DNA from: Octopus vulgaris
Taxonomy: Eukaryota
NCBI GenBank assembly: GCA_951406725.2
Contig: OX597830.1
Coordinates: 25,110,001-25,174,000, forward strand
DNA length: 64,000 nucleotides
Direction of reading: 5' to 3'
Made by a program: the position numbers and the translations under genes. The notes below the pieces were generated by a model, which made no database searches, was not told the origin of the DNA, and worked only from the letters and a program-made list of their open reading frames with translations. How positions within the stretch are numbered: the stretch's first letter is position 1; each line of letters begins with the position of its first letter. Below are positions 1-64,000 of the stretch, piece after piece.

Positions 1-339
1 TAATAAAGATAAGTTTAACACATTAAATTAACGCGTAACACCTTCATTAACGCCACCACTGAATTTAGGACGTTTATATTACTTATGAGGTATTCTATAG
101 TTTTCAAAATGTACCTATCCTAATGTTGGAGAAATCATAACAGTTAAGCACAGACCGAATTTAATTTGAAAAATTACATTAATACCTAAATAGTATTATG
201 TGTAAATGACATGTTTGAACAAATTTATCCTAGTGATCATTTTATTAAAGGTAATTAACCTTTACTTTAAAATTTGGCTTTGCTTAGTGAGAAGAATGAA
301 ACTACTTTTTCTTTTTTTTTTCTTTTTTGAAAGTTTAGG

Positions 340-1990
340 AATATCATGTCTTTGAAGAAACTGCTATTCTTACTTCATTACTCAGGTTTTCGTTAGTAAG
401 TCTGGTACGAAGACGATTTTTTTGCATAATTCAGTTTGGTAAAAAAAACTGCTCATATTGATAAGTTGTCGAAAATTGAGATACGAATTTCAAGGTATTT
501 TTATGTAAAGCAGGTAATTTCTCAGGATTGATGGGTTTGTAGAAGTTCAATAAAGACAGATTACTATATTTTGATTTTATTAAGTTATCCAATTGCAAAT
601 TAATTAAATCTAATTGTAAGGAATCCGGTGCCTCCTCAGGACACATATCAAAAGGTGTCTCAAAAACACATAGTTCGATTTTATCTTGTATTTCTTCAAA
701 TCTTTCAAATTTCTTCAAAAGTCTTTCACACTCGTCAGAATATTCCTTTATTGATTTGGGATTTTGTTCGTTCATTTTCGGAAAATGTGTGAAGTACTTT
801 CTTTTCAATTGTATGACAAATAAATGAAGCATCGATTCAAAGCTTTTGATATGAGAAAGCAAACTGGTTATTAGCTGATTGGAGCCTTGTATTATTTAAA
901 TGGCTAGCTATATCTACTAAAAATGTTAAATCACTTTGAAACTTTTCATCTTCCAGTTCTATAATAGGAACACCTTTAATATCTATAAAAAATTTCGCTT
1001 CTTACTTCAGTTCATAAAATTGCTTAAGCATTTGGGCCTTACTTAACTTCACAATGGTGTGATAAATCCCCATATTGGGCTTCAAGATCTTTCAAAAATT
1101 CTTTAAATTCCCTATTATTCAACCCTTTGCTTTTTATCAAATTAACGGCCTTAGTTACAGCTTTAATTGCATTGACAATCTTGAGAGATTTTGCACATAA
1201 ACTTTCCATATGAATAAAGCGGACCCAAAAGTCGCTTCTTAAATTCATTCTTAATCAAACCTACGAACCCTTTTTCACGACCGACCACAGATGGAGCGCC
1301 ATCTGTGGCAAGACCACTCATTTTTTCATATGAAATTAACCATCACCTCTAATTGTTCCATGCATTGGTTTCAAGGAAAGAAATTCTTCCCGAATGTTGA
1401 ATTTTGCAGTTATTGCACGTATAAATATTGCCGTGTGAGTAGTATTAGACAGATCAGTTGTCTTATCAATAGCTAATGAATACAATACGAATTCTACTGA
1501 ATCAGATTTTAGAGAATTTTGAATGAGATCAGCAATATCTTTAATACGATCGGAAACAGTTCTTCTTGATAAGCTAATATTTCCAAACAAATTAATTTTT
1601 TCTTGGCATATATTCTCAACAGCAGTAAGGAGACATTTTTTCACGAATTCACCATCGCTATGTGGTTTGAGATTTTTAGCAATATTTTCGTATACCGCAT
1701 AATTAGCTCCAGTAACTGATTAACTCTCAAGAATTGGCCTTTTAAAAAAATGTTTGTCTTTTGGTCAGATTTTCTTTCAAGGAGGCTATCTTGTCAAAAC
1801 GTTCAGATTCTTTCAAATTTCCATAAATCTTATGCTTACTCATAAAATGCTTCCTTATATTATATTTTTTATGAAAGGTTACTTGTTCGTTGCAAATAAG
1901 ACAAATGCACTTATCTATTTCAATAAAAAAAATCAGTCCATTTTTCATCAAACAAAGTACGTTTACCAGCACTTTTATAACCGCTTGCCA
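340..1990 (-). mobile_element. Decayed hAT DNA transposase (SPIN/Charlie, GTF2IRD2/EPM2AIP1-like), broken by stops and frameshifts
   Basis: Collinear minus-strand ORF fragments: N-terminal Zn-finger CICLICNEQV...NIRKHFMSKH (1742-1972), ISLSRRTVSDRI...SLAIDKTTDLSNTTHTAIFIR (1336-1644), AVNLIKSKGLNNREFKEFL...HHCEVK (1039-1248), and C-terminal dimerisation-like FSTTYQYEQFF followed by RTRLTNENL (to about 340). Confidence 0.85.
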
Positions 1991-3389
1991 TATTGATAAA
2001 GGTATTGAAAAATTGATTTAACGAAGTTAACAAAGTTATAAACCGGTTAAATTTATGTTATCACTTTCGGAATTTTTGTTATTACCGCTGCCTGGGAAAA
2101 ACAAAAGCCAACTGGCTCTTTAGTCGTAATGCATGCATTTAGTGTTGCAAAAACATTTTTTAAAAATTGTAAAATATCAAGATATTGTTTGGTTCTGCAA
2201 GGTTAAACTTGATTTTTCTCTCTCCCTTGTCCACACAAGTGTTGACAAGCGAGTGGATAGGGAAGGACGATAGCTGATAAGCCGATGGTAGATGAAAGTA
2301 ACTCCTGTTGACCTTCTTGACACCGACTGATAACAAACATGCGACACACTTTTCGAAAAACGTTATTTTTCACTGCTTTTTCAGAAAAAAATAAGTTGGT
2401 AATATTTTTTTATAATCCTGTTCACAAAGCACCAAATTAGTAGTTTCTGATTCGATGAAACTTTACCAATTTGATTTTGATTTTTAATAAATTTTAAGAT
2501 ATTTTTTGTTTATCGAATGACAGAGAATGAGTGTCGATTTCGGAGATTTTTTTTAGTTTTCTCAGCTAAAGTACAGTTGGGTCTCATGAGAGTGGTACAA
2601 ACCTAGCAATATATGTTTTTTAGTGAAAACAAAATTTCCATTCAAATGGCAATTTACCGGAGACAATTTCATGCTCTACCCTATGGTCTTCATTACATTT
2701 GGACATAGCTTCCCAAACTTCAGTTAAGTTTACCATCAGTCACTCTATTCAGTTAACTTATAGGTCTTCTGAAATAATATTAATTGAAAATCACCCACTG
2801 TAGCAGTGAAGTCACTTCAAAAGGTATCTTAAGTCTGAAGTAAATCTACACCTGAAAAATGACCAGCGGCGTTGACCAAAAGAAGTGGCTTCGGCACAAA
2901 ATTTTTCTTCTTGCATTTAAATTTGACAGTAAGGTAGAAAAGTTCAACGAGCCATTCTGTAAACAAGTCCTCTTACAACTCAAGATTTTATTATTTTGTG
3001 TGTGTGTGTGTGCTAGATTGCCATATAACAAACTAAATTTAGATGCACCTTTTACTGCAACATGAATAATAAACAAACACTGGCTTTTTACTTCTTAATT
3101 GACATTTTCTCCTGACAACAATGTGAGACGAACTTTAATGGATTTTTATATTCTGGTACTTTGCATTCTCCCTCTGAGTTACAACTTTTAGAAAGTTTTC
3201 AAACGTTTCCAAAATATCCCACATACCTCTACACTGAAAACTAGATTCAGGTCGATCTTCCGATGCAACCTGAATGTCAACACTTGCTGTTATTCAATTG
3301 TCATGAAAACCAACAAATGTTTTCAGTGATTTCAACTTCATGTTTCAATGGACGAAATGAATTAAACGCATTTTGTTCGATAATAGCTA

Positions 3390-3725
3390 GTGAGATACGG
3401 AGTTCGTGGATGTTGAATTGCAGGGCACGTTGAAAGCCTATATCAATTAGTGATGGTGGGTAGTTCCTGCTGATGAGTGTATCCTTTAGCTCGTGTAGTC
3501 GTGTGTCCCTGGTTCTTATATCAGGTACTATAGTAAAAATTATTTTTGCCAGGTTGTAAGGGACATTCATTCAAGTGTGTCTGGGGTGGCATGAGTTGAA
3601 CGGCAGATGTTGCTTGGAGTCCTTGGACTTATAGTATATGTCTGTTTATATTTTGTTGGATTTCTTAATGAGGATGTCGAGGAAAGGAAATTGTTGATGG
3701 CTATATTCCATCGTAAATTGAGGGC
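3390..3725 (-). mobile_element. Penelope-like element fragment (RT C-terminal/thumb region)
   Basis: Minus translation PFLDILI...TDIYYKSKDSKQHLPFNSCHPRHT*MNVPYNLAKII...LKDTLISRNYPPSLID, the typical PLE RT C-terminal motif series. Confidence 0.75.
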
Positions 3726-4217
3726 AGCCATATCTCGAGCTAGTGTGTTAACATATCCGCAGCGCTGCTTCTAAGTTATGTATTATACGTGCAGTTTTTA
3801 TTTTTATAATCCATGAGCATGTTACCAGAAATGAACTTACAGCATCCAGATGTAGCTAAATAATAAATTGCTTTGAAGAGATTCGTTTCGCACTACATGG
3901 GTTGGGGTTCGTTCCCACAGTGTGTTACTTAGAGTGTTTTCTACCTTAGGTCAACCAATTCCTTCTACGCTGGGCCTATGATGTGGAGTGGTATGTTTCA
4001 GCCAACACATCGGTCCGGAGCCAGACAGCCCCTGGTTGAACCCTTAAATTTTGAGAAGATAGCACCTCCTCCCTGGACCCAAATATAGTTTTGTTCTCCT
4101 TACCAATTTTGTCACAGGGCGCCTTCTTGTGAGTGGCATGAAGATGGTATTAACTACAAAAGCTCTATGTACGCACGTATGTATGTATGCATGTATTTGT
4201 GTGTCTATATATATATA

Positions 4218-4595
4218 GAGGTGACTGTGTAGTAAGAAGCTTGCTTCCCAACCACATGGTTCCGGATTCAGTCCCACTGCGTGGCACGTGACACCTTGGG
4301 TAAGTGTCTTCTACTATAACCTCGGGCCGACCAAAGCCTTGTGAGTGGATTTGGTAGACGGAAACTGAAAGAAGACCGTCGTATATATGTATATATTTGT
4401 GTGTCTGTGTTTGTCCTCCACTATCGCTTGATAACCGTTGTTGGTGTGTTTACGTCCCTATAACCTCGTGGTTCGGCAAAAGAACCGATAGAATAAGTAC
4501 TAGGCTTATTGAGAATAAGTCCTGGGTCGATATGTTCAACTAAATGCGGTGCTCCGGCATGGCCGCAGTCAAATGACTGAAGCAAGTAAAACAAA
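4218..4595 (+). mobile_element. tRNA-derived SINE (family A, bipartite with internal microsatellite)
   Basis: A/B-box-like head (GTGACTGTGTAGTAAG...GGATTCAGTCCC), body GTGTCTTCTACTATA...CCAAAGCCTTGTGAGTGGATTTGGTAGACGGAAACTGAAAGAAG. Related pieces recur near 4925-5010 (-), 6530-6690, 14670-14800 (-), 16790-16890, 17190-17340 (-), 17815-17900, 20645-20915 (-). Confidence 0.75.
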
Positions 4596-4597
4596 AG

Positions 4598-4628
<31 letters not shown>

Positions 4629-7433
4629 AATGTGGACAGCTGGGCGCAATATAAACCGTATAGGCAAAATTTAGTTGTCAATAATTGTGACTGTATGTGC
4701 TTCAAGCATATTTATTGCTAGAAATAGCAGTTAATCCACTTATAGATAAGAAAAAGCAGATTGATATTCACCTACAGGACAGACAACTATCCCATGAACG
4801 AAGCAGTTTAATCCTGATGGGAATTGCCAACAGGGTGCCTCCATCACTTAACAGCTATTTCTTGCAATATATGTACTTGTAGCACAGTCACAATTAGTGC
4901 TGACTATATATATACACACACCAGGTTTCCTTACATTTTCCGTCTCCCAAATTTCCCTCAAAAGACATTAGTCAAACCAAGGCTATAGTAGAAGACACTT
5001 GCCCAAGTTGTTATGCGCCCGTGGATATATGTGTACACAGTCGAGTGTGTGTGTTTCTGTTATGTTGTGTCACATTTGTTCTGTGACTTGCCAGTTCGAC
5101 TAACAGAGCCGGTGAAATAAGTACTAGTCTGAAATAAATAATATATAATTGATTGAAGTAGGGCCGATATGATCAACAAAACCTTTGAAGGAGGTGTCTC
5201 AAAATAGCCGTTTGTGACTGTGAAATGTTGATTTGAACATTTAGTTAAAGTATTAAGATTCCTATGGAACTAAAAAGAAATGACATTGATGCTTGTATAT
5301 TCCCTGCCGGGTTGAGCGGTTTTCATTACAGGAAGTTTATATTTTCGTAGGTTAGAATATATTCAGAAAATTTAAACTAGGAAAATCTGGCCTTCAAAAA
5401 GAAAAGATCCAATTTAAATGTTAGCTAAATAGTTGCAACTTTTGCTAGAATTTAATGCATAGTATTATTTTGCAATGCTTATATATTTGTTCAGTACAAC
5501 GAACTGTTTAGATATTCTTTAGATCACAGAAAAAGTATAATCGATCAATTTAAAGAAGACTTACTATCTTAACATCTGGAAACAAAACTAGTATTATCCA
5601 ATATATACAGAGCCATAGAGGCCCAAAGCAATTTTTAAAATTTTGTTGCCCCCGCCCCCTATATATGTAATTCGATATATAAACAATAATAAACCTTTTT
5701 TTTTTTTCAAAATAAAACAAAATTAACAGTAAAATGGAAAAATAAGGCTTCCATTTCATTTATATTTCTCGTACTTTTTTTTGATTGCAAAGTTTTTGAT
5801 CAGATCTTCACTATGACACGATGAACACTTCGAAATTATATTTCCAATTATATAAACCACTTCGAATATTATTTCATTTAGCAAGTTTAGATAGATTTTT
5901 TTTGTGTGTGTGTGTGTGTGTGTCGTAAACTGTGGTAGCCCCATCTTTCCATCATGCCATAAACACGTGCTTATTTTGCTTGATCCAGCGCTGAATATAT
6001 ACGCTAATCTTATATGTAATGTATGTACAATCATATCCACTGATGATACAGGCTGAACTTTAAAGGTTTTAATATAAATGGTATTAACGCCGAGGTCGAC
6101 TTTACTTTTCATCCAGTCGACAAAATAAATACCAGTTGAGTACAGGGATCGATGTAATCGATTTATCCACTCACCAAAATTGCTGGCCTTGTGCCAAAAA
6201 TTGAAACCAATATAAATGATATTAAACATTATAAGCACTTATTTGAGGTAGTTTCTCTTCACCATCCCTAACAGCATTTATTTTAAAATCTCCGATGGAC
6301 AGCAATCACTAGTTATAATAGAAAAGGCAGAGAAGAGACAGCAGGTTTATGTTGGTGATGAGTTTAGTTATCGATGAAGCAAAATATCAGTTTTAACTCC
6401 GCCTCAAATTACGTTGGAAGTTCTACATCACAAGGATCACGAAGAAAGCAAATTTAATAAAAAGGATGCTAAAATTAAAGTTTTTAAAGAGGTTTTTTAT
6501 CAAGAAAATGTTAATATTACAAATCCTTTGGCATGGTTGTATAGTTAAGTAGTTTGATTCGTAACTACGAGGTCAGGTTCCATCCCACTGCAAAGCACTT
6601 CTCGTAATTGCCTTGTATCATACTTTGCGTTGACCAAGACATTGCGAATGGAATTTGACAGAAGCTGCGTGGATGCCCGTCGCGTGCGCGTATGTGTAGA
6701 GCGTAAAAGGGTTGCAAGTTCGTCTACAGAAGCCAAATCTCATATTTCTTGTTAACTAGATGGCACCTCTAATCACTACATTAAACTTCAACCGTGTAGA
6801 TTAGAAGCTTTAGCTTAACAACCCAGGATTCCTCATACAGCCTCTCAGCGAGAAAATCAATACAGAAAAACATCAACGTATGGTTGATATATATATATAT
6901 ATATATATATATGAAAGAAGACAGGGAAAAGCTGCTATGGGAATCGAATTTTGTGCCTGCTATTTTAACCACTTCACAGACACACTCCTAATTCTGGCTC
7001 ATATGTGCACTGATTTCTAGCTCTACCCCTTCTATCATTACTAAAATAACTTTTACTTGACTGGGCTCATGTCAATTCTACACAGGTATTCATGTTCCAT
7101 TCGCCTCTTACCCCTCATCAACGTTTTTGTATCCAACAACCCGGACCCGCACTAATTACTGCACCCAGTCCCTCCTTCCTAGAACATAGAAACTCTGGAA
7201 TTCTCTCTCTGATCATGCCTTTCCCGCTGGTGCTGATTTACAAAAGTTAAAGAGGAACAGTAATGACATCAATCGCATTAGTATAGGAAAGGTTATGCAC
7301 AAGTCTCGGGGCCAAGCAAAGCTTTGCAAGAGGATTTTAATAGGCAGAAACTGAAATAATCATGTTGTGGGAGAAGGGGGGGGGCGTGTGTCTGCGTATG
7401 TGTGTGTGGGTCTCAGTGTTAGTGACTATGCAC

Positions 7434-7780
7434 GAGAGAGATGAACTGCAAAGTACATTCAGGGTAACGTGTACAACACATTAAATTGTAATATCGCCGG
7501 ATCTGGTTGGCTCATTGGATTTCCAAAATGAAAGAACTTTGAAGTGTGTTCGCTGGTTGTAAACAATGGCCACCTCGCTGAAAGACGGTGTTGTTTACTT
7601 GCAGTCCACTGTGAATGCATGTCCTGGCTTCATGATTCCAAATACCCGTTTGTGAGAGTAGATCTCCACTCCCAGAGGCCTGAGTCTGTAATCCATGCGA
7701 TCATACATACACAGAAATTCCCATTTAGTTGTAGCAGTAATACATACACACACACACACACAGACACACACACACACACA

Positions 7781-7816
<36 letters not shown>

Positions 7817-8482
7817 TGTATGTGGATGGATGGATGGATGGACATATGGATGGCTTGAGAGACACACACACAACCAGCTGATACATGGACAAAAACCTGA
7901 AAAAGAGTGCTCCCTGAACAAAGACCTAGATCATATTTGTTTTGTAGCGAGTTATGAAGACATTCCGTTGTCACTGCCACCATTGAAAATGCAGTGAAAT
8001 AGTGATTGGTTTGCTGGGAACTCTGTAACCAACGTCGCTAGTGTTCACCAATCACAATATAAAATAAAAAATTATAAATTCAATAACAATTTAAGTACAC
8101 CTTTGTAGGTTGGGATCTAGTTTCAACAGAAGTATTAATCTACAATTACAAAGAAATGAAGTATGATCTGTCTTTTCAAACTGGTTGATAGAACCAGATC
8201 ACTAAAATTAGTTGTAAACAGATCTGAAACATTTAAGAGTCAGCTGCTGTCAAATACTGAAAATGTTGCTTTACAGACACGCATTCTAACTATTCTTTTT
8301 ATCCAGATAAATAACCTTGCCCTTTACCTATTGCTTTATGAGGTATACTTTCCGTTATTATTTTGAATTATTAAGTATTTGTGAGGAGAGAGATAAACTG
8401 CAAAGTACATACAGAGTAACGAGTACAACACATAAAATTGTAATATCGCCGGATCTGGTTGGTTCATTGGATTTCCAAAATG
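7434..8482 (+). repeat. Pair of about 97-bp direct repeats (7434-7530 and 8386-8482)
   Basis: GAGAGAGAT(G/A)AACTGCAAAGTACA...TAATATCGCCGGATCTGGTTGG(C/T)TCATTGGATTTCCAAAATG present twice, about 90% identical. Confidence 0.9.
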
Positions 8483-9588
8483 TCATCTCTAGTGGCTATG
8501 CTATGTGCAAGTCATACGGAAAAGTGCTGAATGAAGAATGTGTGAGGAAGCTTGATTAAATAGGTGCTGAACAATTGGTTGGGCTGTTCTAGGCTGCATG
8601 TTTTTGCCCTATTACAACCAAGTCCACCTGAAGTTTTCGAAGAAACCATTTATTTGCATATAAATATTACAATGATTGCAGTAGTTCCTTGCCGAAAACT
8701 GTATCACTGATAACCAGTAGTGAGTTATTTAAGCGTATGCTAACTGGAAAGTACAGCTACATTGTTGTATTGTGAGAGGCGGGAAAACCCTGTGTTCATT
8801 ATAAACAAACGATTCCTTTTAACCCGGGATCGAGCAGCGACTGAGAAACCTCTTCTCACGGCTTTCTGTTACCCCTGGTGTGTCTGCCTATCTGGCTTAA
8901 CTGTGAAGCACATCTCAATTTATAGCCATGTTTTGGCAGAAAGCTCACGGAAAGTTCCATCGAAAAGTTACAGCTGAAATACTATTGGTCAGAATCTAGT
9001 ACAAATCACCTTATATGATGTGGTCTATTTCTCGTTACTGAGCCAACATGATTTCAATCTAAACCCCGCTACAAGTGGATAAAGTTGAGTAGATTAAAAT
9101 GATCCATAAAAAGATTTTACATAGATATATTCGGTGGCACTTGTTTTATGCAAAATACAATTATTTCACAATCGAAATTGTAAACTTAGGTTGCTTTGAA
9201 GGTTGACATATAGATAATCAACAGAAGACAGAAGCACTGTTCTTCTTTTGACATAACTAAAATGGCTTCTGCTCTTCTGAGCTAACAAACTGCATTACTC
9301 CTCCACTTACTCCCCATCTGACACACTCCTTTCATCTCTTTTTCTTCTCTCTATTGAATTTACTTCCTCCGCCCTAGGCCTACACTAAACACCTTTGTTT
9401 GGCAAAGGCCAAGGGTGTTCTACTTTCAAATAACTATTAAAACATACTCTTACACACACAGGTTCACAAATATATGAACATCACACTTTGTCTGTGTTCG
9501 TTTGTACAGAGTGCTTCGATCAAAGTGACTCCCAAAGCAAGTACACAAGTGTAAATCGGAAGGAAAAAAGCAAAACGACAGACGCAAA

Positions 9589-9867
9589 CATTGGCAGACT
9601 GGCCAGCTTGCCCGATGGCAAGTGGGCCCTTACGCCATTAGAATCCATATATGGGGACCCATGTTAGTATCTAAGGGGCCCATCCCCTCAAGTTTGAGAA
9701 TTTTTTTATTCACTCCTGGAAGAATGCATTATTTCAACCTGGCTGTTTTTGTAGATAGTTGAAAAAAATAATTTTAACAAAAAAGAAAAAATTAAATAAC
9801 ATTGTAGTTGCGGGTGGGCCTCCTTAGTCTCCTGGCAACCAAAATTTTTAGACCCAGTCCGCCACTG
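9589..9867. mobile_element. Short hAT-type MITE
   Basis: Terminal inverted repeats CATTGGCAGACTGG / CCAGTCCGCCACTG (12 of 14 match). Flanking 8-mers GACGCAAA / CATACAAA match only partly, so the TSD is uncertain. Confidence 0.55.
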
Positions 9868-10392
9868 CATACAAACTATTTATTAAGAATAAGTTCTGTT
9901 TAGTGATTTACGTTATAAATAACAATATGAAGTTTTTGTCACCAACATTAAACGAAGTCCATTTGACAATTTATTTCCTGTTACATCATTGAGAAATGAA
10001 ACTGGGAACTTATTTTTGTCTTCCTCTTTTTTACTGTTTAAAGGCGAAAATAAAACAGAAAGTTCATGATCTCATTACAAAGGTGCACCTAAGTCAAAAC
10101 ATGGAAAATCTGTGATTCACTTGGGAATATTTATCAAACTTTTTTTGACAAGCAAACATCTTTACATAATGCAGAGTACTATAGTAAATTATGATTAAAT
10201 ATTTTGAAGTTGTATATTTATATGGACAACTGGAATACTGATTTAGCGTATAAACGGATTCATACTCGTATGTATTTAGTTTCACTGGGAAAATAGACCG
10301 CGTGTTAAAACGTCAGCAGCTAAGAATGATGTCCTTGTTCTAAGCTGTCAAAATACTGTAGTGTTGCCACGTGGCTTAATTTCGTATCAAAG

Positions 10393-10432
<40 letters not shown>

Positions 10433-12294
10433 ATATGAATTTGCATTGCATATCATAATGAACCCTTCAGTCTTTCTATTTATTTTGAAGACAAAAACTA
10501 GCCTTGAATGAACAAAATCGCAGGAAAATACACTTGGATTTGAAACTTTTGCTCCACAATATTTTATCTTTCATTTAAAAGGGTCTGATTTTATTAATAG
10601 TTAATCAGCAGAATATTTTCCTTTACTATGTCCTATCGGTTATGGATAAGATTACAATTAAGTAGTTTATCAAAACATCACATCATACTGGTATTCGAAC
10701 TATGTTTCGAAGATAAGATTTGTTGGCATTTAGCCAACCTTAATCCATTGATTTTAGTTCTTTTGACAAGAAATATTATAATCATTGTCCAAGACAATGC
10801 GGGTACAGGTGTGAGCTGACATTATGCTTGAAACCTGACAAGTCTTTCTGAATGTTGCGCAAATATAGGCATGTTATGTCATGTGACATGAGGAGATTTA
10901 AGTAATTGTTTAGTAATTGGAAGAAATCACCTATTTCAAGTATTTAGACCAACTTTATTACATGTTCAATGTATTATAAACATTTACTGTATAATCTTGA
11001 TCCTATCATCTGTCTCAACATGCTGTAAACATGTTATGTATATCCTCCAACTTAGCTGAAATCATCGTTTAGGAATTAATCTGGAGGAGACTATTAGTTC
11101 CAATTTTTTATGTATTAAATGATATCATAAAAATCCCAAGAGAACAATTCTTGATATTCCATCTGCTGCAAGACTATGCAAGCGGAAAAAAGTGGACAAA
11201 TATTTACTCCAACTGACATATAAGATTTCATTATTTAATCCACAGTTTTTGACAACAAAAAGCTTCAATATTTTGGTAAAATAATAAGATACAAAACACC
11301 TAGTCAAAACATCACCGAAACACCCAATTTACAAATCATTATGCATAAACAACTGAATTTTGTCTACTGAAATGAAATAACAGAGAAGCAATTCTTTAAA
11401 TTTCCGTTTGACTGCTATTTTGATTAAGGCTTTTTGCCTTGCATGGCGTATGCAATATACTATTTATATGCAGGAGGGGTTATGTCATGCAAAAATGGTG
11501 TTATTGATGATAGCTGAGATAGAGGAGAGTTAAGGAAAATACCTACAGCATATATCTCATTATTCTGAGTTCAACTGCATCTGAAAATTGCAACAATATT
11601 AATTCCAGTTCCAAATGATTATAAAATTGACTTCGTGTTTTTGAAGGGAAGCAAGAGTGTAAACTTGATTTTAAGATATTGCAACAGAGATACTAATGAT
11701 TAATAAAAATACACACACACACACATACATACGCATGTACATACGTACATATATACGTACATACATTCATACATATATATACATGAGAATACATACATAA
11801 AACAAAACATATAAATCTGCACATATACATGCATACAAACAAAAATATCCTGTTGTTGATGTTGAAATCCCGATGAAAGAGCCTTGAGTCTAGGTTAGAA
11901 ACCAGCTTTTTCTCTATTGGCAAGAAATCTTGAAATAAAACTGATCACATACACATAGTGGTCGAAAAATAGCAGCAAAATTTTAAATAGAAACAATACT
12001 TAGTGTTATTGTTGTTTAGTCTCAGGTCAGCCCTGATTCAGTAGATTATGAACGAAACTGTTCCAGCCTTATTCAAGTCTAAGATAAATTTTAGTTTATC
12101 TAAGATCAAATAATTCAGTGTGGCTTTCCCATTTTAAGACAAAGAGCATTATTTGAAACTTGGCTGTTATTTCTTGCAGGTGCCTAGAGTGGATGTCAGC
12201 CTTATAATCAAAATGCATAGCTAAAATGATAAACTGAATTTCGAAGCTTTCAACACTCTTCCATTGAGTGAGAGAAGGCTGAATTAATGAATAA

Positions 12295-13699
12295 TCTACT
12301 ATAATAATACTCTTGTGTTTTTCTCCGTCACAACATATGAATGAGAAAGGAAGGGGTGATAGATGAGTAAGGAAGGAAGGGGTGATGGTAAACTGGGAGG
12401 TGGTTGATGGAAATTCTATGGTGAAAACAAATCAAACATCGTTTTAACTCTGCGAGTATATGTCAAAGGGAGGTATGTGAATGTTTGTGTGTGTGTGTGT
12501 GTGCACGCGCGCACGCAATGGAAGTGAGATGGTGAACATTCAACGCTGAAAAGAAAAATCAAACAGCGTTTGAACTCTGTGTGAGTATATGTGTTTGCGT
12601 GTACAAGGGAAGTATATAAATGTATGTGTGAATCAGCATTCTTTCAGTAACAAACGATGATCGATATCACATCTCAAAATACAACCACTAGATAACACTG
12701 AGAAGTGTATTAATTTGAATTACCATCCATATTCTATCTTTTGTCCTTATTTATATATAAAATACTACAATTAGCTGTCATTTTTTACAGCATGGGACTA
12801 GCTAGTAATACTAATAATTCTGCTTATCATTGCGTTACTTAACCCGTTGATAATGCTTTCATGTGATTAGAGAAAAAGAGGGAGAAAGAAAAGGAGAGAG
12901 AAAATGAGGTAGAAAGAAACGTCCATGATGTGAGGTAGAAGGAATGTAAGTGTAACGCTTTCGTGTGATTAATTGAAGGGAAAGAGAAGAGAAAGAAAAA
13001 GGAGAGAGAAAAAGAAGATAAGATGAAGAGTGAGACAGAAAGAGGGAGAAAGAAGGGTTCATGACGTGTGGTAGGGGGAACGTAATATTTATTATGTGGT
13101 TAAAAAAGTTAGTTGAAGAGGAGAGTTTAAAATATAATTTAGTAGAGGGGTGATGTTTTGATGGTGAGGTTAAAGGAAGACAGAGAGGGGAAAGAGAGGA
13201 GGGATAAGAGAGAGAGAGAGAGAGAGAGAGATTATGATGATGGTGGTGGAGGTGGTGATTGGATAATAAAAAGTGTTTTTTTTAATTAATTGAATTAAGT
13301 TTTTTTATATCACCTACTTGACGCATGTGCATGAGTGCAATTCCATAAAATATTCACGCTTATTAATGTGGCAGATGTGTGCAATTTAACTGAAAGTTGT
13401 ATCATATGTACAGGATATTTTTTTTTTTTTGGATTATGAGAAAACCGGAAAAATAAGAGTGAATATTTATTTTATGAGTGCTATGTATTAAGTCTATAAA
13501 ATTGTGCACAACGTATATAAAGTTCATTAAGTAATCATCGTATTCAAATTTCTTTTACTTTTCAATGAGTAGCAGATGAGCGACTATCTTTCCACACAGA
13601 CACAATACAGGCTACACTTTCAGGTTTTTGGATAAAGTTTTCAGAAATAACTCAATAGGTTTACCATTAATTCCGTGAAATATTCACAGGTCCCGCTAG
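12295..13699 (+). mobile_element. Non-autonomous Helitron-like element
   Basis: A|TCTACTATAATAATAC 5' end, 3' hairpin CCGTGAA-ATA-TTCACAGG then CTAG|T. The 5' part recurs inverted at about 19500-19819. Confidence 0.6.
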
Positions 13700-15631
13700 T
13701 GATAAATAATCAACAAACACTACTTAGGGTGGAGGATTAGCACAATCAATAGAATGTTGAAGGAAATACTCCATGGTATTTTTTCTGGCTTTTTCAACTC
13801 CCTCACGATCAACTTATTTAATTAATTCAACATAAAGATGACATTATCAAGAAACGAATCAGCATCCATATACAACTATTTCATTTTGTCATACGTTGAA
13901 GTTTGCTCAAATTGAAACAGCCTTTCATTCATCTAGGAGTGATAAAATAAGTATTGGTTAATATATTTTATCAGTTCAAATGACTATGCAGTTCCTCTAC
14001 AAATATGTGGTCTTGTGTCAATGTAAGAAACTATGATTTCTTACTTTAATAATGAATTTAAAAAAAAATTTACTTTGCACAATGCTACAATTTGTAACAC
14101 TGACACCAATAAATGCCAGTAGCTTATTTATCTTATAGAGTGAAGGGTAAAAAATTCTACAGGGATCACACTTAGAACATGGAAGACAACACTATTAGCT
14201 ATTCTATCAACCATTCAACATGTTCTATTATTGCTGCTGCTCTACTGGCTTTAATGATAATAGTTTATTACATATAAATATCTTATAGCGTTTTATATTT
14301 CTATCCTGCTGAACCTTCCCCAATGTCAATAATTGTTACAATACCAATTCGTGTTGAACCATCAACATCATGCCACGATGTAAATGAGTTGAACCAAACA
14401 CATTCTTGTTAATATTTTAATATGTAGCAAGCTGGCAGAACAGTTAGTGCACTGGCATTTTGTCCATCTTTACTGAGGTAAACTTTGCTTTTCATCCTTT
14501 TGAGATCAATAAAATTGGTACCAGTTAAATACTGAGGTCAATGTAATAGATTTATCCCTTCCTTCCGAAATTGTTGGCCTTGTGTAAAAATTTTAAATCA
14601 TTATTGAAGTTGCCAATGAATTGTCTATCCACCATAGATAAACAGAAACGGTACTCCCAAATAGGGTTCAATATAGTTTCAGTCTCCTGAATTTAACATA
14701 CAAGGCTTTGGTTGACCAGAACATATGGTAGAAGACACCCAAGGGGTTAAATCAGAAATCTTGTAGTCATGAAGTGAATTTCTTAACCACGTGGTTATGC
14801 TTGTTTATTTACTGAAAGAGAAGTATGCTTTTTGGTGGACTTTTATCAATGCATATATATTACCTCAGTGAAATGTTTCGCTTTGACCTAGGCAAGAAGA
14901 GAGGATACTTCATTGTATCTTCTGCTCATCTGCCAATTTTGAGTTCAAATGTAGTTGGGTCAATATTGACGTTTATACTCCAAAAGTAGATAAATAATTA
15001 AGTTTCCTATAATGGGAAATACTAATGGAAGGAACTAAAAACATGATTAATAACAAATGTCTCCTATGGTGTAATTTTTGTTTGTTAGTTTGTTTTTTTT
15101 AGTTTCAGTGTTACTAATATTGATATTTGTTGATTTCATTAATTTCTCAAACATCCAAATGTGAGTGTGTATATGAGTGAGTATTTAATAAACCTATGAA
15201 CATTAGCCTCAGCAAATATTTTGATCTTAATGAACCAAACTATGGATCCACTGTCAGTTCAAAATTAACTTTGGAATTTTTCTTTTTTAATTAATAAAAG
15301 AAGGGTTGATGGCTCTCCTGGCTTTTAAAAGCTTTCTCAGACTGATGAAACTGATGCTATTAATATTCATTTTGAATATCTGTAGATTGATGTTTGTACA
15401 GAAAAAAAAGACAGAATTCCAGAAGGTAAATAAATCTTAAGAGAAATGACTGAAAAAGCAGTTTGATTATAGGATCTAGGAGGAAAGTGATACATTAAAA
15501 ATGACAAGAAGAGGAGACGGAGACATGCACATTAGTAAAGCTATGAGGAAGTGGCTTACAAATTGCTAATTCAAAGTAGACACCATTGTAACAGCAATGG
15601 GAGAAGTGGAAACAAGATTCAGTGTTCTGTA

Positions 15632-15844
15632 CGAGGGGATGCTGTAAAGTTCCTGGCTTTGGATAAAAGAAAATACAAGAAAATCAGTTAATTATGATTT
15701 TATTCAACATGTTTTTCAGATTCACACACTTATTACAGTGGTCCTTCAGTTTTTCTAAGCCATGTAAAAGAACTCAGAAGGATGAGCCTCCAACCAGGCC
15801 TTTCACAACACCCTTAAAATTAGGAACTTTTCAGCAGCCCCTCA
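15632..15844. mobile_element. Mariner-derived MITE (second, partial inverted copy at about 42148-42325)
   Basis: TA|CGAGGGGATGCTGTAAAGTTCCT ... AGGAACTTTTCAGCAGCCCCTCA|TA inverted termini. Internal sequence recurs reverse-complemented at 42150-42325. Confidence 0.75.
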
Positions 15845-17895
15845 TATGTCTGATTTTCTACTCATTGAGTAAAAAGTGATTATGTAGCAACAGAGAAAAG
15901 GAACATCATATCTGTGAGACAGATGGATGTACCTTTTTTGGAAAGAGTCTTTTCCATTAGCCAAATAGCCTTGAGAAATAGTCTAGGATTTGTGTGGGTA
16001 TAGCAGCTGCTCTATTTCCATTGTTAAAAATTAATGGAGACTTTGCTCCTATTTTTAACATGTTGAACAACCATACAGAGGCTCCTTAACTTATTTTCAT
16101 TAGTTTACAAATGAAGTAATGGCTAAGATTTATGGACTTACCACATAGTAAAGTTTAACATAAATATTATATATACTAATATCAAACATAACAATGTGCA
16201 ATACTACAGTTAATGATGGATTAATTGCAAAGATATTTAGTGCAAAAAGATATTTAACACTATAAACATCAATCTCAGACAGAAATAAGTAACAGACTCA
16301 CCAACAAAACTAGTAAGATATTTATCATTTGCCAGGCAGCCATGCAAGTATGATAACTTGATTTAAAATGTCATAAAAGATTCGTTGCAGACTAATTTTA
16401 ATGAACTAAACAGGCTTAGCTAGAATAGTTGGAAACAATTACCAGATTTCAGATGGAAAACTCAAGTGTTTGGGTTTATTTGAATAGATAACTTAATTTA
16501 TGACAATTCAATTTTAATAATTGTAGTAATTATGATTATTTCTTCATAACACCTTGTCTTAAAGCTGTCAGCTAATTTGCAATATAGAAATATTCACTTC
16601 TGGGTCATCAACAATTTCATAGCATTAAATTGTATTTTATAAGCATCAACAGGAATAGCTTTTAAGATAGAAGTTTAAATTCTGACCCTTAACAATGATA
16701 TGCTAACTAGAATAAATTAAATTAACATTAATAATGTAAATAAAATCTTCAGATATTATTTATTCTTTAAAAAGATTTTATAAACAGGCATATAGCTATG
16801 TGGTTAAGATGTTCACTTTTTTGGAAAGAGCCTAGTTGAGCAATCTTGTGAATGAAATATTGCAGATGGAAACTGTGCAGAAGCCTGTTGCATATATATG
16901 CCACATATATATACACACACATATGCTTTTATGTATGTAAATATATATGACTATGCTTTTATATATCTAAATATATATGACTCATGTAAACATGGAAAAG
17001 TGGACATTAAAATGATGATATATATGGTAGTTGAAGTCCATCATACAATAAGGATTCAATTGTTCATTCAAATGACCTGAGAATGTTATGCTACCAACAT
17101 GTAATAACCCACAAGCTGAATTAGCATGACACAATGTATGACAAAGCTGTACCTTCTGAATTAAGATGCAACTTAGATGATGAGATTCTATACAGTTTCC
17201 GTCTACCAAATTTCACTCACAGTGTATTAGGTAACCTGAGGCAAAAAAAAAAAATTAATAACTTCTGCCCAGTTACTCTGTAGTGGGTTTGAACTCAGGA
17301 TATTGCTGTTGTGAAGTAAACTTCTAAACCATCTGACCATACTGTGCCAACACACACATGCATTATATAAATAATGTCACACAAAGTGTTGAATAAAATT
17401 TATTCATGTAAAGTTATTTTTAACATGCTTGAGTATACTTGGATATGATAAGACCTTTTGCTGTGGCGACAGTTCCAGGAGAAAATTCTCTGCCTAGACG
17501 GGGGGTGGGGAGCATGTTTTGGGGGCTAGGGATGATGTCATTGGATCATAGAATATATGTTTCTGTGTTGATCCACTTCGTAACCTACAGAAATCAGCCA
17601 TTCACAGACTAAATAAAGACAAAATTATTTAAAACATTTAGTTTTAAATAATTTTTAAAACAGACTTAGTTGAAATAGCTAAAGAAGTGAAACAATGCAT
17701 GATCCAATGACATCATTTATAGCTGTCAACTTCAATAGTCAGTCCCTCAGCTGGATCTACCTGGGAGTATCCCTCTTTCATGGTCTTGAATTCAATCTCA
17801 TAGTGTGGCACCTTAGATAAGTATCTTCTACTATAGCCTTGGGCTGAACAAAGCCTCGTGAGTGGATTTGATAGACAGTAACTGAAAGATGCTCG

Positions 17896-17944
<49 letters not shown>

Positions 17945-18123
17945 TTAATATTAGGGAAGTTATTTCTGAGTCCACAGGGGAGAGAAATTCAATTTAGTGG
18001 TACTAAAATGAATTTCTCTCTGTATTATACACATATATAAAAATAGGTGGTTCTGTCTCTTAAACCTATTCATATATATATATATATATATATACATACA
18101 TGGCATGTGTGTGTGTGTGTATA

Positions 18124-19003
18124 TAGTGTGTGATGGGTAAACTGTAACCATTTTATATTTTTTATTTTGTGTATGCGCATTGTTTGTTTTTTATTTTGTC
18201 AACTACATGGTATAGTAGGGTCAGTTGGACACTGTTTGTGAGAAAAACAGCACCATGATACAATTCACTCTGCCAGAAATTTGGAAACGACATGTTGTAC
18301 TGCTTGACATTCATACTAGAAGCTCCAATACGAACAGATGGTGAACACACAGAATAACCGTTGGCTTGCTGTGTCCCCAAAACATGTACCGAGAGTAATA
18401 AAAATCAAACATCCAGTCAACATCATGGTGTTTGGAGTGATCACTAGTGATGGCAACATTAAGCCTCCATTCACCTTCTCACATGGCCTCACACTCAACA
18501 TGGAGGCCTACATCAAGTGCCTGGAGGAGGTAGTGCTGCCCTGGGTCAAGAGGGTGGCTGCAGGGAGACCCTATGTCTGGCAACAGGACTGCACCATGCT
18601 ACACAAACAGGAGAACCTAGTCATGGCTGTCAGACAATTTCTGCAACCACATTACCCCTAACATCAGGCCACCTAACTCCTAGACTGCAACCCCCTTGAT
18701 TATTATGTATGGGGCACAGTGAGAGACCAACAAAACTCCTTATAACACCAAAGATGAAGTGAAAGTAAGGATTATGGCAGCATTCACCAACTTAAACAAG
18801 GAGACCATCCAGAAGAATTGCAGGAGATTCCAAAGTCATCTGGAGGCTGTGGTTGAAGTCAATGGTAATTTTATTGAATAAATTTACTCTTTAGTATTTC
18901 AAAATATTTTTATGTAAATTTGGTAAATATATCTGATAAAATGAGATGTCAGTGTTATTTTCATGTTTGCATAATTTAGATGACAATATATTCACCACAC
19001 CCT
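18124..19003 (+). mobile_element. Tc1/mariner superfamily maT-type (DD37D) element, internally deleted pseudo-transposase
   Basis: ORF 18338-18661 KHPVNIMVFGVITSDG...YVWQQD, continuing across frameshifts to RPPNS-DCNPLDYYVWG with 37 residues between the 2nd and 3rd D. Degenerate inverted termini in TA context. The 5' end recurs inverted at about 34150-34330. Confidence 0.8.
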
Positions 19004-19378
19004 ATATATATATATCTATTCACACACATAGCTCTATTTATATATATATTAATATATACACACACACACATATTTCTATTTATATGTGTGTGTATAAACA
19101 TAAATACGTGTGTATTTTTGCCTCCTTATTTTGACATTGCATAATAGTTGTGAACATTGTCACTATCACACAAGTGGTGTCATTCGTTCCCAGTCTTCCA
19201 TGAAGACATTTCTGGCAAAGGGGAAATATTACTTTACTTGGAAACAGATAAGGGTTGGTAACAGGAAGAGCAATCAGCCACAAAAAATTTACTGCAACAA
19301 ACTCTGTCTAACCTGTGCAAATATGGAAAAGTGGAGATTAAAAACAATGGTGCTGATGGTAACTCATTGCTATTATTA

Positions 19379-19819
19379 CTAGCTGGCCTCGTGCTGTCAA
19401 AAATGATGGCTAATTGCAGTATTTTATATATAAATAAGGATGGTAAATAAAATTAATACACTTGTCAATGTCCACGTACATTTACATACTTCCCTAGTAC
19501 ACACACATACAGATATACTCACACAGAGTTGAAATGCTGTTTGATTTTTCTTTTCAGCATTTGAATGTTCACCATCCCATTTCCATTGCACATGCATGCA
19601 CACACACACACAAACATTCACATACCTCCCTTTTATATACACACACATATACTGACACAGAGTTGAAACACTGTTTGATTTTTCTTTTCAGCATTGAATA
19701 TTCACAATCCCACTTCCAGTTTGATATCGCCCCTTCTTTCCTTCCTTATTCATCTATCACCCCTTCCTTTCTCGTTCATGTTATGATGGAGAAAGACACA
19801 AGAGTATTATTATAGTAGA
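19379..19819 (-). mobile_element. Non-autonomous Helitron-like element (same 5' end as 12295-13699)
   Basis: Reverse complement begins A|TCTACTATAATAATACTCTTGTG and ends ...GGCCAGCTAG|T. Confidence 0.55.
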
Positions 19820-19862
19820 TTATCATCTTTGTTATTATTATCATCATCATCATCATTATTTA

Positions 19863-22830
19863 AGGTAGTGAGCTGGCAGAATTGTTAGCATGCGAGGCAA
19901 AATGCTTAGTGGCACTTCATCTATCTTTATAGTGTGAATTCAAATTCTGTTGAGGTATTTCACCTTTCATCCTTTTAGGGTCAATAAAATAAGTACTAGT
20001 TGAGTTTGGGGTCAATAAAATAAGTACCAGTTTATTTTCAATTCTTTCCTGTATGTTTGGTACTTCCTAAACACATTCACTAGATGATATGCTAATTTTT
20101 TCTTATATTTAATTAGGACATCAGAATTTTCATTAATTGTTCAACCTGCTGACATCTGTCTTCTAAATGTTGCTATGTTCTTATGTATCATAATATTTAA
20201 AGAATTGTTATTATACCTCTTTTCTGGTAGTTTGATTATGAGATTGCATTCTTGGATTCCTTCTAGTATGAGTTTATTCAATTCTTTGTAGTCTTCCAGC
20301 CAGCACCAGATCTCAACCTGTAACCAGTAGAATCTTTCTTGCTCCTTTTATTTCTGCACTTCACATCTAAGCTACAGTTTCTTTTTTGTTGTTTTTGATT
20401 TAATTCTCAAAAATATTGGACACATAAAAGTTGTTCCAAGACATTACTATTACTATTGGTGAGCTGACAGAATTATGGGAGTATTGGATGAAATGTTTTG
20501 CAATATTTCGTCCAATATTTTTACATTCTGAGTTCAAATTCTGCCAAGGTCAACTTTGACTTTCATCCTTTCAGAATTTATAAAATAAGGGCCAGTTGTG
20601 TACTGGAGTCCGAAATTTCAGGCCTTGTGCCCTATATCATTTATCTTTTACTTGTCTAAGTCATTGGATTGTGGCCATACTGGTGCACCACATAGAAGGG
20701 TTTAGTTGAACAAATGAACCCCAGAACTGACTTTTGCCAAATTATTAAGTTACAGGGAAGTAATCAAACCAACACCAGCTGTCAAGTGGTGGGATTTGGG
20801 GGGAAAATATATACATATATGTATATACATATATACAATGAGCTTCTTTCAGTTTCTGTCTACCAAATCTATTTACATGGCTTTGGTTGGCCCAGAGTTA
20901 AAGTAGAAGACACTTGATCATCCATCTGTACATTCTGAGTTCAAATTTCACTGAGGTCAACTTCGTCTTCCATCCTTTTGGGGCCAATAAAATAAGTACT
21001 AGAAGAGTACTGGAGTTGATGTAAATCAGCTTGCTCATTCCCTTGAAATTATTGGTCTTGTACCAAAATTATTATTACTGTCTGTTAATATTTGTTTTAA
21101 GTATAGGAAAATAGTAATAATTCCAAGGTACCTTTTGATCTGGACTCAAATCCTGCTGAGGTCAACTTAGTCTTTCACCCTTTTTAAATTAATAAAATAA
21201 AGTACCAGCCAAGTACTGGGTTGGTGGTGCTAACTAATACCACCTTCTCTCAAAGCTGCTGGCCTTGTGCCTAAATTAGAAACCATTATTATTGTTATTA
21301 TAACATGTCTTACAAAGCCAGAATTCTTTTGTAAGGTGTTTATCTTTATTTAATTATAAGTTTCTTAATTTATCTTTGTATTCAAACTATTATTCAAATC
21401 ACATTTTTTCACAATCTTGAAATCTCTATCTTGACTTCTGACAATTGATAAATTTCTAAAAATTTCTTTGAACAATGTTACTGTTTCCAGAAGATTTATT
21501 TGTCTCTTTATTGAGAACCAAAATATCAAGCTATGTTATCTGACTTGGTCAGGTCAAACATCAAGTCCAATAATAATTTTCCTAGGAAACTTCCAGAAAA
21601 TTGAAATCCACATTTTCAGTATACATTCCAATGACGATGAGAAATTATTTTGTTACTGTGACATTTTAAATCCTGGTTAGCAAACATTTTACACCTTCTG
21701 ATATTAAATCAGTTTATATTCTCCTTATGAAATCAACATCAGTAGTTTTTTAGATATGAGTTTGTATTGAATACTTGATTTTAGGAAGCTACCAACAATT
21801 CTTTATTCTTCCCCTCTTTAAATTTCTTTTACACAACCAACTCTCAGAATCATAGACCTCAAGCTTGTTTGTCTTTCATATTGTTTTAATTCCCAGTTGC
21901 TCTATTTTCAATCATGCCTCATTTATATCTTATTTTAATGTTATTTCTGGGTAGAGAGCAGTGGACTGATTGTATTTAATTACCACATGGCATTTTGTTC
22001 ACTATTCTTGCAATTCAAAGTCAGCTTTGTCATTTATCTTACAGGTATCAATAGATACTAGTAATGCACTGGATTGAGGTAGTCATTTACAAATATCCTC
22101 AAAATCAAGATCTTATGCTTATTAGTCAATATTATTTCAAACTAGATTGAAAGCAGGTAATAAATACTTGAATAAAATTCAGTGCTTTTTGCAAGAAAAG
22201 AAATAGATTGGAAATTACTGTTTTTTATTAACTACACATCACTTAACAGTTATTATACATGTTTCTCTCCTAATTTTCTGACCATGTAAGTATCACACAA
22301 TATTAGGATGAAATTAGATATGGTTTTCTGTAATATTAACATTTTTGCATAATGACAGCTATAAAGTAATAACCAATGTTTTTTTTATTTAATCAATTAT
22401 TAGAATGGTGCATTGACAGAAGCATTAGCACATCAGGCAAAACACATTGCAGTATTTAACCATAGCTTTTTACATTCTAGTTTCAAATACAATCAAGCTC
22501 AATTTTAATTTCATTCCTCCTAGGATAATAAAATAAGGTACCACTCAAGAACTGAGGTTAATGGCATTGACTAACATCAATCCCTCAGATTTCAGTATTT
22601 GTGCTTATGTTAGAAGCAATTATAAGAGTGGTGAATTGGTAGAATAATAAAGCATCAGATAAAATGCCTTGCAGTATTTAATTACAGCTCTGTAAAGAAT
22701 TGCAAGTAAATAGTGAGTTCAAATCCCACCAACTTTAAATTTGTTATTTATCCTTCCAGAATTGATAAAGTCACATACATACTGAGTTTGATTTAATCAA
22801 CTAACTCCTCTAAATTTCTAACCTATGTTA
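19863..22830 (+). mobile_element. Cluster of co-oriented SINE family B copies
   Basis: Repeated motif GAGCTGGCAGAA...GAGTTCAAAT...GAGGTCAACTT...TTTCATCCTTT...ATAAAATAAGTACCAG at about 19865, 20457, 20930, 21140, 22000, 22410, 22630. Also at 6085-6210, 14425-14600 and inverted at 26880-26985. Confidence 0.7.
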
Positions 22831-23089
22831 CAAGTAATTATGTTTTCAACAGCTTTATGTGAGTTTCTGTAGCAGCTGTTGCTGAGGAGTATCCAGTATT
22901 GTCTTTGTCAAAAGGAGAATTGCATTTGTTTTCTGTATCAGTTTTGTTTTGCAATTTGGTTTCTTGTGTTTGATGATATTTAAGCGTTTCATCTGTTATA
23001 TAGAATATGTGCAATATCAGTTGATGGTTTAACGTTGAGTATTGTTTATGAAAAGGAAGATGTATTATTTCATTGGGTGTTGATTGTGT

Positions 23090-23375
23090 GAGAGAGAGCA
23101 GCATACTCACAGTCAAGGGATCATGGGTTCAAATCTCAGACCGGGTGATGTGTGTGTTTATGAGTGAAACACCCAAGCTCCACATGGCTCCAGTAGAAGG
23201 TAATGGCAAACCTCTGCTGATTCTTTCACTGCAACTTTCTCTCACTCTTTCCTCCTGCATCTAGAGCTCACCTGCGACAGACCGATGTTCCATCCAGGTG
23301 GAGAACCTATGCACCAATGAAACTGGGAAACTGACCCTTATGAGCTAGGCATAGCTCAAGAAGGAACAACAATAA
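23090..23375 (+). mobile_element. tRNA-derived SINE (family C)
   Basis: B-box-like GGGTTCAAATCTC head, body ...GGAAACTGACCCTTATGAGC..., and (AAC)n-like tail. Confidence 0.55.
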
Positions 23376-23466
23376 CAACATATATACATATATATATATA
23401 TCGGTAAAAATGTTAAGATAACAAAAGAAAGAAAGAGACCTCAATATTATGTAAAAAGAGGAAATT

Positions 23467-23808
23467 TATCTGTAAAATAATATGTGACAATTATTCGGTA
23501 GCCAAGATAAAACTCTGAGTTTCGGATGCCAAACGACGCTATTCTTCACTAAGAGTTAATACAGCTTTTTTGGATAATCACCAGACATCGGTTGAGGACT
23601 CTAACACACAGAAGAATTTAATATGGACGCCTATTACATAGATTATTCTATGAAAAACATACCAATACCATCAAGGGAACTATATTCAAAGAAACTTTTA
23701 GGTTTTCAGATAGCCAGATAAGAGATGGCGGTGTGGATTTCCACCTTGGCATCCGAAACTCAGAGTTTTATCTTGGCTACCACAAATAATTGTCACATAT
23801 TATTTTAC

Positions 23809-23813
<5 letters not shown>
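23467..23813. repeat. Inverted repeat, about 66-bp arms (23467-23532 / 23746-23813), probably an inverted Penelope-like terminal repeat
   Basis: Arms are reverse complements apart from a 2-nt indel and one mismatch. Spacer encodes DYSMKNIPIPS, reminiscent of PLE N-termini. Confidence 0.85.
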
Positions 23814-23848
<35 letters not shown>

Positions 23849-23897
23849 AATACTAAATTTCTAAATCTCTTGTAGAGACATGAACGGTGGTGGGGCG

Positions 23898-23991
23898 ATA
23901 GAATGGTTGTATACTGTCAATCTAACACGAACGTGACAGTACCCCCCTACTGTCACGTTCGCGTTAGATTGACAGTATACAACCATTCTAT
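23898..23991. repeat. Near-perfect hairpin: 44-bp stem, C6 loop
   Basis: ATAGAATGGTTGTATACTGTCAATCTAACACGAACGTGACAGTA-CCCCCC-TACTGTCACGTTCGCGTTAGATTGACAGTATACAACCATTCTAT, with one mismatch. Confidence 0.95.
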
Positions 23992-24021
23992 ATATATATA
24001 TATACATATACATATACATAT

Positions 24022-24340
24022 AAAATTAATACAAACAGCTAGGTGCAATATAACACCATAAAGGAAAAATTCAGTCATCACTAAATGTGACTAAGGGTAC
24101 CGAGACACCTACATTGTTAGACTTAGGATTAAAATACGCCTTGAGCTGTAGAATTAGTGCAAATGTATGTTTCTTCCCTACTCAGTATATGTGTATACAT
24201 TTGTGCTCTTCCTACATACAAGGAGTATTTTACACCTATTTCTAGCAATGTAGATGTCTCAGCACCCTTAGTCACATTTAGTAATGATTGAATTTTTCCT
24301 TTATGGTATTATATTGAGCCTAGTTCTTTATATTAATTTT
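24022..24340. repeat. Inverted repeat, about 100-bp arms (24022-24121 / 24241-24340)
   Basis: CCATAAAGGAAAAATTCAGTCATCACTAAATGTGACTAAGGGT versus ACCCTTAGTCACATTTAGTAATGATTGAATTTTTCCTTTATGG, with scattered mismatches. Confidence 0.9.
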
Positions 24341-24799
24341 TTGTGTACACGTTAGCATTCCACTAAATCAGCCATAGATTTCTATGGTAAATACATATAT
24401 ACTGACTGGTGGAATTAGCTGATGCCAGCCAATTGGGCAGCTCTCAATGACGAAGCATACAGAAATACACAAAACTAGACATCTAATCTGAGAGATTCTC
24501 AATTTGATCACGGGGCAGTTTCTTCCCCAGTCAGCATATGTGTATAGTGTATGCATATATATATGATGCGTCTGTGTTTGTCCCCCACCTCTGCTTGAAA
24601 ACTAGTGCTGGTGTGTTTACATCCCTAAAACTTAGCAGTTTGACAAAATAAGTAACAGGCTTAAAAAAAAAAACTAAATTCAAAATATAAATGTGGAAAT
24701 TTTGCATTCCTACTCAGATAAAGTGATATCAATTTTCACTTTCATAACTGGTAAAAGAAAAAGGAAAAAAAGAAAAAATAAGGAAAAGAATACTTAGTC

Positions 24800-25800
24800 A
24801 AACAGGTGATAAAATTCACCTGCCATTTTATTCTTTCCTCAAGTGTGTGATGTTAATAATTCACAAATATACTTGTTCTCATGCATTTTGAGGACTGAAA
24901 GTGTAGTAGAGTCAGAATATTTTCTGAGAATGTGCACTTTTAGGTGTTCCTGAAAATTGCAGCTGTTTGATGTAAAATGTTCAACAAGTTCTGTTGAACT
25001 ACTACTATTGGGCTTGGCATCATACCTATGCCCATTGAATCTTTTGTTTAATTGTTCTGTTGGACAACCATCATAAATCAAGTTGCATTTGGTGCATTTT
25101 ACCGTGTATACCAAATGGGAATCTTTACATGTCCCACATGTATAAATCATAACATTTCTGTTATGATTTGTGATGAAATTGACTTGACTCCAGCTGTTGC
25201 ACAATGAACAGGGCTTACCTCTTTTGCGGTTGTTTTTAAGGTGCAGTATTCAGAAACTCCAATGGTAGTTTTCTTGGAGTTAGAGGAAGTGGTTAATATT
25301 TCTCTTATATTTTTTATTGTATCTAAAGGCTAAAATAAGCAGCTGAGGAAATATTTGTTTGAAACGAGGATATTTTTCTGCAATATGCAACTTTCATGCA
25401 ATATTTAAAAAATTCTAGTGAAATTTCAGTGCCAATTAATCACTACAGGAATTCAATCACAAATTTTACTTCAGTAGCTGAAATTATGTATGCAAGTTTT
25501 GCCTTTCCTTGCTAATTTTAGCAATGTCATTCGTGATTTCTTTTAATGACAATTCACTGTAACTTCATTTGTCATATTGGCATACAAAAGAATTTACATG
25601 TTTCAAGTAAGCTGTTATGTCAATACAAATTCCTTTTATACTCAAAAACTGGGATTTTGGATTTGACTTAATTGTATGATGTGTTTGTTCAGAGCAACAG
25701 TGAAGGTAAATGTGGGATGATGTGGGCTTGCAAAATAATTCTGTCACTATTCATCCCCCTGATAATTTAAACTTGTGTATGAAAATTCAACACTAGATGT
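24800..25800 (-). mobile_element. Penelope-like element remnant (RT C-terminus plus GIY-YIG endonuclease)
   Basis: TELFCKPTSSHIYLHCCSEQTHHTIKSNPKSQFL (25565-25747) then TCKDSHLVYTVKCTKCNLIYDGCPTEQLNKRFNGHR...LVEHF...ENKYICEL (24839-25204). Confidence 0.8.
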
Positions 25801-27539
25801 CAATATTATATTGAACTTAAAACCAATTTTTTTCTTTTGCACTACCTTCTTTGATGGTAAAGTGTGGGGAGCAATTCACTGTAACTTTTGCATATTTAAG
25901 ATGTTTTTTTCTTCAAAAATCCTCTTTGAGTTATGTTTTAGGCACAAGAGATTATTATCCAGCCCAAAAAACACATTTTGTCTTTTGTTGCTTTTTTTTC
26001 CCCCACAAATTCAGTCCTTTAAATCCCACCTCCTTGTAACGTTTTGTGATATTTCAATTTAAGTATATAAAATAGCCAACAATAAAATGAAAGTGAAAGA
26101 AAATGATTTTTCACAAATAGAATAATTTTAGATTGATTTATTGGTTTTTAGATAACTGATTTATCACTAAAATACAAATGATATTTTTTATGAAGCTTTG
26201 GGTTTTTTTTAATAAAATCTAGAAACTGAAAGAAAATTATTCTCCTCACAGTTAACAAACCTATTGCTTGATTACAACATAGTACTGAATTGCGAATGAA
26301 TCCAATGAGTTCAAGAAATTCAATTGCTTAATCAGTATTGGGAGTTATCTCATGAATATTTCATAGAAAATGATTCCTTTGATTGTTACATAGGCTTTCA
26401 GTCTACCACATGCAATTATTTCTTTAGTATGTAAACAATTCAGAAAAAAATGCTTCAGTTTTATTACCAATAATTTATTGGTGATTATCATTCAGTTTAT
26501 TGTCAGCCATTTTATATATCAAAAGAACCAAATGTTTTTTAAAATTTTTTCCAAAAGATTTTCTCAAAGAAAATTTTTTAGCCAATCAATTAATGTAATC
26601 TGTACAATAATACTAACCTTTTGATTAGATATTTTTCAAAGACTTTTTGAAAACAAAAGCCCAAAGTAAAATTAATCATTCCTGTGTTTTGATACATCAG
26701 ACATTAACTTCCAGGGAGGGCTTCCTACAACCTGCACAAAATAATGAAATTTATACTTATTCAATAATGAAAGCATTTTTAGAGCTCATTTTTTAAAAGA
26801 ATTTTCAAGCAACATAATCAAATCACATAATCAAAGTAATGAGTATTCAATGATACTTTCTTCTATAAATCCAAGGTCTAAAATTTTTGGGGAAGGGAAC
26901 AAGTCAATTACATTAACCCCAGTACTCAACTAGTACTTATTTAATTAACCCCAAAATGATGAAAGGCAAAGTTGACCTTGGGAAACAAGCTATTCACTGC
27001 ATTTTGTCATGGAGAATATATCTTGCTTGTTGATAAATGGTGTGTTTTGTCATTTAACATATTTATTTTGCTGCTTAATGTATTATATATTATGAAATTA
27101 TCACTAGTAGCATAATAGCTGTAATATAACCGTGTAGAACCAGTGAATAAATTAGTCCCAAATAGGTTACAGCCATTGTGAAGTCCTTCTTCACAAGATA
27201 CATTCCTTTGGCTGGCTGTGTCCCGATTGACAGAAATCAACAGCCATTACTATTTCAAAAATTAATTGTTAACAAACAGTTAATCTTTGAGCACATCTAG
27301 GATCTTGAATTTGTTGTTAACCTCTGATATAAGCCTCTAGATTTGTCACTGACTTGAGATATTTCATTTCAATTGTTTGCTTTATCCTCTGCTATGAGGA
27401 AGTGATGCAGTGGTCAGCAGATAGTCTTGGCTGGATTGGTGGTGTATGCATCAGTAGCTGGTGACTAAATAATCTTTACAATGCTGAGTTCCAAGGACTG
27501 AGTGACACAGTCAAGTTTCCAGCAAGTTTCAGCTAGAGA

Positions 27540-27920
27540 TCAGCACTAAAATTATCAAGATCATAGCTGCCACCAGGGAATCAGAGCAGCTTACCATGTA
27601 ATGTCAGGGTATCATGCTAGCCCAGGAGATTGATAAGTTCAAGTACTCAGGCATCATTTTGACTAAACAATGAACTGCAATCAGGAAGTCAGAACAAGAC
27701 TCACTGCAGATAGATCAGACATGGAGTTATTAAATACAATATGGAGAGACTATACCCTCAGCAAAAGCATCAAGCTGGTTTGGCCAGTGGCATTGTACAG
27801 ATGTAAAGCATGAACCCTTAGAATGGCTGACACCAAACAAGTAAGAGTATTTTTTTAAGGTGATGTGCTACAAATAAGCACTGTGGATCTGTTGGGTGGC
27901 CCACAGAAATGATGACTGGA
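27540..27920 (+). mobile_element. Highly decayed LINE (RTE-like) C-terminal RT fragment
   Basis: EIDKFKYSG motif followed by degenerate ...KLVWPVALYRCKA*TL, resembling the post-RT region of RTE LINEs. Confidence 0.45.
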
Positions 27921-28286
27921 TAGAAAGGACCCTGGTAGAGTGCATGACTGCAACATGAAACTGCAAAGTGTGACTTCTGTCCTGGAAGTGAAAATATTCG
28001 TTCATTCACATTGTTTAATATGTCCTTCCCTTTGAAGGATAAAGAAACAGTAGGATACTATTTGAAGAAGATTTAGCTGCTATATATAGCAAAATTAGTG
28101 ACCATGTAGAAACTCCACCATTCACTCATAAGAAGAGGCCATTCAGACAGCTGTAAGAAAGGCTTCTACAAATGAAAATAACCAATTAAAAACATTTTCA
28201 ACTATATTTAAAAGTAGTTTGAAAACATTTTAGCAGGCTTGAATTCTGTAAGATAAATTTCAAATTATTAACAATTCATTATATTA

Positions 28287-28666
28287 CTAGCAGTATCGCT
28301 CGGCGTTGCTCGGGTTTGTAAGGGAAATAACTATATAAGCATTTTTAGAGATGTAAAGTATAATAGCCATCTCAATATGGCTAACCACAAAGGGGTGGGG
28401 TGTTACTGTAGCTTTTTACGTTCTGAGATTTAATAATAAATTTTTAGAGAGTTACCTCCCTTATATATGCCAAAAATGCATTAAAAAATGGGAAAAATTG
28501 ATGGTAAATTTTTTTTTAAATCGTAGACTCATCGTAGACGCGCGCTAATACCCAGAAGGGCTCGATATGAATCACGACTATAAGTTAAACTGCACTGCAA
28601 AATGTGGGAGTAGTTAGGAATCTAAATCGTAGGAGACAGACAGCACACAACCTCTCTTTTATATAA
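28287..28666 (-). mobile_element. Non-autonomous Helitron-like element (family of 41403-41916)
   Basis: Reverse complement ends CTTACAAACCCGAGCAACGCCGAGCGATACTGCTAG|T. Internal blocks are shared with 41403-41916. Confidence 0.75.
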
Positions 28667-29059
28667 TAATAATTTCTTCTACAATAAAATATTTCTTTCA
28701 GGAAAGAATAGTAAGTAAAATATTGATTTTGGAATTTTGCCAGAATATTAAAAATACCAAGAGAATTTAAATTGTTTGCGATTTATAAAGCTTTTTAAAA
28801 ACTAACACTTCTGTCTCTTCACTTCATACTTAAACATTCATACATATGCATACATAAATTAAACATGTACATAAACATAATCAGATACATAATACACACA
28901 CACACACACACATTGATATTTATATGCCCAATTAAGGAGAAAGAGAGAGTGATAAAGCAGCTTATGATTGAAGAAATTCACAGTTAAAGAGCATTTTTAA
29001 AAATAAACTTGACATATTTTCTCAACAATTCCTTATACATTAGCCATTTGTTGAATAAT

Positions 29060-29099
<40 letters not shown>

Positions 29100-29220
29100 C
29101 ACATGTGGATATAAAATAAAAGAAGGAAAATTTTATATATATATATATTTTGCATTACAACTCATCACATTGAGAAATTCTCCTCCTCCCTTCTTGTTAC
29201 TATACACACACACATATATA

Positions 29221-30491
29221 TTGGGTCATCCCATAAATATGGTTTTTCCAATTGCCTGAACTAAAAGTCAGAGGGAGACGGGAAAAATTATCTGCATTAA
29301 TTTGCTGTAAAAGCAGGTAGTAATTTTACTTTGTCTTTATTCTTAGTACAAGTTATGAAGAGCACAGTTTGATTTTAACAGTTATTTTTTCAAAGCTATA
29401 ATGGAACAAAGGAGCATATTCAACATATTTTGCTTTATGAGTTCAATAAAGGCAACAACGCAACAGGAAGGGTGAGTAATATTAATGCAGTATATGGAAA
29501 TCAGACAATAAGCTTAAGCCAGTGTCAACGGTGGTTCCAGAAACTCCAAGCTAGAAGATGAACCTCATCCTGGAAGATCTGTAGAGCTCGACAAGGACAT
29601 CCTGCAAACCCTGGTGGAACAAAGTCCTATCGTAACTGTTGAGGAACTAGCAGAGAAGCTTGGATTTGGTCATTCAACCATTCATTGACACCTGCATGCC
29701 ATCGAAAAAGTCAGCAACTTGGGTCAGTGGGTTCCTCACAAACTTTCTGAGTTTAATTGCATGCAGAAACTGAAAAAGTGAATGTGTGCTCTTCTTTGCT
29801 GTTATCTCTCACAAATAAGCCTGTTTTGGACAAAATAGTGACCGGTAATGAGAAATGGGTTCTCTATAAAAATGTCAAGTGCCAGACACAGTGGGTAGGG
29901 AAAGGAGAAGCACCAGCACCCCAGGCTAAAGAAGGTCTTCATCCTAGTATGATGTTGTTATTTGTTTGGTGGGATATGAAAGGTTTAGTCCACTTTGAAT
30001 TTTTAAACCCAAACCAAACGATAACACAGCAGACCTACTGCAAGCAGCTTGAACGGCTTAAGTCAGCACTAAAAGAAAAACGACCATCCTTGGTTTCAAG
30101 ACAAAAGGTGTTCTTCCATCAGGATAATGTTCAGCCACATACAGTGAGGATTACATTCCAAAGGCTGGAGCAGTTTGAAGGGGAAATGATGCCCCACCCA
30201 TCATATTCACTAGACATTGCTCCATCTGATTACTATCCATTCCACAGTCTTCAAAATCATTTGGATGGAAAAAATATTAATTCTGTATATGAGATCAGAA
30301 CAGAACTAGAGGAGTATTTTTCTTCACGGACAAGTGAATTTTGGAAGAGGGGGCTTGAAAGTCTACCAGATAGATGGAAGAGCATTGTAGAAAATGAAGG
30401 AGAGTATATTTTAGATTAAAAAAGAACTTTATCTTAATTTTGAAAAATAAAAGAAGTATATAAAGACCACATTATTTATGGGATGACCCAA
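29221..30491 (+). mobile_element. Near full-length mariner (DD34D) element, inactive
   Basis: TIRs TTGGGTCATCCCATAAAT / ATTTATGGGATGACCCAA with TA on both sides. Transposase motifs WVPHKL, VTGNEKW (first D changed to N), FHQDN, HPSYSLDIAPSDY. The N-terminal half has stops and frameshifts. Confidence 0.92.
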
Positions 30492-30759
30492 TATATGTAA
30501 AGATATAAATGATGGAGAAATATTATGATGAACTTTATTTTATAATAAACATCAAAGCATCATGACAAATTTGTTTTAGTAACCTCAAAACGTGCAAATA
30601 GCTCATATTATTGTATTTAATAATAAATAAGTTATTTACATGTCTACATTAATGCAAAATGTGAAAAGTTAACTGAAGATAATGCAGAATTTGGGCTACT
30701 TCATCAGCTTTTGCTAATCACCTCCACGCATTTCTCCACAGTAAAATCATCAATAGATG

Positions 30760-31385
30760 GGTACAAGGATATTACATAAATACTGCCTATTATGCAGCCC
30801 ATCAGGTCATAGGCATGGTTGCATTCATTGGCTTTGCTGAGCAGCATTAGAGTGTACAAAACAGCCAGGACGAAGAACAAGGCTATCATAGAGAGTGATG
30901 CAAATGGGATCTGCCTGCTATACAGGAGTAAATCCCGGAACAGCACAGAAAAGACCAGAAAAAAGATAGATAAGGCTAGTTCATGGTATGACAATGCAAG
31001 ATACTAGTGTTGTGTTTGTTGATGGTGAACTAGCATACCTTTTTAGAAATGCATTAGATAAGGTAAATCTACAGATTAAAGTAGTGGAAAGGCCTGGGGC
31101 CCCCATAAAAACCCTAATCTGTAGAACTGTCCCTTCAATATGTCCCCATGTATGGAGAATAATTGTATAGTACATAGAATGAATTCACAGGTTAACTGTA
31201 ATATGAAGTATATAGTCTTTTGCTTATGGTGTTTTGAGTGATAGTGTAGAAACAAGACAACTTACATTGGCGAGATGGCATGCAGCACAGTGGAGTGAAT
31301 AAGCAAACACTGGTAGGAACTCAAAGAGAAGAAATGTTCGTCAATGCTTAAACATGCTCAAGCAGAACATAGAGGCTTGGTTAAT
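30760..31385 (+). mobile_element. Penelope-like element remnant (linker plus GIY-YIG)
   Basis: LYRSKSRN...KASSWY, SVVFVDGELA...IKVVERPGAPIKTL, then VNCNMKYIVFCLWC...TTYIGE, a degenerate GIY-YIG with upstream Cys cluster. Confidence 0.6.
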
Positions 31386-32739
31386 AACATAGAGATTAAG
31401 GTATTATCAACACAGAATTGACACAACACTTAGACAGATAACAGAGGCTACACACATAGTAATAAACAGACCGAGCCTCAACAGAAAACATGAATGGAAC
31501 AATGACACCACACCACCACCACCACCACACCATGCAACACAGAAGGGAGAAAAAAAAGACACAGGTACAAACAGCATAATACACACACAAAAGACAAATA
31601 TACACATGCCCACGATAAATATAAGAAATAGAGATAAATAAGTAAGGAAAAATAAAACTATATAAAGGGGATGGATACAAATAAAGTGAGCAAACCTATA
31701 TACACACACAAACACACATACAGCAACTTCACAAATGGCTGCAACAACAACAACATAAACAAACACACAAACACAGAAAGATACTAGAACAATATCAAAA
31801 GTAAAGGCCAAGAACAGCTGCAGCAGCAACAGAAGAGAAAACGTGAGGGAAGGGTCAAAGTACCAGTAAGAGCAATGACAATAATGATTACAACAATATA
31901 AAGGACATGTATATAAACAGTGTAGTAGGCAAGCCCATACATACACACACACACATAAGCACACATGTGAAACACATAGACATGTGTATACACATGCATG
32001 CACAAATACACATACACACATAGATATGGATGCAAATGCATACGCAGATAAGGGTACACAATATTGAAGGACATACTGGACTAAGCAGAGCAGGAAGATG
32101 CATGAAGACAGACAGTGTCACTGAAGAGGGCACAGATGTGTGATTAAAAATTTCCAAACAATGGACATCAGTTAAAATAAGAACAGTAATAAATGAGTGA
32201 AGAACAAATATATAGTGCATGTGTTTATTTGGTAAAAAGAAATGACCATCCCAAAATATAACAATATCTGTTTCAACATATGGTTTCACATCAGGAATTT
32301 TGCAACACTGCTGTGGCAGACGCCCCCAGGTGAGTAGTGGACTGGTCCACTACTAATAAATAGTTGACTGACACAGTCGGTAATGTCAGTCAGTAAGGTA
32401 TGCTGTTCAGACCAGTACCGCAGTGACAAAGAAATGTGTTGTCATAATGTGGGACATAACAGTGGCGATGCGGATACCTCCCACTGTATAACAGTGTTGT
32501 TATAACAATGATAACAAGGTTACCAATGCTCATAGGAGTGTCAAAATGGAAGACCTACGTTCAAGAACAATGAAAGAAAGTTTGAAGGATTTGAACTCTA
32601 ACATAGAATCGAACTTCATACAGTGAAAAGTAATATACACACTGTGAAAAATTTATAAAATATGATTCTGAAGAAAAAAAACACTAACACAATTGAACTT
32701 CACAGTGCTTTCATTTAATTTAAAACTTCATCTTCTAAT

Positions 32740-34660
32740 GTTTATTTTCATTTTATCAAAACTATTACATCAAATCCTGTTTTCTGATTGAGTAAAAATG
32801 ATCAAACTTTAAACCTCTGTAACATTTTAAAAAAATTATTCTGGAATAAATGAACCACAAACTCAGATTCAGCATGAAAAATTACATCAATATACCAAAT
32901 TTGAAAATTTTCACACAATTTTCAAATTTCAAAATCCGTGACAGCAACAGAAAAATAGCTCTTTCATTTTTTTACTTTCAACATGGAATACTTTCCCCCT
33001 CTCTATACATTTTTACCACACTCTCTCTTACTCTCTATAAAAGTATAATGTTCACACTGAGTATGTGTGTGTTTTTCAGTGTGTCTGAGTATGTGTATGT
33101 TTGTCAGTGTGTGTGTATGCATGTGTGTAAGGAATTACATTAGGGTGACAGTGATTTAAAAAGTTTGTAAAAGATAATTTATTTTAATACCATACTTTTC
33201 TGTTAGTAAATATGTTTTTCTTACACACACACACACATGGAATTAGCTGATGCAGTGTTGGGGGGGTGGAGTAGAAATTTAAATTACAGATTGTTTTTGC
33301 TATTGCTTAAATCCCAGCAAAGGGTCACTGTGTCATCATTCCATCAAATGCATTTATGGGGAGAAAAATATTGTAAAACATTTACACGTCAGAATGACAA
33401 AGAAACAAGTAAGGTACTAGGTGGTCGTGGGACGTGCTAGAAACAACAGCTAAACTTCCTTTAAATCACACACCATTCATATGAAATTATTTTGAAATCA
33501 TAAACACAAACAAATTGTAGATTTGGACAGTCCATCTAATGATTAAAAGAATGTTAATCAACTACGATTAAAATAATTTTCAAAACAAAGCCAAAAATTT
33601 AGGATTTACAGAGAGGGTTAATGAAAAAAATTAAAGATTTCACTATCATTTTTAATAACATTTCATTTTCTGTTTGAAAATAAAGGATGTGAGAATTATA
33701 ATGGTGATCACTGATTTCCAAAAATTTTATCTTTTTTTTCACCACAAAGGCTTTGCCATCAATTTCTAGTATAGTACAAAAAAGAAAAGGCCAAAATTGA
33801 TAGTGAGTTGAGGAGTAAGGTTTGAGAAAATTCATGAATTTCCCCATATTTTTTTAACCAAAGGAATGTCCCCTGTTGTTTTTAAGTGCATAATGTAAAA
33901 AAAAAAAAAGGGCAAAATCAGTCCTGGGGGAAAAAGTTCGTAAATTTTCAAAAATGCTTTTATGAAAAGCTCATCCGCCCCACCCCCATCATTTGCAAGG
34001 GTGTAGTAGAACAAAAATTTGAAAAATCTCCTTCAAAACAGAGAAAATCCAATTTATGAGGGTGTACTATTCTGAAAATCCATCAAGGAATGCTATAGAA
34101 AAAAATTTTCTGTACTATGCTCAGATTGAAACCCAAACACTCAGAAATGTTCATGTTGGAGCTTCTAGTGTGAATGACAAGCAGCACAGCATGTTGTGTC
34201 ATAGTTCTGTTTTTCTCACAGTTGGCGCCCAACTGACCCTAATATACCATGCAATCAACAAAATTCAAAATAATGTGCATGTACAAAATTAAAAATACAA
34301 AGTGGCGACAATTTACCCATTGCACCCTGTATATATACACATACATATTTACAGTTAAAAAGATTAGATAAAACACAATACAAGACAGCATGTCTCGTGT
34401 GTCGCATCTTATAAATGTCTGTCTATCTACCTCACTTGGGCCTTTTCTGTTGGTGTCACAGGTTTTGAAATTTTAAAACTGTGTGAAAATTTTCAAATTT
34501 GGTATATCGATGTAATTTTTCATGCTGAATCTGATTTTGTTTTTTATTTGTTGCAGAAAAATTCTAGAAAAATGTTACAGACATTTAAAGTTTGATCATT
34601 TTTACCTAATCAGAAAGCAGAATTTGGAAGTTGGCATTTTCTGCACAAAATGAAAACAAA
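32740..34660. repeat. Long inverted repeat pair (about 215-bp arms at 32740-32955 and 34443-34660), likely MITE/fold-back termini or two inverted copies
   Basis: AAAATGATCAAACTTTAAA...CAGATTCAGCATGAAAAATTACATC...CCAAATTTGAAAATTTTCACACA...CAACAGAAAA recurs as reverse complement. Confidence 0.8.
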
Positions 34661-34689
34661 ATTGTTATGACAAATTTTTATTGATTATT

Positions 34690-34860
34690 ACGAATGCAAA
34701 ACATTACATCAATGAACGGTGGGAAAAATTATTTTCAGATTAGAGGCATGCTGATGGGGAAATTAAAGGCATGGAGCTCTAGTTTATGTAAACTCAGTTA
34801 TGGGACACTTGAAACAAAACCTGTATCAAAGAGTAGAAGAAAAGTATGGCACTGACTTTA
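34690..34860 (+). mobile_element. Penelope-like RT fragment
   Basis: GKNYFQIRGMLMG...ALVYVNSVMGHLKQNLY resembles the PLE RT motif Y.Q..G.AMG...AP.YANL.MG. Confidence 0.5.
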
Positions 34861-35019
34861 CAAGATTGTATCTGAGCAGTCTGCCATTGCTAGGCAATTT
34901 TCACAATAGAATGCCTTTATGTTAATTTTTTTCCATGTTAGACCATGTCTTCCCTGATGAAAAGACCTTTTGATCAGGATGGATTGCTGCAATTTTTTTT
35001 TTTAATTTTGTTTTTAAAA

Positions 35020-36810
35020 ATTTTCTTTTGTATCCAACTGTCTGCAGCAACCATAGCTATGGTTGCTGCAGACAGTTGGATACAAAAGAAAAGAACAAAC
35101 AGAACATAAAGAACCATACTGGCTTAGATGAATTTGTGAGAAGCAAACAAAGTTAAAAAGATATTTAGGACAAGTTGATAGATTGAGAAGAGGGGAATTG
35201 CAGAATGAAAGCATAAGAATAATGCTGGAAAGAACATGTAGAATAAGAGATATAGGTTATGATGTGATATTGGAAGAATTGAAACAAAGAGTAGTGGCAA
35301 TCAAAGCAAAACTGGGAAGATATGATAATAGAAAAAGACACTTCAGGCAAAACAGATTGTTTGAAGCAATCAGAAGAAACTGTTTCAGGAACTAGATGGC
35401 CAAATACACGTAACAATGATACCAGATGCAGAGGAAAGCAAGACATTCCGGAGAGGGATCTGGGACCAACCTGTAGAGCATAATGATGAAGGAGAGTGGC
35501 AGCATGAAATCCAAGATAGGTTAAGAAATATAGAAGTCCAAGAAGACATAAAAATAACTACAGAAATGATAAAAAAGCAGTTAAGAAAATCCCCAAATTG
35601 GAAGAACCCATGACTGGATGGGGTCCAAGGTTACTGGATGAAGAAGCTGAGAGGGCTCCATGAAAGGATAGCACAACTAGGTAAGTGCTTGCAGAAAAGC
35701 ACAGTACCCAGCTGGATGACAAAGGGAAAGACTTTGTTATATGCCAAGGATCCTGAAAAAGGAAATGTTGCATCCAACTTTAGACCAATAACATGCCTTT
35801 CCGCTAATGTGGAAACTAATGTCAGGTGCTTTGGCTGGTGAACTAGGAATATTTGAGGTAGATGGAATCAAACACCACAACATGAAGGAAAAGACAAAAA
35901 GAGAGTACCTGCAACAAGTGAGAAAAATATTGGTTTCAAAGCTGAATGCTAGAAACATAATTTTGACAATAAACTCGCATGCAGTCACAGTAGTTTGATA
36001 TGGCACTGGAATCCTGCAGTGGACAGATGAGGTGCTAAAAGAGATGAACAGGAAGTCAAGAAAGCTCCTAATGATGCATGAAGCTCACTCACCATCCACA
36101 TGCAGACACTGACTGCCTATACATGAAGACAGCAAATGGAGGAAGGAGACTGATAAGTGTGAAGACTAAGTGCGTATCGAACTCAAGAGCTTAATTGAAA
36201 TAGCTAGCCCAAAGTAAGGAAGTCTTGCTAATGACAGTTAGGAACGAGGGAGTATAGAGAGCAGAGAAAAAAGGGAAAACAAAGGAGGAAGTACAAAAAA
36301 GACATGAAGAACAATTATGCAAGAAGGGACTACATAATCAGTTCCATGTAGCCACAACAGAAGTTGCTGGAAAAAATAGGTGGGATTGGTTGATGAAAGG
36401 AACCTTAAAAAAAGAGGCTGAGAGCACTATACTGGCAGCACAAGACCATGAACTTGGCCACGAACTGGAGGGTCAACCTTAGGAATGAGCAAGTGTCTTC
36501 ACTGAGCTGTATCTGCAATAGGGTGGATGAAACCATTGCCCATATGAACAAATGCCCTAGACTTGCCCAAAACCATTACAAGTTGTGGAGACATAATCAG
36601 GTAGAGAAAGTGCTAAACTGGAAACTGTGTGAAAAGTGGGGGCTAGAGAGAGGCAAAATGTGGTATGAGCACAAACTTCAAAGAGTGGTAGAGTTGGAGA
36701 CTAGCAATATCCTCTGGGATTTCCCAATCCAAACAGATCAGGTGCTAGAGCATAACAGACCAGACCTAGAGGTGGTGGACAAGGTGCACCACATATGCTA
36801 TATAGTAGTA
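35020..36810 (+). mobile_element. RLE-encoding non-LTR retrotransposon (R4/Dong-like), RT core deleted
   Basis: [29 protein letters not shown], then a jump to EYLQQVRKILVSKLNARN..., ILAAQD, CICNRVDETIAH..C...RHNQV (Zn knuckle) and ILWDFPIQTD...HNRPDL (restriction-like endonuclease). Confidence 0.85.
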
Positions 36811-37619
36811 ACATTATATCTTAGGGTAATGAATACTTTTACATCGGTGTAACATCACTAATTTTCAAGAGGAGACTGGCAAATCACTTGAGCTCATTTA
36901 GAGATAAAAATAAAAATAAAATAAAAGTCTTAGTAAATTAATCTGGTCTATTGAAGATGGAAACAAAGACTATACTATCAATTGGGAATTAATTTATACT
37001 GCAAAACCATAGAAACCTGGAACTAAAAATTGTGACATGTTTAGAATAATTTTGCCAATTTTTACATCTAAGGGTAATATAATAAGTTCTAGACAGGAAC
37101 AAGCTTCAAGATGCTTGCACATGAGGAAATTCACATTTGCCCAGTATAAATGAATAATGAACATTTAAACAAAGGAATGTTTTGAAATAACAGACCATAA
37201 GTGATTATTCATTCAAAACTTGAATTGAAGATAGTTCGCATCTAACTTAACAAACATCATCCAATGCAGAGTAGATAAATGAAAAACTTTAAACAGTTAA
37301 ATCAAAGGATATTAAAGTAAAGACACTGAAGAAATTGCACCAGTGTTATGATAGGGTTGCAATTTCAATGGTTACTAATTGGTGCTGTTGGAACATGTGT
37401 AGGTCTATGTAAAGCTGTATATATATAAATAGAATTAAAGGTAATGCTATGCCACTTCATTATAATCCTTATTATTAGTATTGTTGATATATATAAATAT
37501 TACAATATATACACAGACATAACAGAAGTAAATAGACACCATTATAATCATTAAAATTTATTTAAATCTGAAATTGTATGTTCAAATTATTTATTAATTG
37601 CTATAATGTGAATATTCAA

Positions 37620-38080
37620 TATTTAGTAGACCCTATTATGCATGTTACTAATCAGATGACAAATATTCTCTTGCAGAATTTTTTGCCAAGTTTCATGCAG
37701 TAATCTTAAAAGATTTGGCTTTGAAGAAGCTTTCTTGTTCTTTTTATGGAGTGTGTTGTCCATTATGTTCCAGAGATGTTCAATAGGGTTCATATCTGGT
37801 GATTGTTTGGCCATGGAAGCTTTTTAATGCCATTCTCATCCAACAAATCTTGGATCATTTTAGCCGGGTGGCAAGAAGCCCCATCTTCCATAAATAAAGA
37901 GTCTTCTTTAATCATTTTACCACTGGAGAAGATTGGAAGGAGTCCTTTCTGCAATATGGACACATATTTATCTGAGTTTATGTTTCCCTCACACTCCACC
38001 AGCTCCGATCAACCATTGCTCCAAATTGCTCCCCAGACCATCACAGAATGGCTGCCATGTTTCATTGATGGTAGATAGAT
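37620..38080 (-). mobile_element. Tc1-like (DD34E) transposase C-terminal fragment
   Basis: VMVWGAIW...INSDKYVSIL...FMEDGASCH...LPW-QSPDMNPIEHLW. Confidence 0.85.
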
Positions 38081-38299
38081 AATAAATAGCTTTCTTTATT
38101 ATAATACAGATGTGGCTAATTCTGAGAAACATTACTTTCATTATTTACACATCATTACTCTGTAATTTTGGTTCAAATTGAAAGTGTGAAACTATTTTCA
38201 CTTTCTCATGAAATCTGGTCATTGTAGAGAAGTGTATTTCAAATATCTATAACTGGTTGTTGAGATAACATAGAAAATATGTAAATGAAAATATATTTG

Positions 38300-39992
38300 A
38301 CATGTGTAATTGACTTGATTGTTCTGGTCTTAACATCAGTTGGTAAGAATTGAAGTCATTTGACCACACCTTTTGGTTTGTAATTGGCTCTCTTGTTGTA
38401 TGTTCAATCTGTGGAATATTGAAATGACACCCATCTTGTCCATTCCACAGAATAAGAGGATACTGGAGAGCATCATAAGAGGGATGAGTTTGTGAAACAT
38501 GTTTAATGTTGTTATCTCAAACATGAATGAGAATATCATGATTTTCATGGGGATCACCAACAATAAGATGGCTACTTCATTAGATGTGGGCTCATTAAAA
38601 CAGCATAAAATGTTCTTTACTATATATGTAATGAATGCAGAAACACACACATACTCACAGACACGTAAACACTCATAGAATTGATAATTTTGAAAACAGC
38701 AAAACATACATACACGAAGTTCATGCAAAACGAAATGTAGTCAATATAGGTGCAAAACATACTTTCTGTAGCATAGGTATGCTATAAAAAAAATGGAAAG
38801 TCACCAATTTAGCAAAAGTTACTATGCGTCACCAATGTAACAAAGGACAGAAAGTAAACATTTATTTGGAACATGTACTAAATGTTATAAAATTCACGAC
38901 TGAATGAATGTCACGGTGAAGAAAGTGAAAGGCCAAGAAAATTCTGAAAGCATAATTCAATTCTTCATTCAAAAATAATTTATTTTACAATTTTGAAATG
39001 AACACTGAACAAAGTGTATAGAAAGGAATATGCTGCTGTTGTGAACATTAATTTAAAACATTTGCTGAAGGATGTATGTAGCAAGATATACATTAATTTG
39101 ACATTACTATATATATTTTTAACTGTGTAATGTTATAGGTAGTAGAATAAATATTAACGTAGTAAAAAGGTTGTACAACATTGATACTCACAATGATGAA
39201 AAAGCACAGCAGGAATACAATAAGGACTGTTAAAAAAAGCATTATCTTCAAACTCGTTAGAAAGAGTAGAATAACATTCCTGTCATTATATTGAAAGAGT
39301 CGATGAGGCTTTCTACTTCACCAAGTTTCTGAATTTGTTATAATAATAAGACTAACATTTTTTTTTCAGATACATTTGTGAGTACTGTGAGTGCTGTCAA
39401 ATCAGCCAAATCTTCATGTTGATAGTACTTGAAAGTGAATGCTGTTGTTCGTTTAAAGTCTAGGCTGCAACTAAACTAAACTTTCAAATCAGCGTATTTC
39501 ACTGTTGGCAGGGGTGGGGTGAGTAAAGTCACATACATACACTAAGACACACACATACAGACATACATTAACGCACACCTCAAGACTATCTCTGTCCCTG
39601 TGTGTGTCTGTCTGTCTTTAGATGTGTGTGTGTGTGTGTGTCAGTCATCACAAAATGTATGTATACTGACAGACACATACACCATCACACACATATACTT
39701 GTCAGTCATCGGCCTAACGTACATAATGAACGTGCAAACATACCCATATAGAAAATGTGATGCCATCGTCATTGTGTTGGTGGTATAAAATGTCGTTTAC
39801 AATAGGTGACTAATAGAAAAATGATAATGTTAAATTTTTGTAATGCAAATATGAGATTGAAAATATAGTTTAGTTAGTAGCCAAAAGCTTACTGAATCTT
39901 TTGTTACCCCATACATCAAAATTGATAACTTGGTTTTGGAATGCATAAGGAACATATGCACACATATACAAACTCTCTTTTATAGATATAGA
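38300..39992 (-). mobile_element. Helitron remnant with RepHel coding fragment (38300-38605) and probable 5' end at 39992
   Basis: Minus translation FNEPTSNEVAI/IVGDPHENHDILIHV*DNNIKHVSQTHPSYDALQYPLILWNGQDG...YQLMLR. A|TCTATATCTATAAAAGAGAG start at 39992. Joining these two parts into one element is inferred. Confidence 0.65.
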
Positions 39993-40653
39993 TAATAATA
40001 ATAATAATAATCCTTTCTAAATACTTACATAAAAGAGTGCCGGTAGGATGGTGCTATTGAAGAGTCTGCCATGTATGGCAATGTCTAGCTTTGTTTGGAG
40101 CACATCTTTTATTGAGTTTAAATGCCTTCCATCATGCCCTTATTTTCTTTGAGATTTCAGTGTCTACATCTTGATGCATATTCATTGTGTGCCCAAAGTA
40201 GACATAACTTTTACTGCCTCAATAGAGGTGGGAAGCCAAATATATGTATAAGTAACATATATATCTATATATACATAATATCAATATGCCAATTTGCTTT
40301 TTGTACATACCTGATGCATGTGTCATGCTTAAGAGAAAGAAATTTTGTTGTTTAAATAAAAAATTTTAACTATATCTCCTGTCACTTGTAATTTCATGTA
40401 GAGATTTGAAACCCACCAATGTGTTGTACTGCTACTTCTCAACACCTACGCCTGCTGGGCTATCAAAGCAGCAACATTTTTAATGAGAAAATTAAGATAC
40501 TTAAATTTGACATGTGTATGAGAGGAAGTGAGAGAGAAAGAGAGATGGTGAGAGAGAAAGGGAGATGATGACATGAAACTGAATGGCTGATGGGTATTTG
40601 AATTCCTTTCTACAATTGAACTGAAATTGACCCCTGGCTATTAAAGGCCCAAC

Positions 40654-40693
<40 letters not shown>

Positions 40694-40844
40694 TTTGTTT
40701 TTGGTCTTCAACCCATTTGAATTTGGCCATACACCAGATAACATGGTCAATCCTGAAATTTAAATTTTTAATTTGTTTTTATTATAAAATTACACCTCGG
40801 CTAAAAAACATCTTTTGGCTTTCGAATACAACCTTTTCTTTCAT

Positions 40845-41120
40845 CATCAACATCATCATCGCTTAACATCCGTTTTCCATGCTGGCATGGGTTGGACAGT
40901 TTGATTGGGGACTGGCAAGCCAGGAGGCCACATCAGGCTCCAATCTGATCTGGCAATGTTTCTATAGCTCAATACCCTTCCTAACACCAACCACTATGAG
41001 AGTGTAGTGAGTGCTTTTTACGTGCCACCGGCATGGGAGCCAGTCAGGTGGCACTGGCATCAGCCACGTTTGGATGGTGCATTTTATGTGCTACCAGCAC
41101 AAGAGCTAGTCAGGGTAGGG
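40845..41120 (-). mobile_element. RTE LINE 3' end / RTE-tailed short element
   Basis: (CAT)n tail then TTCCATGCTGGCATGGGTTGG...CCCTTCCTAA..CCAACCACT, the same as 43868-44090 and 50700-50900, where it adjoins RTE coding sequence. Confidence 0.65.
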
Positions 41121-41402
41121 AAATTACAATTTCTCTGTTTTGGTCAAGATTTTTCCTATTTTTTTTTTCTTGTATCAAGTAATGGACAAAAGCATTTTTA
41201 AAAAAATTAAATTCATAGAGCCAAACAAAATCAAAAATATTTATTCTATTTTTACCCTTTCCTTAATCCTAACAAAAACATAGTAGGAGACAGATTTGGC
41301 AGTTATTTCTAGCAAACTGAACAACCACACAGAGTTGTTCAGTTGGCTCATTTGTTGATGTGCATAAGTAAACAAAAACCAAAAGACACACACACACATA
41401 TA

Positions 41403-41916
41403 TCTATATATATAAAACTGTAGTTGTGTGAGTGTCTGTCCCCTTCGATTTAGATTCCTAACTACTCCCACATTTTGCGGTGCAGTTTAACCAAATTCGG
41501 GTATCTTATAGTCGTGATTTATATCGAGCCCGTCTGAGTATTAGCGCGTGTCTACGATGAGTCTACGATTTTAAAAATAATTTAACATCATTTTTTTATT
41601 CCATTTTAATGCATAATTTTTCGTGTGTCGATGGCGGCGGAGTTGGCGTCCATGGTCACACCTGCACCTGTTTGCTTCTCCCCCTTCTTCCCTCCCTCGT
41701 GAAGCTGTGAGGAAGGGAGTGTAAGGAAATCAACATCGTAAAGCGTTGTCAAGGAGACCAGCGTTCTTTTAGAACAACGACTTCATGGCTTGAAGACACC
41801 AAAATTACCATCATTTTTTATTCCTTTTTTAATGCATTTTTTTGCTATAACTCACTAAAAATGCTTATATAGTTATTTCCCTTACAAACCCGAGCAACGC
41901 CGGGCGATACTGCTAG
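41403..41916 (+). mobile_element. Non-autonomous Helitron-like element with canonical ends
   Basis: A|TCTATATATATAAAA start, 3' hairpin CCCGAGCAACGCCGGG and CTAG|T end. CpGs are retained, suggesting a younger copy. Confidence 0.8.
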
Positions 41917-43867
41917 TATATATATAAGAATGTATATGTGTAAAGAGAGACGAAATACTGCATTTTGACCAGTATGCTAACAATTCTGCCAGCTTGCCAC
42001 CTTTAACTATCACAATATAGAAACATTTTTCATGACACCAGCACACAATTTAGAGATGCTTACATTTTTTATAATTTCCATGAATTTTTCATGGGTCCAG
42101 TTAGTACATATAAGTGTGTGTGTGCATGTATATGTATTTATATACATTAAAGGGTGTTGTGAAAGGTTAGATGGAGGCCCAACCTTTCAAGTTCTTTTAC
42201 AGGGCTTAGTAAAACTGAAGGACCACTGAAATTAGAAGGGAATATGTTCAATAAAATCATAATTAACTGATCCTCCTTTATTTTCTTTTACCCAAAGCCA
42301 GGAACTTTTCACCACCACCTCATGTATGTGTATTTATGTGTATGTGGGTGGGTATTCACACACATACACACACACACACACAGTTACATAGATATATAGA
42401 TGTATATCAAAAGAAAAACAATCACCCAGCACATATCACACAGGTCTAATTAATTTAATGCTTACAATCAAAAGTTTTAACTGTTTACTTTTTCATCTAT
42501 TACTACTAACTAATAGTATGCATGAGATTGCTTCAGTCACAAGATAAGTAAAAATTTCTAGATGAAAACTCAGAAACAATTTGTCTACAGTCTAGCTGCA
42601 AAATCTAAAGATTTTCATGTGAGATTTGAGGTAGGTAAAAAACAATATGCCTTGCATAGCAACACTCTATAAGCACTAATTTGAGTTTGGATGGAGTGTG
42701 CCATAGGTGCTCTGTCATGATGGTTAGTAGAGCTGGTTGGATTCTGACAGATACATCACTCATTCCCATGGTCTGTGTACATTTTTTCCATCTTAGATTT
42801 GTGCTTGTAAAGTATATATTTTAGTGTTTATTTACAATAAAAACTTTGTTATACACTCAAACACACACACAAAAAATTTTCATAATACTCCTTTACTTTC
42901 TGAGTTCAAACCTAGACAATGTTTATTTTGCCTTTTACACTTCCGTGATCAATAAAATCATTACTGTCAAGCATTTAACCTCCTCTAGACTTCCAGTCAT
43001 GTGTCATAACTAAAGTTTGTTATAAATAATAAACACTGATAGTCGCTAAAGCATTGGTTTTAGTTATGGGGTATACTGATAGTAAGATAATCACATCATA
43101 GTGATAATTGTGGGACCTGTGGAAATTCCACAGAACAGAAAAGATTAACTGAAGCTATTTAAGAAAGAAAGAGTGATTCTTGTTTCTATTTTGCTAAGCT
43201 ATTTCATTTCCAGTCACAATAATATATTATATGATTTTAAAATTTCCCTCTGCTAAGGACTTCATATTTCTCTCTTTCTTTTTACCTCTTCAACAAACAT
43301 TTTCACCATATAATTCCCTTCTTCCTGTCTTTAGCATGTTTCTATTTCTCTTCACCTTTCTTTCCCAGTTTTCTCTCACTCTTCACCTCTCCCTTTAACT
43401 GACGTATTTGGCCTTAGTGTATTATTATACTCCTCTCTTCTTTCTTTACTACTCACATTTCTCTTCCCTCTCACTTTTACTCCACCTCTCTAACTAAAGT
43501 ATAATGGGCAAATGAACAAGCAGATTATTATATAGATGTTTCTTTTCTAAATTTTCTTTTAGAAAATTTTAAACCAGTATCTTAACCTTATGTCTCTTTG
43601 AATTTCAATAGTATTTCTCTAAACTGGAAATATCTGACAATATCTTACTTTTAAAACTGGCAGACATAGTGCAGTGCTCACAGTCTATGAATTGGAGGGA
43701 TTGCTAGTTCCAGTAGTTTTATATTCTTTGCTGGCATGTATTGATAAATACATTGAAAGCATGAGACTATCTAAGAAAAAAAATGTTCTCTTCCATATAT
43801 AATAAATATCTGTTAAATAGAGTAAATTAAATGAAGTGCCTTGCCTAGAGACTCATAGTATTTTATC

Positions 43868-49071
<5,204 letters not shown>

Positions 49072-49555
49072 CAGATATCTTAAGTGCCTTGATGCAATTC
49101 TAGAAGGAGTAGGGAGCTTTTTTCTAGAGCTAGGAAATCACATCTTGCAGATCAAGAACCTGGCACACAACCACAGCACTTTTCATACATGTTATGATAT
49201 GATATGATAAAACCTAAGTCTTATACAAAGCTGATTGCTATCAGCACAATTTCTTTCAGATGTTGGTAGCTATAATTATTAGAGTAAAATACATTGAAAT
49301 AGAGACAACAAACCTTTAATATTGCTTTGCTTTCCATATCTTGAATACAGTCAGTGTCTGAATTGATAAATGAAGACTGTTTGATATTGAGGTTTCTCAT
49401 AATATTTATGTTTGTGAAATATCATTTTCTGTGATGATATATAATTACAGAGTATCATTATTGTTGATTTGTTAGGCAAGTGTTCATTAATTAAATGCCA
49501 AATTCTTTTCAAGATTTTCGTTATGACTAACTTGTTTCTATTATTTTTTTTTTAG

Positions 49556-50107
49556 AATGCTATGGAGACGTGGCAGACTTTGTATTTGTTCTGGACTCCT
49601 CTAGCAGTATTTGGCCTCCAGACTATAACAGATTGCGGTCATTTGTTGATAATTTTGCAAAAAACTACGATATTGGACAAGGGCCATGCCAAATAAAAAT
49701 GGGTGTGGTATCATACAGCGACAAGGCACATGTTGACATACCACTCGACAAATACAAAGATAGATGGGCTGTATCAGATGCAATTAAAGATGTTCCTTAT
49801 CGAATGGGACAGACAAACACAGCTGATGCCTTGGACCTTACAAGGAAAATGTTTGAACGTCCTTATCCACAACCTGAAAGACCCCAAGTTGCTATTATTG
49901 TCACTGATGGAACATCAGACAATCGTTTAGAAACAAGAAGAAAAGCTCAGAAATTAAAGGATGCCGGCATTCATACATACTCTGTTGGAGTAGGAAACAA
50001 TGTTGATTTGCAAGAATTAGTGGACATTGCCAGTACATACCCGAAAGGAATTGTTCGTGTACCAAGCTATAAAGCTCTTGAACAGATTGCAATCAGTTTT
50101 AACGTCA
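49556..50107 (+). CDS. Internal exon encoding a von Willebrand factor A domain (matrilin/collagen VI-like)
   Basis: Poly-T tract plus AG at 49554-49555, donor A|GTAAGT at 50107/50108, length 552 nt (phase 1-1). CYGDVADFVFVLDSSSSI (DxSxS), GQTNTA, AIIVTDG, YSVGVG...ELVDIAS give an intact MIDAS with no stops. Confidence 0.92.
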
Positions 50108-50699
50108 GTAAGTAGTCCTTTTTATCACATTTAAAAATATAATCTCCATTATTCTATTTTTTAAAATAAATTAGATATATTTTACCAAAAAGAAAGTGCA
50201 AGAACAATTACTATTAGAAGTCCATGTAAAACTGAAAAGTCCAAAAAATACTCACTTGGTATTTTTTTTATTCATATAGGTGAAACAACTTACAAACAGA
50301 TGTGAAATTTAAAAAAGATACAAATCATATTTTATTTCATAAACAATATCTAATGCAAAGCATTTTAACATTAAAATATTATTGAAGTAGAAAGCATATG
50401 TAAAACAATGTTTGGTTTGGGGTTGAGCTAAAAGATATTAACTTGGATAAATAGAGATTATAATAAGTTTTGTGCATAGCTATCTTCTCTTAAGATCTTA
50501 AGGGCCTTTTAACTTTCAAAAAGAAGCTAATTTTGGTAATACCATGACAATTGAATTTACATGAAGGCCATTTCAAATTTGAAATTTAATTTCCAAGATT
50601 TTTTAAACAATGAGAACGAGTGCAATTGTCCATCCTTTAAATAACTAGCATGCTCTTAAACATGATTTAATAGCCTGAGTTTCTTTGGGAAAATCTTCA

Positions 50700-52145
50700 T
50701 CATCTTCTTCAGCAGCAGCATCACCATCATAGTTTAACATCCATTTTCTATGCTGGCATGGGATGGTTGGTTTGACAGGAGTTTGCCAGCCAGGGAGCTG
50801 TCCAGACTTGAGTTTTCTGTTTGGCATGGTTTCTACAGCTGGATGCCCTTCCTAAAGCCAACCACTTTACAAAGTGTGCTGGGTGCTTTTTACGTGTGAC
50901 TGGCATGGGTGCATTTATGCACCACTGGCACAAGGGTGTTTACACAGCACCAGTGTAAGTGCATTTTACATGGCACTGGCACCTGCAAAGAATTTGCCTG
51001 TATGTATGGATGACCACAATTTTATTTATCTTGACACATCTTCTCAAGTACAGCAAATCACCACAACTCCCAGTCCCTTGTCGTTTCCTCAGTGAGGTTC
51101 AGCATCTGAAGATCTTTTCTTAATACTTCATCCCACATCTTCCTACGTCTACCCCTTCCACAGATTCCCCCTAGTCCCCACAATTAGAGATTGACAACTC
51201 TTTACATAGCTGTTCTCATCCACATGCATCACATAACCAAACCAATGCAGCCATCTTTCTTACACACAACATCTGATGCCTCTTAAATCCAGTTTTCTCT
51301 TAGATCATTCTGTCATGTGTGCACATTGACATTACCCATCCATTGGAGCATGCTAGCTTCATGTTTTTCAAGCTTTTATAAGTCCTCTAGAATCACAGCC
51401 CATGTTTCACTGCCATGTAGCATAGCTGTATGTACACAGGCATCAAAGAATCTGCCTTTTACTCTGAGACAGAGGTTCTTAGTTACCAACAGAGACAGAA
51501 GCTCTTAGAACTTTACCCAGTTCATTCCTATTCTAGCAACTACACTTTCAGAACATCCTCCTCCACTGCTAACTTGGTTGCCAAGGCAACAGAAGTTATC
51601 TACTATTTCTAAGGATCTCCCTGGGTATTTGAAGATGTCTATTGTCTGCAAATATTTAATGCTTACTGTAACTGCACATTTGCCAAAGATTATTTTTTCT
51701 GTTAGCCTTCCTGTGATACTGCTACACCTGTTATATGTCCAAAGCTTGCACTGGGTACAATGCATAGAGTTTCTACCAACATCCTTCTTACATATAGAGC
51801 AGGGTCATTTTCCTGAAGAGACTTGTGATTTGTTTGTTTTCCTACTTAGGAGGAATTTGGTCTTTGCTAGATTAACTCTAAGGCTCTTAGATTCAAGGCT
51901 TCACTTCCACACCTGAAATGTCTTCTCTAGGTCATGTAGTGATTCAGCTATAAGATCATCAGCAAAGAGGAGCTCTCAGGGACAGACAGTCTTGAATTCC
52001 TCTGTTATGGCATGGAAGATTAGGATAAACGAGAGGGGACTGAGAACTCATCCTTAGTGAACTCGTACCTCTACACTGAATTAATTGCTACACTCGTTGC
52101 CAACCTTCACCTTACTGGCAACATTCATGTACATGGCTTGTATAT
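50700..52145 (-). mobile_element. 5'-truncated RTE-like LINE in the intron
   Basis: GSVLSPLSF, ELLFADDL RT motif, CTQCKLW...RCS, EIVDNFCCLG, and (CAT)n-type tail at about 50700. Confidence 0.82.
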
Positions 52146-53848
52146 ATAAAAAAATGATTGCCTGTCAGACACTCCAATAATTTCAATGATAAAATGAGAT
52201 TTTAAGATAATTATGGCAAATATTTAAAACTTGTGTGTCCAAACTATTTTTGTTTCCAGCATAACATTTAGATCTTATTATTTCCAAAGCTTAGAATATA
52301 AGATCCATAGATCCAGTTTTCTGTATAAAAAGCATGTTATATATTTATATTTTTAGAGATAAGTAACATCCATAGTTTATTTATACATTTCTTAGTATGT
52401 AAATAATATCAATGTGAGTAAAAGTAACAACAGCAGTAGCATTAATACTAGTTTTATTTTTTCATATAGTACTTTTGAAGAGACATAAGTTTCTAACCTT
52501 CAAACTGGAATCATAACTTACAAGTTGCTTCATTGATAGATTTTGAGCAGTGCTCAAATACCTAACCTTTATCATTCACTAAAATCAAGAATAATGTATT
52601 TTATGTCAAGAAAATCAAAAGTTGTGATGTTCATGATTTTCTGAAGTAATAAATATAAAATGGTAGGAGTGAATATGTGTGTTTTTGTGCTGTGAAATGT
52701 ATCACTATATGACTTCCATTTTAGAAAGATCAATTTTACGCTATTTATTGTCAGTTCTGCAACATGACACTGGTTTTTTATCTTCTAAGAATGTTCCTGT
52801 AAAACATGTTGACTTAGATAATATGCATAAGACTATTACTACCAACAAAATATACTTGTATTCTTCCTTTTGTCACAACTCCGAATGACCCTGTTCAAAA
52901 GAAAATTAATCATAAAAATTTCCAACCCATATAAAAACAATTGTATAGTCTTTCTTTCTACTTCTACTGTTTTTACTGCTCCAATATTTTTCACTATAGA
53001 TGCCACTTCATTCCATTTATTCAATCATTTTTATCAAAACCCAACTCCCTTAAGTGTCTCACTGAATCTCAAGATATATCCAACTCACAACCTATGCACT
53101 GTAATATCTTGCTTGTTACTTGTGAACCCTAGTATTTGATCAACTACCTCCATATAATAATAGATAATTAAATTAATTTAAGGTCATAGACATGACTTTT
53201 CCTCTTTAAACTAATGAATTAAAATAAAATAAGTCTAATTATACAAATTTAATAGTACTGCCTTGTTCTATGATTCATTGAATGAGAACTTTTATAAGTG
53301 CCATTATCAGGAATAAAACTGTTCAAAACCCAACTGACTTGTTCCCTACAGCAGAACTGTCAAACTTGTTTGATTTTGTGCCACATTGCAGTATAAACTA
53401 GATCTTGTGGGCTGGATAAAAACATTATTCTTTTAATAAAAAGATTATTCTTTTAAAAAACCTTATTTATAGTGTTGATCAAAATAAATGGATTGAGGTC
53501 TTAATATACATTATAACAATTTCATTAACAATAAAGAAAGGAAGAGAATATGATGTGGTTGCAAGTCTGTGAGCAGAGATGTGTGGGGAAAAACTCATCC
53601 ATATAGGATATATATATATATTTATATATATATACAGTCCTATTAAGTAAGAGTACTTAGTGTGAGGATGGAGACAGAAATTGTCTATATGAATACATAC
53701 AGGTCTTGAGAAGACATCAATGCTTGATAAAAAACTTATACTGTCTCAACTACAAAAACCCTTCAACATAGTGTATATATCACCAAAATCTATTCAGATG
53801 AACAAATGCATAACTTTGGGGGAAAAAAAGAAAAATCAGTTTGCTTCA

Positions 53849-53885
<37 letters not shown>

Positions 53886-55295
53886 AAGTGAAGGGGAAAT
53901 AGGTCACATTTTTTAGTATTTAATTCATAAGCTTCTTTGTCATTGGATGAGACTCCATTAGGTCATCTAATACACTCTAACTTCACAGACTTGTCCTGCC
54001 AGCCAGCACTCTCTTTCTCTCCTCTGAATCATCTCTTCTGCCATTCCTCATATACTCTTGCCCATCTTATCATCCATTCTACCTTTCTCATTTTGATGTC
54101 ATTGTTGTTTCTCTCCAACTCTTTTCCTCAGTCACATGTGAAAATGTACACCCCTTAATTTATTGAAGACTTCCTATACTTATATTTACTCCCCTATTCC
54201 CACCTCGTAAATAACTATTTCTGACCCTTCTGCCAACACTGTTCCTTTCCAAATTTACATTCACTGTGAACATGGCATCCCCCACTTATTGTTCACACTG
54301 CAAAGTTATTGACTAAATGAGCAGAGATAGTGTAGTATAATAGCATTGTCTCACTCAGGATTATTCAACCCACTTAATGTTTCTACCATGAGAAAATGCA
54401 CCCAGAACACTATGTAACATGGTTGACATTAGGAAGGACATCCAGTCATAGAAACCAAACCAAATGACTTTGTAAATTTAGATCATGACAACTTGTTCAA
54501 TTCATGTCACCATGAAAAGCAGACATATAATGATGATGAATGATTTTTAAAAATGATTAAAGTTTGTTACAAAGATAAAAGAAGAAATTTTGGTTTAGTT
54601 TTAAATATCTTTATATAAGAAACAAGAGGACATAATGAGTGGTCCATGGAGAAGAATGCTTGAATGACTGCTTTACTATATCTAGTTTGACACTACACTG
54701 TTTTCATTTGAAATTTTGTGCAAGCTTAAGCTTAATTCTAACCTGCTAATAAAATAAATAATATATCAGAGCAGATCAACTGTCTGTATATCCTTCCCAT
54801 AAAATTTGCTTTTACATAGCTAGAAATTGTCAATTTTACTGCATCACACAAACTTAACCAATCAATACTTCTCAGAAAATGTTAAAGTTCGATTTTACAT
54901 ATATTTCCCCATCAACTTAAAAAAGTAAAAACTTACATATATTCAGCTGTTCTTATTCTTTAGTCTAAAAGTACTTTATCTTCAGACTAATTATAAAATT
55001 TAGAAATTTTAAAAAATCTGCATTAGAAAAATGTCAATTAAATAAAAACGTTTCTCAATTGACAAAAATGCATATGTATTTTGTTAGGCTAATCATAAAT
55101 CCTGGTATTGTAGGGAAATTGGATATAATTACTTCAATCAGTCCTTGTGTAATATTGGTTTAAATTTAATAAAGAGTTGAAGTCAGAGTTTACATGTGTA
55201 AAACTAAATAGTGCAAGACATTCCTTCTAGCAACTTCCTTCAAGCAAAAATTATTATATGAAAATACATTAATATACATCTTAATTTTTCTTCAG

Positions 55296-58200
55296 AGAAG
55301 ATGACAACCCCAGCATATGCACCAACTACAGCAAGGATACCTGAGGTAACATCACAGATATTTTATCAACTTTCATCAAAAAAAATAACTGAAATTACAA
55401 CAGCATCTCAAATACCTGAAATTACATTAACATTTGAAAATAGGGAACACAGGGGTAAAAGTGACGATGACAAAACACAAACCCTGACAACATTGACGCC
55501 AAGCATAACATTCCCAATGGTTAAACAAACAGTGACAAAGAAACCACTATCGAAAGCTACACCTTCAATGACAACTTCTAAAAGACTTACTACAACACCA
55601 GTAATGACACTTATAACAACTACACATAAAATAACAAAGACACCCATGAAACAAACCACAACCGCAGTATTAACAGACACAAATACAAACTTGCAACAAA
55701 CAAAATTAACACACAATGTAACAACATATTCAACACCAAAGGAACACAAGGAGAATACAACAGAATCTACATTAACACAACTTCAGAATAAAACAACTGA
55801 ATTGATATACAACGAAAACTGGAATAAGACATTACAAAATGAAACAGATACCAAAATGGTTGATCACCTTACATCATTCACAAGCACAGTAATGACACAC
55901 CCAAACCAAATAACAAAAATAAAAGAGTTTAACACTCCAAACACTACCATAGTGCATAGGAACATAACAACAATAACAGAAAAACCCATTTCATATAATA
56001 ATATAACAACACATCCTCAAGAGCATGTTAATATCACAAAAGATAACGTAAGTACACAGGGATCTTTACAAAACACAGCACACACTAGTATAGAAATACA
56101 AGGAATTACAGAGCAAGATGACATGAAAAGACAAACAACAAAAGGAATTACACAAGAATATATACATACAACAGAAAAAATACCTGAATACACACAAATT
56201 CATAAATATCATGTCAAAACAGCACCCACTAACATTATAAGTGAACAGCAATATACAACTCAGGCATCAACTGAAAAGACTCTCATAATGACTCCACCAC
56301 GAAGCACACCAGAATTGCTTACAAAACTTATCACAGTCACAACAACACATATTCCGTCAACAAGCCAAATTCAAACAGAAACTATGAAATCAACTTCCCA
56401 ACATCCTCAAATAACACACGTTCACACATCTATTGGTGAACATACAACACAACTCAGAGATATTCTAACAACAGTGATTACACCACTTCTCACCACACCT
56501 ACCAAACAAACAACTCTAGCTAAAGTTGTACAAACGTCCATGCCAATCACAGATACTGCTAGCAAACTACACGTAGTAACTCAAACAACAATTGCTTCAT
56601 CAACAACAGATCACACTTCTGCCACTGAAATACCACTCACCGATCAAATTATGACTAAGTATAGAACTCATTCATCGATAGAAAAGACTCCAGAAAATAC
56701 TACGCCATCAAGCACACCAAAACTGCTTTCACAACCTATCACAGATACAACACAGATTACTTCCATGAGTCACATTCAAACACAAACTGACGAAACTACT
56801 GCTAAACTTCCTCACACAGCACACATTCACACATCTACTGTTGAAAGCACAACGCAACTCACAGAGGTTCAAACACCTCAGATTCCATGGCCGAACAACA
56901 CAACTGCTGAAAAAACAACGCTCTCAACTCTACCTGAATATGTTCAAACATCTATGCGAACCACACTTACCACTACCAAAATGCACACAAAAAAAAACAT
57001 GACTACTACTTCATCAACAACAGAACACATCAATGTGACTAAAATACCACTCACAACGCAAACTAACAATCAGTATACAACTAAAGCACCCACTATAAAA
57101 ACACTAGAAACATCTATGCCCACCACAATTTCTGCTCCCACATTGAGTATACCAACTAAAACAACTATTGCTTCCTCAACTGCAGAACAAACGACTGTCA
57201 CTGAACTGCCACGCACTCACAAAACTACAACTCAAGCTACCACATTCACATCGACTGTAAAGACTCCAGAAACAACCACACAAACAGGCACACCAGAAAT
57301 GATTACAGCACCTGTCACGGACACAACTGCACACATTGCATCAACAACACAAATTCAAACAGAAACCAAGAAGACAACTTCCCAACTTCCAACACATCTT
57401 TTAACACCTACTACTGAAACAACAACACAACCTGAAGAAATTATTACAACTCACACTGCAGAATCTCGAACAGCGACAACAAAACTACCATCTCTAACAA
57501 CTCTAGCCGAAGAAGTAGAAACATCTATGCACACCACAATTTCTGCTCCCACAGTGAGTACACCAACACAAACAACTATTGCTTCCTCAACTGCAGAACA
57601 TACGACTGTCACTGAACTGCCACGCACTGACAAAACTACAACTGAAGCTACCACATTCACATCGATTGAAAGGACTCCAGAAACAATCACACAAACAGGC
57701 ACACCAGAAATGATTACAGCACCTGTCACGGACACAACTGCACACATTGCATCAACAACACGAATTCAAAAAGAAACAGAGAAGACAACAACCCAACTTC
57801 CTACAACAACACATCTTATAACACCTACTACTGAAACAACAACACAACCTGAAGAAATTCTTACAACTCACACTGCAGAACCCATAACAGCGACAACAAA
57901 ACTACCATCCCTAACAACACTAGCCGAAGAAGTAGAAACATCTATGCCCACAATTTCTGCTCCTACAATGAGTACACCAACTCAAACAACTATTGCTTCC
58001 TCAACTGCAGAACATACGACTGTCACTGAACTGCCACGCACTGACAAAACTACTGAAGCTACCACATTCACATCGACTGAAAAGACTCCAGAAACAACCA
58101 CACAAACAGGCACACCAGAAATGATTACAGCACCTGTCACGGACACAACTGCACACATTGCATCAACAACTCAAATTCAAACAGAAACCGACAAGACAAC

Positions 58201-61200
58201 TTCCCAACTTCCTACAACAACACATTTCACTGAAACAACAACACAACCTGAAGAAATTATTACAACTCACACTGCAGAACCTTTAACAGCGACAACAAAA
58301 CTACCATCTCTAACAACTCTAGCCGAAGAAGTAGAAACATCTATGCCCACCACAATTTCTGCTCCCACAGTGAGTACACCAACTCAAACAACTATTGCTT
58401 CCTCAACTGCAGAACATACGACTGTCACTGAACTGCCACGCACTGACAAAACTACAACTGAAGCTACCACATTCACATCGACTGAAAAGACTCCAGAAAC
58501 AACCACACAAACAGGCACACCAGAAATGATTACAGCACCTGTCACGGACACAACTGCACACATTGCATCAACAACTCAAATTCAAACAGAAACAGAGGAA
58601 TCAACTTCCCAACTTCCTACAAAAACACATCTTATAACAACTACTACTGAAACAACAACACAACCTGAAGAAATTATTACAACTCACACTGCAGAACCTC
58701 TAACAGCGACAACAAAACTACCATCTCTAACAACTCTAGCCGAAGAAGTAGAAACATCTATGCCCACCACAATTTCTGCTCCCACAGTGAGTACACCAAC
58801 TCAAACAACTATTGCTTCCTCAACTGCAGAACATACGACTGTCACTGAACTGCCACGCACTGACAAAACTACAACTGAAGCTACCACATTCACATCGACT
58901 GAAAAGACTCCAGAAACAACCACACAAACAGGCACACCAGAAATGATTACAGCACCTGTCACGGACACAACTGCACACATTGCATCAACAACTCAAATTC
59001 AAACAGAAACAGAGGAATCAACTTCCCAACTTCCTACAACAACACATCTTATAACACCTACTACTGAAACAACAACACAATCTGAAGAAATTATTACAAC
59101 TCACACTGCAGAACCTCTAACAGCGACAACAAAACTACCATCTCTAACAACTCTAGCCGAAGAAGTAGAAACATCTATGCCCACCACAATTTCTGCTCCC
59201 ACAGTGAGTACACCAACTCAAACAACTATTGCTTCCTCAACTGCAGAACATACGACTGTCACTGAACTGCCACGCACTGACAAAACTACAACTGAAGCTA
59301 CCACATTCACATCGACTGAAAAGACTCCAGAAACAACCACACAAACAGGCACACCAGAAATGATTACAGCACCTGTCACGGACACAACTGCACACATTGC
59401 ATCAACAACTCAAATTCAAGCAGAAACAGAGGAATTAACTTCCCACCTTCCTACAACAATACATCTTATAACACCTACTACTGAAACAACAACACAACCT
59501 GAAGAAATTATTACAACTCACACTGCAGAACCTCTAACAGCGACAACAAAACTACCATCTCTAACAACTCTAGCCGAAGAAGTAGAAACATCTATGCCCA
59601 CCACAATTTCTGCTCCCACAGTGAGTACACCAACTCAAACAACTATTGCTTCCTCAACTGCAGAACATACGACTGTCACTGAACTGCCACGCACTGACAA
59701 AACTACAACTGAAGCTACCACATTCACATCCACTGAAAAGACTCCAGAAACAACCACACAAACAGGCACACCAGAAATGATTACAGCACCTGTCACAGAC
59801 ACAACCGCACAATTGCATCAACAACTCATATTCAAACAGAAACAGAGGAATCAACTTCCCAACTTCCTACAACATCACATCTTTTAACACCTACTACTGA
59901 AACAACAACACAAATTGAAGAAATTATTACAACTCACACTGCAGAACCTTTAACAGCGACAACAAAACCACCATCTCTATCAACTCTAGCCGAAGAAGTA
60001 GAAACATCTATGCCCACCACAATTTCTGCTCCCACAGTGAGTACACCAACTCAAACAACTATTGCTTCCTCAACTGCAGAACATACGACTGTCACTGAAC
60101 TGACACGCACTGACAAAACTACAACTGAAGCTACCACATTCACATCGACTGAAAAGACTCCAGAAACAACCACACAAACAGGCACACCAGAAATGATTAC
60201 AGCACCTGTCACGGACACAACTGCACACATTGCATCAACAACTCAAATTCAAACAGAAACAGAGGAATCAACTTCCCAACTTCCTACAACAACACATTTC
60301 ATAACACCTACTACTGAAACAACAACACAACCTGAAGAAATTATTACAACTCACACTGCAGAACCTCTAACAGCGACAACAAAACTACCATCTCTAACAA
60401 CTCTAGCCGAAGAAGTAGAAACATCTATGCCCACCACAATTTCTTCTCCTACAATGAGTACACCAAATCAAACAACTGTTGCTTCCTCAACTGCAGAACA
60501 TACGACTGTCACTGAACTGCCACGCACTGACAAAACAACAACTGAAGCTACCACATTCACATCCACTGAAAAGACTCCAGAAACTACCACACAAACAGGC
60601 ACACCAGAAATGATTACAGCACCTGTCACGGACACAACTGCACACATTGCATCAACAACTCAAATTCAAACAGAAACAGAGGAATCAACTTCCCAACTTC
60701 CTACAACAACACATCTTATAACACCTACTACTGAAACAACAACACAATCTGAAGAAATTATTACAACTCACACTGCAGAACCTCTAACAGCGACAACAAA
60801 AACTACCATCTCTAACAACTCTAGCCGAAGAAGTAGAAACATCTATGCCCACCACAATTTCTGCTCATACAGTGAGTACACCAACTCAAACAACTATTGC
60901 TTCCTCAACCTCAGAACATACGACTGTCACTGAACTGCCACGCACTGACAAAACTACAACTGAAGCTACCACATTCACATCCACTGAAAAGACTCCAGAA
61001 ACAACCACACAAACAGGCACACCAGAAATGATTACAGCACCTGTCACGGACACAACTGCACACATTGCATCAACAACTCAAATTCAAACAGAAACCGACA
61101 AGACAACTTCCCAACTTCCTACAACAACACATCTTTTAACACCTACTACTGAAACAACAACACAACCTGAAGAAATTATTACAACTCACACTGCAGAACC

Positions 61201-64000
61201 TCTAACAGCGACAACAAAACTACCATCTCTAACAACTCTAGCAGAAGAAGTAGAAACATCTATGCCCACCACAATTTCTGCTCCCACAGTGAGTACACCA
61301 ACTCAAACAACTATTGCTTTTCCAACTGCAGAACATACGACTGTCACTGAACTGCCACGCACTGACAAAACTACAACTGAAGCTACCACATTCACATCCA
61401 CTGAAAAGACTCCAGAAACAACCACACAAACAGGCACACCAGAAATGATTACAGCACCTGTCACGGACACAACTGCACACATTGCATCAACAACTCAAAT
61501 TCAAACAGAAACAGAGGAATCAACTTCCCAACTTCCTACAACAACACATCTTATAACACCTACTACTGAAACAACAACACAATCTGAAGAAATTATTACA
61601 ACTCACACTGCAGAACCTCTAACAGCGACAACAAAACTACCATCTCTAACAACTCTAGCCGAAGAAGTAGAAACATCTATGCCCACCACAATTTCTGCTC
61701 CCACAGTGAGTACACCAACTCAAACAACTATTGCTTCCCCCAACTGCAGAACATACGACTGTCACTGAACTGCCACGCACTGACAAAACTACAACTGAAG
61801 CTACCACATTCACATCCACTGAAAAGACTCCAGAAACAACCACACAAACAGGCACACCAGAAATGATTACAGCACCTGTCACGGACACAACTGCACACAT
61901 TGCATCAACAACTCAAATTCAAACAGAAACCGACAAGACAACTTCCCAACTTCCTACAACAACACATTTCATAACACCTACTACTGAAACAACAACACAA
62001 CCTGAAGAAATTATTACAACTCACACTGCAGAACCTCTAACAGCGACAACAAAACTACCATCTCTAACAACTCTAGCCGAAGAAGTAGAAACATCTATGC
62101 CCACCACAATTTCTGCTCCCACAGTGAGTACACCAACTCAAACAACTATTGCTTCCTCAACTGCAGAACATACGACTGTCACTGAACTGCCACGCACTGA
62201 CAAAACTACAACTGAAGCTACCACATTCACATCGACTGAAAAGACTCCAGAAACAAAACACAAACAGGCACACCAGAAATGATTACAGCACCTGTCATGG
62301 ACACAACTGCACACATTGCATCAACAACTCAAATTCAAGCAGAAACAGAGGAATCAACTTCCCAACTTCCTACAACAATACATCTTATAACACCTACTAC
62401 TGAAACAACAACACAACTTGAAGAAATTATTACAACTCACACTGCAGAACCTCTAACAGCGACAACAAAACTACCATCTCTAACAACTCTAGCCGAAGAA
62501 GTAGAAACATCTATGCCCACAACAATTTCTGCTCCCACAGTGAGTACACCAACTCAAACAACTATTGCTTCCTCAACTGCAGAACATACGACTGTCACTG
62601 AACTGCCACGCACTGACAAAACTACAACTGAAGCTACCACATTCACATCCACTGAAAAGACTCCAGAAACAACCACACAAACAGGCACACCAGAAATGAT
62701 TACAGCACCTGTCACGGACACAACTGCACACATTGCATCAACAACACAAATTCAAAAAGAAACAGAGAAGACAACTTCCCAACTTCCTACAACAACACAT
62801 CTTTTAACACCTACTACTGAAACAACAACACAACCTGAAGAAATCATTACAACTCACACTGCAGAAACTCTAACAGCGACAACAAAACAACCATCTCTAT
62901 CAACTCTAGCCGAAGAAGTAGAAACATCTATGCACACCACAATTTCTGCTCCCACAGTGAGTACACCAACTCAAACAACTATTGCTTCCTCAACTGCAGA
63001 ACATACGACTGTCACTGAACTGCCAGGCACTGACAAAACTACAACTGAAGCTACCACATTCACATCGACTGAAAAGACTCCAGAAACAACCACACAAACA
63101 GGCACACCAGAAATGATTACAGCACCTGTCACGGACACAACTGCACACATTGCATCAACAACTCAAATTCAAACAGAAACAGAGGAATCAACTTCCCAAC
63201 TTCCTACAACAACACATCTTATAACACCTACTACTGAAACAACAACACAACCTGAAGAAATTATTACAACTCACACTGCAGAACCTCTAACAGCGACAAC
63301 AAAACTACCATCTCTAACAACTCTAGCCGAAGAAGTAGAAACATCTATGCCCACCACAATTTCTGCTCCCACAGTGAGTACACCAACTCAAACAACTATT
63401 GCTTCCTCAACTGCAGAACATACGACTGTCACTGAACTGCCACGCACTGACAAAACTACAACTGAAGCTACCACATTCACATCGACTGAAAAGACTCCAG
63501 AAACTACCACACAAACAGGCACACCAGAAATGATTACAGCACCTGTCACGGACACAACTGCACACATTGCATCAACAACTCAAATTCAAACAGAAACCGA
63601 GAAGACAACTTCCCAACTTCCTACAACAACACATTTCATAACACCTACTACTGAAACAACAACACAACCTGAAGAAATTATTACAACTCACACTGCAGAA
63701 CCTCTAACAGCGCCAACAAAACTACCATCTCTAACAACTCTAGCCGAAGAAGTAGAAACATCTATGCCCACCACAATTTCTGCTCCCACAGTGAGTACAC
63801 CAACTCAAACAACTATTGCTTCCTCAACTGCAGAACATACGACTGTCACTGAACTGCCACGCACTGACAAAACTACAACTGAAGCTACCACATTCACATC
63901 GACTGAAAAGACTCCAGAAACAACCACACAAACAGGCACACCAGAAATGATTACAGCACCTGTCACGGACACTACTGCACACATTTCATCAACAACTCAA
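55296..64000 (+). CDS. Giant Thr-rich mucin-like exon (runs off the window, four 1-nt frameshifts in the given sequence)
   Basis: Acceptor TTTTTCTTCAG at 55285-55295, 1528-codon open frame, T/E/P/S-rich and Cys-free. Repeats continue in shifted frames (60010, 60845, 61731) and are open again from about 62260 to the end. Confidence 0.88.
57111..64000 (+). repeat. Coding tandem array of 417-bp (139-aa) units, about 16.5 copies visible
   Basis: ACATCTATGCCCACCACAATTTCTGCTCCC recurs at 417-bp spacing (e.g. 58754, 59171, 59588). Early units carry small in-frame deletions. Confidence 0.95.

Follow-up and report, generated by a model that had tools for sequence, protein, structure and literature searches.

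On balance, a gene in the Octopus vulgaris genome probably gives rise to a dumbbell-shaped protein of about 13,000 residues that is secreted and O-glycosylated and derives from a two-VWA matrix protein by expansion of its linker. We analysed a window of 64,000 nucleotides (the whole stretch of DNA under study, G000:C17:25110001-25174000) together with the downstream 150 kb; positions above 64000 continue the window count. The features are collected in Table 1. At the 5' end the exon boundaries agree with an original prediction: the VWA exon (49556-50107, phase 1-1) ends in phase 1 at 50107, and the acceptor AG at 55294-55295 opens an exon at 55296 whose junction, ...FNV-K-KMTTP, is in frame. 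This exon extends 29.9 kb beyond the window to a phase-1 donor, ends at 93879 and measures 38,584 nt as assembled (G000:C17:25165296-25203879). It adjoins the last exon through a 6,488-nt GT..AG intron. Combined, and with frameshifts stepped over, the three exons yield 13,239 residues (1.43 MDa) with Cys solely at positions 1 and 44, a predicted dumbbell with two VWA ends rather than a head on a free stalk.

Table 1. Features of the giant gene, in window coordinates
Feature	Position	Strand	Description
Candidate signal-peptide exon	15345..15425	+	ATG, 27 codons, hydrophobic core, strong phase-0 donor; from a scan for ATG, hydrophobic stretch and donor
Alternative candidate exon, same place	15386-15425	+	40 nt, phase 0-1
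VWA exon	49556..50107	+	552 nt, phase 1-1, AG/GT ends; covered in full by contigs of X1, X2 and X6
Intron	50108..55295	+	5,188 nt, GT..AG; skipped by X1 contig, record 745/746
Giant Thr-rich exon, window part	55296..64000	+	internal exon; RNA-like contigs splice at both ends
Start of giant exon, non-repetitive Thr-rich	55296..57104	+	603 codons, 14 N-glycosylation sequons; X1 without mismatch to 57050
Possible alternative donor GAG/gtaaca, phase 0	55345..55346	+	50 nt inside giant exon; suggested by X2 depth arithmetic
417-nt (139-aa) array, window part	57105..64000	+	16.6 copies; 4 single-base frameshifts
Last coding exon	100368-100951 (G000:C17:25210368-25210951)	+	phase-1 acceptor; 193 further codons, then stop

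The giant exon, with 16 frameshifts stepped over, encodes 12,861 residues that contain no stop and no Cys. Thr makes up 33.6% of these residues, Ser 9.0%, Pro 8.1% and Glu 8.0% (T+S+P 50.7%), and there are 95 N-glycan sequons; from this composition about 5,500 Ser and Thr residues would be expected to carry O-glycans. The 417-nt array runs in full from 57105 to 68559 (27.5 copies) and is followed by an 18-nt array at 69140-69450, comprising about 17 copies of Arg-Arg-Pro-Thr-Thr-Thr, and by a 405-nt array of about 50 units at 70902-92383, which holds 12 of the frameshifts and gives way to a unique tail. The 417-nt and 405-nt units are 67% identical at the DNA level. Exonic PTS-rich tandem repeats such as these (417, 405 and 18 nt) are, beside secretion and dense O-glycosylation, a feature of mucins in the functional sense of Pajic et al. 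2022. The possibility that the 417-nt unit is a dispersed satellite or mobile element was discarded, as a lower-bound search of the genome matched it solely at its own locus.

The N-terminal domain is a canonical VWA (Pfam VWA, E 4.7e-33) for which structure prediction returned a confident VWA model (pLDDT 89). The intact MIDAS that had been proposed for it is there: the DxSxS motif (D13-S15-S17), T88 and D117 all fall in conserved alignment columns. The domain carries Cys1 and Cys44, and the C-terminal Cys that closes this VWA in 10 of 10 paralogues is absent. A tblastn search detected no canonical second VWA in the downstream 150 kb. The last exon nevertheless folds as a degenerate one: its Pfam VWA score is weak and below the cut-off (E 0.0017), and its model (pLDDT 83) matches the VWA domains of PTMP1, integrin I and collagen VI at TM of about 0.5-0.6. 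This domain (VWA') has no MIDAS and no Cys, having lost the Cys found in 9 of the 10 paralogue VWA' domains, and the frame stops 17 residues after its last helix. The original prediction of an adhesive head on a long stalk therefore stands as regards a MIDAS VWA joined to a Thr-rich stretch, but the downstream exon it had proposed to inspect puts a second, Cys-free VWA and then a stop at the C terminus, so that the stalk is not free and the design is not single-headed.

The encoded protein is likely to be secreted, as its relatives appear to be. Full-length relatives start with hydrophobic, signal-like peptides that are split across a first exon and a 28-nt micro-exon; in the present gene, the exon sequence that contigs carry ahead of the VWA exon amounts to 105-193 nt. 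The best candidate for a signal-peptide exon, given in Table 1, sits in DNA that is unique in the genome. Two other candidates (38285-38342 and 206-250) were rejected as lying inside dispersed repeats, as was a 9-nt micro-exon candidate at 48066, which lies inside a locally repeated element. Further micro-exon candidates occur at 22126, 25693 and 40161.

The protein had been proposed to be lineage-specific. We find instead that the gene belongs to a VWA-linker-VWA' family present across molluscs, of which it is a stretched form. Whichever VWA domain is used as query, ten loci on C4 are recovered, identical for both, and every one has a MIDAS VWA exon and, 1.8-37 kb further on, a degenerate VWA exon; in 9 of the 10 a Thr-rich linker frame of 85-207 aa is present. 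Identity to these paralogues is 39-45% (9 paralogues) and 27-37% (10 paralogues), and the giant gene itself lies on C17, apart from the C4 clusters. A profile search with the last domain gave 217 matching proteins with E values no higher than 0.001, and the best 150 of these were taken; among 168 proteins with VWA matches, 27 have the order MIDAS-degenerate and 34 the order MIDAS-MIDAS-degenerate. The 20 relatives that were looked up come from octopods, cuttlefish, bivalves and gastropods, or are unnamed. The same domain order is found in molluscan signal-VWA-linker-VWA' proteins such as O. bimaculoides XP_014774205.1, XP_014771412.1 and XP_014768754.1, Argonauta GAB1599319.1, Mytilus CAC5389271.1 and Haliotis XP_046581489.1, members of a family whose automatic names are cartilage matrix protein-like or collagen VI/XII-like. 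The octopus gene shares the MIDAS VWA at the start, the MIDAS-less VWA at the end and the Thr-rich linker exon. It differs from the family in a linker of about 12,860 residues (7-316 in full-length cephalopod members), in the loss of the Cys that closes the first VWA and of the VWA' Cys, and in the new Cys44. The family as a whole is unnamed.

The counterpart in O. bimaculoides is LOC106879988 (XP_014785251.1, 862 aa), which has Thr-rich units, the unique tail and a last VWA that is 88.6% identical. In a midpoint-rooted tree of the last domain (35 rows) the two genes pair within a cephalopod clade supported at 100/99, on a long branch of 1.39. In its annotation LOC106879988 is an uncharacterised fragment that lacks the first VWA and nearly all of the array; judged by sequence, it is a partial orthologue corresponding to the 3' end, and the mucin form is likely to be older than the split of these octopus species. 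No full-length database protein was found at 322-2000, 100-321 (one frame reading through an intron) or 2675-5000 aa, which is weak evidence. Because the ten paralogues and many mollusc proteins pair the same two domains with short linkers, the gene is likely to have arisen by mucinization: a mollusc matrix protein with two VWA domains would have had its short Thr-rich linker expanded. In this process a secreted protein gains exonic PTS repeats and becomes a lineage-specific mucin, as described by Pajic et al. 2022 (PMC9417175). The mammalian cases treated there share the exonic PTS gain between conserved ends, with proline-rich proteins as precursors; in the octopus gene the proposed precursor had two folded VWA domains, paralogues with short linkers are still present and some 12,700 residues would have been added.

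The protein falls outside the classical mucin classes, in line with the original prediction that it is neither a gel-forming nor a membrane mucin, and Pfam finds VWA alone. Gel-forming mucins have three N-terminal VWD-C8-TIL units, a central PTS region and a C-terminal cystine knot or VWC, according to Lang et al. 2016 (PMC4948705); the relevant passages of PMC7333891 deal with VWD rather than VWA. The octopus protein has the central PTS region, at the T+S+P content given above over 12,861 residues, and no VWD-C8-TIL (2 Cys in 13,239 residues, with at most 193 nt of upstream exon sequence seen); in place of a cystine knot or VWC, the last exon encodes a VWA devoid of Cys and then a stop. Membrane-tethered mucins have a transmembrane helix after SEA, NIDO/AMOP/VWD or EGF domains; here, the last exon folds as a VWA and then terminates. 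In matrilins, EGF repeats separate the VWA domains and a Cys-containing coiled coil forms the C terminus; no Cys is present between or after the VWA domains of the octopus protein. The ends of lubricin (PRG4) are somatomedin B and hemopexin domains, unrelated to VWA. The overall design is nevertheless similar: lubricin has two adhesive ends and a central mucin middle that forms a 200-nm loop brush (PMC11674473), a tri-block likeness in which the adhesive function of the octopus ends is predicted and the brush would reach about 3 micrometres. In size, the exon is longer than the longest MUC4 allele (27,843 bp) and the protein shorter than the longest MUC12 allele (23,080 aa), both as given in PMC13345508, and is therefore no record; MUC12 and MUC4 resemble the octopus gene in their single huge repeat exon and in assembly frame errors, but are membrane-tethered.

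The best solved relatives of the VWA domains are collagen VI alpha-3 and mussel PTMP1. PTMP1 (PDB 4cn8, 4cnb), which is the top or second match for both domains, is a mollusc matrix protein that contains a pair of VWA domains and is a collagen binder (PMC4754843); with 454 residues it is without a mucin region. By analogy with PTMP1, a likely ligand would be collagen or a matrix or mucus protein, on which the N-terminal VWA would grip an acidic site through its MIDAS cation; the C-terminal VWA would provide a second, metal-independent grip. The O-glycans would make the middle a stiff, hydrated bottle-brush about 3 micrometres long, at 0.25 nm per residue. This brush would loop or bridge between the VWA ends in a lubricin-like manner, and would serve an epithelial or matrix surface as a source of hydration, a lubricant or a spacer. 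Because the protein has only two cysteines, networking would occur via contacts of the VWA ends and not via disulfides. A complex prediction for the two VWA domains scored 0.02, which argues neither for nor against binding.

The same molecular mechanism could operate at another site. In that case the protein would sit inside connective tissue as a spacer, linking collagen fibrils over a hydrated brush in the manner of matrilin or aggrecan, and would have no external role in mucus or adhesion. We consider this possible, although not probable, and the two sites are not mutually exclusive. The nearest solved relatives are collagens or bind them, and 0 of 8 of the protein's own peptides occur in the part of one octopus skin-mucus table that was available (PMC10138644). 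However, this table is partial and the database behind it may omit the protein, so that the result weighs little either way; in the same part, 1 of 6 paralogue motifs was found, and that one is unspecific. Furthermore, VWA proteins are reported from octopus and snail mucus in PMC11431876 and PMC10475054.

We assessed splicing in sequencing runs without tissue labels that were taken to be RNA by guess; 16 of the 24 runs listed contain the VWA exon in full or in part. Six different runs were compared, X1, X2, X5 and X6 at the 5' junction and X1, X3, X6 and X7 at the 3' junction. In X1, a contig of 2,584 nt runs directly from 50107 into 55296, free of mismatches and gaps, and continues past 57050; it is the one exact match among the four runs. 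In X6, which is from another species and another study, depth arithmetic places 91 nt past the same junction (3.07 predicted, 3.06 seen), whereas the X5 contig holds only part of the VWA exon and gives no evidence here. The GT..AG joint at the 3' end is found in 3 of 4 runs from two studies, with X1 and X3 skipping 6,488 nt and X6 making the same join; X7 displays no 3' joint, which is not evidence either way. These intron-free joins at canonical sites argue that the contigs are derived from RNA. The proposal that one transcript unites the VWA exon with the giant Thr-rich exon is thus supported by a probable RNA contig. Contigs enter the arrays from both unique ends and none crosses either array; we infer that the giant exon is kept whole in one mRNA.

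A second splice form is indicated by X2. Its contig of 948 nt departs from the VWA exon at 50107, and at most 50 of the 228 downstream nt lie at the start of the mucin exon. The depth predicted for 50 nt is 1.607 and that seen is 1.61, whereas simple read-through would give 6.04; a GT donor lies at position 50. A shorter splice form thus probably coexists with the giant form, and may be dominant in X2. If the balance were tipped further, the main product would be a short, paralogue-like two-VWA protein, with the giant exon mostly skipped or removed as an exitron and the giant form minor or tissue-restricted. The route would use the donor at 55345 and perhaps a phase-0 acceptor at extended position 93048. 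That the X2 stretch stops exactly at a GT donor fits this proposal, as does the phase match between the donor and the best-scoring acceptor within the exon (93048, with copies at 86633 and 88427); the frame would likewise be kept if the entire phase 1-1 exon were skipped. However, X1 and X6 read past 55345 into the mucin body, X1 is unbroken over 93048, and the arrays are purged of stops (see below), which requires translation. The acceptor is moreover a guess and the joint is inferred rather than displayed. We therefore regard a predominantly short product as unlikely, and retain the giant form as the preferred reading.

The continuity of the giant frame also requires comment. More than 2,900 codons had been claimed to be in frame, but the assembled frame is open for 1,529 codons, with the first stop at 59885 and 26 stops before 64000. 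The window contains frameshifts near 59807 (-1), 60805 (+1), 61736 (+1) and 62256 (-1), in four different 417-nt units, and the frame at 64000 agrees because these four indels add up to zero. Over the whole exon, a frame-path search finds 16 frameshifts and unit alignment 17. All lie within the 32.9 kb of the two long arrays, compared with 0 in the remaining 5,647 nt of exon sequence, and every one is private to a single repeat unit; 141 of 373 distinct substitutions are common to more than one unit, and one 6-nt deletion recurs in 5 units. No stop was found among 236 substitutions in 27 units (5.9 expected), nor among 137 substitutions in 47 units (4.4 expected), where 2 intervals of 990 nt were left out and two apparent stops are alignment artefacts. 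Pooled, this is 0 against 10.3 expected (Poisson ~3e-5), a figure that is overstated because the repeat units are not independent, substitutions being spread by homogenisation. On the other side, the changes that separate the units are close to neutrality at the protein level, with 165 non-synonymous and 71 synonymous against 166 and 62.5 expected.

The unique parts of the exon show 0-1 differences from same-species RNA-like contigs, and at the 3' end of the X6 contig the species differences are in-frame (12, 6, 3 and 6 nt). Two X6 contigs of low depth (3.3 and 2.2) carry 1-nt deletions at 55361 and 55643, which are either errors or a broken allele of that species. The pattern as a whole fits long-read consensus errors in repeats. 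Since each frameshift lies in one unit and no stop substitution was found where about ten were expected, the frameshifts are very probably assembly errors. Assemblies of human mucins lose the frame in a comparable way (PMC13345508). A genuine origin, with the gene a recent pseudogene or, in the sequenced individual, the source of a truncated product made up of the VWA and some 1,500 Thr-rich residues, would account for the assembled stop at 59885 and for an exon length of 38,584 that is indivisible by 3, and has a parallel in human MUC19, for which long-read haplotypes show no complete frame (PMC13345508), but it is very unlikely given 16 indels without a stop substitution, their confinement to the arrays and to one unit each, the close agreement of the unique parts with same-species contigs and the conserved orthologue in O. 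bimaculoides.

Taken with the short splice form, the giant dumbbell leads to a wider proposal, which as a whole is speculative and, in our view, rather doubtful. Alternative splicing of one gene would yield two products, a short two-VWA cross-linker of the ancestral type and a Cys-poor, micrometre-long mucin that networks only via its VWA ends. This would constitute a metal-tunable, non-covalent route to mucus or gel, with a linker stretched 40- to 180-fold and an exon length that ranges from tens to hundreds of kb among octopods.

Searches restricted to open-access papers listed no prior description of the gene or of its architecture. The proposed route, mucinization, is known from mammals; here it would have acted on a folded two-domain precursor and at a far larger scale. 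The gene adds a mucin design, VWA-PTS-VWA', that is almost Cys-free and stands outside the gel-forming and membrane classes. Annotation has reduced such a gene to a fragment (LOC106879988), so that octopus mucus proteomes may have been searched without the protein. With its short-linker paralogues, two related arrays and both junctions visible, the gene would be a clean invertebrate case of mucinization, in which the steps from a matrix protein to a giant mucin can be traced.

The first VWA domain of the mucin gene lacks the closing Cys of its family and has newly gained another, Cys44, which may pair with Cys1 and so give the domain back an intramolecular disulfide, or may stay unpaired and be available for dimerisation. 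Within the giant Thr-rich exon, the Arg-Arg-Pro-Thr-Thr-Thr repeat forms a basic patch that is flanked by two acidic arrays and could, we infer, bind polyanions or act as a protease site. Of the gene's downstream neighbours, one exon resembles a metallophosphoesterase by its motif, although a Pfam search with this exon returned no match.

Positions of the features discussed (L, sequence stretches; C, contigs of the searched genome, G000)
Feature	Position	Strand	Remark
Mariner-type transposase fragment	window 29757-30419	+	Pfam Transposase_1, E 1.6e-25
DUF7083 fragment	window 47366-47767	-	
Cys44 codon	window 49687-49689		
Putative internal donor	window 55345/55346		
In-phase acceptor	L032:648		
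Arg-Arg-Pro-Thr-Thr-Thr repeat	L011:5140-5450		
Reverse-transcriptase fragment	L014:482-898	-	in last intron
Metallophosphoesterase-like exon	L019:4219-4374	+	downstream neighbour
RRM protein exon	L020:6872-7345	-	downstream neighbour
Two-VWA paralogues (n = 10)	C4:95.44-95.54, 101.28-101.67 and 175.28-175.30 Mb (L033-L051)		two clusters, one single

A 28-nt micro-exon carries part of the signal region in four of the five two-VWA paralogues traced. Elsewhere in the genome, near-identical VWA exons form long tandem runs (C23:38.04-38.34 Mb and C3:144.7-144.8 Mb).

A donor 50 nt inside the giant exon appears to be used in sequencing run X2, and an acceptor in phase with it lies close to the exon's end. 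If joined, the two sites would define a 37.7-kb exitron, the removal of which would leave a protein of paralogue size.
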